Source: Cetorhinus maximus (taxonomy: Eukaryota). Taken from it: 64,000 nucleotides of DNA. Where the stretch lies: contig NC_135887.1 in the NCBI RefSeq assembly GCF_964194155.1, positions 121,706,001 through 121,770,000 on the forward strand. The letters are read 5' to 3'. Positions 1 to 64,000 of the stretch are shown piece after piece. Under the pieces are notes generated by a model. The model ran no database searches. It saw only the letters and a program-made list of their open reading frames with translations, and was not told the DNA's origin. A program made the position numbers and the translations under genes. The stretch's first letter is position 1. Each line of letters starts with the position of its first letter.

Positions 1-2149
1 GTTTCATTTTTTAAATTAATGACCTTCCAATGATGATCACTAAGAATACCAATTGCTTTGTCAGGAGCTGGAGCTCATGCTCAGACTTAGTATGATGTAT
101 TTTGTGTATTGAAGGTGACATGACATAGGTGGTCGGAGGTTGGGGGTTCACTTTGCTGCCAGATGGGGACCATATAAAACCAAATGCCCAGAGCTTCCCC
201 ATTACACCCCGCACAGTCAGTACTAATCGGTGCAGATCAGGAGACCCCAGTTTTGATTCTTGGTCAGCATTGAGTTAGTCAATCACAGCCAGGACTGCAG
301 CTGGGAGTGTTTTGAGCCCAACTTCAGGCACCTTTTGTTAAAGAAGGGAAAAAGTTCCCTTTTCCCGATCCATATCCCCTAATACACATAGCTATAGGGA
401 TAAATATGGCATGCATCTTCTAATATAATAAGCAGCATCAATCTTTGGTCTCTGTCATACACAAGCTGCTTTTGCTCTAGACGTTTCTCATTTATTGGTG
501 CGACCTGATTCCTTCACTGACACGCAAAAGCCAAGGAAACTCGCTTATGACATATCTTGAGGGGAGGTTGCAAACTATGTGACGGAAATGAAACAAGGGT
601 CAAAATAATTTCTTTCTCTAGGGCTCTTTTTGAGAAAAAAAACCTACCATAGTTTCCTCAAGAGCTAGTTTTGGATTTTTGGGGGTTACTTCTTGGTTTT
701 CTGGAGCTCCTTTTTCATTTTCACTAGCTCCTTTATTCGGCGATGCAATTACATAGTGACATTACCTTATTTATTTGTGTTGGTTTTTTTTTAGGGTTTC
801 CATCTTTAGGCAGGTCAGATAGCACAAATACCAAACAGGAAGACTTCTACATATATTATTAAATCTTTTATTCCTCATCAAAAATTCAATTTGTTCACAA
901 GAACTGTGCAAACCCTTACCCCTGCAGTTTGCAGACTATCACCGAGGGCTGCATTTTACACCCATCGTGTGCTGTTATTGATTCTTTTTCTCTAGAAATT
1001 GAATGCTGAGCTATATTTGCACTCCTCGTTAATATGACCAGGGCACCTTTGAAAACAGAATAAAGTTTCACTTACCAGTGCCCTGCCTACTTGCTCCCCT
1101 CCACCGCCCAGAGTAAAGCCAAACACACACTCACCCCAGGGTGGTATTATAAACACTAACTGGGGTTTTCAGAAGCCATTCCCCACCCCCCCAACACTGT
1201 GGACTGGAAGAACAGACTTTATCTCTGGCTGTATCTCTGGGCCTGCTCCCAGCCTCATTACTGTCGGGGATTTTACGGGCGTTCTCTCATCCTGGCTTTG
1301 GGCTGTGTTGAAAGCAATGGCAGCCGAGGAGCTGCTGGAGGCTCCACTCCAGGTGCCTTCTCCTTCTTTCTTTTCCTGCTTCTTCTCCTCCTCCACCAGG
1401 AGGATGTCAAACTCGCATGTCCAACAGCTGGTGACGGCCCAGCCAAAAGTCCCCTACATGGCGGCAGTGGGACCAGCCAGAATAACTGCTCTTCGACCTC
1501 CAATCACAGGTTCCCTCCCTCCCTGTCCTCGATACTCCTCCAATCATAGGTTCTGGCTCTGGAGAAGCAGCAAGAGTGGGAGGAAGGGAGCCTGTAATTG
1601 GAGGAGATGGAGCAGTGAGCATGGGAGATAGAGAACCTGTGAGGAACTGCTCCTCCAATCACAACTCCGCATTATTTTCCCGCTCTCACTGACAATACCA
1701 ATTGCTCAGCTTGGTTTGGACAACAGAGAAGATGAAGATTGGAGACATAGTTAAAATGGCAAAATTCCAAAGTGCAAACGTCAGAGATTTGCCAAACAGC
1801 GTGACGCAATGCGATGTTTACATTATTTATTGTTGACAACCAGTGGGGTAAATAAACAACTTGCTATAATGCAAGCTGATATGTATGGGGTCACCTTCTC
1901 TCTCTGCTCTACATTGGAGCTTTCGAGGGAGAATTTGCTCGCCACCGCCAGTTATTTTTGAGCCCTGAAACCTACAGTGCCTAGGTCTGCTGTGTAAGCA
2001 TTGGAGTCATTCTGATTACCTCTTGTAAGAGTACGAGATGAACATGAGTCTATTAGTTATAAACAGAAAATACTAGAAACTCTGAACAGTTCAGGCAGCA
2101 TCTATGGAGAGAAAATCAGGGTTAGCATTTCGGATCAATGAACTTTCAT

Positions 2150-2905
2150 TGTCTTTGACCTGAATGGTGTCTTGCTCACGGCCCCCCATGTCCCCCGCCA
2201 CCCCCGCCCCACCACACCCCACCCCCCCTCCCCGAGGAAATGTTGGATGCCAGCTAACCCATGTTAAGCAAGGCTGCCCTGCACCAATAACACGCTGCAG
2301 GCATGTGGACAGCATGGACAAGGTGAGGGTGGGACATCCACCCCCTCACTGGAAGGAAGTGCCACCCTCGAGAACTGCCAGCCAATCCAATTGACCAGCA
2401 GCTCTAGCAGTCCCAGTGGTGAGAGGGGTAGGTCTGGAGTTTTGGATGGGGAAAGGATTGGGGAGCCTAAGAAGTGGGTCAAGGGGAGTAGGGAGCAGGT
2501 TTTAGAGGCAAGATGGGGGTATCAGCTTTGTGGGGGGGGGGGTGTTGCTTCTGATGTGCACAGGGCACCCCACAAAGGATGTAACCACCCACCCCTCCTT
2601 CCTTCCTGCCTTTTAAGCAATTTGCTTAAAAATACGGCCTGCCTACTCCCACTCATCTACCCACGCCAACCATATTATTATTTGAGTCAATTGGCTTGGT
2701 AACAAGCTCGATTGACTGTTAATTATTCATTTTAAAATGGTGGGTAGGCTGCCGATTTTCGTGCCCGCCCACCTACCATATTATGGTGGAAAGCTCTGGG
2801 TGGGGGATGGGGTGTGGGGGGGGAGATGGGCAGGAAGGTGGTGGACTTGCCACCCCTCATATTTTACATGACCCCCCCAACCCCTCCCTGCTGAAAACGT
2901 GCCTG
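2150..2905. mobile_element. Degenerate Harbinger-like MITE
   Basis: GC-rich interior with ccaatc/attggc motifs like the other MITEs. The ends are decayed. Confidence 0.4.
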
Positions 2906-5741
2906 GCAGATATAAAATGCAGCCTGTTAACTCTGTTTCTCTGTCCACAGGTGCTTCCTGACCTGTTGAACATTTCCAGCATTTTCTGGTTATATATCAG
3001 ATTTCCATGATCTGTAGTGTTTTGCCTTGGTATCAGTGATTTCATTAATGACTGTCCGATTATGTACTGCATAGAATGTACAGCATAGAAGCAAACCACC
3101 AGGCGCAACTAGTCTATGCTGCACATGAATTCCCTCCCATCTTCCTTCATCTCCCCCCTCAGCATAACCTTCAATTCTTTTCTCCTTCTTGTGTTTATCT
3201 AACTTGCCATTAAACACACCTACGCTGTTCACCTGATCTATTTCTCATGGTAGCAGGTTCTACGTTGTAACTGCTCTTTGGGTAAAAATGCTTCTCCTGA
3301 ATTCCCTGGTAAATAAATGATCATTAAAAAGTGCCAATTCCTGAAACTGGAATGGTCATTGACATTTAAATAAGGGGCAACCTTTCACTCTGCTCCTGTT
3401 CAGGATCGAGCAGCTAAAGGCAGACATAATTCTAAAGAATGGCCTCATTAAAGGATCACATGGTTCTTTTCTTATACAAGGTGAGGTGTTCATGCTGGCC
3501 TAATAAATCATCATGACATTGACCTGATTCCAACTTTAATAGATCACCGCAGGACAGGTGCTACTTTGAGAGGCTCTCAAGCAGAAGAAATACATTAACA
3601 AAAGTTGATGCTTATTCTTCTATGACCTTTAAAGCATATAGATTTATCTGTTGCCTGCCAGCAGTGCTCAGAATTAAGATAAGGCTGATTTTTGTCTTCA
3701 AATGGCAACATCAGTTTGATTACAGAGCAAAATTGGCAAATACAATACGCAGTAACACAGTGCACAACAGCAAAGAAACCTGAATCTTCATGGGGCATCA
3801 AGTGGTCAGAGTGTAAAAACAGGTAATACCAACTCAGCTGCTTGTTATACACCGCTCCTGATTCTCGTTCCATTGGCTACTATCAGGAGAGGTTGATGAC
3901 GGGTGGCTGGATCAGATATTGTGTGTTTACACTGTGACCTAAAGTCAAAATTACCCCCCTTGCTTCAGTAAGCGCACACTGGCAAGAAACAGACGCAAGA
4001 TGTTTCCTTGTTCCAGTCAGGCCCCAAACCCAGGACCTTCACCTTTGCCTCGCACAACTTAACTTCAGACAAGTTTGTGGCACTGAACGGAGTTCAGAAC
4101 AATAGTTAAACTTATCAGGTGCTCTGTGCCTTGTGCTAATAATGACAGTACTCATGATTTTGATGCTTTTGGCTTCCAGTAACTGTTTTCTTCTTAAGTA
4201 CGTGTACATTTACCAGCAGTCTGTTTGTTACAAGCACACTGTGAAACACCATCTCAGTACATTACTCCCATGAAGTGACAGGGTTAGTTTCCATAATTAG
4301 CCCTTCATCTAGCAGCCTGGCCAAAATCCAAAAAGTAACTAGTTTTTGGCCAACATAAAGTGGATTTAAGTGCAAGCTCACCTGGCTATTAAAATCCTAA
4401 TTAGGTAGATGGCAGAAAGGATCTTAATGCTATTAGGCAGCATTTGAACACTCATACCCTTCCCCCATATAAATGACTCTCAAAATAACCAAATAGGCTC
4501 AGGACCAGGTTAAACTTTTCCTGAAACTCTTTTTTCCAAAATAAAAGCAATTATTGACCTGCTACCAAAATATTCAATGCCTTTGGGTCAGAGAGCACAA
4601 TCCCAAGCAGTTTGGCTGAAGAAGATGTGTAGCAAAAGGAGACCTCCAGATATACAATGCAGGGGGTGGAGAGGGAAGCATGCATTAACACATCTGAGAA
4701 AAATAGCTGCAAAACACAAAATATATATTATAAAAATACATGCAGGAGTTACTTTTTAACTGCTGCTTGTATCTTTCTCCGCTGTAAATGGGGCAGTCAG
4801 CAATTGAAAATTGTAAAAAATAACATCACTCACCCATTGGCAGGATTAAATCCATGTGACTTGATTTACAGGTTTACCTTGAAATGAGCGAATAAGAGTC
4901 CTATTAAAATATTTAATTAGGGGTTCTCTGCTAGTTTTAGGACCTTGACCTCATTTTGTGTACCAATGGGCAGATTGCTCAGGAGACCTATCAAAATTTG
5001 ACACCTGGGATGGCTGACTCTTGGCAGTCCTCGTCATTGGTTTACAAGCCATCGCCCCTTTACCGCCAGGTTGGAACCACCACACACACACCTTCATTGC
5101 TGTCTGATTGATATGCGGTTTCTCCAAATTTTCCACCATTTTACTGGTGCTGTGGAGATGAGGTTCAAACATGCCAGTTGGTCAGGCCTCTGACAGATGC
5201 TGTGGTCTAACTGTGAAAATTGGTTAGGCCTCCTGCTGATGGAACAAAAGATAAGGCTTAACCGTAAATGACAACTTGTCAGCCATCTTATTGTAGATAT
5301 AGAGATGAGGAGCAACCATTGGTCAGATATCTCTTTGCCGCCTTCAGGCAGGTGCAAATAATGCCACATCAATGCCTATTTTGGTCTACTACTTCAAAAT
5401 TGCCCCAGTGAGTTCCTGTTGTTGGCGTCTGCATCAACCAGAGGTAACAGGGGTAAGAGTCACTTGGTTATGGGACTGCATGTCGGAAGTTATGAAATGG
5501 ATTATCGGCTGTCTCCTTTGCCTAGTGTTGTGTTGGGTAGGGATTGACGCATGATTTGTGTACAATGGAACCTAAAAAAGGAGGAATGTTTAAATTACAT
5601 ATTTTCCTGAAAAAATGTATCTGTATAGCCTAGTTTTATGCATCTTACATTTAATATTTGATTTGTTCACTGGCTATGATGGAAAAATCATGTTATTCAA
5701 ATCTTCATTTAAATGACATACTTGTTAGTTTGCTTAGAACA

Positions 5742-5988
5742 TTTAAGCGCTTTACAGCTAATGAAGTATTTTTGATGAAATGTGTGAAACACAGAAGCCA
5801 GACTGTACACAGCAAGCTCCCACAAACAGCTACGTGATCATGACCAGTTGATCTGTTCTTTTTGTGCTATTAGTTCAGGAATAAATATTGACCAGGACTT
5901 TCAAGCTCTTCTTCAAAATACTGTTATGTAATATTTTATATTCACCTGAGAGGGCAGACAGGACCTTAAACTCTTGTCCAAAGGATAG
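5742..5988 (-). mobile_element. Deu-SINE 3' part
   Basis: aagcgctttacagctaatgaagta...cagcaagctcccacaaacagc...cacctgagagggcagac. Confidence 0.75.
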
Positions 5989-6518
5989 GGGGTAAAGAAT
6001 CAGAAGCAGGCTAGGTCAGGGTGCTCAGTTTAAAATGTTCTTGATGCTTCCATCTGTGCCTCTGAAAATGTCACCAATTATTTTCTGGTTGTGTACAATT
6101 ATGTAGCAGGCTATTCATGAATGGATTAGTTGTCCTCATTTAAATGAGGCCACAGCGAATTTTCATTGCAGTGTCTTCACATGCCAGAAATATGTTCACT
6201 GAGGAAGGGGGGAAGGGGGGGCGCGAGTGGTAGTAAATGCCTTTTGTACTCTCACACGTGAAAACATATCGCAAAAAAGTTTTCAGGAAGAGGGTGAAAT
6301 CTAATGAGTTTGGTTGCTGTGTAGTTATAAAACAAGGGCTGGGATTTAATGAAGCCTAGCCAAGCAGTCATGATAGCGGGGTAGAAGAGGGCACGGGACA
6401 ATAGGTTGGGAGTACCCATTCTGATTCCCGGCATCAGGAAAACTGGCCGCATTTTAGTGGGTGCGTGGGAAGGGCCCTACAGGGGAAACTCTTTCGAGTT
6501 ATCAACAGTCACAGATTG

Positions 6519-6756
6519 CAACTCTTTCGAGTACAATCACAGTTCTTGATTTTCCGGGAGTGGGACATGAACCCACAACCCTCTGATTCAAAGGCGAGGG
6601 TGCTATGAACTGAGCCACAGCTGACACCTCAGGGAGGGTCTTTTTCAACTCTTTCGAGTACATTCACAGTTCTTGGTTTTCCGGGAGTGGGACATGAACC
6701 CACAACCCTCTGATTCAAAGGCGAGGGTGCTATGAACTGAACCACAGCTGACACCT
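6519..6756. repeat. Direct duplication of 111 bp (period 127) containing a Deu-SINE head on the minus strand
   Basis: 6519-6629 versus 6646-6756 with 3 mismatches. A third AACTCTTTCGAGT occurs at 6487. Confidence 0.92.
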
Positions 6757-7341
6757 GCCCACTGGTGATGGGATGTCAACGAGGCTCGTTAATGAGCCAC
6801 TTGAAGCCAATTATCCCTGAGCCCACTGGAATCGTTTGGTGACTCAGGGATTTAATGGGGACCCATGTGGGGCTACCGTGGCTCCTGAAGGCCACCCAGC
6901 AAACCCTATCCAATTTGCCTGTGGCCTCATTGGGGTGGGTGGGAGGGGGATCCCTCGTTGCCAGGCACTCAATGACCAATTGAGGGACCCGGTATCGGGA
7001 AGCAGTGGGGGGGGAGGTTACTGAAAACCACTCCCCTGCCCTTGCATCCAAACCCCCTCCCCACAACCCTCATCTATCTCCAGGGATCCAGTGATGATCT
7101 CTGGATCATCACTGCTCTCAGTGATGCTGCCGGCAATGGAGAGATGTCAGCCTCTGATTGGCCAGCGTTTCTCGGGAGTGGGATGTCCACCCTCTGGGGG
7201 CCTTGATGAGGTGGGAAGCCTAATGCTGGCCAGTTAAGTACCTAATTGCTTTTAAATTGCGCTGGGCCTCCTGGACAGAAGCAACGCAGGTCTCCCGTGG
7301 GTGAGGGGGATTCCACCCCTCAGTGGAAGCAAATTCTACCC
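6757..7341. mobile_element. Degenerate Harbinger-like MITE, right part
   Basis: Ends in AAATTCTACCC. Interior resembles 13209-14144 and 28014-28718 (ctctgattggccagc). Confidence 0.45.
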
Positions 7342-7690
7342 AACAGTTTTTGGGGGGTCAATTTGAAAGGTACAATTTAAATCTCATTGGCACTGTTTGA
7401 GATATGTGTTGCTTCTGGCTCTGTGGTTTTTGGATCTGTGAGCAGGTATAAATTGGGGTTAGGTCCGCCAGTCCTGGTTGAATGAATCCCTGGAGGTTTC
7501 ATCACCTGACATTGTGCATCCCACTGCCCTGCCCCCACTCTGCTGCTATTGTTTGTCCGACATGTCCATCCTCACAGTGCCCCACCTTGTCGTGAAACTT
7601 GGAAAAGAAGAAGAAAGAAATGCATTTATATAGCACCTTTCATGACCACTGGATGTCTCAAAATGTTTAACAGACACAAAAGTACACTTG

Positions 7691-8415
7691 GGGCAGGATT
7701 TTACGTGTCGGCGAGAAGGGGGGGTGGGGCCTGTTCGCCGACGCGTAAAATGACGCACAGTGACTTCAGGGGGAACTCCCGACGTCACCGCGCCCCATTT
7801 AAATTTTCAGGAAGGCAGGGGCGCAGTGGAATCATCTGCGCGCCCCCCCAACCTGTCAATGGCCAATTGAGGTCATTGACAGAGGCTATTAAGTAATTAA
7901 AGGACCTGCACGTCCAACCTTAAGTTGGGCGGGCAGGCCAGGAGCCCCGGCGGGAATTAGAAAAAGCATGAAACCACATCCACAGGCGGGATGAGGTTTC
8001 ATGTAGGTTTTAAAAAATTTTAATAAAGTTTTTGTGAAAATTATGGACATGTCCCAATTCATATGACTTTGTCACATGAGAGGACATGTTAGGGAAATTT
8101 TATTTTTATATTTTTATATTTTTGACATTTACAGCCGATTTTCCCTGAGGCAGCACTTAGCCTGAGGGAGATGAGTGCGCTCTTTCATGCACATGCGTGA
8201 AAGAGCGCACTCTCCATTTTGGGATCCCCCCGCCCGCACAGGGAGCACATAGCGCTTCTGTGCGGACGTCACGTTGGGCGGGCCTTAATTGGCCCACCCA
8301 CATAAAATGGCGCTGCACCCCTGATCGGGGGCGCCGATCAGAAGTGCGCCTGTGTGTGCCCACCATTCAACGCGTGTTCCCCCCCCCCACCCCCGACGGG
8401 GGGAGAATTCAGCCC
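7691..8415 (+). mobile_element. Harbinger-type MITE inserted in a Deu-SINE
   Basis: Ends GGGCAGGATT and AATTCAGCCC. Perfect 3-bp TSD TTG (7688-7690 and 8416-8418). The SINE sequence resumes on both sides. Confidence 0.88.
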
Positions 8416-8659
8416 TTGAAGTTTAGTCACTGTTGCATCGTAGGAAACGCAACAGCTAATTTGTGCACAGCAAACTCCCACAAACAGCAATGCGATAATG
8501 CCAAGATAACCTGTTTTTAGTGATTGATTGAGGGTTAAATATTGGCCAGAACAGTGGGGATAACTTCTCTGCTCTTCTTCTAAATAGTGGCATCGGATCT
8601 TTTACGCCCACCTGAGAGGGCATTTGGACCTTGGTTCAACATCCCATTCGAAAAACATT

Positions 8660-9347
8660 GGCCGGGATCTTTAGGTCGGCTAGCGGGGGGGCGGGGCCCG
8701 CTCGCCAACGCGTAAAATGGCGTGGGATGACTTCTGGAGGAATTCCTGACGTCACCCCCACATCTTTTCAATTTTCAGGTCAGTGGGGGCGCAGTTGAAT
8801 CAGCTGTGCGCCCACCGACCTGTCAACGGCCTATTGAGGCCATTTAAAAAGTAATTGACTTAATTAATGGACCTGCCCGTCCAAACTTAAGGTTGGTGAG
8901 CAGGCTGGGAGCCCTGGCGGGCTTCAGAAAAAGCATGAAACCTCATCCATGAGCGGGATGAGGTTTCATGAGGGTTTTTAAAGATTTAATAAAAGTTAGA
9001 GTTAAAGTGATGGACATGTCTCAACCCATGTGACATTGTCACATGAAGGGACATGTCAGGGAAATTTTGTTTCTGCTCCTTGACCATCTTTAAATTTGGC
9101 ACCGATCTCCCTGAGGCAGCACTTAGCCTCAGGGAGAAGAGTGTGCTCTTTCACGTGCATGCGCTAAAGAGCGCAATCTCGGCAGAGGGATTCACCCCCC
9201 CCCCACTGCCCGCCCCTGCTCCCCCCAGCGCACACAGGCCAGCCCACGTAAAATGGCGGCGCGCCCCCAATTGGGGGCACCGATCAGAAATGCGCCCGCC
9301 AGTGCCCGCTCCTGCACTTCCCCCTCTATGGGGGGAAAATTCTTCCC
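8660..9347 (+). mobile_element. Harbinger-type MITE, same family as 7691-8415, in the same SINE
   Basis: Ends GGCCGGGATCTT and AAAATTCTTCCC. TSD ATT (8657-8659 and 9348-9350). Internal sequence is collinear with 7691-8415, e.g. ccctgaggcagcacttagcct. Confidence 0.85.
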
Positions 9348-12300
9348 ATTGTATCCAACAGTGCAGCACTCTCTCAGTACAGCACTGAAACACCAGCCTA
9401 GATTTTCATGTTGAAGTCCTGGGAGAGGACTTGAAACCAGAACCTTCTGACTCAGAAGTGAGAGTGCTGCCAACTGAGCCACGGCTGATAATTTTCAAGC
9501 GAAAAGACCCAATCGGATGATTCTTGACTGTCAGCCAAACAACCTTCCTTCCCCATCTCCAATATTTAATAACTAATATACAGACGTTCAAAGAAAATGG
9601 AAGAAAAAACACACTTTTTAATGCCCCTACAATTTTCTCCAGGGTTTGGTTGCAGCTGTGCCCTGAAAATTAACCATCTATTCCTGGAGACACAAGGCCA
9701 ATTCCTGGATGATAATCAGGTAGAAGTTGCTATGCAAAGAGTCTGCTTCATACATAAAATGGGTGCAAAAGAAACCAATTTAGCAGTGAGATGTCCTGCA
9801 TCCAATCTGTGCTTGATCTCACTGCCAAATTTGCAGGGTCCATCTTTCCGGAGTCCCGGATTTACAGTTAAAATCAGCATTAGAACCTTGATTTTGGAAA
9901 TCAGGGGCCTAGCATCTTTTGAAGGATCTCTTTGACAAATTGGCCACCTCAGGATTGTCCAGCAGCCACCACTCAAAGCTAAGCCTTGGAGGTTGTTTTC
10001 TTCAAAAGAACACCTTTCTGAGGAGCCAGGAGGAGCAATTGATACCCGCCCCCCAACCCATAGTCCACTCCTACGCCCTTCCTGATGTTACCTGGGGGTT
10101 GCTGACTGAGAGGTACACAGCATAAAATTGGTCTCTTCTGTCACATGAACTGCCTGTGGAGGAGCAACCAGCGGTGATGGCTCCCCCACAATATGCATTG
10201 AGGCATAGGTGCTCTGTTCCAGATAGGTGGGTGGTGAGGAATAGAACTGGAGCTTAATCTTTACACACTTATACATTTTTATTTACAGAGACACACATGA
10301 CAAGCATGCACCTCCAAACCCAGCAACCACTGTTTCAATCTGCTCCTATTTACACTCTTTTGAAGAAAAGCCATACCTCTGACAGTGCAGCACTCCCTTA
10401 GCACTGCATTGAGGCATTAATCTAGATGATGTGCTCCAGTTTCTGGAGTGGGGACTGAACCGACAACTTTCTGACTTGAAAGCGCAAGAACTACCGCTGG
10501 GCCGCAGCTGACCTGCTCCTATTTATAGGAGTACAAGTGAATCCCCAGTTAATCCACAATCAGAATACAATTAAACACTCAATTAATACCTGGGGCCAAC
10601 ATCTATTGATCCTCAGGTCTCTTGCTTTGGCTGGATTCACAGAGCCTGGGCTCATGGACCCAGACTAATTTCGACTCCATTATCTTCTCATGCTCTGTGC
10701 TTGCCTTGCTTCCACTTGCCATGACCTTATTGGCTACTGTTGTGAATTGAGTGATTTGAAAAGGCAGAAAGCTGATTTACATGAGAGTGTTATTTACTTT
10801 AAAAAAAAATGACTGCTAATTAGACATATTAACCAGTTAAAATATAAAATAGAGATAGGATGGTCAAATTTTTATGTCCAACCCAGAAAAGAAGCTGTGA
10901 AAATTATTTTCAAGACCTCCAAACTGACCTGAGAAGGGAATGCCATTATATCTACACCTTTTGTTCCAATAGGAAGATAAATCTAATAAGACATATTTTG
11001 GCGAGCGCTTAACTTTCCCTTCTGCATATTCAATTAGTGCTCCATGTCTCCTAGCAACTCCATCCATGGAGACATGCAAATAGCGTAAGGATTCATACAA
11101 GGTGGGTGGACCGTTTACTGCCAGGTTAAGGTATTGCAGGGTTCCAGGTATAACTGTTGATGTGCTGAAGAGTTTGGAGTCGTAGCCTTGTGGAAGGAAT
11201 GAGCTTTTCACACTCGAGGGGACAGAAGGCTTAAGGCAACCAATACGTAATCCGAAATAATAAGTATCCTTTTTTAAAAATTTCCTTCAGATGCTTCAAA
11301 TAATGGTGTGATGTAATGCTCGCATATATCTGTCGTTCAGCCATGCCCTGATGACACTGTGCTATATATTACAGCATGTTTATGCAAATAGTTTTGGTGG
11401 TAGAAATCTAAACAGTGAGATTTCTGATTCTTTGGGTAATGTGTTATCCTTAAAGACGTAACGCACAAAGCCAAGAGATCTCGGAGAACTGTACTGCAGT
11501 TTTCATTATTCCTGGAGCTCCATGATTGGACCTTATCACCTGAGAGGTCCATGCACAAGGTCAAAAGAGAGTGATTTTTGCAAGCAATAGTTGCTGTTGT
11601 TTATCACTATCCTGAAATGGAGTTGAAAGTAATTGAAATCTATTGTCCGTGGCATATGTTTAATCTTCCTGTGTATGTAACTTGACATCAAAGTGAGTAT
11701 AGCTGTGATTTGAATGGACCCATTGCATGGTCTCACAGTCCCAGTAAGATTAATTATTTTGTAACCCTTTCAACAATTTTTTCTTGCAGTTAGTTCAACA
11801 GGCGTATAATCAAGAGAGATGGCACAAAGGTCACTTCATAAATGACTGGGGAGATGGACAGGAGTTTTCTGTATTGGGTTTGACAGTTCTGCATTTGATA
11901 AAAACACACCATAAGGACTGGTATGTGAAATGTAATCAGCACAGAGGGAAAAATTCATGTAGGCATAATTGCTGTTTATGACATACTTGAAACCTATAAT
12001 TTCAATAGCTTTGCTGTTTGCAATTCATTTTTTTTTTCTTTGTAGTGCCACAATCTCTTTGTATGAAAGAATATAATCTATCTAAGTTTAGTCAATGATG
12101 AGACAAAACCAAAGGGAGAGATACCAGTAGATTCAGAAAGGGAACTTATGCCTTCCTCTCCTCATCCGCCCACACCCCGCCCCCTACCCCAACCCATATG
12201 TTAAAATGCTGCCACTGCCAACAGCCCTGGTTTTAGGGGCAGTTCTGGGATGTAGACAAGGTGCTGCTTCCTCGCTGAAGGGCAGCATCCCTTGCACTGG

Positions 12301-12404
12301 TCCTCTTACTGGGCCCATCTGTAGGCAACCGGTGTGAATTAACCAACTTTGCTGGTGCCCCTTGTCTCCCGATAACAGTATTTGGTTGGCCTACATCTTT
12401 ATTC

Positions 12405-12692
12405 AAAAATTGTTTATTCACTTTGCATTGCTGGCAAGAGCAGCATTTATTCTCCATCCCTTATTGCCCTTGAGAAGGTGGTGATGAGCCTGAGCCTCGA
12501 GCTGCTGGTATAGATACACCCACAGTGCTGTTAGGGAAGGAGTTCCAAGTGACAGTGAAGGACGGTGATATATTTCCAAGTCAGGATGGTGTGTGACTTG
12601 AAGGGGAGTATGACGTGGTGCTGTTCCCATGCACCTGCTGCTCTTGCCCTTCTAGGCTGAAGAGGTTGCAGGTCTGGGAGGTGCTGTCCAGG
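12405..12692 (-). mobile_element. Same CR1-group family, 3' tail fragment
   Basis: HHHLLKGN and gcccttgagaaggtggtg, as in 14670-14700. Confidence 0.8.
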
Positions 12693-13208
12693 TAAACTTC
12701 GCGAGACCTTGTGAATTGACCATGAGCTAACACCTGTTGGAAGCATCTAAACTGAGGCTAAACTGCTCAGACAGTGTAAAAGCCATGAAACCTCTGCAAA
12801 AAATTGATGTTGTTAGTGTCTGGCTGGGTAGCTTTCCTCTATCAATTGGCAGAAAAACTTCTATATTTACGAACGTACGAGTAATGACAGACAAGAGTAG
12901 ACCCTTTGGCCCATCCAGTCTGTCCTACCCAACTGCTTGTACACCACAACATACATGTTCTCCACACCATCCAAAACCATCCAATCACCTGGGAGAGGTG
13001 AAAAGCCAGTTAAAAAGACAGGCCAATTTGGCAAAAAAAAGATTTATTTGTCTGTACCTGGATCAGATCTTATTAATGTGCATGGGGCTTGATTTTTCTT
13101 TTTGCTTAAAGATAAGCTTGCCCTTGTCCCCATCAGGGTTCACATTCAGGAAATAGTTTTAACTCCATGTTTTTTTTGTTGGTTCTCGAGTCGAAAGAAT
13201 GCATGAAC

Positions 13209-14144
13209 GGGCTGAATTTTACCTCAAGCAAGCAAGTCCCGCCACTCAGAAATTAACCCTTCACCGAGCTGTGAAGTTGTGGGGGAGGGGTCATTAGCAT
13301 GCCATCAGGAGGCGCTCACAGCTAGGATCCTGGAGCCATGTGTCACTGATGGGGCATGTCTGTAAGGAGGTGAAAGTTTGCACCCCCGACCACTATCCCC
13401 AGCCGAGTGCCACCAAGCGCCTGATTTGACAATCTCTTCCCACCAGCTACTTCAGCCGAGAGTACAGGGCATTCCAGATTCCTGTCCAAACGCCCTTCCT
13501 GTGGCCCTAGGCTTCCACCCAGTAAGTAATAGGGCCGGTGTCGGAAACACCGTCCAATTAAGAATGGCAGCCTGCTTCCCAGAACTGCCAGGCAAACCAG
13601 AGGGGCCAATAGAGGTGGTCACTGCTGAGGCTCTGAGGAGAAGGAGCAGGTCCCTCCATGTTGAGGTGCCTTTGGAGGGCCAGGAAGACATTCCTTTCAT
13701 GTGCTGGGGCCAGGCAGGCAGACCCCAGGTGATCGGAGGGGGGTGAACCCTCCAGTGTTTGCACAAGGGCCACAGGGGCGGTCATTATCATCGGTGGGCC
13801 CCTCTGTGGGCCATAAATCTTGGGGAAAGCAGGGCCCCCCCCCCCATCTCCGCCACCCCCTCCACCACCCCCAGAAGCCTCTGGGAAGCTGCCTGGTAGC
13901 TGGTGGTCTCCCAGCAGAAGGTGGTTGTTCGAATGCCAGTAAATCACCATCAATAGACCAATTAATTGCCTAATTGGCCATCGTCTCTGGTTGGCAGGTA
14001 GCAGAGCCGCTGCCATTCTCATCTTTGGCAATATCCGGTGGCAGCAGGAACATGCAGGGCTTCCCGCCTGATGCCTTTTTGCCACCATTTTACCACACCT
14101 CCCGCCTTCCAACGTGTCTCCAAAGGGCTGGCAAAATTCAGCCC
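13209..14144. mobile_element. Harbinger-type MITE
   Basis: Perfect 12-bp TIR GGGCTGAATTTT/AAAATTCAGCCC. TSD AAC/AAT. Confidence 0.85.
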
Positions 14145-14567
14145 AATGTTCGAGTTGCAATGACCTTTCATCAGAAAGAGATTTAAAATTTTATAAGGAA
14201 GTACAGAACCAGGGAAAGGGAGGGGGCAGTGGTCAAGGCAGGCCTCTGATAGACAAGAGAGATTAAATCAGCAATAGTATGATGGCGCAAGACAAAAAGA
14301 GTAATTAAGTAAAGGAACAAGAGATGACTCCAGAGGAGGTGCGAATGGCAACATCAGAATCATTACCTACCAAGAAAATGAGGAGCAGTAGTTATCATCT
14401 AAAGTTGCTGAACTCAATGTTTAGCTTCACATGGCAGAAGAGTCATACGGACTTGAAACGTTAACTCTGTTTCTCGCTCCACAGATGCTGCCAGACCTGC
14501 TGCGTTTTTCTAGCATTTTCTGTTTTTATTTCAGATTTCCAGCATCCGCAGTATTTTGCTTTTATGT
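14145..14567. mobile_element. Penelope-like fragments in opposite orientations
   Basis: 14145-14425 parallels 42185-42550, while 14430-14567 is the reverse complement of 42078-42215. Confidence 0.6.
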
Positions 14568-14609
14568 TATTACAGTTTGCTGTAATAAAGTTCCAGGTAT
14601 TATAGGGAC

Positions 14610-15535
14610 TTTTTTTTTTATTCATTCATGAAATCTGGGCATCACTGGCAAGGCCAGCATTTATTGGCCATCCCTAATTGCCCTTGAGAAGGTGGTAGTG
14701 AACCGCCTTCTTGAACCATTGCTGTCCATGTGGTGTAGGTACACCCACAGTGCAGTGAGGAAGGGAGTCCCAGGATTTTGACCCCATGCCATTAAAGGAA
14801 CGGTGACATAGTTCCAAGTTATGATGGTGTGTGACTTGATGAGGAACTTGCAGGTGGTGGTGTTCCCATGTGTCTGCCACCCTTATCCTTCTAGGTGGTA
14901 GAGGTCGCGGGTTTGGAAGATGCTATTGATGGAACATTGATAAGTTGCTGCGGTGCATCTTGTATATGGTACACACAATGCTACCACTTTGTGTCGATGG
15001 TTGAGGGAGGAAGTGAATGTTTAAGGCGGTAGGGAATACTGATCAAGTGGGCTGCTTTGTCCTGGACAGTGTCGAACTTCTTAAGTATTAATTGGGACCG
15101 CACTCATCCAGGCAAATGGGGAGGATTCCATCTGACTTGTGCCTTATTGATGGTGGATTGACTTTTGGAGTCAGGAGGTGAGTTACTTGCCTCGAAATTC
15201 CTAGCCCTGACCTGGCTCGTGTAGCCACATTATTTATAATGCTGGTCAAGTTACGTTTCTGGTCAATGGTGACCCTCCAAAATGTTGATGGTGGGGTTGG
15301 GGGGGGGAGGTGAGTGTTGTTCAGCAAAGGTGATGCTGTTGAATGTCAAGGGGAAATAGATAGTCTCTCTTGTTGGAAATGATCATTGCCTGACAATTGC
15401 TGCATGCAGGCACGAACTGCTTCAGTATCTGATGAGTGCAAACGGCACTGAACACTTCATTAGTGAACATCCCCACTTCTGACTTTATGATGGAGGGAAG
15501 GTCATTGATGAAGCAGCTGAAGATGGTTGGGCTAC
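14610..15535 (-). mobile_element. Same CR1-group family, 3' fragment
   Basis: Collinear with 32772-33730. ORF ends FKKAVHYHLLKGN. Confidence 0.88.
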
Positions 15536-16299
15536 CTGGTTATGTTTGATGAATGCACAAATGTGTTATATTCTGCCTTTGCAGCTCAGGCATACTGGGT
15601 ATATGACATCTCATTAAAAAGTCATCTGATGCAAAGATGCAGCTCTAATAAAATGACATCCAATCCATTGTGGAGGCCATAATATCACACCTTGGAGATC
15701 AGAGCAATAATGTTAGGTTTCCATTGAATGTGGAAGGCTCAGAATTACTACAGATACTTCGGAGATGGCCTAGAGCAGAACTCAGCAAATAATTGGAACG
15801 TGTGCTACAATATTCTGTTTATTCTAGGGCTTTTTTAAAAAACTCGGCTTTCTAAAAATCCATGTTGAATTCTCTGCAAATGAAAGACAAGTTTTTTTAA
15901 AGAATAACCCTGTGCTTAAAGTTGTGGCAATTATGCTTTAGTGTCTAAAATTGGAGTCTACATCAGAGCTGAAAATAGAACTATTTTATAATTTAATGAC
16001 AGAATAACAATAAATAAATCTCAAAACCTCCTTGAGAATGCTAATACTGGTAACAGTACTTTGTATTCATCTTGCTTTGCATAGAATATTAATTGTGATT
16101 TAAAAATGCACAACAGAATTTTGAAACATTTAAGTCATCCTAAGGGACTGTCAAAGAACAGAAAAATCTCAGATACTCAGTTTACTTTCTTAATTGAATA
16201 ACTTGAATGCAAATAGTTACAGCTCTGTGAATTAGTAGATCAGTGCTGCAGGGAAATGATATCTTGATCAACAGATAAATCTCTTTACAGGTTAATTTA

Positions 16300-16754
16300 G
16301 CATGGATGAGTTTTTAAAAATGTTGTAAATAGATTCCGTTTATTTAAGATTTGCTTCGCTTTTTTTATTTGGCGGTAGATCAAGCAAACCATGTTACAAT
16401 GCACACATTAACAGGGTCAACTATTATTCCGTTCATAGTTGTCTTGACCCATCTGTTTGCATTTGTTCATCAGTTCAGTACTTAATGCAATACAGCGTAT
16501 AAAGACTGTGCTGGCATTCACATGACTAATACTCTGAAACACAGCAAGGCTTCGAACTGCTCCAGTCTACGCACAGTCGGTTCCCAGCTGACAGACAGAA
16601 TGTGGGGTGGGCTTTGTCACCAGACTTCTTCTGGATTTTGCATGCCCAGATATATTTGCAACCACTCCGTGCTCAGGAACCTGCTGTTATTTTTAGGGTT
16701 CTGGCAACTAAAGCATATCGAAACTGGGTAGTGGCGAGCTGAAAGTGGGGAAAT
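16300..16754 (+). promoter_or_regulatory. Putative intragenic promoter/5' UTR of the Shank2A-type isoform
   Basis: Repeat-free sequence directly upstream of the alternative ATG exon. The position is inferred and the TSS is not determinable from sequence. Confidence 0.4.
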
Positions 16755-16788
16755 ATGAAGTCTTTGTTGAATGCCTTAAAGATAGAAG
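16755..16788 (+). CDS. SHANK2: SHANK2 alternative first coding exon (Shank2A/ProSAP1A-type N-terminus), MKSLLNALKIE plus 1 nt
   Basis: ATG AAG TCT TTG TTG AAT GCC TTA AAG ATA GAA G is followed by a strong donor, AG|gtaagc. The phase-1 G joins TG at 23852 to give MKSLLNALKIEVPFREAP, which resembles the mammalian Shank2A start as I recall it (MKSLLNAFTKKEVPFREAP). Confidence 0.85.
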
Positions 16789-18321
16789 GTAAGCGGGCTG
16801 TGCAAAAAAAAAGAATATTCTGGCAAACGTAAGAAGGGATCTGGAATTGTGATAATGTAACGTTCACATTTTAAATGAAGATCCAAGTGGATATTTCAAA
16901 ATAACTTTTTACGGTTCCGTTTTTACAAAATGTTTGATCAATGTTCAATTTGATCCTTTCATATCCGTGAGTTAATTGAGCATGCCATACTTCTCTCTTC
17001 ATGCAACTCCGCACATTACGAGGGTATGACACCCTAGTGCTTGCAACTGATTGATAAAAAGGGGAAGAGACTCCTTGCCCGGTTACTTATTGTGACTGAT
17101 AGTGCGAGGCACTGCAACTGTGACTATCCTGAGAGATTAAATGATACTGTAACTGCGACAATTAGCTGGGGGGAAATGTGTTTTATTATTCATGTACCTG
17201 CTGAGAAACAACAGTTTCTAATCAGTGAAACAAGATTGTTAAATGCTTCAATGCAGGTGTGTAATGTTTTTGGCAAGTCAGCACCCAATTAATTCATTCA
17301 TTATAATTTCATTGGAAGAGAATAGTTAAATTTAGCCTTTTTAATCTGTATCTGACATTAATGTGCAAATAAGAATGTTTAACAAGGCTATTCAAATATA
17401 AAACCCCACAGTGTGGGACATTCTGAATGCAATACTGAATTTAACAAAAAAATTACTATAGTCTCAGAAATCTTCAGAGGAATATAGCCTCATTGCTTTG
17501 TTGTAGAACATATGAAGGTAATGACTAGGAGCATTTAAGGAGCTTTCTTTCCTCAGGGATTATCGGTTTATGTTAAATGTGACCATCACGAAATGTTTTA
17601 AAAAAAATACAAGAAATGCTTGATCAAAAATGCAGAGTGTTGATCCGGAGAGCTGATCACTGGCAGAAGTCTTCTGGTGCTGGTCTGTGACTGTGACAGT
17701 GAGCATGTGGATTAATGTATGTTAAAGAAAGCGAGACACCCACATACCTGATGCCTACGCATTACATAGCTGGAAAGACATATGACTTTCAGCAGAACGG
17801 AAGTCAGTTTGAGGTGTGGAAAAAGTCCTTTAACAACAATCATGAAAATTAAGAACCTTCGTACTGTTGAACCTTGCTGTCACCAGAGCAAATAGAAAGC
17901 TGTGGAAGAAGGCAAAAAATAATTGTGGATTTGGAGTGAAATGTACCACAAGTCTGCCTGATGCTGCAACTCATTTTCGTATGGAAAACATCCCAACTCC
18001 CAATCCAAATATTTTGCCTTAAAGCACAGCGACGAATGATATTGGCATCTTTGGGACATTTCAAATTGACCTGCTCACTGCTGATCCAAAGGCGTGCCAA
18101 ACGAAATCTTCACTAGCTCACACTGAAGTGAATCGAGAAATGGCCCATCGTCTGGAAGACTACTGAAGAAACGCAGCTGATTGGCAGTGGATATAGAATT
18201 TTACTCACTTTTGTGATGTGCTGACATACCAGACCACCATCCTGAACGACACAGCCGCCATTTCACTGAGTTTATCGCAACAGGTGGGGCTTTTTTTCAG
18301 TGTGGCACCGGCTATTTTAGA

Positions 18322-18642
18322 GAAAGAAAGATTTGCAATTATAGAGTGCTTTACACCATCACCGGACGTCTCCAGGTGCTTTACAGCCAATGAAGTACTT
18401 TTTCAGTCACTGTTGTGATGTAGGAAAAATGGCAGCTAATTTGCCACACAGCAAATTCCCACAAACAGCAATGTGATAACGACAAGATAATATGTTTCTT
18501 GTGATGTTGACTGAGGAAATATAATGGCCGGGACATCAGGGATAATTCCCCTGCTCTTCTTCAGAATAGTGCCAGGGGATCTTATATATCCACCCGAGCA
18601 GGCAGGTAGGGCCTCAGTTTAACAGTTCATCTTGAAGATGGC
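18322..18642 (-). mobile_element. Deu-SINE 3' part, cut by a Harbinger insertion
   Basis: gctttacagccaatgaagtactt...cccacaaacagcaatgtgataa...catcttgaagatggc. Confidence 0.8.
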
Positions 18643-19025
18643 GGGCAGAATTGTCCCAGATTTGCACTAAGTGCGATAGCGGGTGGGAAAAAGGACGTTC
18701 TACCCGCCGGTCGCAACTTTTCGCACCATATTGTCCCGAACCCGCCTCATTAATTATGCAGCCAGTCTCACTGGCGGGCGGCCTCTGAATTGCCCATCAG
18801 GCCGTTACCTCACCGCTTCCTCAGTCCGGGTGCCGTATCTAAACTGCAGCCGCGCACACAGCTCTCAATGTTTGCAGCCCAGGACTGCTCCAGTGAAGAC
18901 ATGGCCCTGAAAGCCAAAAAGAGTTCAGTGACCCATCACTGGAATACCTTTCGGAGGCCCGCCGGGATGTACTCCCCTTTCGCTCTGGCCGCGGGAGGGT
19001 CCAACAATCTCACTACTCCCAGATT
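18643..19025 (+). mobile_element. Truncated Harbinger end carrying the start of a Myb-like gene
   Basis: Begins GGGCAGAATT. ATG at 18901 gives MALKAKK. The left end is similar to 59195 onward. Confidence 0.65.
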
Positions 19026-19029
19026 GAGA

Positions 19030-19832
19030 CCACCCCGTCAACTACTTATGCTGCTTCCTACCCTCCTACAAGCTCACCAGGTCAAACTTCTATCTTTCCA
19101 TAATTTCTCTCCTATCGCCCAGCATGCCCTCTCCAAGGCAATTTAGTCTATGAGGCCCACCTCCTGCTCTCTTGACCTTATTTCTACTAAACTGCAGACC
19201 ACCCAACTTCCCCTCCAGGTTCCCATGTCAGCTCGTATCATTAATCTCTCTCTGTTCAGTTGCTATCCTGCTCTCCTTTTAAATCTGCTGTCACCACCCT
19301 TTCTCTTCAATAACAAGCACTTGACCCCGCCATCCTTGCAAATTCCCATCCCATCTCCGACCTCCCTTCCCCCTGCAAAGTCCTTGAATGTTCCATTGCC
19401 TCCCAAATCCATGTTCATGGAACTTGATGTTTGAATCTGTCCTACCTATCATCTGCCTCTGCCACAATACCAAAACATCTCTTCTCAAAGTCACATATGG
19501 CACCCTGTGTGACTGTGATGAAGGTAAACCATCCATCCTGGTCCTTTTCAGCCTGTCTGCAGCCTGTGATGATTTTAATCACTCCACCATTGGTAACTGT
19601 GCCTTCAGATGTCCTAGGCCCTGAGCTCTGGAAATCCCTGCCTGAACCTCTCCGCCTCTCTCTCCTCCTTTACGACCCTTCTTAAAATCGACCTCTCTAA
19701 CCAAGCTTTTGGCTATCTGCCCTAATATTGCTTCCTGAGTCTCAGTGTCTAATTTTGATTTATGGAGCTCGTGAGAAGCACTTTGGGATTTTTTATTATG
19801 TTAAATATGTGATATAAATGAGTTATTGTTGG
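19030..19832 (+). mobile_element. L2-clade LINE fragment (decayed RT plus 3' tail)
   Basis: cccacctcctgctctcttgacc (PTSCSLD), ctcaaagtcaca and tail ctctggaaatccctgcctgaacctctccgcctc...ccaagcttttgg. Confidence 0.7.
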
Positions 19833-20331
19833 TAAGTTTGATTTCTTCGCTTTTTAGTTTGATAAAACTTGGAGATCAGACGAATTCCAACAGAGATAAT
19901 GGAATGAATCATAAGCCTACCCCAGTATTCCTATTAACCCTAGTTGTTTAAAAAAAAAACTGTAGATGCTTCTCATTAGAGATTGATCCAATTGTGGTCT
20001 AGATTTCTACAGCCTTTAGAGATTCAGCCAGAAGGAAGGGAAAGGATGTCATTGTAACAGGTGTAACATTCCACTGTGCATCCTACAAAAAAAAAACCAT
20101 TGCTTAAGGAGTGTTCGTTTTATTTTTCAAATGCAATATATGTTACTCTCCCTTAGCCTTCAAAGAGAGATGTCTTATACTTGGGTATAGTTCCATAAGT
20201 GCCGATTTCCCTCTACCCTTCATGTGTCAACCCAAAACAGCAACAACCTACATTTATATAGCTCCTCTTTAGCATAGTGAAATGTCTGAAGGCGCTTCAC
20301 AGGAGAGTTTTCAAGCAAAATCTGGCACCGA

Positions 20332-21382
20332 TCTATTATTGACATCCGTCCATCTCGGAAAACGATGGACTGCACCCAGGGTGTATGTCACCTTCTGTTG
20401 TGGCTGTAGACACCCAATTCATGAGTGGCAGTCCCTTCCACAGCTGGCACAGATGAATAGCATTGGCCCATGGTCGACTGATGTTTTTTCCTTCTGGTGG
20501 GCTCTCTTTTCTGCCACCTGGTCATTTCTTTTTCCCTCAGATTTTTCCACACCCTTCTTAACTGCTTGTCTCCAGGCACTTCAGTCAGTGGCGAGGATTT
20601 CCAATGCATCGACTCTGATCCCAGTCACCTTTAAGTCTCGCTTGCAGACATCCTAGGCCTGTTGGTCTCATACCGATAGCAAGCTTGCCATAGAGCCTGT
20701 CATTGGAGATGCAACCTTAATCCATTTGGCGTACATGATGCAGCCAACAGAGTCACCGCTGACTCAAGAGAGCAAACATGCTGGGGATCCCTGCATGCTG
20801 GTGTACTTCTATACTCGGCACTCTATCTTGTCAGGAGATGCCCAAATTTATCTGAGGCAGCGGAAGCTGTTCAGCCAGTTTTCTTGGCTTACATTTATTT
20901 TCCATGCCTCGCTACTGTAAAGGATGATGCTGAGAACGCAAGCCCAGTTACACACGAAGCTTTGTGTTTTCAGTTACTTTGCTGTTGGTCCACACTCGAC
21001 TTCCCAACTTTGACATGACAGCTGTGGCCTTGGCAATCCTGGTGCTGAGTTAGGCATCAAGGTGCAGGTTGCTGGTAATTGTTGATCCAAGGTATGTGAA
21101 GCTGTTGACGACCTCCAGGGTGAGGTTGTCAGTGTTGATGGAAGGTGGAGTCTCCACAAGCTGGCCCATAACTTTGGTCTTCCTGATGCTGATTTTTAGT
21201 TCAAACTCTTTGGAGGCCTGGGAGAACAAACTGTTGCAAGCGGGCATCAGTATGGGATGCTACGCCATGTCATCAGCAAACAGCAACTCACAAACTAGGA
21301 CATTACGCACTTTGGTTTTGGCGTACAGACTTGTCAGGTTGAATAGCTTGCCGTTGACTCTGGCATGCAGGTAGACACCCCC
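20332..21382 (-). mobile_element. RTE-clade LINE 3' fragment, inserted in an L2-like tail
   Basis: LFADD, KEFELKISIRKTKVMGQ and LEVVNSFTYLGSTIT are RTE-type RT C-terminal motifs. The host tail resumes at 21388 (cataaggagatattagg). Confidence 0.8.
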
Positions 21383-22619
21383 ATTTACATAAGGAGATAT
21401 TAGGGCAGGTGGCCAAATGCTTAATTGACCAAAGGAATGGGTTTTAAGGACTGTCTTAAAGGAGGAGGAGAGAGGCAGAGAACCAAATGAGTGTTGACAG
21501 ATAATTCTCTAATGGGGTGGGAGTTTGGGTGGGGTTGGGTATTCTTCTGGATTCGCCTTGTCCTTATACTTGCAACCTTGACTGGGTAACAACTGTCATC
21601 TGAGAAGTCCAGCTAACATTTTGTTTTTTATTCTCTTCCTGGATCAGAGATGATGCCTCCAATTGTAATATTCCTACTGCTGTACTGATTAGATCACTCA
21701 GCATGGACCAGAAATACAACCCAAACCCTCCTTTATAACCTAGTACCACAGTGAGCAGTGTAGTGTTGCTCTAAGCCATTGGGATGGCTCTATTACAAGA
21801 AGTTAAAACCAACATCATAACACACAATCCTAGTCAGAAATGGCATTCAATAGTTAGATAGTCCTAGTACTTGTTTCGCTTTGTGACTTCTGTTTTAGTT
21901 CAGTCTGATTTAACTTTTCTGGGTAGTAGGGGGATCTATTCATTTTTTTTGCTGTTAGTTTTTGATATAAAGAGACTCTTAAGATCAGCCAAGAAATTTT
22001 GAACAATCCCATTTGTACTGGCCGTTTGGAGCAACATTAACAGTGCAGTAATAAATGGTGCTTTGATCTGTGCACATTTGTGTCAATAAGTGAACTCGAG
22101 GTTTGAACGTATAGCTTTGTAAGCCATTCTATGTAAATCTAAAATTGAATTGTCAATGTCTGCCTGCACTGAGTCGAATATGTGGCCTTAAGGAGACAAT
22201 CTTTGAGTGACCCAATATTTCAAGTATTTAAATTTGGAGACTCGCAGATGGTGGCTTGAAATGCAGATTGCAATCCTTCTTTCCAAAAGACTCCCTTGCA
22301 TCAGATAATTGAAGATTTTTCCAGTCTCAGCCAGCCAAGAAACTAGAACGACGTCTGATTGTGAACTGTTGTAATGGGAGGAGCGAGTAGGAGAAGCTGA
22401 TCTTGGCCAACTTATTACACTAGAACCTATACCCACCTGCCTGTTTTATGGTGAAACAAATGTTGCAGATTTGACCAGGTGTCCTGACCAATGGATGGCC
22501 AGGGACCTGTGCGGTGAGGAGGTTAAGAAAAACATCTAGAGAAAAGGAAAGAGAACATTTCTGAAACACTCAGCAGGTCAGGCAATATTTGGACATAGAT
22601 GCTCATGTGCTCCAAATAT

Positions 22620-22795
22620 ATTACCTTTCCTTCATCATTGTTGGGTTGAAATCCTGAAATTCCCTATCTAACGGGAGCACATTCGCCACATGGACTGCAG
22701 TGGTCCATGAAAGGGACTCACCACCAGCTTCTCAAGGGCAACTAGAGGTGGAACAGCTTAGCTAGCAATGCCCATATCCTGAGAATGCATTCATA
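22620..22795 (+). mobile_element. Same CR1-group family, short 3' tail
   Basis: ctcaccaccagcttctcaagggcaactag. Confidence 0.65.
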
Positions 22796-23109
22796 AAGAA
22801 TTTATGGAAAGAACAAAGGTGGTAAAATTTTGGCTGTGGACTTCTTGTCAAAATAGGCCTTCACCCAAAACATAACCCACCTGTCCTCTCCACGGATGCT
22901 GACCATCCAGCAGCATTTTCTACATCTGTTTCAGATTTCCAGTATTTGTAAATAGTTTTTTTCTTTTTGTCCACAGAAGAGGCAATCTGCTTACCAAATG
23001 GTCATGATGACATGTTACTGTGCCACTGACTTTTTGATCGTTCCACATCATGGTAGATATGGAGAAAGGATACTGAATGTTTAAACGCTCCTGTACCAAG
23101 GGCTGTGCT

Positions 23110-23785
23110 CTTTTTTTATTTGTTCATGGGATGTGGGTGTCGCTGGCAAGGCCAGCATTTGTTGCCCATCCATAATTGCTGCCAAAAACGTGGTGGTGAG
23201 CTGCCGCCTTGAACTACTGCAGTCCATCCAGTGTAGATACACTGACAGTTAGGCAGGGAGTCCCAGGATTTTGACCCAGCAACAGTAAAGTAATGGTGAT
23301 GTAGTTCCAAGCCAGGATTGTGTGTGACATGCAGGAGAACTTGCAGGTGGTGGTGTTCCCATGCATCTGCTGCCCCTAGGTGATAGAGGTTGCAAGTTTG
23401 GAAGGTACTGTCAAAGGAGCCTTGGTGAGTTCCTGCAGTGGAACTTGTAGATAGTATATACTGCTGCCACTGTTAATCGGTAGTGCAGCAAGTGAATGTT
23501 AATGGAAGGGGTGCCAATCAAGCGTGTTCCTTTGTCCTGGATGGTGTCAAGCTTCTTGAGTGTTATTGGAGCTGCGCTCATCCAGACAGGTGGAGAATAT
23601 TCCATCACTCTTCTGACTTGTGTTTGGAAGATGGTGGCCAGGCTTTGGGGAGTTAGGAGGTCAGTTACTCACCAAAGAGTTCCCAGACTCTGACCTGCAC
23701 TTGCGGCCACAGTATTTATATGGCTAGTCCAGTTCGGCTTCTGGTCAATGGTTAACCACCCCCCCCCCAGGATGTTGATGGTTAC
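23110..23785 (-). mobile_element. Same CR1-group family, 3' fragment
   Basis: MEYSPPVWMSAAPITLKKLDTIQDK, collinear with 32772-33440. Confidence 0.88.
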
Positions 23786-23851
23786 GGTTTTAGAAGAGAA
23801 AAATGTCGTGTGAAATCTTAATCTTGTCTTAATTTTCTTTTTCCTGTACAG

Positions 23852-24158
23852 TGCCATTTCGAGAGGCACCGACTTACTCAAATCGGAGGAGGGGACCTCA
23901 GAACACCCTTTCTGCACCACGGGTCCTGCTCCGTTCAAACAGCGACAATAACCTGAACATTAACGATATCCCAGACTGGACGGGGAACAAGTCTGCCACT
24001 TCACATCGAAGCCTTTCGCCACAACTACTGCAACAGATGCCGAACAATCCCAATGGCACTATAAAAAGTGGGAGCGGTACCCATGGCTCCCGAAGCCGTT
24101 CGCCATCCCTGAATAGGATCGGAGAGGAGGTTCAGAGGCCACAGCACAGGCAGATCAG
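23852..24158 (+). CDS. SHANK2: SHANK2 internal exon (ankyrin-to-SH3 linker), 307 nt
   Basis: Acceptor ttttctttttcctgtacag| and donor AG|gtacgg. Translates (V)PFREAPTYSNRRRGPQNTLSAPRVLLRSNSDNNLN...SHRSLSPQLLQQMP...RSRSPSLNR, motifs I recognise as SHANK2-specific. Phase 1 in, phase 2 out. Confidence 0.95.
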
Positions 24159-24229
24159 GTACGGAAACTTCGCTGCATGATAAAGTACCGATGGTCTTAA
24201 TTGTTAACTGATCTCATGGACCTTGGGAC

Positions 24230-24487
24230 GTGAGATGCAAAGGAATAAAGCAGTGGGGATTTATTTAACAGTGAGTTGTTAAGATCTGGAATGTACTGCT
24301 TGAAAGGGTGGTGGAAACAGATCTAATAGAAAGTTAAGGGAATTTGATAAATACTTGAAGGGGAAAAATTGCAGGGCTGCGTAAAAAGAGCCAGGCAGCT
24401 GGACTAATTGGATAGTTCTTCCACAGAAGCAGGAATGATGGGCTGAATAGTCTCCTCCTGTCCTGGGAAGGTTCTATGATTTGTGAT
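24230..24487 (+). mobile_element. CR1 3' end fragment
   Basis: ctggaatgtactgcttgaaagggtggtggaa...gggctgaatagtctcctcctg...ttctatgatt. Confidence 0.65.
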
Positions 24488-25529
24488 TTCACCACCCCGC
24501 CACCTCCAAATTTTCCTCTGCGCTCACCTCCGTATACTTGACGTTGCTCTTCTCCACATCATCTGAGGAAGCAAAAGAAAAGATTACATTACACCGGTCC
24601 TCAATTTAGAAGGTCTTTGTCAAAAGTTCCTCTCAACCCCTCAAAAGATGATCAGACTCGGAGGCTCGAAACATGTTTTTTATTTACCAGATAACTTGTC
24701 TTGGCTTCCCCCTTCCATGTCTATTAGTTTCCCAAAAATGCATTTAACATTTTGTTGAAGGACTCACTACCATCTCGTTTTGATGTTCCACTTGATGTCC
24801 ATGCTCCGAGAACACGATAACTTACAAACACCAAATACTCCCTGTGCTTTACTCATTTAAACACATGTCCATTATCTCTACCCAGTCCCCTTGCTTCAAG
24901 CAATCTACTGCTGACCTATTAATGCCTTAATAAGAATCAGATTCCCTCTAAGCTTATGGCTCACTACCAAGTTCAAACACGAGATATGAAGTCTACCTTC
25001 TTAGCTCAGTGCATTTATGGTGGCAATCAACCTCATTGTTCTCCTCTGTACCTTCTCTGGAGACCCAGTATGCTCCTTGAGGAGTGGGGAGCAAAATTGT
25101 ACATAGCATATCAAAAGAGGACTCACCAAAGTCCAGTCACTGCGGAATTGTCCTGGCATTGCAACCTTCACTTGCTTTGGCAAGAAGCCGTTTGATATGG
25201 CACTGGACCTTCATGGAAGTGATCAACTATCCTTCCAAGATTCTGTCCCTTACTGGCACCTTTAACCTATAGCTAAATAGCCTCTGGCTTACAAATTGAT
25301 TTGTGTTGGTTTGATAGGAATAATCCCTTTGCCACAATGGGCCTCATGTACCTGACACCAGTGAACAGCATTTTAGGGATCCTGGAAGAGGGCAAGTGAT
25401 CAGGAGAAGATGGCGTGTGGTTGAGGGGTGGTCGGTGGAGAGGGGCACTAGCAGAGGGAAAGTGGCAGTGATTGGCAGATGAAGGGGCAGTGATTGGGTG
25501 TGGAAGGGGCCAGTGATTGGGGGTTGGGA

Positions 25530-25945
25530 GGTGGGGGAGGGGGCAGTGATTGGGAGGTGGGGGAGGGGGGCAGTGATTGGGAGGTGGGGGAGGGGGGCAG
25601 TGATTGGGAGGTGGGGGAGGGGGGCAGTGATTGGGAGGTGGGGGAGGGGGGCAGTGATTGGGAGGTGGGGGAGGGGGGCAATGATTGGGAGGTGGGGGAG
25701 GGGGCAGTGATTGGGAGGTGGGGGAGGGGGGCAGTGATTGGGAGGTGGGGGAGGGGGGCAGTGATTGGGAGGTGGGGGAGGGGGGCAGTGATTGGGAGGT
25801 AGGGGAGGGGGGCAGTGATTGGGAGGTGGGGGAGGGGGGCAGTGATTGGGAGGTGGGGGAGGGGGGCAGTGATTGGGAGGTGGGGGAGGGGGGCAGTGAT
25901 TGGGAGGTGGGGGAGGGGGGCAGTGATTGGGAGGTGGGGGAGGTG
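25530..25945. repeat. 27-bp G-rich minisatellite, about 15 near-identical copies
   Basis: Unit GGGGGGCAGTGATTGGGAGGTGGGGGA, visible as 9-aa periodicity in the overlapping ORFs. It is embedded in degenerate versions of the unit (25380-26290). Confidence 0.97.
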
Positions 25946-26514
25946 GAGATCAGGAGATGGAGGGGGAAAATGACTGGGAGAAGGCAGAGACAGGATGGGG
26001 GACAGGCAGTGATTGGGTGAGGAAGAGGGCGATGATCTGGACAGTGGGGAGACAGCGATCACAAAAGGAAGGGGGAAACGCACAGGGGAGAGTGGTCTTG
26101 TAATCTGGAGAGGGGCAGTGATTGGCAGTGGAGGGGACAGAGACGGGGAGGGGCGAATGATCAAGGGAGGGAGGGACCAGTGATCAGAAGGGACAGGGCA
26201 TTGATTGAGAGGGACTGTGATTAGGGGAGGCTGGGGGTTATTGGGTGAGGAAGGGGTAAGCAGTGAGTAGGACAGGGCAGCGATCAAGAGTAAATCTTTC
26301 TATCAGAATCTAAAAAGGGATTAGCGAAAGCAATCGTGGGTCCCTTACAGGAGAAATAAGCAAATGGTAGCGACATTAAACAAATACTTTGAAATACTTT
26401 GTATCTGTCTTCACAGTAAAGGATGCAAAAACATTTCTGGAAATAATGGGGAACCAAAAGTCTAGTGGAAATTAGGAATTTATTAGTAGTAGTAAAATAG
26501 TACTGGAGTAATTA

Positions 26515-26962
26515 ATAAAAAAAGACTTGCATTTTTATAGCACTTTTCATAATTTCTGGACATCTCAAAGCAAAATGAAATGCTTTTTGAAATGTCGGAA
26601 GTGCAGCAGGTAATATGCGCTCAGCAAACTCCTACAAATAACATAGTGATAATGACCAGTGATGTTTTTAATGATGTTGATTGAGGGATAAACATTGGCC
26701 GGGACACCAGCAATAACCGCAACCCCCTCAACTCTTCTTCAAAATAGCGTCATGGGATCTTTTACATCCGTCCGAGCAGGCAGATAGGGCCTTGGTTTAA
26801 TCTCACATCCAAAATACAGCACTTCCAACAGTGCAGTGCTCCCTCAGTACCGCACTGAAGTGTCAGCCTTGATTTCTGTGCTCGAGCCCTAGAGTGATAC
26901 CTGAACCGTGAACCTTACGATTCAGAGGCGAAGGTGCTACTGACTGACCCATGACTGACACA
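26515..26962 (-). mobile_element. Deu-SINE nested in CR1
   Basis: Full-length match to the reverse complement of 52372-52845. Confidence 0.85.
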
Positions 26963-28013
26963 CAGATTTGACGGAATATCAGTTGACAAGTCCCTCGAAC
27001 CTGATCGCCTGTGCTCTAGAGTTTTAAAAGAAATAGTAGCTGCACTGGTTTTGATCTTCCAGGATTTCCTAGATTCTAGAACAGTCTCTATGGATTGGAA
27101 GTTGGCAAATGTAACCCAGATGTTTAAGAAATGAGGGAGAGAGAAAAAAACAGAGAAATATAGACCAGTTAGCCTGACATCAGTAAAGAGGGAAATGCTA
27201 CAATCTATTATTAGGGATGTTGTAACAGGGGCACTTCTAAATTGTTTGGATTTGTGAAAGGAAATTTTTGTTTGGAAAATCTGTTAAGGGGAAACCAGTG
27301 AAGAAGTGTATTTGGATTTTCAAAAAGCATTCAATAACACAAACTTAGAGTTGATGGGTTTGAGTTAATATATCAGCATGGATTGAGGATTGGTCAATGG
27401 AGACTGGAAATAAATGGTTTGTCTTAGGTTGGCAGGCTCTAACTAGCAGTGTACCACCAGATCAGTAGTTGGGCATCAGTCATTCACAATCTATACCAGT
27501 GACTTAGATGAGGGGGCGGAGTATACTGTATCTCTGATGATACAACGCGAAGTGGGAAAATAAGCTGTGAGGAGGACGCAAGAGGCTGCAAAGAGATAAA
27601 GACCCATTAAGCAAGTGGGGGAAAAAGGCATGGCAGACGGAACATAATATGGGGATGTGTGAAGTTATCCACTTTGGAAGGAGAGATCGAAAAGTAGACT
27701 ATTTTTAAATGGTGAGAAACTGGGAAATGTTGGTAGTAGCAGGCCCTGGGTTGTCTTGTACAGCAAGCAATTAGGAAGGTAAATAGTTAGCTTTTGTTAC
27801 AAAGGGATTGAAATATAAGAGTAAAGTTGTCTTATTGCAATTGTATAGGGCCTTGGTGAGGAGATAAGGAAAGAAATACATGTCATAGGGTGAGTTCAAC
27901 AGAAGTTCACCAGACTGATTCCTGGATGAAGAGGGTTGTCCTAAGAGGAGAGATTGAGTAGACTAGGCCTATATTTCCTGTAACCTAGAATAATGAGATC
28001 GCATTGAAACATA

Positions 28014-28718
28014 GGGCTGGATTTTATGCACCACTCCCCACCAGCATGTTTGAAGGAGGTGGGGAGCTCATAAAATGTAACGTGTGGCCTTGCCACCACC
28101 TTCCATCCTGCCCTTGATCTACCTCGCGTTATACAGAGGGGCGGGTGCGGTGGAGGTCTCAATTGGCCAGCCTGCCCTTGGACTTATTGAGGCTCTTAAA
28201 GTGGCCAATTAATGGTCACTCAAGTGCCTATCCCATCCCCGCAGCTATTTTACCCACGACAGTGGGAAGCCCAGCAGGTTTTTTTAGGTGAGGTGGTGTC
28301 AGGCAGTGGGCGGCCTCCTTTGAGAGTCCTCTGTGCCCATCGGAGGCATAACCCCACTTTAACCCTCCCCAGCCTCTCAAACCCGGCCCCGTACCCCCTC
28401 ACCTCCCCCTCGCTGGGGTCTGCCAGCCAGGGCCAGCTAATACCCCAGACTTAACTGAGGTCCAGCCTCCATACTCTCCCCTTCCTCGGACACTGCCTGT
28501 AGTCCCAGCAGTGGCCACCTCTCAAACCTGCCGCTGCTGGATCTACAGAGCAGCCGGCCAATCGGATTGGCCAGCATATCTCTAAGACCTTAGTCAATTA
28601 ACACCCTGCCAAGCATAAAATGGCTGGGGGAGGCAGCCGATCTTTTGGTGAGTGGGCTCCCAACCAACTTTTTCATCGGACGGGGGCAGGGAATACGGCA
28701 TCCTGTAAAAGCCAGCCC
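28014..28718. mobile_element. Harbinger-type MITE inserted in a CR1 LINE
   Basis: TIRs GGGCTGGATTTTA and TAAAAGCCAGCCC. Perfect TSD ATA. CR1 sequence continues on both sides. Confidence 0.88.
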
Positions 28719-29382
28719 ATAACGCTTTTAAGGGACTTGACAGAGTAATTGCTGGGAAGATGTTTTCCCTGGCTGTGGTGGGGAGTCTAGAACTATGATT
28801 CACAGTCTCAGACTAAGGGATCAGCCAATTAGGACTAAGATAATAAGAAATCTCTTCACTCAAAGGGTCGAGGATCTTTGGAATTCTGTACCCTCCAGGG
28901 TTATGGATGCTCTGTCACGAAGTATATTCAAGACAGAAGTCATTAGATTTTTGTATACCAGGGGTTTTAAGGCATGTGTGGGAAGGTAAAATTGAGGTGG
29001 AAGATCAGTCATGATTGAAGGGTGGAGCAAGTTTGAAACATTCCTGCTCCTATTTCTTGCGTTCTTATGAGGGAGGGGACCTGATCAGGGCAGTGATCGA
29101 GATGGGGGAATGATCAGGAGGGAAGCTATTGGGCCCAGCACAAACTGATCACTACAGTGGGGCCAGTAGGAGCTCCCCCTGCATCTCCCAACTCCACATT
29201 CAGGATCCTACAGAGCAACCCCTTCAACAAAATCATGAAAATGGAGCTCCCCTAATTAATTTTCTAATGGCATCACCGACGCAAGCCAGAAGTAAATATT
29301 TAACTCGACATTCATTTTCATTCTATCTCCTTGTTCTATGTCACAATGGCTATCATTTCCCAAACTTCTCATCAGTGCCACG

Positions 29383-30042
29383 GGGCAGAATTTTTCGCTG
29401 AGCGGGCGCGCGCGTGCCTGACCTGCTCGAGCGTAAAATAATGCGCGGCGATGTTGGGTGAGCGTCCCGACGTCATCGCGCACTCGCACGATACTTCAAT
29501 GGGCGGGTGCATTAGGGAGTCGGCAGCGCACCCGCCGACATTTAAAAGGCCTATTAAGGCCATAAACAATGTCATTAAATGAAAATTTTCACTGCCGGCC
29601 CAACCTTACGGCTGGCGGGCAGACAAAAAGGCCAAGCGGCCTTTGCACTTTTTAGGAAATATCATCCAGCGACAGATGAGGTTTCCGACACCAATTAAAA
29701 ATAAAATATAAATTTTAACATTTCATTAAGAACATGACAGAGTCACGTGAGGGGACATTTTTTTTTAACAATTTAAAATTGTTTATTTTTAATTTTTAAA
29801 CCCTTCACCTTCCTGAGGCAGCTCTGTACCACAGGGAGCTTTTCCAGCGAAGCTGTGAGCTTGCCCTCTACCCCCCTCCTCCCACACAGGCAGCGCTGCC
29901 ATGCACGTTTCACGCTGGGCAGGCCTTGATTGGCCAGCCAGCGTGAAATCGCGGTCAGGCCCCAATCGCAGGCGGCAGTCGGCTTCCCGACCACTCCTGC
30001 CCACCCCCACTGAGCCTGCCCGGCGAGGTAAAAATTCTGGCC
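29383..30042 (+). mobile_element. Harbinger MITE, non-autonomous relative of the 53106 element
   Basis: TIRs GGGCAGAATTTT and AAAATTCTGGCC. TSD ACG/ATG. Both subterminal regions align by eye with the ends of 53106-57170. Confidence 0.88.
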
Positions 30043-32771
30043 ATGAACTTAATGCCGACCATAGTGGCAGGTGAACACTTACTGCATTTGTCTGAAACCC
30101 CTGTCTCTGCTTTTTAGCCTGGTTAAAGCAGCAGAACGAGAAATATCAAATAAACGTGGTTATGTCAAGCACTCATCCACAAAGAACATGACTAACCTGG
30201 TTGACCAGCATATCATGAACCAGAACACTGAGAAATCTCCTTTCCGCCCGATTGAGCAAGTTGAGTTTGTCTTGGGGACTGATCATTTAGTCATTTTGGA
30301 GCTTTGTACAGATAGCCTTAAAGCCACGGCTTAAATAAGATGACTAGGAGTGTGCCAAAATAAGACTTCAGAGCTCACCTTGGGAGGCCATGTGGTCATG
30401 GGTGAAGAGGACATGGCAGGCAAATGCACAGGCTGTGTGCACCCATCTCAGCACCAAGGCAAGTGACCCAAGGCTTTCGAGATCCAAGGTGATAATGAAA
30501 AAACGTGGTCCAACATGAAAGTTGATGGAAAGATGTGGTCTGCTTGAGATCTCTGCACTCCTCCAATCCTGGCCTCTTGTGCATCCCTTTTTTAAGGGAT
30601 GTGTGTTTGATTGATTGTGTTTTCAGCAGTTTAAGCCCGAAGCTCTGGAATTTTTTCCCTGAACCTCTCCTTGACCTTCTCTCTCCTTTAAGACACTTCT
30701 TAAAACCTTCCTGGGCACCTATCCTAACATCTCTTCCCGTGTCTCGATGTCAAATTTTGTTTAGTAATGCTATTTTGAAGTGCCGAAGGATGTTTTCACT
30801 AAGGCACTATAAATAAAAGTTATTGTTTGTCAAAAGAGAACTAAAATGCATCAGATTGTAATTTCCTACATTACAACAGTGACTACACTTCAAAAGTACG
30901 TAATTGTAAAACACTTAGGGGTGTCCTAAGGTTGTGAGAAGTGCTATATAAAAGCAAGTCTTTTCTCTTTTGTACACAGCCATCATTTTCTGTCTAAATG
31001 ATACATATTAATAGCTTTGAAAAGCCTTTATCTCTGACGGTTTATGAGTTGACTGCTGAGAATAGAATGGTATTGTTTGTGTGTTTAATGACTGTATAAT
31101 TCTAGATCAAGCACTGTGCCAATTAATGGCAGAGGTTTTGTTGCTGGGACTGAGAATTAAGTTGGACCAGATCATTAGTGCCACCTTATCCTTGAGTTAG
31201 ATTTTGGCACAGCTAAACCATCACCTACGGTGACTTTGTCACCTTTGACAACACAGTCTGCTTCAGTAAGCCCAAGGCTCCACCCAACTTTTCCTTACCA
31301 ACCTGTTGCCTCCTAGTGGCACTGGTGGGTGTGGGCAGGACTGCCAGGGTGGGAGGGAAGGATAATTCTTCTCATTCGGACAGAAAGCATGCAGTGTATT
31401 TGAGAAATAGGTACCAGTTATTCCACCTTGGGATGTTTTACCACATTAAAGCTGCAGTATACATTTGTTGGTTGTTATGCTGCTATAAACTCACATACCA
31501 GGGATCTCTTCAGCAGTTTGAAAGTGTGTTGTCATTAACTGCCTATGGAGGGAAATATAAAATCAGTGACATTTCTAAAACAATTAGTAATAATTTGCTT
31601 TATTCACTTTCTAATCTGGTGCCTTATTGAAAATAATTATACAGGAGGACCGGTAGTCAGGAGTGGTGGTGTTAGTGGATGAACATTGGTGTACCATCTT
31701 CCTTGGTGTGCCATGCAAGAGCTGTGCATATTGCTGTGCATAACAGAGATGCTGCCCTCTATTCATTCTGGGGGGAGTGGAGGCGGGAGATGCCTGCTGT
31801 GGATGGCTGGTTGGCGAGGCTCCCTGACAACGATGCGCTCTCAGGAAATAACTGCTTAACTTGTCAACATTCCTCTTTCTGTTATTGTAACCCTTTCAAG
31901 GAAATAGATCAGCTCCTGAGTTAAAGGAGGAATGGTGGTCACTGACTGCATCTCTGTGTACCCTTCACTGATGCTGGTACATCCTACTTAAACTTAACTC
32001 ACGTTATTTGACAACCAGCACTAGATTTGCACTTTCTTCTGGGCCGCTTAATTAAAGTTAGTGGATAACTCAGCATTTTTTTAATGCAAAAAGAATGATG
32101 GATCTATTAGGAGTGGATGTGATCAGCCCAAATCACAAAAGAGTAATTTGAAGGCTTATATTTGTAATGCCGAGTAACCAGGATGTCTGGAAGCAAATTA
32201 GCATCATCCAAAACAATTTCGATAAAGCTCATTACTTTTAAAATTGAATTTGTTTCAGCTCTGCAGCCGACTGCTGCTTGTGTGAGAACGCAGCACCACA
32301 AGGGAGACGCAGATCAACAGTTTCCTGCTTTAATCTGAGCTGAGGGGGGAGGTGAACTGAGTTGGGAAGGGGAAATGTGCTTGGATAAGATGGTGGGGGG
32401 CAGGCACTGAACTTGGTGGGGGCCAGTGAGCTAGGAGCGAGGGACACTAAGCCGGTGGGGGAGCACTGAGCCATGTGGGGGTGGTGGGGGTCACTGAGCT
32501 GGGGAGCACTGCAAACACTGAGCTGGTTCAGATGCTTCTTCCTAAAGGAAAGGATTGAAAGTTGAAGAATGAGTCATTCTGGGCTGGCTCTGCACATATC
32601 CTGACCACCACTGCCAGAGGTTGATGAAACATTTAGTTTCACCAAGCTGAAGAAAAGCCCCAACGGCCCCTAAAGACCTGAAAATAAGAATATGCCAGAA
32701 AGGAGTAAAAATTAGTTTGCCTCTCCTGGAATCTGATTATTCAAACCACTAGTTGTAATTTAATTTATTTA

Positions 32772-34197
32772 AATTCATTCACGGGGTGTGGGCTTCGCTG
32801 GCTGGGCCAGCATTTATTGCCCGTCCCTAATTGCCCTGGAGAAGGTGGTGGTGAGCTGCCTTCTTGAACGGCTGCAGTCCAGGTGGTGTACGTACACCCA
32901 CAGTGCTGTTAGGGAGGGAGTTCCAGGATTTTGACCCAGCGACAGTGAAGGAACGGTGATATATTTCCAAGTCAGGATGGTGAGTGTCTTGGAGGGGAAC
33001 TTCCGGGTGGTGGTGTTCCCATGTATCTACTACTCTTGTCCTTCTAGATGGTAGTGGTCGTGGGTTTGGAAGGTACTGTCTCAGGAGCCTTGGTGAATTC
33101 CTGCAGTGCATCTTGCAGATGGTCCACACTGCTGCTACTGTGCATCGGAGGTGGAGGGAGTAAATATTTGTGGATGGGGTGCCAATCAAATGGGCTGCTT
33201 TTTCCTGAACAGTGTCAAGCTTCTTGAGTGTTATTGGAGCTGCACTCATCCAGGCAAGTGGGGAGTATTCCATCACACTCCTGACTTGTGCCTTGTAGGT
33301 GGTGGGCAGGCTTTGGGGAGTCAGGAGGTGAGTTACTCGTCGCACGATTTCTAGCATCTGACCTGCTCTTATAGCCGCAGTGTTTATATGGCTCGTACAG
33401 CTCAGCTTCCGCTCAATGGTAACCCCCAGGATGTTGATAGTGGGGGATTCAGTGATGGTAATACCATCGAACATCAAGGGGCGATGGTTGGAGTCTCTCT
33501 TGTCGTAGATGGTCATTGTCTGACACTTGTGTGGTGCGAATGTTACTTGCCGCTTGTCAGCCCAAGCCTGGATATTGTCCAGGTCTTGCTGCATTTGGAC
33601 ATGGACTGCTTCATTATCTGAGTAGTTGCAAATGCTGCCGAACATTGTGCAATCATCAGTGAACACCCCCATTTCTGACCTTATGATGGAAGGAAGGTCA
33701 TTGATGAAGCAGCTGAAGATGGTTGGTCCGAGGACACTACCCTGAGGAACTCCTGCAGTGCTGTCTTGGAGCTGAGATGTCTGACCTCCAACAACCACAC
33801 CCATCTTCCTTTATGCTAGGAATGGCTCCAACCAGTGGAGAGTTTTTCCCCTGATTCCCATTGACTCCAGTTTTGCTCGGGCTCCTTGATGCCACATTCT
33901 GTCAAATGCGGCTTTGATGTCAAGGGCAGTCACTATCACCTCATCTTGGGAGTTCAGCTCTTTTGTCCATGTTTGAATGAAGGCTGTAATGAGGTCAGGA
34001 GCTGAGTGGCCCTGGCAGAACCCAAACTGGGCATCAGTGAGCAGATTATTACTGAGCAAGTGCTGCTTAATAGCACTGTTGATGACCCCTTCCATTACTT
34101 CTATTCCATGGAGAGTAGACTGATGGGGCGGTAATTGGCCAGGTTGGATTTGTCCTGCTTTTTGTGTACAGGACATACCTGAGCAATTTTGTACATT
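32772..34197 (-). mobile_element. CR1-group LINE (family ending HHHLL[KQ]GN*), RT and 3' end, 5'-truncated
   Basis: ORFs 33811-34176 (QFGF, ALDIKAAFDRMWH) and 32827-33804 ([30 protein letters not shown]). Confidence 0.93.
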
Positions 34198-34674
34198 TTA
34201 TGGTTTATGGTGCTGGTGATGCTTTACTCCCGAACCAAAATTGCAGCTTACTTTTAACTTCTCTATAATCTTATTTCTGCACACATGTCTTGTTTTATGA
34301 ACCTCACTTATCACTGTTCACCTCATTGTAGTGTTCAATCCCTGTACATCACAAACACATAAGATTGACAGTCAGGAAAAGACCAGCTGGCCCATCAAGA
34401 CTGCCCAACACATCATAATAATTGGAATAGCATGGCTAGGCCCCTTTTTCTATCTCCCCCACCTTTTCACAATTACTGAGTCTGAGCATGTGCAATGCGC
34501 CTAATTTCCCTGGATGCATCAGGATTATTCAGTCACCTTTGCTGCTAGAATATCATTCTTTAGATTCCTGAAGTTTTGGTCAGCTGTTTACCACAATTAT
34601 TTGCTGGAGAGCTAGAGATCAAATTTCAAACATTTTGTTGGATGAGCAAGTCTTGGTATGAGTTAGGTCATGGA

Positions 34675-35465
34675 GAGCAGAGTTTTGAATGACCTTAAGT
34701 TTGCGGATGGTAGAAAGTAGGAGGCCTTCAGGAATATGTTGGAATAATCAAACCCAGAAGTAACTAGTGCACGGGTGAGGGCTCCAGCAGCGGATAAACT
34801 GAGGCAAGGTCAGTTGCCTGATGAAAACAAATTACTGTGGATACTAAAAATCTGAAATAAAAACAAAAGTGCTGGAAAAGCTCAGCGGGTCTGTGGAGAG
34901 AGAAACAGAGTTAACCTTTCGCGTCTGTGTGACTCCTTTCGAGTCTGTGTGACTCCTCTTCAGAGACAGTTGGATGATGCTTATGGAGGTGAAATAGGCA
35001 ATCTTTGTGATGGTTCAGATATACGGTAGAAAGCTGATCTCAGAGTCAAATGTGACACCAAGGTTCTGAACAATCTGTTCAGCCCCAGACAGTTGTGAAG
35101 GAGAGGGATGGAATTGGAAGCTAGGGAATGAAGAACGAGGCGGGGACCAAAGACAAGCCTTTGGCAATGTTGACCACAAAATTCTGCTCCAACACCTCCG
35201 CATCATTGTCGGTTGGGTAGGATGGCACTTGCCTAGTTTCATTCCTATCTATCCAGTCATAGCTAGAGAATCACCTGCAATGTCGTCTCATCCAGCTCCT
35301 GCACCGTTAACTCTGGTATCTCTCAGGGATCTAACCTTGGCTCCCTCCTATTTCTCATTTGCATGCTGCCCCTTGGCGAAATCATGGCAACAGTTTCCAT
35401 ATCTTTGCTGATGATATCCAACTTTACCTCCCTTCCACCCCTCTTGACCCTTCCTCTGTCTCCTC
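34675..35465. mobile_element. L2 LINE fragment with internal inversion and nested Penelope end
   Basis: Minus-strand part (to 35156): VFGPR...NLGVTFD. Plus-strand part (from 35157): AFGNVDHKILL, GISQGS, FADDIQLY. Confidence 0.7.
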
Positions 35466-35833
35466 TTCTTCCCCAGGAAGCATCCTCGATTATTTGAGGA
35501 TGACCGAACCACAGATATGCTGTGATTTTACGACAGAGCCAGCAGGAGGCAGGCCCCAAGTCTACCTCAACTGAAACAGGGATCGAATCCCATGTTGACG
35601 GCATTAACGTGAACCACGTGCTAGCTGTCTAGCTAACTGAGCTAATTGCACATCCCCTGCCCCCCACACCCGCTCTGTCAATAAATAGTCAGAAATTCCC
35701 TCCAGCTAAATTTTGGAAAGACAAGAAGCCATTGCCACTGACTAAGCAGATCGCTGTCATAGGCATAAAAGGCTGAATGGACGCCTTCTATTGCTGCAAC
35801 ATTATATGATTTGAGCAGATAGTTGATAATACT

Positions 35834-36210
35834 GGGGAAATGGTAATGTAGTAGTACTGTCGCCGGACTAGTAATGCAGAGGCCCAAGTTAACCCTCTGG
35901 GGAAATGGATTCAAAATCCATCAAGGCAGCTGGTGGAATTTAAATTCAAATAATAAAGTCTGAAATTGAAAGCTAGTCTCAGCACAAGTGACCACGAAAC
36001 CAATGTTGATTGCCGGAAAACTGATCTGGTTCGCTAATGCCTTTTAGGGAAGGAAATCTGCAGTCCTTACCTGGTCTGGCCTACATGTGACTCCAGATCC
36101 ACAGCAATCTGGTTGACTCTTAACTGCCCTCTGAAATGGCTGAGAAAGCCGCTCCATTCAAGGGCAATTAGGACAACAAATGCTGGCCTTGCAGAAAGAA
36201 TAAAGAAAAA
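35834..36210 (+). mobile_element. tRNA-derived SINE whose head matches 62495-62783 and whose tail matches the CR1-group 3' end
   Basis: The core ttcgctaatgccttttagggaaggaaatctg...ggcctacatgtgactccaga is shared with 62680-62753. The tail caagggcaattagg...aaatgctggccttgc matches the reverse complement of 14645-14690 and 32795-32840. Confidence 0.85.
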
Positions 36211-37119
36211 TAGTTCAGAAGCATGACCTGTATCTGTTTCAAAAGAGTGAAAGCAATGGTTGATTACAGGCGTCTGAGAAAGATTGTTGAGGATTACAAC
36301 TGCAAATTGAGCTGGATGGTGTTCCGAAACTGAGATTAGAGAAAATCTCAAGTGATGTGGTCTCAATATAGTTCTGGCACATCTCTGTAAATGCTTGTGA
36401 AATTTATAGCAATGATGAAGATATCTCAACTGGTAAAGATTCCACCATAAAGGCGTGGACCAGGTCTCCAGTAAGGCTGCAAACAGTACCAGTGTTGCAT
36501 GCAATGGGTGTAAGTGATGGAGTCAATAGAGGAAAGTAGTACTGTCGATATGTAAAGGATTTCCTAATTTCTTTACATGTTATGCAATTAAATGACACAT
36601 CAGTAAATCTATTTAGCTGTTGCACAACTTGAGAAATCCCCATTGAGAAGTAAACTAGATTAGGGAAAATTGTATTTTTTAGGATGCAAATGGTCTTATT
36701 TTAGGTCTCCCCACTAATGTACCAACCCTATAAATTCTGATGATACCCCAATGCATGTGTAAACGCAGGTGCTGAAAACAGCAATTCAACTAGGATCAAG
36801 CATCAATCAAGTGGGACCTGACATGGCAAGGGTTTCTAGTATCCTTGCACAGCTAAATGGATTGTGCGTGTTCTCCTAAATGGATTTGAGGTCAAGATTC
36901 CACTTGATTGAAATTAATCCAGAAATCTCTTACAAACCTATACTCTCCATTTACATTGACCAAAAAGGACGGAGGAAGATAGATAAGAAACAAAGACGTT
37001 GCTGTGATGCAGTGTCACTGTACAGATTAATGGGACAAGGCAAACAAGACAAAACAAAGCACGACAATATCCCTGGTGGAAAATAAGTGTCGATCCCTTT
37101 TGACAACCGGTTACTTACA

Positions 37120-37650
37120 TAAAATTACATAGAATGAACTGCCAAATGCAGGTCTTTTGGACCAACTGGTCTGTGCCGGTATTTATGCTCTACATGAGCC
37201 TCCGCCCAGCCTTCTTCATCTATCCCGATCACTAAATCCTTCTGCTCCTTTCTCCCTCGTGTGTTTGTCTCGCTTCTCTTTAAATGCACCTATGCCAATT
37301 GTCTCAACTACTCCTTATGGTAGCAAGTTCCACATTTTCACCACTCTCTCTGGGTAAAGAAGTTTCTCCTGAATTCCCGATTGAATTCATTAGTGACTGT
37401 TCTATATTTATGGCCCCCAGTCCTGTCCTCCCTCACGTCTTCTCCACCTCTATTGAACACTTTCGTAATTTTACAGGCCTCTATCAGGCCAGCTGCCAGC
37501 CTTCTGTTTTTAAAGAAAATAGCCACAGTCTGATCAGTCTTTCCTGATTGGTGTAACCTCTCAGTTCTCTTAGATCCTTTTTGCACTTTTGCCAGTGCCC
37601 CTATATCCTTTCGATAATTTGGACACCAGCATTGTGCACAGTATTCATAG
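37120..37650 (-). mobile_element. Old CR1 3' fragment
   Basis: EYCAQCWCPNYRKDIGALAKVQK...RRNFFTQR. Confidence 0.8.
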
Positions 37651-38520
37651 GTTATAGAAGATTCCTTTAAGATGCTGCAGGAGTTCCTTAGGCTACAATT
37701 CTGCAATTGAAATCTACTGAAGACATTCAAGGTGGACCTGGACTAAATCCCGGGAAACAGATACTGATACACCATTGGAAAGTGGAGAGATCAAACTTTG
37801 TATTTTGCCACAGGATGATGCATACTTGGCAGAACCTGTCGGAGAGGCAGAAAGATTGCTGATCAAACTTAAACGGATAGATAGCACAGTCCACGTTGAA
37901 GGAGTGGTTGGGAACAAGGCCAGTAGATGTTTATGAGAATCTTTTCACATGATAACCCCATGATATCAGATAGGCGGTGGTTCCTGAAAATAGATTTTGC
38001 CCTCACTGGAAATCAGGCATCATTTTACCGCATAAAAGCAGTTCAAAGCAGAAAGATTAAAGATTTTCAGAAGAAGCAATGTCCTGATGAGGACCGACAT
38101 GATTGAAAGTCAGGGATTGAGGACGTTGAAAAATGCATGCGATTAACTCTGCGCAAAGAAAACAGCCCCCTTCTGCCAATGTATATTGTGTCATACGAGA
38201 AACTTAACAGCTATTAGAGTGGAATGCAATTATACTGATCATTGTTGTCATGATCAGTCACTTAGAACAATCAAATACTGTTTTCCAAATCCACAGCCTA
38301 TCTGATACTTGGTTAAATTGTTTATGGTGATCTGTGCTGCTTGGTTGTAGTGATTATTTTAGTGGCAGACCACATTATTCAAAGGCAGAGCTTCCTGTGG
38401 ATATCTCAAAACAGGACCATCTGAAGTACAATTGCTGTTGTTTTAGAGTTAAAAGCAACAGTAAGTTTGTCCATGACAAGGTCCCGCAGGCAGTAAATCA
38501 AATAAATGACTAGATAATCT

Positions 38521-40541
38521 GTTTGAATAATGTCTGTGCAATACCATTAATATTGGACATGACGATCACCTGTCGTGGTGTCTCTTTAAATGGCTCAGTG
38601 TCAAAATTAGTCTGATTACACTCCTGTGAAGCACCTTTGGACATTTTACTAAATTAAAGTTGTTATATAAATGCAAGTTGTTGTTGTGAGTTGGCTGGGT
38701 ACCAGGAGCCAGTGATTGCAAATCCACTAGAATATTTGCACAATACTTGAGTCCACTAGATCCACTAGAATATTTGCACAAAACTGGGAGAACTCCCTTT
38801 GCTGTTTTTCAAGTAGTTCCGTGAGGTCATTTTCACTTATTCAGACAGGTTTCACATCTCATCTGAAATACAGCACCTCTGATGGTGCAGAACTCCGTTA
38901 GTCCTGCATCAGCCAGAGACTTTTTGCCACCTTGTCAGTGAAAATTTCCAGTAATCAGGCATCTGATCCAGTGTGGTATTCTTTACAGGGTGCCTGTGAG
39001 CAGGGCAAGCAGCAGGTATGCTCTTCAAGCATCAGATTGAAGAATCCTCATTGATTGAGGCATGGTTGCATAGTAGGAAGTTAAAAAAGGGAAGTAAAAA
39101 TTACATTTAACTCATTGCACAGTAAGCAAAATAAAGACTGGACATACATAGGGGATTAAGGGAGAGGCATAAAAGAGAAAAATAGAAAACTTAAAAAAAA
39201 TGTGCCTTTTTAAAAGATCTGCAATGTTAATTATCTTCTAAGGGAATGAGACTGCACACTTGTAAAAATTCATTTCAGGGTAGAGAGGCTGTTCAATATT
39301 AATTATCACCTATTACACAGTTAAAAATTCAGCCCAAACTTTCCCATCCCAAACTTGCTATGAGACAATTGGGTAATTACCCTAAATTCATGTGATTACA
39401 GTTACCTCTGTGCAAATTCTAGCGATGAAGTGTGAAACAATGCAGCTGATGGAGGAGCAGAGTAACACTGACAGCAACTTCCAGATTTCCATGTTTGACC
39501 GCACATGTTCAGATGTCGGTAGTTGCTGTCAGTTTTATCCCATTTTAATAATGGGGGATGCTGATAGCCTCATGATTGCTAGTACAGCAAATCCTAGACT
39601 AAAGTTCATAAAGTCTTCTGATTCAGAAGCAAGAGGGCTGCAACTGAGCCAAGCTGACTGACAATTGAATTAGTCGTAACATCCTTAATTTGCAACATCC
39701 AGTCTGTGAATAGGTAATTTGTAACTAGACTGTAAGTGATTAAATATAAATAAAAGAGTGATCCTTAGGGTGACTCAGTAATTGCTCTGCTGCTCTGCAT
39801 TTGCCACTACTTTTTGAAAATACTCCATTTAGAATGTCACTGTTAGGTCATAAGCAATGAATGGAACAAAATTTAAAAACACACATTTTTACAACAGCAG
39901 CATTCTAAGCACCACATCAGAGGCTGTAGGAAGAGATAGGCACAGAACCATCAGGTGTGAGTCAAATTAGAAGGATGCTTTACTTGATCAGCCCACATGC
40001 CACTGGACTCAGCATCTACCTTTCTACTCATGGGCATTGTGGCTGCAGGATGAACTCACCAAAGGCAATAACATCTCCCTCTGCTGTAACCTCTGCTGCC
40101 AGGAAGAACAGGAGTAACAATGTTTTGGGCCTCAAGTTCCAGCGCCAATCACATAACATCTTGACTTGGATGTAGATTTGTTGTCACTGGCTCACTATCC
40201 TAGGACTCTCTAGCTAACAAAAACATGAGAGTACATCAACACAAACACTGCAGTGATTCACCACCACTCAGGGCATCTGGCAATGGGCATCAAAAGTGTC
40301 CTTATCAGCAATGTCCACATCCAAAAAACAAGTTTATAAAATGTCTGTGAAATTCCATTAATATTGGACATGAGGACCACCTGTCGTGGTGTCTCTTTAT
40401 GTGGCTCAGAGTCAAAATTAGTCTGATTACACTCCTGTGAAGCACCTTTGGACATTTTACTAAATTAAAGTTGTGAAATAAATGTAAGTTGTTGTTGTGA
40501 GTTGGCTGGGTACCAGGAGCCAGTGATTGCAAATCCACTAG
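38521..40541. repeat. Dispersed direct duplication of about 210 bp (38521-38730 and 40332-40541)
   Basis: Near-identical at offset 1811, including non-repeat flank tgagttggctgggtaccaggagccagtgattgcaaatccactag. Confidence 0.92.
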
Positions 40542-42077
40542 CATGAAGAAGCTCTGCTTCACTCCAAGTGTGCACCTATGGCAGGAATGATACCTCAATG
40601 AAGTAAATGCGCTGTGGTCCAAGGAAGAGCATTGTTTCTCTATATTAAGAAAATATAGAAGGGCTGAATTGCTCCTATTTCCTACATAGCATCTGACTGG
40701 TTATTATGTCAATAAGTGGGATAAACAGTTCATGTGATAACTTTGCAAGGCCTTGCTGAACTCCATTGATTTAGATGTAAAAAGATACAGGTGTCATTAA
40801 TTGTTGGGGCTCATTTGTGAGCATTTAGAAAAATATGATCGGGTGAATTCATCCATCTCTCGTTCTAATGGTCAATAACACTGAATCTCCGTCTCATGCA
40901 CCCTTTGAGCTTGGCTCACCATTAAAAGTGTGCAATTGGTGAATTTATTCTTCTGTTGATCAATAATGTATCAATTAAACCAAATTGTACACTGGAAATG
41001 TACCATGCAAGTTTTCTTACAACATTTCTACGATAGATATAATTAATACACATCATATTCCCTCTTTCCTGTTTCCAGATTTTCAATAATTGTGTACGCT
41101 CTGTTACTGCTTGGTGCAGAAACATTGGTTATTAAAGGAGCAAGTGAAAGAACTTTAGACATTGATGCTGTTTATAAGGCATGAGACAGAGATTTCCAGA
41201 CAAAGTTGAGACTTACTAATGATCTGGTTCACTTCAGTGTTTTTTTTTTAGGATGTAAACAGCTTCTTCAGTCCCAACAAGCTTAAAAGGCATGTAGTTT
41301 TACTGGAAGAGACACCTAGAAGAAATTCCTTGATGCAGGGGTGTTTTAGAGTTGGAATGCCTTGCCACAGGGTTGCTGTACAGACTTTTACTTCCTTTAA
41401 GGCAAAAATTGACCAATGTTTAAAATAGAGAAAGGTGCAATGGTATGGGGAGAGAGTGAGGCAGTGAAATTAGTTTGGATTGCTGTAGCATGGAGCCAGC
41501 CACAGTGGGTCGAATTACCTCAGTCTGTGCCGTTAACCGCAGTGGTTCTAGGCAAAGTAGAACGATAACCGCTGTGACCTTTGTGAACACTTTTATAGCA
41601 CAGACTATATTGCTGGTTGGTGAGTTATATCAAGGGCAACATATTTACAGATGTTTTTAAACTGATTTTGGAGCAATGAAGTGGAAATGAAATGTTTAGC
41701 ACACTGGCATTGACCAGGTGAAGTTCCCAATGTGGCCTGGTTTTGCTGCAAATATATGTATCTATGGGAGATGGTCTGGCACCATTCTTGCTTTGCATCA
41801 GCAGTGGTATAACTCCTGCAAGTGTAAAACCAGCTTTCTACTATAGCAGGCCATCTTTAACTTGCAGCAAGCAACAAGAGTTGACTTACCAGTATTAGCT
41901 GAGTAAAGCAATTAATGGAGGTCAGAAACCAGTGACCATGGCTTCATGCAGCTGATTGTCTGCTGGCATCCTTTCCATCATCTCTGTGGCAGTAGTGTAG
42001 CATCAGCCTCCTGCTCACGCTCTTTTTCAATTGCTGTTTGTACTTCACCACACAGTGTAACAACAGCATTATTTAAT

Positions 42078-42605
42078 GAATAAAAGCAAAATACTGCGGA
42101 TGCTGGAAATCTGAAATAAAAGCAGAAAGTGCTGGAAAAACTCAGCAGACCTGGGAGCACCTGTGGAGAGGGAAACAGAGTTAACATTTCAAGTCCAGTA
42201 TGACTTCTTCAGAACTTGGAGGGGCAGAAATGTAATGGGTTTTATGCTGTTGAAGAAGGGGGGGCGGGGGGCAGGTGGTGCAAAATAGAAGGGCAACGAT
42301 AGGTTGGAGAGCAGGAGGGATTAAATGACAAAGGTGTCATGGAACATGAGGCAAAGGGAATGGTAATTAAAGATGCAAGCTTTGGTCCAGAGTAGGTATT
42401 AATAGCAGAATGTGTTAATAGCAGAAAAAGGGGTCAGTGCTGTCTGAAATCAAAAACATAAGAACAAGATACAGACTGGCATTTGGAGGGAGAACAATTC
42501 AAAATGGAGAACAGAGTTCATGGTCTAAATTTGTTGAACTCAATGTTCGAGTCCAGACGGCTGTAAAGTGCCTAATCGGAAGATGAGGTGCTGTCCCTCC
42601 AGCTT
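42078..42605 (-). mobile_element. Penelope-like element terminal fragment
   Basis: aaaatactgcggatgctggaaatctgaaataaaagcagaaagtgctggaaaaactcagcag recurs at about 2065, 2925-3030, 14430-14567, 22880-22960 and 34826-34965. It carries a CTGANGA...GAAA core. Family call is from recall. Confidence 0.65.
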
Positions 42606-42971
42606 CCTCCACTATTTATTTCACGCTACAACCATTATGCTTAATGAATCTGGCCTGCTCAAAAACAATCTTTACACTGTCGCCCGCCTTTGAACAGATT
42701 AATTCGCCTGCTTCCAGTTCAGTCATCAATGACCATTCCCTTGTCTTTGATAAAATCATCAAATATGAGTAAATTACTTTTAATTGGATGGCTCGTTAAT
42801 GACGGGCCCAAAGGAGTTGCTTAGGCTGCAGTTATGGTGTAACTATTGATCTTGGATTGATCACTACGGCATTTATTTCAAAACTGGCTACCAAAGCTTG
42901 TTTATGATACCAGCCTTGCTGAAAATCTGACTCTCCGGGTCAGGAGAGAACTCCTGACTGATTAATATAAA

Positions 42972-43415
42972 GAAATAACTTGCAATTATGTAGAGTCTTT
43001 CAGGACCTCAGAAATTGCAATGCACTCTGCAGCCAATTATGTACTTCTTGATAGGTAGTCACTGTTGTAATGTCGGAGTCGCAATAGACAATCTGTGCAC
43101 AGCAAGCTCCCACAAACAGAAATCTGATAATGTCCAGATTATCTCTTTTAGTGATGTTAGATGAGGGATAAATATTGCCTGGGCAAATTTTCTCAGCTCT
43201 TCCTCATACTGGTACTTAACTAAATTTTACATCCACCTAAGAGGCAGCCAGGGCCTTGGTTTAAAGTTTCATCTATACTTTTAACAGTGCAGCACACCTT
43301 CAGGATTGCACTGGAGTGTTAACCCAGATTTTGTACTCAAGTCTCTGGAGTGAGACTTGAACCCACCGCTATTTGACTGAGAAGTGAGACTGTTACCCAC
43401 TGAGCCATAGCTACC
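42972..43415 (-). mobile_element. Deu-SINE
   Basis: cagcaagctcccacaaacag...ctggagtgagacttgaaccc...ctgagccatagct. Confidence 0.8.
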
Positions 43416-44294
43416 ATTAACTTGGCAATGTGCTCATGAGGTCCTATAGACCCCTTGCGTAGTTCTTAAACTTGGCTTGACTATTCTTGTAAGCCATATG
43501 GGGGATAAAATTCAACTTTGTCACTGGAAAGATAAATTGGGACAGGAAGCATAAATGAGCAGAGCCCCTGCTGTCCACTTTACAGCATTGTTGAAGTTAA
43601 ATTCCCCCTTCCCTCCCGCACCATGATGTCTACGATGATGTAATGTGAGGTAATGTGCTTCCCACAGTTTCTAATGAGACTCCGATCTGGAAACTCGGTC
43701 AGGAGTTATACCATGACTTTAGCATCACTGTAGAGTGTAGAACACTTCACTGCAACAGAAGAGTAATAGTTTCACTGTTCTGCTAAAGAGTAACTTTAAA
43801 GCTGATACTAAATTAATCACTTATGATAGACCCCCAGTCCCCCACCCCCGACCGCCCTGATTTTCTTTCCATGGAAGTTCGTGAAAAGGACAGTCAGGCT
43901 GGGTGTATAATGAGGGGCCAATTCAATATCTCCAATTGTATACTATTGTCTAGAGCTAGAATGATTGCCTAAGTGTTGATAAATATTATAAAAACTGTTA
44001 GGAAAGTGGATTTGCATTTGTATAACAGCCAGTCAGCTTCCTTTAAAAAAAGCATTTCATTCAACAAATTTGTTTTTGTGCTGCAATGACTGGTTTGGAG
44101 GCAAAAACAATAGCCATTTAGGACACAGCAAGGTCCCATGAACAGCACTGAGAATTGACAAACTTGCCCGTTTTTATTGGTGTTGACTGAGGGAGGAATG
44201 TTGGTCAGGCCACTTGGAGAACTCGCTGCTCTTCTTTGTATAATATCATGGAATCTTTAATGTGCCCCTGATCCAGCTTGTAGGGTATGGTTAA

Positions 44295-46523
44295 AATACA
44301 AACATATGAATTAGGAGCAGCAGTAGGCCACTTGGCCCCTCGAGCCTGCCCCACCATTCAATAAAGTCAAGGCTGATCTGAATATAACCTCTATCCCACA
44401 CTCCTGCACACCTCCGATATCCTTTCACCCCCTTGTTTATCAAGAATCTATCCAGCTGTGCCTTAAAAATATTCAAAGACTCTGCTTCCACCACCTTTTG
44501 ACTCACAACGCTCTTAAGAGAAAAAAATTTCTTCTCAACCCTGTCTTAAATGAATGACCCCTTATTTTTAAACAGTGACCCTTAGTTCTAGATTCTCCTA
44601 CAAGAGGAAACATCCTCTCCACATCCACCTTGTCAAGACCCCTCAGGATCTTAAAGGTTTCAATTAAGTCACCTCTTACTGTTCTAAATTCCAGTGGATA
44701 TAAGCCTAACCTGTCCAGCCTTTCCTCATAGAACAACTCACCCATTCCTGGTATTAGACTAGTAAACCTTCTCTGAACTGCTTCTAATGCGTTTACATCT
44801 TCTTTTGAATAAGGAGAGCAGTATTGTACACAGCACTCCAGATGTGGTCTCACCAATGCCCTGCATAACTGAAGCATAATCTCCCTACTTTTATAATCAA
44901 TTCCCCTCACAATAAATGGTAACATTCTATTAGCTTTCCTAATTACCTGCTGTACCTGCATACTAACCTTCTGTGATTCATGCACGAGGACACCCAGATC
45001 CCTTTGAATCTCAGAGCTCTGCGATCTCTCACAATTTAGATAATAAGCTTTTTTATTCTTCCTGCCAAAATGAACTATTTCACATTTGCCCACATTATAC
45101 TCCATTTGCCAGATCTTTGCCCATTGCCTTAACCTATCTATGTCATTTTGTAGCCTCCTTTCATCGTCTTCACAATTTACTTTCCTATCTACCTTTGTAT
45201 CATCAGAAAATTTAGACACCACTCCTTCTCCCTTCGTCCAAGTCCTTTATATAAATTATAAAAAGTTGAGGCCCCAGCACTGACCCCTGTGGCATTCCAC
45301 TCATCACATCCTGCCAGCTAACTCTCTGCTTCCTATTAGCTAACCAATCTTCTATCCATGCCAATGTGTTATCCCCCTACATCATGAGCTTTTATTTTCT
45401 GTAATAACCTTTGATGTGGCGCTTTATCAAACGCTTTCTGGAAATCTAAGTACAGTACATCCACCGGTTCCCCTTTATCCACAGCACATGTGACTCCTTC
45501 AAAGAGCTCCAGTGAATTGGTTAAACATGACTTCCCTTTGACAAAACCATGTTGACTCTGCCTGATTGCCTTGAATTTTTCTAAATGCCCTGCTATAACA
45601 TCTTTAATAATAGCTTTTAACATTTTCCCTATGACAGATGTTAGGCTAACTGGCCTATAGTTTCCTGCTTTCTGTTTCCTTCCCTTTTTGAATAAAGGAA
45701 TTATATTTGCTATTTTCCAATCTAATGAAACCTTCCCTGAATCTAGGGAATCTTGGAAAATTAAAACCAATGCATCAACTATCTCACTAGCCATTTCTTT
45801 CAAGACCTTAGGGTGAAGTCCATCCAGACCTGGGGATTTGTCAGCCCACAGCCCTAACAATTTGCTCAATACCACTTCCCTGGTGATTGTAATTTTCTCA
45901 AGTCCCTCCCTCCCTTCCATTTCCTGATTTACAGCTATTTCCAGGATGTTATTTGTGTCCTCTGTAGTGAAGAACGAAGCAAAATACCTGTTTAAATCAT
46001 CCACCATCTCCCAACTTTCCAATATCAGTTCCCCAGATGGTCCCCAGAAGGACCAATGCTCACTTTGTTAACTCTTTTTTCACTTACATATCTATAGAAA
46101 CTCATACTATCCATCCTTATGTTACTAGCTAGCTTTCCCTCATACTTTTTATGATTTCCTCATTAATCTTTTTGTCATTCTTTGCTGTTTTTTACATTCT
46201 TTCCAATCTTCTGACCTGCCACTCATCTATGTATAATTCTATGCTTTTTCTTTAAATTTGATACTGTCTTTAACTTTTTTAGATAACCACAGATGGTGGA
46301 CCCTCCCCTTGGAATTTTTCTTCCTCATTGGAATGTATATATTCTGTGTATTCTGAAATATCCCTTTAAATATCTGCCACTGAACTTTTATTGACATATC
46401 CCTTAACCTCATTTTCCAGTTCTCTTTAGCTAGATCTGCTTTCATGCCCTCATTATTGCCCTTATTTAAGTTTAAAATACTAGTCTTGGACGCACTCATT
46501 TCTCCCTCAAAATGAATGTAAAA
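44295..46523 (-). mobile_element. Classical CR1 LINE, ORF2 RT and 3' UTR, 5'-truncated, inserted in a Deu-SINE
   Basis: ORFs 45369-46022 (KSPGLDGLHP, GNYRPVSLTS, SQHGF, YLDFQKAFDK) and 44503-45222 (KFSDDTK, RDLGVLV, LVRPHLE). TTAA flanks both ends (44291-44294 and 46524-46527). Confidence 0.93.
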
Positions 46524-47250
46524 TTAACGTCTCACCCAGACAGTATCACCAACAATGGAGCAAAATCTCTTGATATTTCATTGCAGCGGCAAGTTTTTAC
46601 AACTGCATTTAAGCTCACAGCCTGTTGGTGCAGAGAAAATAATTCAATCAACAGAGGCAGGTTGACACTTAGTGAAAACACATATTTCTCTGCAGCTAAG
46701 TAATTGTCCTGGAACCTGAACTTGCCCCAGTTCATTTGGATTTTTGAGAACAAGGAAACTGGCATGCTCCCTCCATGGTGATAGATGCATAGCCTAAACA
46801 GGTTAACAGCTGCACCAAAATAGCCCAGGCAGCAGTTTAACACACATTCATGAAGTAGGACACTAAAATTAGCACGCTGAGGATATAAAACCAGAAGGTG
46901 TTTGATGTGGAACTCCCTGTCCTCACGCACCTCATTGCCTCTCAAGGAGAAAGTACATTGATACTGGCCTAATTTTCAAATAAATGTAGGTTGGCTGCCC
47001 GCAGTTTTCAGCACCAGCTGCATTGCTGAGTCTTAAAATAGTGGCACTAGTTTTCAGCCCACTCACAGTTGCTATGTAGGTTCAGTTTCAACCTTCCTTT
47101 TCATGAAATAAATGAATTCCTTTGCAAGAGAAACCTAGAAATCTGAAGTTTCTTCACAATGCTTTTGACTGTGAGAATCCATTTAACTGCAATTACTTAT
47201 TGCCCTACAGAATTGCTTACGCTGTTGTTGTTATTTGTGTTTGTTTACAG

Positions 47251-47408
47251 TCCCGCTGTTATTAAAGAGACAGTCTTTGGACTGGAAAACCAGGGATCAA
47301 AGCGCAAGCTTTACAGTGCAGTTCCTGGAAGGCAGTTTATTGTGTTGAGGTCCTATCAGCCTCAAGGAGATGGGGAGATTCCTCTCAACAAAGGAGATCG
47401 GGTGAAAG
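47251..47408 (+). CDS. SHANK2: SHANK2 internal exon encoding the N-terminal half of the SH3 domain, 158 nt
   Basis: Acceptor ttgtgtttgtttacag| and donor AAG|gttagt. Translates (S)PAVIKETVFGLENQGSKRKLYSAVPGRQFIVLRSYQPQGDGEIPLNKGDRVK, the SHANK SH3 signature. AG+T=Ser joins in frame with the phase-2 end of the 23852 exon. Confidence 0.95.
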
Positions 47409-47789
47409 GTTAGTACTTGTTTCCTCCTGCAGAATGACCCCAAGATCTAGATTACAAACAGTACTTCACTTATGTATAAATCACTACCAATGTGCATTCT
47501 AGCTCTTTGACCAAGCTTTTGGCCATCTATCCTAATATCTCCTTATGTGGCTTGGTGTCAAATTTTGTTTGATAATGCCACTGTGAAGTGCCTTGGGTCA
47601 TTTTGTACATGAAAGGCACTTACATACGTTGTTGTTGTTGTTGTCACAATTTGTTTTCAGTTCAAAACCAATGCCTTAAATTGCACAAAAATATAAAATA
47701 TCTGCCTGTTGTTTAAGGGCATAAAAACACATGACAGCACCCCGCATTTTGGCAAAAGACTTGTTTATTTTTCTACTAATAATAATTTT

Positions 47790-48068
47790 AGACTCAATAT
47801 CGAGAGGACACGGTCTTCAGATTAGAGTTAGGCCATTTAGGAGGGAAATCAAGAAGCACTTTTTCACGCAAAGGGGAAAAGAAATCAGGAATTCTCTTCC
47901 CCAAAAGGTGAAGAATACTGTAGCTATCAAGACTGAGATCGATAGATTTTTGTTTGGAATGGTACCTGAGCTAAGGTTAGAAAATTAAGTTGGGATACAC
48001 ATCAACCATGATCTAATTGAACAGTGGAATAGGCTCAGAGGGCTGAATGTCCTGCTGCTGTTTCTATC
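47790..48068 (+). mobile_element. CR1 3' end fragment
   Basis: SRGHGLQIRVRPFRREIKKHFFTQR and aagactgagatcgatagatttttg. Confidence 0.75.
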
Positions 48069-50099
48069 AATCTAAAAATTAGAAAATTGTATTAAAAAAG
48101 CACTAAAAATGGCAAGAACACTGAGACCTTCTTTCCAGTTCTGCTAAACTGATATAAATAATCTATTCAGCACAAGATTATCAATGCACTTGGCCCCCTG
48201 AGTGGACTCCACGCTCAAAGGGAATGCAGGTTTGAGGTAGATCTGGACCATAGGGCAATTCACCGTCAAGCACTTTCTTTGAATGAGGATCACCAACGGC
48301 ACATTTGAATGCTTAGGTGACTCTTTAACACGTCCAAATACAAAAAGTGTACTCGTTTGCCGGAAATATTTACTGCATTTATTTCCTTTTTTTAAAAAAA
48401 AAAATTGCAAGTGAGCTACCCTTGAAGGTGTATTCTATTCAGCTAATGCTTTTCACAGTGAAGCTTGATCTATGGTTTGGCATATGTTTTTATCACCTCA
48501 GCCGTTAATGTAAGCAAAGAACAGAAGAATAATCCTCCATGGAGACTCCATAATGAATTGGTATAAAACCTGGGCAGCTTTTGCTGATAAATGTGGCGCT
48601 CTGGTATGTAAATAACCTTGAAAATTTCCTTGTTCAAATTGTTGTAGTTTATACTGTGGAATACTTCAGTATCCTGATATAAGATAAAAGGGACAAACAG
48701 TCCCTGTGTGAGTCACATGGCTTCCCAGCAGGAAATCACAGTACTGTGGTGCTTATCTGTTTCTGAGCTGCTACTCCCTGGCTACTACCTTAAAGAACAA
48801 AGGGATAAATCATCCCTCTAGCACAAAGACTCTCCCACTGGTTTTAATAGCCTCAATATTATTACCTTACTTCACAGATTATTCCAAATGTTTGTCATTC
48901 ATTGGGTTTCTTTTTTCCCTAATGGTTGTTCTAAATTTAATGCTTTGGAAAGTCAGGATTATTTCTGGTATACATTTGGCTGCATATGGTCCTGGTGTGG
49001 GGGTGGTGGGTGGTGTATTGGTAACAAAGTATGGAGGTCCTAAAATTCCTCAAAGCAGGATTCCAACTTAATGACCAGTGAAGATTCTACCAGAGTTTGG
49101 GAGGATCGGAAGGAGGGCACCCCACTTTGCATGGGGCGAGCAGTCAGGCACAAATCACAAATGCCACTGTGGGAACACCACATGCCCACTCCACAGTGGC
49201 CAGAACATCAGGCACCCATCTGATATTGGAAGTGGGGACTGCCCCAGGATGTCTCTGATTTGGGCCATATCCTGTTTACACAGGAGGCCACTCTAGCCAC
49301 CTTATAGCAAAAAAAAAAAAGCCCTCATTTTGCAACTCCACTGGTGCAAACCACCTTTGAGACCCATTGATGTGCATTTGCCAATAGATCCTGGTGTTCT
49401 GGGTAGGATGTATCTATCTGTCAAGCAACAACAGTAAGAGTAGCCTTTTCCAAATTTGCAGGCTCACCAAACTCAAAAAAGATAAACCAGCAAATGAGAA
49501 AATAAAATGAAAGAACTTGCATTCACCTAGTAAATTAGCACAACCTGATGAGGGTCCCAAAATGCCAAATCAGAACGAATTTCTTATGAAGTGTAGGCCC
49601 TGTTGTTATACCCACAAACGTAGCAGCCAATTCGCATACAGCAAGATCCCACCAACAGGAAATGAACAAATAGCCAGATCAATTGTTTTTAATGATGTTG
49701 GTTGATAGAGGGATGTTTGTCTAGACACCAAATTTATTGGGTAGGGGTACCTAGTGATGGGGAGCTAAGGCAGGTAAATGGAGTTGAGGTACATATTGGC
49801 CATGATCTAATTGAATGGTTGGGGTCCGATGATTGACTGCAGTGTACAAGCAGCAAGTACAGAACCTTACCCATGATATCTATCTTTTCAAACCCCATAA
49901 TGATATAAGAGCTATGGCCTCTTTCGTATCAATAAAATAGAGTCAACACTGAACCTGTCACACATTATTAATTAACCTTCTGTCTTATCCCCTCTTCTTT
50001 AACCACTCTTCTTATCCATTAAGGCCTCAATGATATTTACCAAGATGACTTTGTTAATCTCCTAAATATTTTCATCTGAGATAAACCTTAGATATCCTT

Positions 50100-50695
50100 C
50101 CTATAGCCATGCTAAACCATTTTAAAATACTGGTCAGGTCTCAGCTAGATCTTGCGTTCAATTCTGAGCACCACATTTTTAGAAAGGATGTCAAGGCCTT
50201 GGAAAGAGTGCAGAAGAGGTTTAGTGAAATAGTTTACCTGGATGAAGGGCTTCATTTATGTGGAGCAACTGGAAAGCTGGAGTTTTTCTCAGTGCTGAGA
50301 AAGTTAAGAGATTTGATAGAGGGCGTTCCATGATTTTGAAAGAGTAAATCAGGAGTAAGTGTTTTCAGTTGTGGAGGGGTCGATAACCAGGTTGCATGCA
50401 TTGAGGATAATTGACAAGAGAACTTGAGGTAATATGAGGAAAAATTTTGTTGCATATTGAGTTGTTTGACTTGGACTGCACTGCCCTAAGAGGGTGATGG
50501 AAGCAGATTCAGTGGCAATATTCAAGAGAGAATTGGATAAACACTTGAAGAGGAAAATAAATTACAGGGCCATGGGGAATGGAGCAGGCAAGTGAGACTA
50601 ATCGGATAGCTCAACCGAAGAACTGACAAAGGCATGATGGGCTGAATGGCCTCCTTCTCTGCCACATTATTCTCCAATGATTCTGTGATTCTATG
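50100..50695 (+). mobile_element. Old CR1 3' fragment
   Basis: LVRSQL...RKDVKALERVQKRF and tail gggctgaatggcctccttct...tgattctatga. Confidence 0.8.
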
Positions 50696-52371
50696 ATAAA
50701 GCAACTAGGAATGTGATTCTAAGATGCATTATATGCTGATCTTAGCGCTCGTTTGATATTCATAAACCACTTGGCCTTCATTTTTTACAGCTTTTTGATA
50801 TAATCGGAACTCCTCTGCCCTTGTAACACATTCCTAGATGTCATTCTATTGCTTAGAAATGACCTTTGCCAATATAAATGGCAAATACTAACAAGTTCCT
50901 CTCTGTTCTCTCTTACAATGTACTTTAATTTAAATAAGTTAATGGATCTGCTAAAATAGAGGTCAAAGGAATGTTATGCAAACATGTTCAGCATCTGTCC
51001 ATTTTAATATTGTCCTTTCAAGGCTTGTGTGTTAACCACTTCTTAAAATGTTAATACATGGCTGTCAAACGATCAGCTGTTGGGAATGAGATTGGGTCTA
51101 CTTTTCGGCTCCCTTTGTTCAACCCTGTGAAACCTTTTGTTAGATATTCAAAGTTGCATCTTAATTTTTTAATTGGCCAATACTTTAAGGTGAAACCTCA
51201 CTAATAAGTTGCTAGCTTTTACACTGCAGCTCAGGTAGGGTTCTTTGTGATTCATTCTTTGCCATCATTTGTGTGCCTACATTAAAGGCTTTTTGACTTG
51301 GAAGCATGTTTACTGAAAGATCACTGCTATTTGTGTCTGTAATGAGCATGCTGCTTCAGAGAGGTGTGTGCAGACCTGTAGCAGGTAGAAATCAAATGCT
51401 AAAATCTGCCATGTACCTTTTACTGATGTTCAATAGGATAGATACAACAAGAGGACTTTTACCAGATTATCACAGGAAATTAGAAATTAGGAATTAGAAA
51501 AAAGACACAGACCTATCCCCAATTCAAGTCCAGTTTTAGCTCTCCGATTTTTGAGACAAGCCTTTTTAGAGGCATCCAATTGTAAAACTACAGGTAAAAT
51601 ATGAAACTGGTTAAAAGTGTACAATTTAGTTTTGATTATCAAAGATTTAGCATTGAGTTTTTAAGTATGAAGAATTGTTAGGTATGAACATTGTACCATT
51701 GATTGTCTCCCCTTTGTGTTGCCATGTACCCACTGCTGGTGCCTACCCCCTATCAAACAAAACTTTTCTGGCCCCCTCAATGATTGGTGTGGTGCTGACT
51801 TTAAACTGAGCTGTAATTTTTCGTAAAATAATAGCACCATTGGTCTGCTCAACAGCAATAGGAAACCCACCGGGAGTGAGGCTTGACACCGAAAGTCAAA
51901 TTGTGTCTGCTCTGCCTGTTCTTGAAGACGTTGTTCAAATAGAAATTAGGATAATTGTAATTAAATGACAAAGATAAAGGAGTGAACACGTGCCACGTTA
52001 GCTGCAGGCACTGATTTAGTTGCAATGGCTGATTTGGCTTGATTAAGCTGATACAGATGGAAGACAAGCAACAGTAATTCCTACAAAGAGTAAGAGTCGC
52101 CGCTGTGGGCTGAGTTTGGCACAACTGAGAATGTTTCCGCAGATGGACTGTATTGACATAGTGAGTACCCTGCACAATAAGCAGCTGATCTACTTGACAT
52201 GAATTGGAACGATTAACAAGCCAACTTACAAACTTAAAAAAATCCAGCAGCATTGTAACATACCAATGTTTACACGAATTAACAAACAAAATATATATTT
52301 AGTTGACTTAAAATTACAAAATCAGATAATTGGCAGCATTCTGTTGGATGACACAAAGAAGTTTCATTTGG

Positions 52372-52845
52372 ATGTCAGCCTTGGCTCAGTTGGTGGCACT
52401 CGTGCCTCTAAGTAAAAAGGTTATGAGTTCAAGTCCCACTCCAGAGACTTGAACTCAAAATCTAGGCTGACACCCCAGTACAGTACTGAGGGAGTGCTGT
52501 ACTGTTGGTAGCTGCTGCCTCTTGTATGAGATGTTAATTTGAGGTCCTGTTTGTCCCCTCAAGTGGATGCAAAAGGTCACATGGCACTATTTGAAGTAGA
52601 GCAGGGGAGCTTTCTCAGTGGCGTGACCAATAGTTATTCCTCAATGAATCATCTCAATCAGATTATGTGGTCATTGTCATATTGCTGTTTGTGGGAGCTT
52701 GCTATGCAGAATTTGGCTGCTGCATTTCCTACATTACATCTGTGGCTACACTTCAAAAAGTACTTCATTGCATCTAAAGCACTTTGGAATACCTGCAATC
52801 ATGAAAGGCACTTGATAATTAATATTTTTTCTTTCTTTCTTGTTT
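52372..52845 (+). mobile_element. Full-length tRNA-headed Deu-domain SINE (SacSINE1/AmnSINE1-like)
   Basis: A box TGGCTCAGTTGG (52382) and B box GAGTTCAAGTCC (52425). Central gtggatgcaaaaggtcacatggcactatttgaagtagagcagggg resembles the Deu domain as I recall it. Many copies occur in the window. Confidence 0.85.
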
Positions 52846-53613
52846 AACTTCTTCCTTTCTTTCCTTTGTGTGGGTTATACATTTTCCTCATGGCTTAATT
52901 TAAAATTAGTCTGTTCTGTTCTTACTTACTGCAACTGTGAAGACTTCACAATGCACCACTGTTGGGGAGTATCCACATGCATGTTAGGGCCAGATTTTCA
53001 CCAACTGCACCAATAGAAATAGATGGTCAAACAACTATTTCTCCCGGTGGCCTCATTATGAATTCTTGGCTGAGCCCCAAGACTCACTAATGGATCAGTC
53101 CAGCAGGGCAGAATTTTTCGCTCGGTGGGTGTGCGTGCACCCGACCCGTTTGAGTGTGAAATAATGAGCGATGACGTTGGCCGAGTGTGCCGACATCAAT
53201 GCGCACTTGGGTGATATTTCGCTAGGTGGGCGTGCAATGGAGATGGAGGCGTGCCCGCCATTAATTAAGAGGCCAGTTAAGGCCCTTGACGCACTAATTG
53301 TCTCTGACTTGACGTAGCCCATGCGATTTTTTTGGGCCGTCACAGGCAAAACGGACAGGCGGGCAGGCCACAATTAGCAAAAGCTCATCCACGGGCAGGA
53401 TGAGAAGGGTCAGGGGCATTGTTAATGTGAGTAGTGAGGAGTTTTGGATCAGACTTGCTGCTGGTTGCTTCTGTGAACTGGACAGCTTCATCTCGCTGCA
53501 TTCTGAGCAGTTCTAGGCTTCATTTCAGGACTCAGTGTTGTCTTCCAGGCCCACAGAGGATTCAGACCGTGTGGGCCCTTCCAGGTATCAGACAGCCTTC
53601 CATAACCCTGGTA

Positions 53614-54812
53614 ATGGGTCTCCGCTGGAGGCACCTCCTGTGAGGAGGAAGAGGAGGCCAAGTGTCCCAATGCAGCTTCCAGGGGAGAGACCTGTGGGAG
53701 GAGAGGCGGAGGAACAAGGGGTGAAGGGCCAGCAGGAAGTCCAAGGCAGAAGGGGCCATAGAAGATGTCATTATCCTGCTGCCAGGCGGCGATGCAGCTA
53801 CCTCCATATGTCCAAGGTGCAATGCTGAAGGAGGCTTCGTCTCGTAAGGGAGACAGTGGCCTCCATCTGTCAGAGGATCAGGTCTGAGATCAGCTCCGAC
53901 TGTGTGGGTGGACACCTCATGCCAATGGTTCTGAAGGTCACAGTGACCCTCAACTTCTATGTCTCCGGTTTTTTCCAGGGATCAGTGGGGGATCTGTGTG
54001 GAGTCTCCCAATCTGTTGTCCACAGTTGTGTCAAGCTGGTGACTGATGCTCTGTTCAGGTGGGTATTGACTTTCATTCATTTCCGTACATACGAGGCCAG
54101 CCAGGCTGAGCGAGCCAGAGGCTTTGCAGCGATTGCTGGGTTCCCCCCCGTCCAGGGTGCCATCAACTGCACACATGTGGCCATCAAGGCGCCAGTGGGT
54201 CAGACGGATACCTTTGTCAACAGGAAAGGATTCACCTCATAAACATGCAAATAGCATGTGATTATAAGATGCAGATTCTGCAAGTCTGTGCAAGGTACCC
54301 AGGCAGCTCCCATGACGCTTGCATCTTGAGACACTCCCAGGTGCCGAGGCTCTTCAGTGCTCCAGCCCAACTGGATGGATGGCTGCTGGGTGACAAGGGC
54401 TATCCCCTCAAAAGGTGGCTCATGACGCCCTCCGCCATCCAAGAACGGAGGCCAAGCAGCGGTACAACAGGAGCCATGCATCCACAAGGGTGGTGGTAGA
54501 GAGAACCATAGGTCTTCTCAAGATGCGCTTCCGATACCTGGACCGTTCAGCAGATGCACTGCAATACCCCCAGAGTGGGTGTCACTGATAGTGGTTGCAT
54601 GCTGCACTCTCCACAATCTGGCACTGGCAAGGGGGGACCCAGTGGAGGAAGAGGATGTTGACACAGCTGCACAGGCCACAGATGATGAGTCCAGTAGTGA
54701 GTCCAAGGACGAGCACGGTGAGGAGAATGCTGAGGGCATGGACGCTGATCTGGGTAACCTCCAGGGAGGCAGAGACATCCGGGATGATTTGATCCAATGC
54801 TCCTTCAGCTAG
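53614..54812 (+). pseudogene. Harbinger (HARBI1-like) DDE transposase, disrupted
   Basis: Motifs DLCGVSQSVVH, GFPPVQGAINCTH (the first catalytic Asp of G.IDCTH is Asn here), NRKGF, YPGSSHDACIL, LLGDKGY, ERTIGLLKMRF and IVVACCTLHN. They are split across ORFs 53856, 54245 and 54579 by stops and frameshifts. Start position approximate. Confidence 0.9.
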
Positions 54813-55159
54813 TCGACCAAATAAGAACCACCACCACATGTCAGGGCTGCAGGCTTCATACTCGATCCCAAAGAGGACTATTTCCTTGACCAGCAACATA
54901 CCCTCTGTGCCTGTGCAATGAAGTTTCAGGAGACACACGTCGATCATTACATAATGGCCTACACGGCACCTACAGATCAAATGGAGCATACAGAGGCCAA
55001 TAGCACAAAATAACACCTCATTTAATTGTGAATGTGAAACGTAGTTGAAATGAACATTAACTGTTGTTTTTAATCGCACCATGAAAAAATTTAAACCAAA
55101 ATGGGGAAACAAAATATCACCCGTGATAAGTCCATCTTATATTTAAGGTGCTTTACATT

Positions 55160-56900
55160 TACGTTTGCGGGTGCTACGCCTAGATGCACCCCCTCGTTGG
55201 TACTGGCATTGGAGACAGCCTGCTCACTCTGCTGTCTTGTTGGCCTTGATGACCTTGGCGGTCGTCCTCTGGCCCGTGGAGCCTCTGCTGGCCCCGCCTC
55301 AGAGGGAGCTGCCAGTTCCACAGCTGGCATCGCCCCAGTCACCGCAGCCTCACCAGATGCCATGGTCACTGGCAGAGGGGCGGAGGAGCTGCTGCTGTCA
55401 TCTGGAGCGCCCTGAGAGGAGCCCACAGAGACGACAGGCAAATCGTGTGCCAACATGAGATTGCAATGAACCTCCCTGCTCACCATTGATGGCTGGGCAC
55501 TGAGCTCGCGATACTGGGTGCCTAATCCATCCCCCACACTGACACTGACCATCTGAGGTCATTGCTGGTCTGTGGGCCTGCGGGTCCGAGTGCATCCCCA
55601 GGAACCCCTGATTCAGCTCCTGAAGGAATCTCTCCATGAGAGTCGCCACTCTCTCCATGGGGGAGGCATTGCGCTCGGCCAAGAGGGTCAACCCAGTGGT
55701 CATGCTCCGCAGGGCCTCCTCCACAGCGGATATCATGGCACGCATTCCCTCATGTATCTCCGCCAGGTCCTCCCGCACACCCTGCTGGACATCCAGCATC
55801 TGCTGCTTAATAGGCGACTCCAGAGGCCCATCATCAGCCATCGACTGAGCATTGTCCTGGTACCCAGCAGTCCTCCAGCTGCCAGCACCCTCTGCCACTG
55901 CCTGCACCTCAAGCGAGTGTGAAGTTCCCTCACCAATGTGCACCGAGATACTAGATGGTGATCTTGTGCCCACTGAGGTGCTGGTATCTGCGCTGGTGCC
56001 TGCTTGACAGAGATGGTGTGATGCAGGTGGGTGCTCAGCATGATGGTCCTCTGGGGTCAGGGGTGGGCCTTCAGGCTTCTCATAGCGACCGCCTGCTGGT
56101 GAGCCTAAAAGGGACAAGAAGGACATGTCATTAGTTTAAGTCATGACACTGTCACTGTGCATGCCAGGCACCCTGGTGAGACAGAGATATGGTGTCCTCG
56201 TCTTTCCATTATCAATGGGGACTCCAGGCTTGAGGCTCACATCAATATAGAGACTACACTAGAATGATAGCAATAGCCGACATTCTCCCCTCAGTGTACT
56301 GCACTCTTACCTTCGTCTGGCACCCCAGCCTCACCGCGGCTGCTTAATCAAGGTGCATGGAGCCTCTCGAGCTCCAGGGTCTACTGCTCGTAACGCGTGA
56401 GGATTGGGAGGTGTGGGGGTTCCCTGCCAGTCCACGACCTCTCAGTATTATTATGGGATGTCTTCTCCTGAAAAGACAGAGGAGCATTGATTAGTCCACT
56501 CTCCACCTGCAGCGCTATTGCACCATGGCCAACCCCGCCTGAGGAACACCTCGCAGGGCTCAGCTGATACATGACTCTGGATCCGCAAAGCAGTCAGGGC
56601 TCACCCCCTTGGCCAGCTCCTGCCTCATTGACATTTGCCACTCACACTCTGAGGTCCACGGGGCGATGGCCAGTTCTTAACTGTTCTGCAAATTGACCCG
56701 TGCCAACACGGTACAACACGCAGCAGGTCGTTGAAGCGCTTCCAGCACTGCACCCATTTGCACCTTGCCACGTCGTGGCTGCTGACCCTGGATGCCACCT
56801 CCTCCCAGGCCCTTTTTGGTGAGGTCTGGGACCCTCCTCCTCCCATCTCTGGGGACCAAGGGTTTCCCTCCTGGCTGCCACCTCCGAAGCACTCATCCGA
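55160..56900 (-). pseudogene. Harbinger Myb/SANT-like accessory gene, spliced and disrupted
   Basis: AWEEVASRVS...WVQCWKRFNDLL (trihelix/Myb-like). Internal exon 56467-56311 (EKTSHNNTERSWTG) has acceptor tctgtcttttcag and donor gtaaga. The last exon starts at 56104 after acceptor cttgtcccttttag with an ACTAAT branch-like motif. Confidence 0.8.
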
Positions 56901-59194
56901 GAAATGTGGGCCGACTGCCCTCCCGCCTGGCACGTCCAACCTCAATGGGATCCACGATCCACGGAGACTTCAGCGTCCTTCCAGGGGCTGCCTGGGCCAG
57001 TTTTGAATCAGCCACCAGGTCGCCAGTGGACCCAATGGACATCATACCCCTGCCCGTCCTTTCTCGCTGATCCCCCTTAATTGGCCCGCCAACGTGAAAC
57101 CGCGGTGCGCCCGCGATCGGCTTCCTGACCACCCCCGCCAAGCCCGCACGCCAAGGGTAACATTCTGCCCCAGGGGCCTGTTTACACAGGCTGAAGCGGA
57201 GTGGTAACTTTGATTGACGTCTTTAGGAGGTTAAAATAAGTTATTCCTTTGATCTGTTTTTTCAACATTTGTGATGCCAATCTTCCAAGCAGTGGCAATC
57301 ACCGTTGGATTGCTACTCTGCACCCATCTACTTACCTTGCACTGGAGCTCTGCGTTTCTCACCCGGGCATCTGACCCGGGCCTCCTCAGAAATGAGGAGT
57401 GTAGAGTCCTCCTTCATAGTCCAGGATCATCGGAGGCAGCCAAGCCATGCCCCCTTTTTATGGCAGTAAGTTTAAAGGCCTCAAAGCCACTTTGAGAAGC
57501 AACAGAGAGAAGGTAAGTGTGTAAGTGAAGTGGGCGAGGAGTAGGATGACAGCTGGGTGGGTGAGGGGATAAGATGGCAGGTAAGTGGGTGAGGGAATGG
57601 GGTAGCTGGTAAGATGGGTGAGGGGATAAGATGGCAGGTAAGTGGGTGAGGGAATAGGGTAGCTGGTAAGTGGGCGAGGGGGTAGGGTGGGTTGGGGGTG
57701 TCTGAGTAGCTGGGAGGATAGCAGGGGTGTCGGGAAGATATTTGGTTAGTCAGGGGGAAAGTCATGGTGTCAGGGTGATGGTGGGGAAATTGGGAGGGTA
57801 ATTGGATGGGGGGATAGTCAAGGAGTGGGGAGGATAGTTGGGGGGTGGGGGGGTTGCAGGGTTAGTCATCAGGTCCGGGGGATAGTCAGGTGGGCGGGAG
57901 GGTAATGGGGGGGATCCGGATGGTAGTTGGGTGTTTGAGGGATAGTCCTGGATTCAGTGGGGCGGTCTTGGTGGTTGCAGGCGTACTCATTGGACCGGGA
58001 GTTAGCCGAGTGGCTGAGAGGGTAGTCAGGTTGTTGGGGGTGTAGTTTGGGGATCGGGGGTCATTGTGGGGGTCAGGGGGAATAGTTCCGGGTTCCAGTG
58101 GGCAGTCGGGAGGTCACTAGTATAGTTACCAGGAGTTAGAACTGGTTTTAACTCTTCTAACTTTTCCTGGGTAACTATTCTGGTAAGTGAGTCGGACCAT
58201 CTGAATCTCCGACTTCAATTCAGAGTTTCCACGGGTTCCAGATGCAAGGGAATTGCCCATCGTGAATCCAAACTTCCTGGGCAATTCTAGCATAGTCAGT
58301 GCTTGGGAACTCCTGAGGGGTCCCCCAGTGCATCTTGGGGCAGGGGTACCTCTGACGTACGAATATCCAGAGATCAGAAGTTCTGGGCCTGTATGTTTAT
58401 TTGGATGAGGTGAAGGGGTGTGAAGTGGGGTAGAGCTTCTATTGTTGAAACTATGAATGGCAGCGTCAGATTGACACTTTTATAAGGTTGTAAGAGCAGC
58501 AGTTTTTTTTTTCAAAGCAATTTCTGAATGGGTGTTTTTTCATTGATATTTCAAGACTTGCTATTGTTATATGGCTCATTGGTTTTGTACATAGTGCGAA
58601 CTGGGTGAGTGTGCATGGAAAGGGCAGGGGGTATGGATGGGGTATGGATTTGTGATGTGAGGGGGCGTGGGTAAGAGCCTTTAAATTTATCTTTCAAAAG
58701 GTTTGTGAATCTAGACTATGTTCACAGCCCCTCTTATGGACCACAAACCACGAGTCCTCGAGAAGCTGGCCGGACTCCACGAACCTTGTGGGGGAGAATG
58801 AGATGCCACAATGGAACTGGCCATGTCGGGAGTGCATTATCCCACACTGAAGAAAATGTTGGCACCAGGAATGGAGGCAGGAATCCCGGAGTGGGGTCCC
58901 ACCCGTATTTTTAACAGCCTCCGGAGTTGGCCCAATTCTGCAAAAATTGAGGCCATGTTTTCATTATGAATGTTGCCAACACACTATTTATAAACTGAAT
59001 GTAGCCTGAGGCATTACTGTAAATAAGATTATCCCAGCACTGGCACTGTTCAGATATTGCTCAATAATCCCACAATAATTGGCAAAGGACAAATTGCTCA
59101 ACTTGGACGGGGCAGGATTACAGGCAGCTACTTATTTCATTTTTTGTTTTTATTGAAAGGGGTATGAGTAAATGGTTGAAGATTTAGAGACACT

Positions 59195-60888
59195 GGATGG
59201 AATTTTCCCTGTATTGCACGAAATGCGGTGGTGAGCGCGAAAAGGACGATTTTCCTGCTGGCCGCAATGGCCGGTTTTTGTGCCATATCCACCTGCTTCC
59301 TGGCGCGTTCCACCTCATTACTAACGGGTGCACGGGAGACATGGTGTGGCAGGTGGGCTCGGATTTGCCCGCCACACCGTGACCTCAGTGCTTCCGTTCT
59401 CTAGGTGCCTGCCATGTTTAAAGTGCACCAGAGCGCAGCCTACTTCGTGTCTACAGACCAGACGGCTGCCCCAGGCGACAGGTGGCCCTGAAAGCAAAGA
59501 AGAGGGCAGCCCCCAAATTTAATGACGCCTCTCCTGGGCGCCTGCTGGGTGCAGGGGAAGGTCACTGCAAACTCCTCTAATACGGCTCTGGGCGGAGACC
59601 AGCCACCAAGCTCAGCAATCCAGCATATGAGGTAGTGGTGAGTGCCAGTGACCTGCCACCCCTTCACCTTGAGGGTGGTGCTCCTCCCTTTGCCAAGCCT
59701 GGCGCCTCCATCACAATCTTCTTCTTCTCTGCTCCGTGTAAGCCATGAGGCATACAGCTAGATCGCCAGGCTTCATCATCCTGATGTTCACCTCTTGCAG
59801 TATCAAAGAGAGAGAGAGACACGTGGATTAGCATATGTCTCCTCAGGACCTCTCTTGGTTAAGTCTCCAGCTCCGACTGCATCTCAAGGCTCCATCACGC
59901 ATGCCGGAGAGTGCTGGCCAACTCTTGGATGCTGTGCTCTCAGCTCAGGCATTCTCCTAACCTGTGCAGTTAGCTTGAACCATGAGGGCTACTGGTCCAA
60001 ACCTGAATAAATACATTGTAAGGGGCTCCGAGCGCTTCCATCAGTGACTGTTCCAAGCCCAACTTTTGCAAGGGGATTCTACAACTATCCCAGTCACCCA
60101 ATTGTTCTGCAGCCTCCTAAAATACACATTAATTTGCAGCCTGTACCCAAGGGGTGAAAACGTTCTGGTTGCTTGAGTGGGCAGACATGCTTCAGAGGCT
60201 CGGCTCCAAGCATGTCAGTCGAGGTGCTGGTGAACAGTCTCGGCTGTGGAAGAATGCTCGTTTTTAACAAGTGCATGGCCGCTTCCCTCACCCTCCCTGC
60301 CATCCCCCGCCCCCGCGGCATGTGCTTGTGTACTCCCATACTTCCATCAGCCCATGCTGCCTTGCCCCCTCCCTCAGCCTCACCCACACTGGAGCCCTTG
60401 CCCCAGCACCACACTGAAAGCCAGCCGGGAAAAAGCGACTTGCCCCCCACCCCCCCCGAATGCATGGCGCCTCTTCCGTGATGTCCTATTGGTGATCCTT
60501 GCGAGTGCTGTGCAAGTCTGTGTGCACTAACCTCTGAGTTGCCCTCGAAGTTCAGCTCGCCAGGTGTGCGCCTTTTAAAGGCCATTGTAAACCACGCCGT
60601 TCTGAAGTCAGTCCGACGTGAGAATTAAATTTGATGTTCGGGGGACGATTCCGGCGTGCGGGCACAATAATGGGATGCAAATTCATTAAAATTAAGCTCC
60701 CAACGTTAGATGGAGGGAAACACGGCCCTTCACTGACGGTGGGGGGGGGTGGGGGTGGGGGGGGGGGTGGGTGGACAATTGATTCCTGAATTTACGCCGC
60801 CAAGAAACGCAACTAGGGCCATCTCGCAGCATTTTCTGCTCACACCACCAAACACGCCCACTGCAAACGGGAGCGTTCAACTCCGGCG
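59195..60888 (+). mobile_element. Internally deleted Harbinger element of a second lineage
   Basis: Degenerate TIRs GGATGGAATT and AACTCCGGCG with ACT on both flanks. 59482 onward reads (M)ALKAKKRAAPKFNDAS, a Myb-like N-terminus shared with 18901. Confidence 0.6.
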
Positions 60889-60999
60889 ACTGGGTGGGAT
60901 TTTCTGGTTCTGCCCACTGCGGGAATCGGCGCAGGTGGGAGGCAAAATTTGACGGACCACTTTGGTAGGGAAAAGAGAAAAGTAAATTTTTTTTTTCAT

Positions 61000-61810
61000 T
61001 GGTGCAAAACTGGGATATTGGGAGGGGCCTGGCTGTCTTTGTCCATGACAGCAAGTTAACATGCAGGTACAGCAAGAAATTAGAAAAGCAAAACAGATTA
61101 GTTTGTAAAAGGAGATATGTCTGACTGCAGTAGGGTCTTGGTGGGACCACACCTGTGCACTTTTGGTCTCCCTATTCTAGAATGGGTGTACCTGTCTTGG
61201 AGGGAGTTCAACAAAGGTTCACTAGACTGATTCTTGGGATGAGGGGATTGTCCTGTGAAGAGAGATTGGGTGGTCTAGGCCGATGTTCCCTCTAAGAATG
61301 AGAGATAATCTCATTGAAACATATAAAATTCTTCACAGTGTTAATTTGATCTAATTGCATACGGGTAGTGGAAATTAACTGGGGATTCCCTTGTGCCCCT
61401 ATAAAAAGGAACTGACTGAAGCTGTGGTTGTCTGGGTGAGGGGGTGTATGTTTGTAATGTATGTTTCCATAAATAAATGCTTATAGAAGTGTGTAACAAT
61501 TGGCCCCAGTCCTTCCCTTCACCACCTGGCTTTCTGGATTATAACAAAGGGTCTTGACAAGGTGGATGCTGGGATGATGTTTCCCCTGGCTGGGAAGTCT
61601 AGAAGTAGGGGTCATGGCCTCAGAATAAGGGGTCAGCTGTTAGGATTGAGATGAGGAGAAATTTCATCACTCAAATGGGTTGAGAATCAGAGGATATGGG
61701 GAAGAAGTGTGAAAGTGCGGCTGAGGGAGAAGATCAGCCATGATCTAATTGAATGACAGAGCAGGTTTGAAGAGCGGAATACCCAACTGCTGCTCATATT
61801 ACATATGTAC
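61000..61810 (+). mobile_element. Classical CR1 3' fragment interrupted by a solo LTR
   Basis: Collinear with 27720-29068 (ggttcactagactgatt, ctcattgaaacatataaaattc). Confidence 0.8.
61339..61546 (+). mobile_element. Solo LTR, probably Gypsy-type, 208 bp
   Basis: TGTTA...TAACA termini, TATAAAA at 61400 and AATAAA at 61472. It interrupts the CR1. The TSD is not clean. Confidence 0.65.
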
Positions 61811-62494
61811 AGTAATTACTCTGGTAATGAATTCAAATCTACACTTGTGTATTTACATTCTGGTATTGGAAACAGCAGTACACCACCAAATCAAGTGCTA
61901 CCTTTATAGTCTAGTGTACTGTGATTAGCTTCAGCATCATTCTGACTTGTGATAGATGTAAAATCAGATCAGAGGCAAATGCTTGTACAGTCAGTGGAGC
62001 GAATACCTTGATCACAGTTAGCACAGCAAACATAGATAAAAGTGGCACATTGGGATAATTCCATAACCCAGTCACGCCAGGGAAGACACCATCAGAAGTC
62101 ACAGGCACTTCTTTCCACTTCTAGAATGGAATGGCATAGAATTATACCAAACAGAAACAGGCAATTTGATCCAAGAGGCCTTTGCTGGCATTTATGTTCC
62201 ATACAAGCCTCCTGGCACATTTTCATTTAACCTTATCAATATATCCTTCTATTACTTTCCCCCTCATGTACTTATCCAGCTTCTTCTTAAATGAACCCAT
62301 GCTATTTGCCTCAACCATTCCGTGTGCTAGTGAGTTCCACATTCCCACACTCTGGCATCGCCAGGAGAAAGGCTGATGTTAGCGACACAGTGGAAAAGAA
62401 AACTTAGAGAAAAAAATCTTCCAGGTTGCCAAGTTGCCTGTTCCCTGCCTGTCAATAAAAGTGAAAACTCCCCACCCCCTTATTCACTCCCTCA

Positions 62495-64000
62495 GGGGAG
62501 GTGATAGTGCAGTGGTATTGTCGCTGGGCTAATAACCCAGAGACCCAGAGTAACACTATGGGGACCCGGGCTCGAATGCCGCCACGGCAGATGGTGGAAT
62601 TTGAATCCAATAAAAATCTGGAATTAAAAGTCTAATGTCGACCATGGGACCAATATTGATTGTTGCAAAAACCCATCTCGTTCACTAATGCCCTTTAGGG
62701 AAGGAAATCTGTTGTTCTTACCTGCCCCGGCCTACATGTGACTCCAGACCCACTTAAATACCCTCTAGCAAGCCACTCAGTTGTAACAAACTGCTACAAA
62801 GTCACAAAAAAGGAATGAAACTGGACGGACCACCCAGCATCGACCTAGGCACCAGAGATGACAACTGAAGTCCTCCTGGAGGATAGGGGCTAGTGCCAAA
62901 ATTGGGAGAGCTGTCTCACAACTAGTCAAGTAACAGCCTGACATAGTCATACTCATGGAAACATACATTACAGATAATGTTCCAGATGCCGCCATCATCA
63001 TCCCTGGGTATGTCCTGTCCCACCAGCAGGATAGGCCCAGCAGAGGTGGTGGCGCAGTTGTATACAGCCAGGAGGAAGTTACCCTGGGACAACATCGACT
63101 CTGGACCCCATGAAGTCTTATAGCATCAGGTCAAACATGGGCCCTCCCTCAGCTGATGAATCCGTGCTCCTCCATGTTGAAACCACTTGGAGGAAGCACT
63201 GAGGGTGGCAAGGGCACAGAATGTACTCTGGATGGGGGACTTCAATGTCCATCACTGAGTGGCTTAGTAGCACCACTATTGACCGAGCTGGCCAAGTCCT
63301 AAACGACAGTGCTGTTAGACTAGGTCTGCGGCAGATGGTGAGGATCTCATCCTCACCAACCTGCCTGCCACAGATGTATCTGCCCATGACAGTATTGGTA
63401 GGAGAGACTACTGCACAGTCGTTGTGGAGATGAAGTCCCGCTTCCATATTGAGGATATCCTCCACGTTGTGTGGCACTACCACCGTGCTAAATGGAATAG
63501 ATTTCAGACCAATCTAACAACTCAAGACTGAGCATCCATGAGGCGCTGTGGGCCATCAGCAGCATCAGAATTGTAGTGGAACACAATCTGTAACCTCATG
63601 GCCCAGCATATCCCCAGTTCTACCATTACCATCAAGCCAGGGGATCAACCCTGGTTCAATGAAGAGTGCAGGAGGGCATGCCAGGAGCAACACCAAGCAT
63701 ACCTAAAAATGAGGCATCATATAACACAGGACTACTTGCATGCCAAACAGCATAAGGAGCAAGTGATAGACAGGGCTGAGTGATCCCACAGCAACGGATC
63801 AGATCTAAGCTCTGCAGTCCTGCCACATCCAGTCGTGAATGGTGGACAAATAAACAACTCACTGGAGGAGGAGGCTCCACAAATATCCCTATCCTCAATG
63901 ATGGAGGAGCCTAGCACATCAGTGCAAAAGATAAGGCTGAAGTATTTGCTACAATCTTCAGCCAGAAGTGCCGAGTGGATGATCCATCTTGGCCTCCTCC
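62495..64000 (+). mobile_element. CR1-group LINE 5' portion: tRNA-like head directly followed by a decayed APE endonuclease; runs off the window
   Basis: A-box-like TAGTGCAGTGG (62505) and B-box-like GGCTCGAATGCC (62569). From about 62885 the sequence reads QPDIVILMETY...PGY...DRPSRGGGAVVY, GDFN (63235) and KPGDQPWFNEECRRA. Confidence 0.85.

Follow-up and report, generated by a model that had tools for sequence, protein, structure and literature searches.

A tRNA-like head and avoidance of T-runs in an elasmobranch Zenon LINE, a candidate for transcription by RNA polymerase III

Positions 62495-64000 of a 64,000-nt stretch of the Cetorhinus maximus genome (GCF_964194155.1, NC_135887.1, positions 121,706,001 to 121,770,000 of the forward strand; hereafter the window) cover, judged from their sequence, the 5' half of an elasmobranch Zenon LINE, in a copy that is dead. 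The family to which this copy belongs opens with a tRNA-like head carrying A and B boxes and continues without an ORF1 into a single endonuclease-reverse transcriptase (RT) frame. Runs of three or more Ts and weak terminators for RNA polymerase III (Pol III) are depleted on its sense strand only. The family is probably an autonomous LINE that is made by Pol III and translated in an unusual way; we infer its transcription by Pol III from sequence composition.

Anatomy of the copy and of its family

A family consensus of 3.28 kb was built from 24 near-full copies among 40 fetched stretches and is 88-93% identical to the copies. It consists, in this order, of the tRNA-like head, a body shared with a SINE, a short linker, a single endonuclease-RT ORF and an A-tail (Table 1). 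The ORF is one 969-codon stop-to-stop frame. No other 5' ORF is present, and the gap of ~110 nt between body and endonuclease leaves no space for an ORF1. Pfam searches of other real copies returned Exo_endo_phos_2 (1.7e-8) and RVT_1 (2e-33). At its 3' terminus the consensus has a stem-loop (folding z -2.3), then AATAAA at q3226, and closes in a brief A-rich tail; 23 copies finish in GAAT followed by a short A-rich run. A further AATAAA lies at q115, within the head.

The copy at 62495 is dead, with 92.4% identity to the consensus, 18 indels and 14 in-frame stops. Its first endonuclease motif, at about 62872-62890, is hit by a 29-nt deletion and by a stop at 62884. The initial annotation had described box-like motifs at 62505 and 62569 and a SINE-like stretch of about 290 bp running into an APE endonuclease frame without an A tail or a target site duplication (TSD). 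Both descriptions hold: q11 and q75 map to the two motifs, and head and SINE-shared body together span 288 nt, up to 62782, followed by the linker and the endonuclease, with neither an A tail nor a TSD found between head and ORF. No convincing TSD was found in 23 copies of the family (best matches of 0-8 nt, at inconsistent places), and the missing TSD is therefore uninformative about the head-endonuclease junction.

Table 1. Parts of the Zenon copy at 62495, in window coordinates; q, position in the 3,280-nt family consensus built in the present analysis.
Feature	Position	Strand	Consensus	Remarks
tRNA-like head	62495..62594	+	q1-100	Sharp 5' end; A box starts 10 nt further in
A box	62505..62515	+	q11-21	CpG-aware consensus TGGCGTAGTGG; decayed here, two mismatches to consensus
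B box	62569..62579	+	q75-85	CpG-aware consensus GGTTCGAATCC; two mismatches to consensus in this copy
Body common to the LINE and the companion ~385-nt SINE	62595..62782	+	q101-303	
LINE-only linker	62783..62871	+	q304-412	29-nt deletion at the 3' end in this copy
Conserved ATG	62815..62817	+	q336	In undeleted copies, not in the frame of the ORF
Decayed single ORF: APE endonuclease and pre-RT region	62872..64000	+	q413-1638	
RT, AATAAA (q3226) and A tail	Outside the window, up to G000:C9:121771624	+		Rest of the copy

Five further 5'-truncated pieces of the family, 75-93% identical to the consensus, lie elsewhere in the window (12430-12688, 14611-15532, 22614-22751, 23111-23782 and 32764-34196). 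On the opposite strand, ~120 nt upstream of the element, a short frame at 62223-62378 (-) looks by eye like the C-terminal end of ORF2 from the host CR1.

The head-endonuclease junction is a family trait

That the junction might characterize a whole family was borne out by a search of the shark's own genome (4.0 Gb) with positions 62450-63150, in which the best 40 of 12,577 first-look candidates were scored. All 39 places other than the query run from the head or body to at least query base 548, beyond the start of the endonuclease; 22 of them begin at query 40-46 (46 being 62495) and none before 40. A second search used the endonuclease alone, which avoids selection for the head (4,055 candidates, 40 scored, 30 loci fetched including the query). 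Among the 29 independent loci so picked, 19 reach the head or body, nine are 5'-truncated at q313-450 and one is rearranged. The nine truncated loci have no junction-adjacent flank in common, and no 5' end with an ORF1 was found behind any of the 29. When loci were picked by their 3' end, two of the 20 fetched (from 40 matches) were full-length and headed. These counts are lower bounds from top-scoring candidates and not a census.

A one-off SINE insertion or template switch at 62495 was rejected because the junction recurs at all 39 other scored places. An ORF1 merely deleted from this copy was likewise rejected: the full consensus, where an ORF1 would have overturned the initial interpretation, contains none, and no alternative 5' end was found in the 29 loci. 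Headed copies cover old and young subfamilies, from 13 of 14 down to 0 of 17 old tail alleles. Head, body, linker, APE-RT ORF and A tail have moved as a single unit through successive subfamilies. An older, differently headed subfamily was also sought; the first query led to the same family again (20 of 40 matches fetched), and the second to an older subfamily in which all 20 fetched copies (of 40) were 5'-truncated.

Several irregularities were seen along the way. The 5' ends appear to cluster at q367-389, just upstream of the endonuclease (L072, L076, L082, L083, L100 and L245), 5 of 29 being true truncations. Deletions are commoner at q200-500, with 7-8.5% gaps versus 1-4% elsewhere, and inverted or rearranged family segments occur in L052, L066, L077, L091 and L100, a pattern that nested insertion or twin priming could leave.

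Identity with Zenon and distribution in elasmobranchs

As matched by eye against the available part of the PMC13343379 supplement, the family is the elasmobranch Zenon catalogued there. Over its first 400 nt, CarCar_Zenon-1 (3,288 nt) equals our consensus nearly base for base by eye, and identity to the elasmobranch Zenon consensuses over this stretch was likewise judged by eye to exceed 84%. The published elements are described in the passages available as having a single APE-RT ORF, no ORF1 and a poly-A tail, in five elasmobranch species, and the same three traits are found here. The Zenon sequence and the lack of ORF1 are thus already known, as far as these passages go.

The initial annotation had started from the premise that LINEs of the CR1 group normally have an ORF1, and had proposed that this one was given up when the head was captured. 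The premise is not supported, as ORF1 is absent throughout Zenon and Rex1 elements according to the same passages, and the proposal is wrong, the absence being a known Zenon-wide trait. The family differs from a canonical vertebrate CR1, whose ORF1 is of the esterase type, in having no ORF1, and the ORF1-bearing host CR1 falls in the other half of the RT tree. In that tree (FastTree, 81 RT regions, no named Zenon protein included) the family stands among unnamed relatives, apart from the host CR1.

The tRNA-like head opens, by eye, all seven published elasmobranch Zenon consensuses (CarCar_, RhiTyp_, ScyCan_ and HypSab_Zenon-1, and SquAca_Zenon-1 to -3; four sharks and one ray) in the part of the supplement available, with recognisable boxes and a variable spacer. 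It is absent, again by eye, from the first 400 nt of three hagfish or coelacanth Zenons, two of which have T4 runs there. Contigs of organisms A and B span the body-endonuclease junction with at least 31 bases per side; a contig of organism C also spans it, with fewer than 31 nt on one side, and none of the pieces listed for organism D bridges it. A Mobula birostris protein showed 79% identity over 39% of a query. The Zenon family is abundant in sharks and rays.

tRNA resemblance of the head

The internal A and B boxes stand just behind the 5' end (q11-21 and q75-85), as in type 2 Pol III promoters, and both are textbook boxes in the CpG-aware family consensus. Formal tests weakly support a tRNA origin of the head. 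ARAGORN found no tRNA in the 64-kb window. For the head of one copy (L050) the Rfam tRNA model was the top match, at 15.5 bits (E 0.64) and therefore below the gathering score of 29; in the alignment to this model the head has ~21 extra nt in the variable region and an A-B spacing longer than that of a standard tRNA. The best match to host tRNAs had p=0.017 in a weak comparison with fragments of only five tRNA types. No Rfam ribozyme or IRES was found in the three loci examined, and no match to tRNA, head or tail in 80 metagenome LINE loci, many of which are without their 5' ends.

Avoidance of T-runs on the sense strand

If the element is read by Pol III, its sense strand should lack T4 terminators, as the initial annotation had anticipated. 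The 3.28-kb consensus contains no T4 run, versus 15 A4 runs, and the avoidance extends to T3 runs, of which there are 5-7, and to non-canonical terminators. The absence of T4 is significant when bases are shuffled (p=0.007) and not significant under a null that keeps dinucleotides (p=0.16) or one that shuffles synonymous codons (p=0.087-0.115). It counts against the Pol III reading that this significance is lost once codon usage or dinucleotides are kept, the strong signal lying in the T3 runs. Within the ORF, three T3 runs were observed versus 11.8 expected under synonymous-codon shuffling (p<=0.001). Non-canonical Pol III terminators, of the types defined in the available part of PMC3141230, were absent from the ORF versus 4.5 expected under synonymous shuffling (p=0.012); T3 runs alone are described there as poor Pol III terminators. 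Under the synonymous-codon null, runs of A, C and G in the ORF are not depleted. Pyrimidine tracts are not depleted either (7 vs 4.9).

Real Zenon copies carry 0.21 T4 per kb (243 segments, 113 kb), and 126 more decayed segments 0.37 and 0.49, versus 3.4-4.3 per kb in CR1-type LINEs of the host (200 segments, 105 kb); A4 rates are similar, and T makes up 21% in Zenon vs 24%. As a control, one host LINE family was rebuilt, a CR1 consensus from 12 of 20 fetched copies with a 312-aa ORF1 and a 987-aa ORF2. This ORF2 shows no depletion, with 41 T3 runs versus 40.4 expected and 9 T4 runs versus 11.5. The TTT odds ratio is 0.14 in Zenon versus a minimum of 0.56 and a median of 1.13 in the 79 of 80 related metagenome LINE loci that were long enough. 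At the protein level, the Phe content of 1.9% is below that of all 100 homologues of at least 850 aa among the 120 matches listed. Read-through by Pol III predicts just this pattern, an element opening with A and B boxes whose avoidance is specific to T and to the sense strand.

The strongest competitor is transcription by Pol II only. The head would then be a promoter for Pol II or a 5' UTR with structure, and T avoidance would stem from slippage of the RT, from signals for RNA decay or from a relic. LINEs are as a rule Pol II transcripts, the family has a poly(A) signal, Pol II would account just as well for its A tail and its 3' AATAAA, T4 by itself is marginal, and one relative (L145) is T4-free without a visible head. 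Set against this are the specificity of the depletion for T and for the sense strand, its absence in host CR1, its extent far beyond the 79 relatives and its reach to the protein level through Phe; pyrimidine tracts, moreover, are not avoided, and the two boxes, intact in the consensus, can be recognised in sharks and in a ray. We regard transcription by Pol II only as unlikely, though by no means negligible.

L145 is the only T4-free relative among the 79 metagenome loci and is 5'-incomplete, with no head seen. Its LINE ORF (L145:54-2789), which lies outside the family clade, has 0 T4 runs versus 5.6 expected (p<=0.005) and a mild depletion of T3; L122 and L168, next to it in the tree, are T4-poor as well, at 1.2 and 1.5 per kb. 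L145 could represent a second lineage of Pol III type, or a chance result as one of 79 loci. The host CR1 control family is young, its copies being 93-97% alike, and has a tandem-repeat 5' UTR (L212, L218, L223 and others).

Selection on the ORF and the start of translation

Coding capacity was assessed with non-CpG variants in 144 aligned segments, a variant counting as shared when present in at least 12% of copies. Shared variants comprised 50 synonymous, 39 non-synonymous and 0 stop changes versus 477, 1669 and 71 among singletons (p=4e-12), and in the endonuclease part alone 8, 10 and 0 versus 129, 421 and 17 (p=0.038). These counts indicate that the Zenon ORF was under purifying selection, consistent with the autonomy suggested by the initial annotation.

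The earliest in-frame AUG is nevertheless codon 285, behind the endonuclease. An apparent in-frame Met within the endonuclease of the plain consensus was rejected as the CpG-decay product of a Thr codon, and from q308 to the first endonuclease motif the consensus contains no in-frame AUG, CUG, GUG or ACG. A selected ORF with no in-frame AUG ahead of its endonuclease points to an unusual start of translation. The AUG at q336 sits behind an A-rich stretch and, in undeleted copies, 98 nt ahead of the Trp codon in the endonuclease's first motif, and is thus out of frame. It was found by eye in six of the seven published elasmobranch Zenon consensuses, with the same spacing in the ray, in the available part of the supplement. 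Read in the ORF frame, the linker gives an N-terminal extension that is Arg-rich like the N-terminus of the relatives P0002 and P0014; mid-frequency variants in the linker lean towards the ORF frame (21/26/4 vs 10/41/0), shared variants being too few to judge by. No IRES-like structured fold stood out (z -0.6 in the body, +0.7 in the linker).

A division of labour between polymerases has also to be weighed, in which Pol III makes the RNA that is copied, while Pol II makes capped transcripts at the same master loci, by host read-through or from a start of its own within the head, and these give the protein. Such a division accounts for T-run avoidance without cap-independent translation, and the AATAAA at q3226, the conserved AUG after the A-rich stretch and the poor translation of Pol III RNAs (as described in parts of PMC5703244) speak for it. 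However, if the protein came in trans, the ORF of the templates being copied should be under relaxed selection, whereas purifying selection and 0 shared stops are observed; the absent in-frame AUG still demands an unusual start, and AATAAA is present at q115 in the head too. We find such a division doubtful and rank it below transcription by Pol II only. That a SINE was fused to a 5'-truncated LINE and moved by an unseen ORF1-bearing master, or that the fusion is specific to this locus, would fit the absence of an in-frame AUG ahead of the endonuclease, the missing head in 9 of 29 endonuclease-selected loci and the restriction to top-scoring candidates, but is very improbable and already largely refuted by the junction at 39 of 39 other places, the lack of an alternative 5' end at 29 loci, the intact and selected consensus ORF, and the Zenons being a clade without ORF1 in which the head opens the consensuses of five species in the published material available.

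A model of Pol III-driven retrotransposition

In its full form, the Pol III reading describes an autonomous coding retrotransposon of Pol III whose 3.3-kb uncapped RNA would be both mRNA and insertion template, and which would have been recoded down to the amino-acid level against terminators, have no in-frame AUG, be older than the split between sharks and rays, and give rise to complete SINEs by one internal deletion. We lean slightly towards this full form. TFIIIC and TFIIIB would bind the internal boxes, so that each full-length insertion would bring its own promoter. Internal terminators may have been avoided because they would remove the 3' end needed by the RT. Pol III would pass the A tail and stop at the first genomic T-run, and the 3' AATAAA may permit polyadenylation. 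Active copies were probably read by Pol III from end to end, and the RNA so made probably served for translation too, which would rely on cap-independent non-AUG initiation or on a -1 shift soon after the conserved AUG in the other frame. In LINEs the APE-RT protein binds a 3' stem-loop and insertion proceeds by target-primed reverse transcription; the Zenon protein would do the same at its own stem-loop.

It argues against the model that an mRNA of 3.3 kb made by Pol III would lack a cap and yield little protein. The available parts of PMC5703244 report that Pol III-made RNAs are poorly translated, and that luciferase can be expressed in cells from Pol III promoters, weakly and with a caution from the authors. 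Polyadenylated Pol III SINE RNAs are described in the accessible part of PMC8466645.

Comparison with known elements

The words "tRNA", "promoter" and "polymerase III" do not occur in the main text of PMC13343379, and its available passages do not discuss the head, the T-run avoidance, the absent in-frame AUG or the companion SINE. A whale-shark preprint (10.1101/443036), in the part available, merely names a "CR1-Zenon like LINE". Among the titles and abstract openings of the papers listed by searches of the open full-text literature, which leaves Repbase, Dfam and subscription journals outside, no description of a Pol III-transcribed autonomous LINE was found.

A precedent for deletion elements derived from Zenon is the Persaeus SIDE of lepidopteran Zenons (PMC6740152, available in part), in which ~3.3-kb Zenons lose their interior and the 5' end joined to the 3' end forms a short element, as may be the case here. 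Persaeus is described there as having neither a Pol III promoter nor homology to tRNA, 5S or 7SL, whereas the tRNA-like head of the companion SINE gives it the look of a full SINE. SINE2 elements, including the shark SacSINE1 (PMC5499810) and HE1 (PMC3747384), both compared here by their descriptions, also combine a tRNA-like A/B-box head with a conserved body and a LINE-derived tail. They are short and non-coding; the element at 62495 is a coding one of 3.1-3.3 kb, and in Zenon the head leads into a 2.9-kb ORF. Unlike SacSINE1 and the DeuSINEs, Zenon has no recognisable Deu domain in its body, as judged by eye with the Deu alignment available from PMC7245038. Another LINE, RTE-1_DAn, is said with its relatives to contain a tRNA-like sequence (PMC5786205); it belongs to the RTE clade, and the available parts of that paper give no position, promoter role or terminator analysis.

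Further partial likenesses come from better-known systems. The RT of R2 and of L1 ORF2 is made by non-AUG or otherwise unconventional initiation and so, as in Zenon, without a standard start, but R2 is co-transcribed by Pol I and L1 is transcribed by Pol II. Cassandra carries 5S sequence, and thus a Pol III promoter inside a retrotransposon, but is a non-coding element of LTR type, unlike Zenon as proposed here. In textbooks, LINEs are made by Pol II and coding, SINEs are made by Pol III and non-coding, and Pol III makes short non-coding RNA. If the Pol III reading is true, a natural multi-kb Pol III mRNA breaks both rules, offers a natural model for the translation of uncapped, AUG-less RNA and provides a one-step path from a LINE to a full SINE. 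It predicts transcription that depends on the boxes and is abolished by a single inserted T-run. Should it fail, a catalogued Zenon with an unremarked head remains.

The companion SINE

A consensus of the companion SINE from 30 loci is ~385 nt long, non-coding and headed by A and B boxes, and consists of the two ends of the LINE with nothing between. It matches q1-303 at 89.8% over 313 columns and q3204-3280 at 89.6% over 77 nt. Copy identity under a stricter mask is 0.90 for the SINE and 0.93-0.94 for the LINE, values that are not directly comparable. The body matched none of the Deu, Meta and UCON3 alignments of the available PMC7245038 supplement by eye.

The SINE tail has alleles of an older LINE subfamily, and its head alleles are similar by eye to SquAca_Zenon-1 in the published material available. 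Together, these alleles suggest that the SINE arose by internal deletion of an older headed LINE. Alternatively, the LINE may have captured its head from a SINE. Among the headed copies in the shark's own genome, head alleles of the SINE type show no correlation with old alleles in the tail (Spearman 0.12, p=0.5, n=34), and capture of a SINE head by the LINE therefore stays a candidate.

A head-and-body copy of the companion SINE type lies in the window at 35848-36130 (+), corresponding to q15-287 at 80%, with a weak tail match. A second SINE-like junction joins the same body to a longer LINE tail from about q3167-3176 (L281:1755-1983 oriented, L283 and a loose end at L050:860), which suggests more than one deletion event. 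Finally, L033:1017-1300 was found to hold an interspersed repeat of ~285 bp with a sharp boundary, represented by 742 candidates that are ~81% alike.
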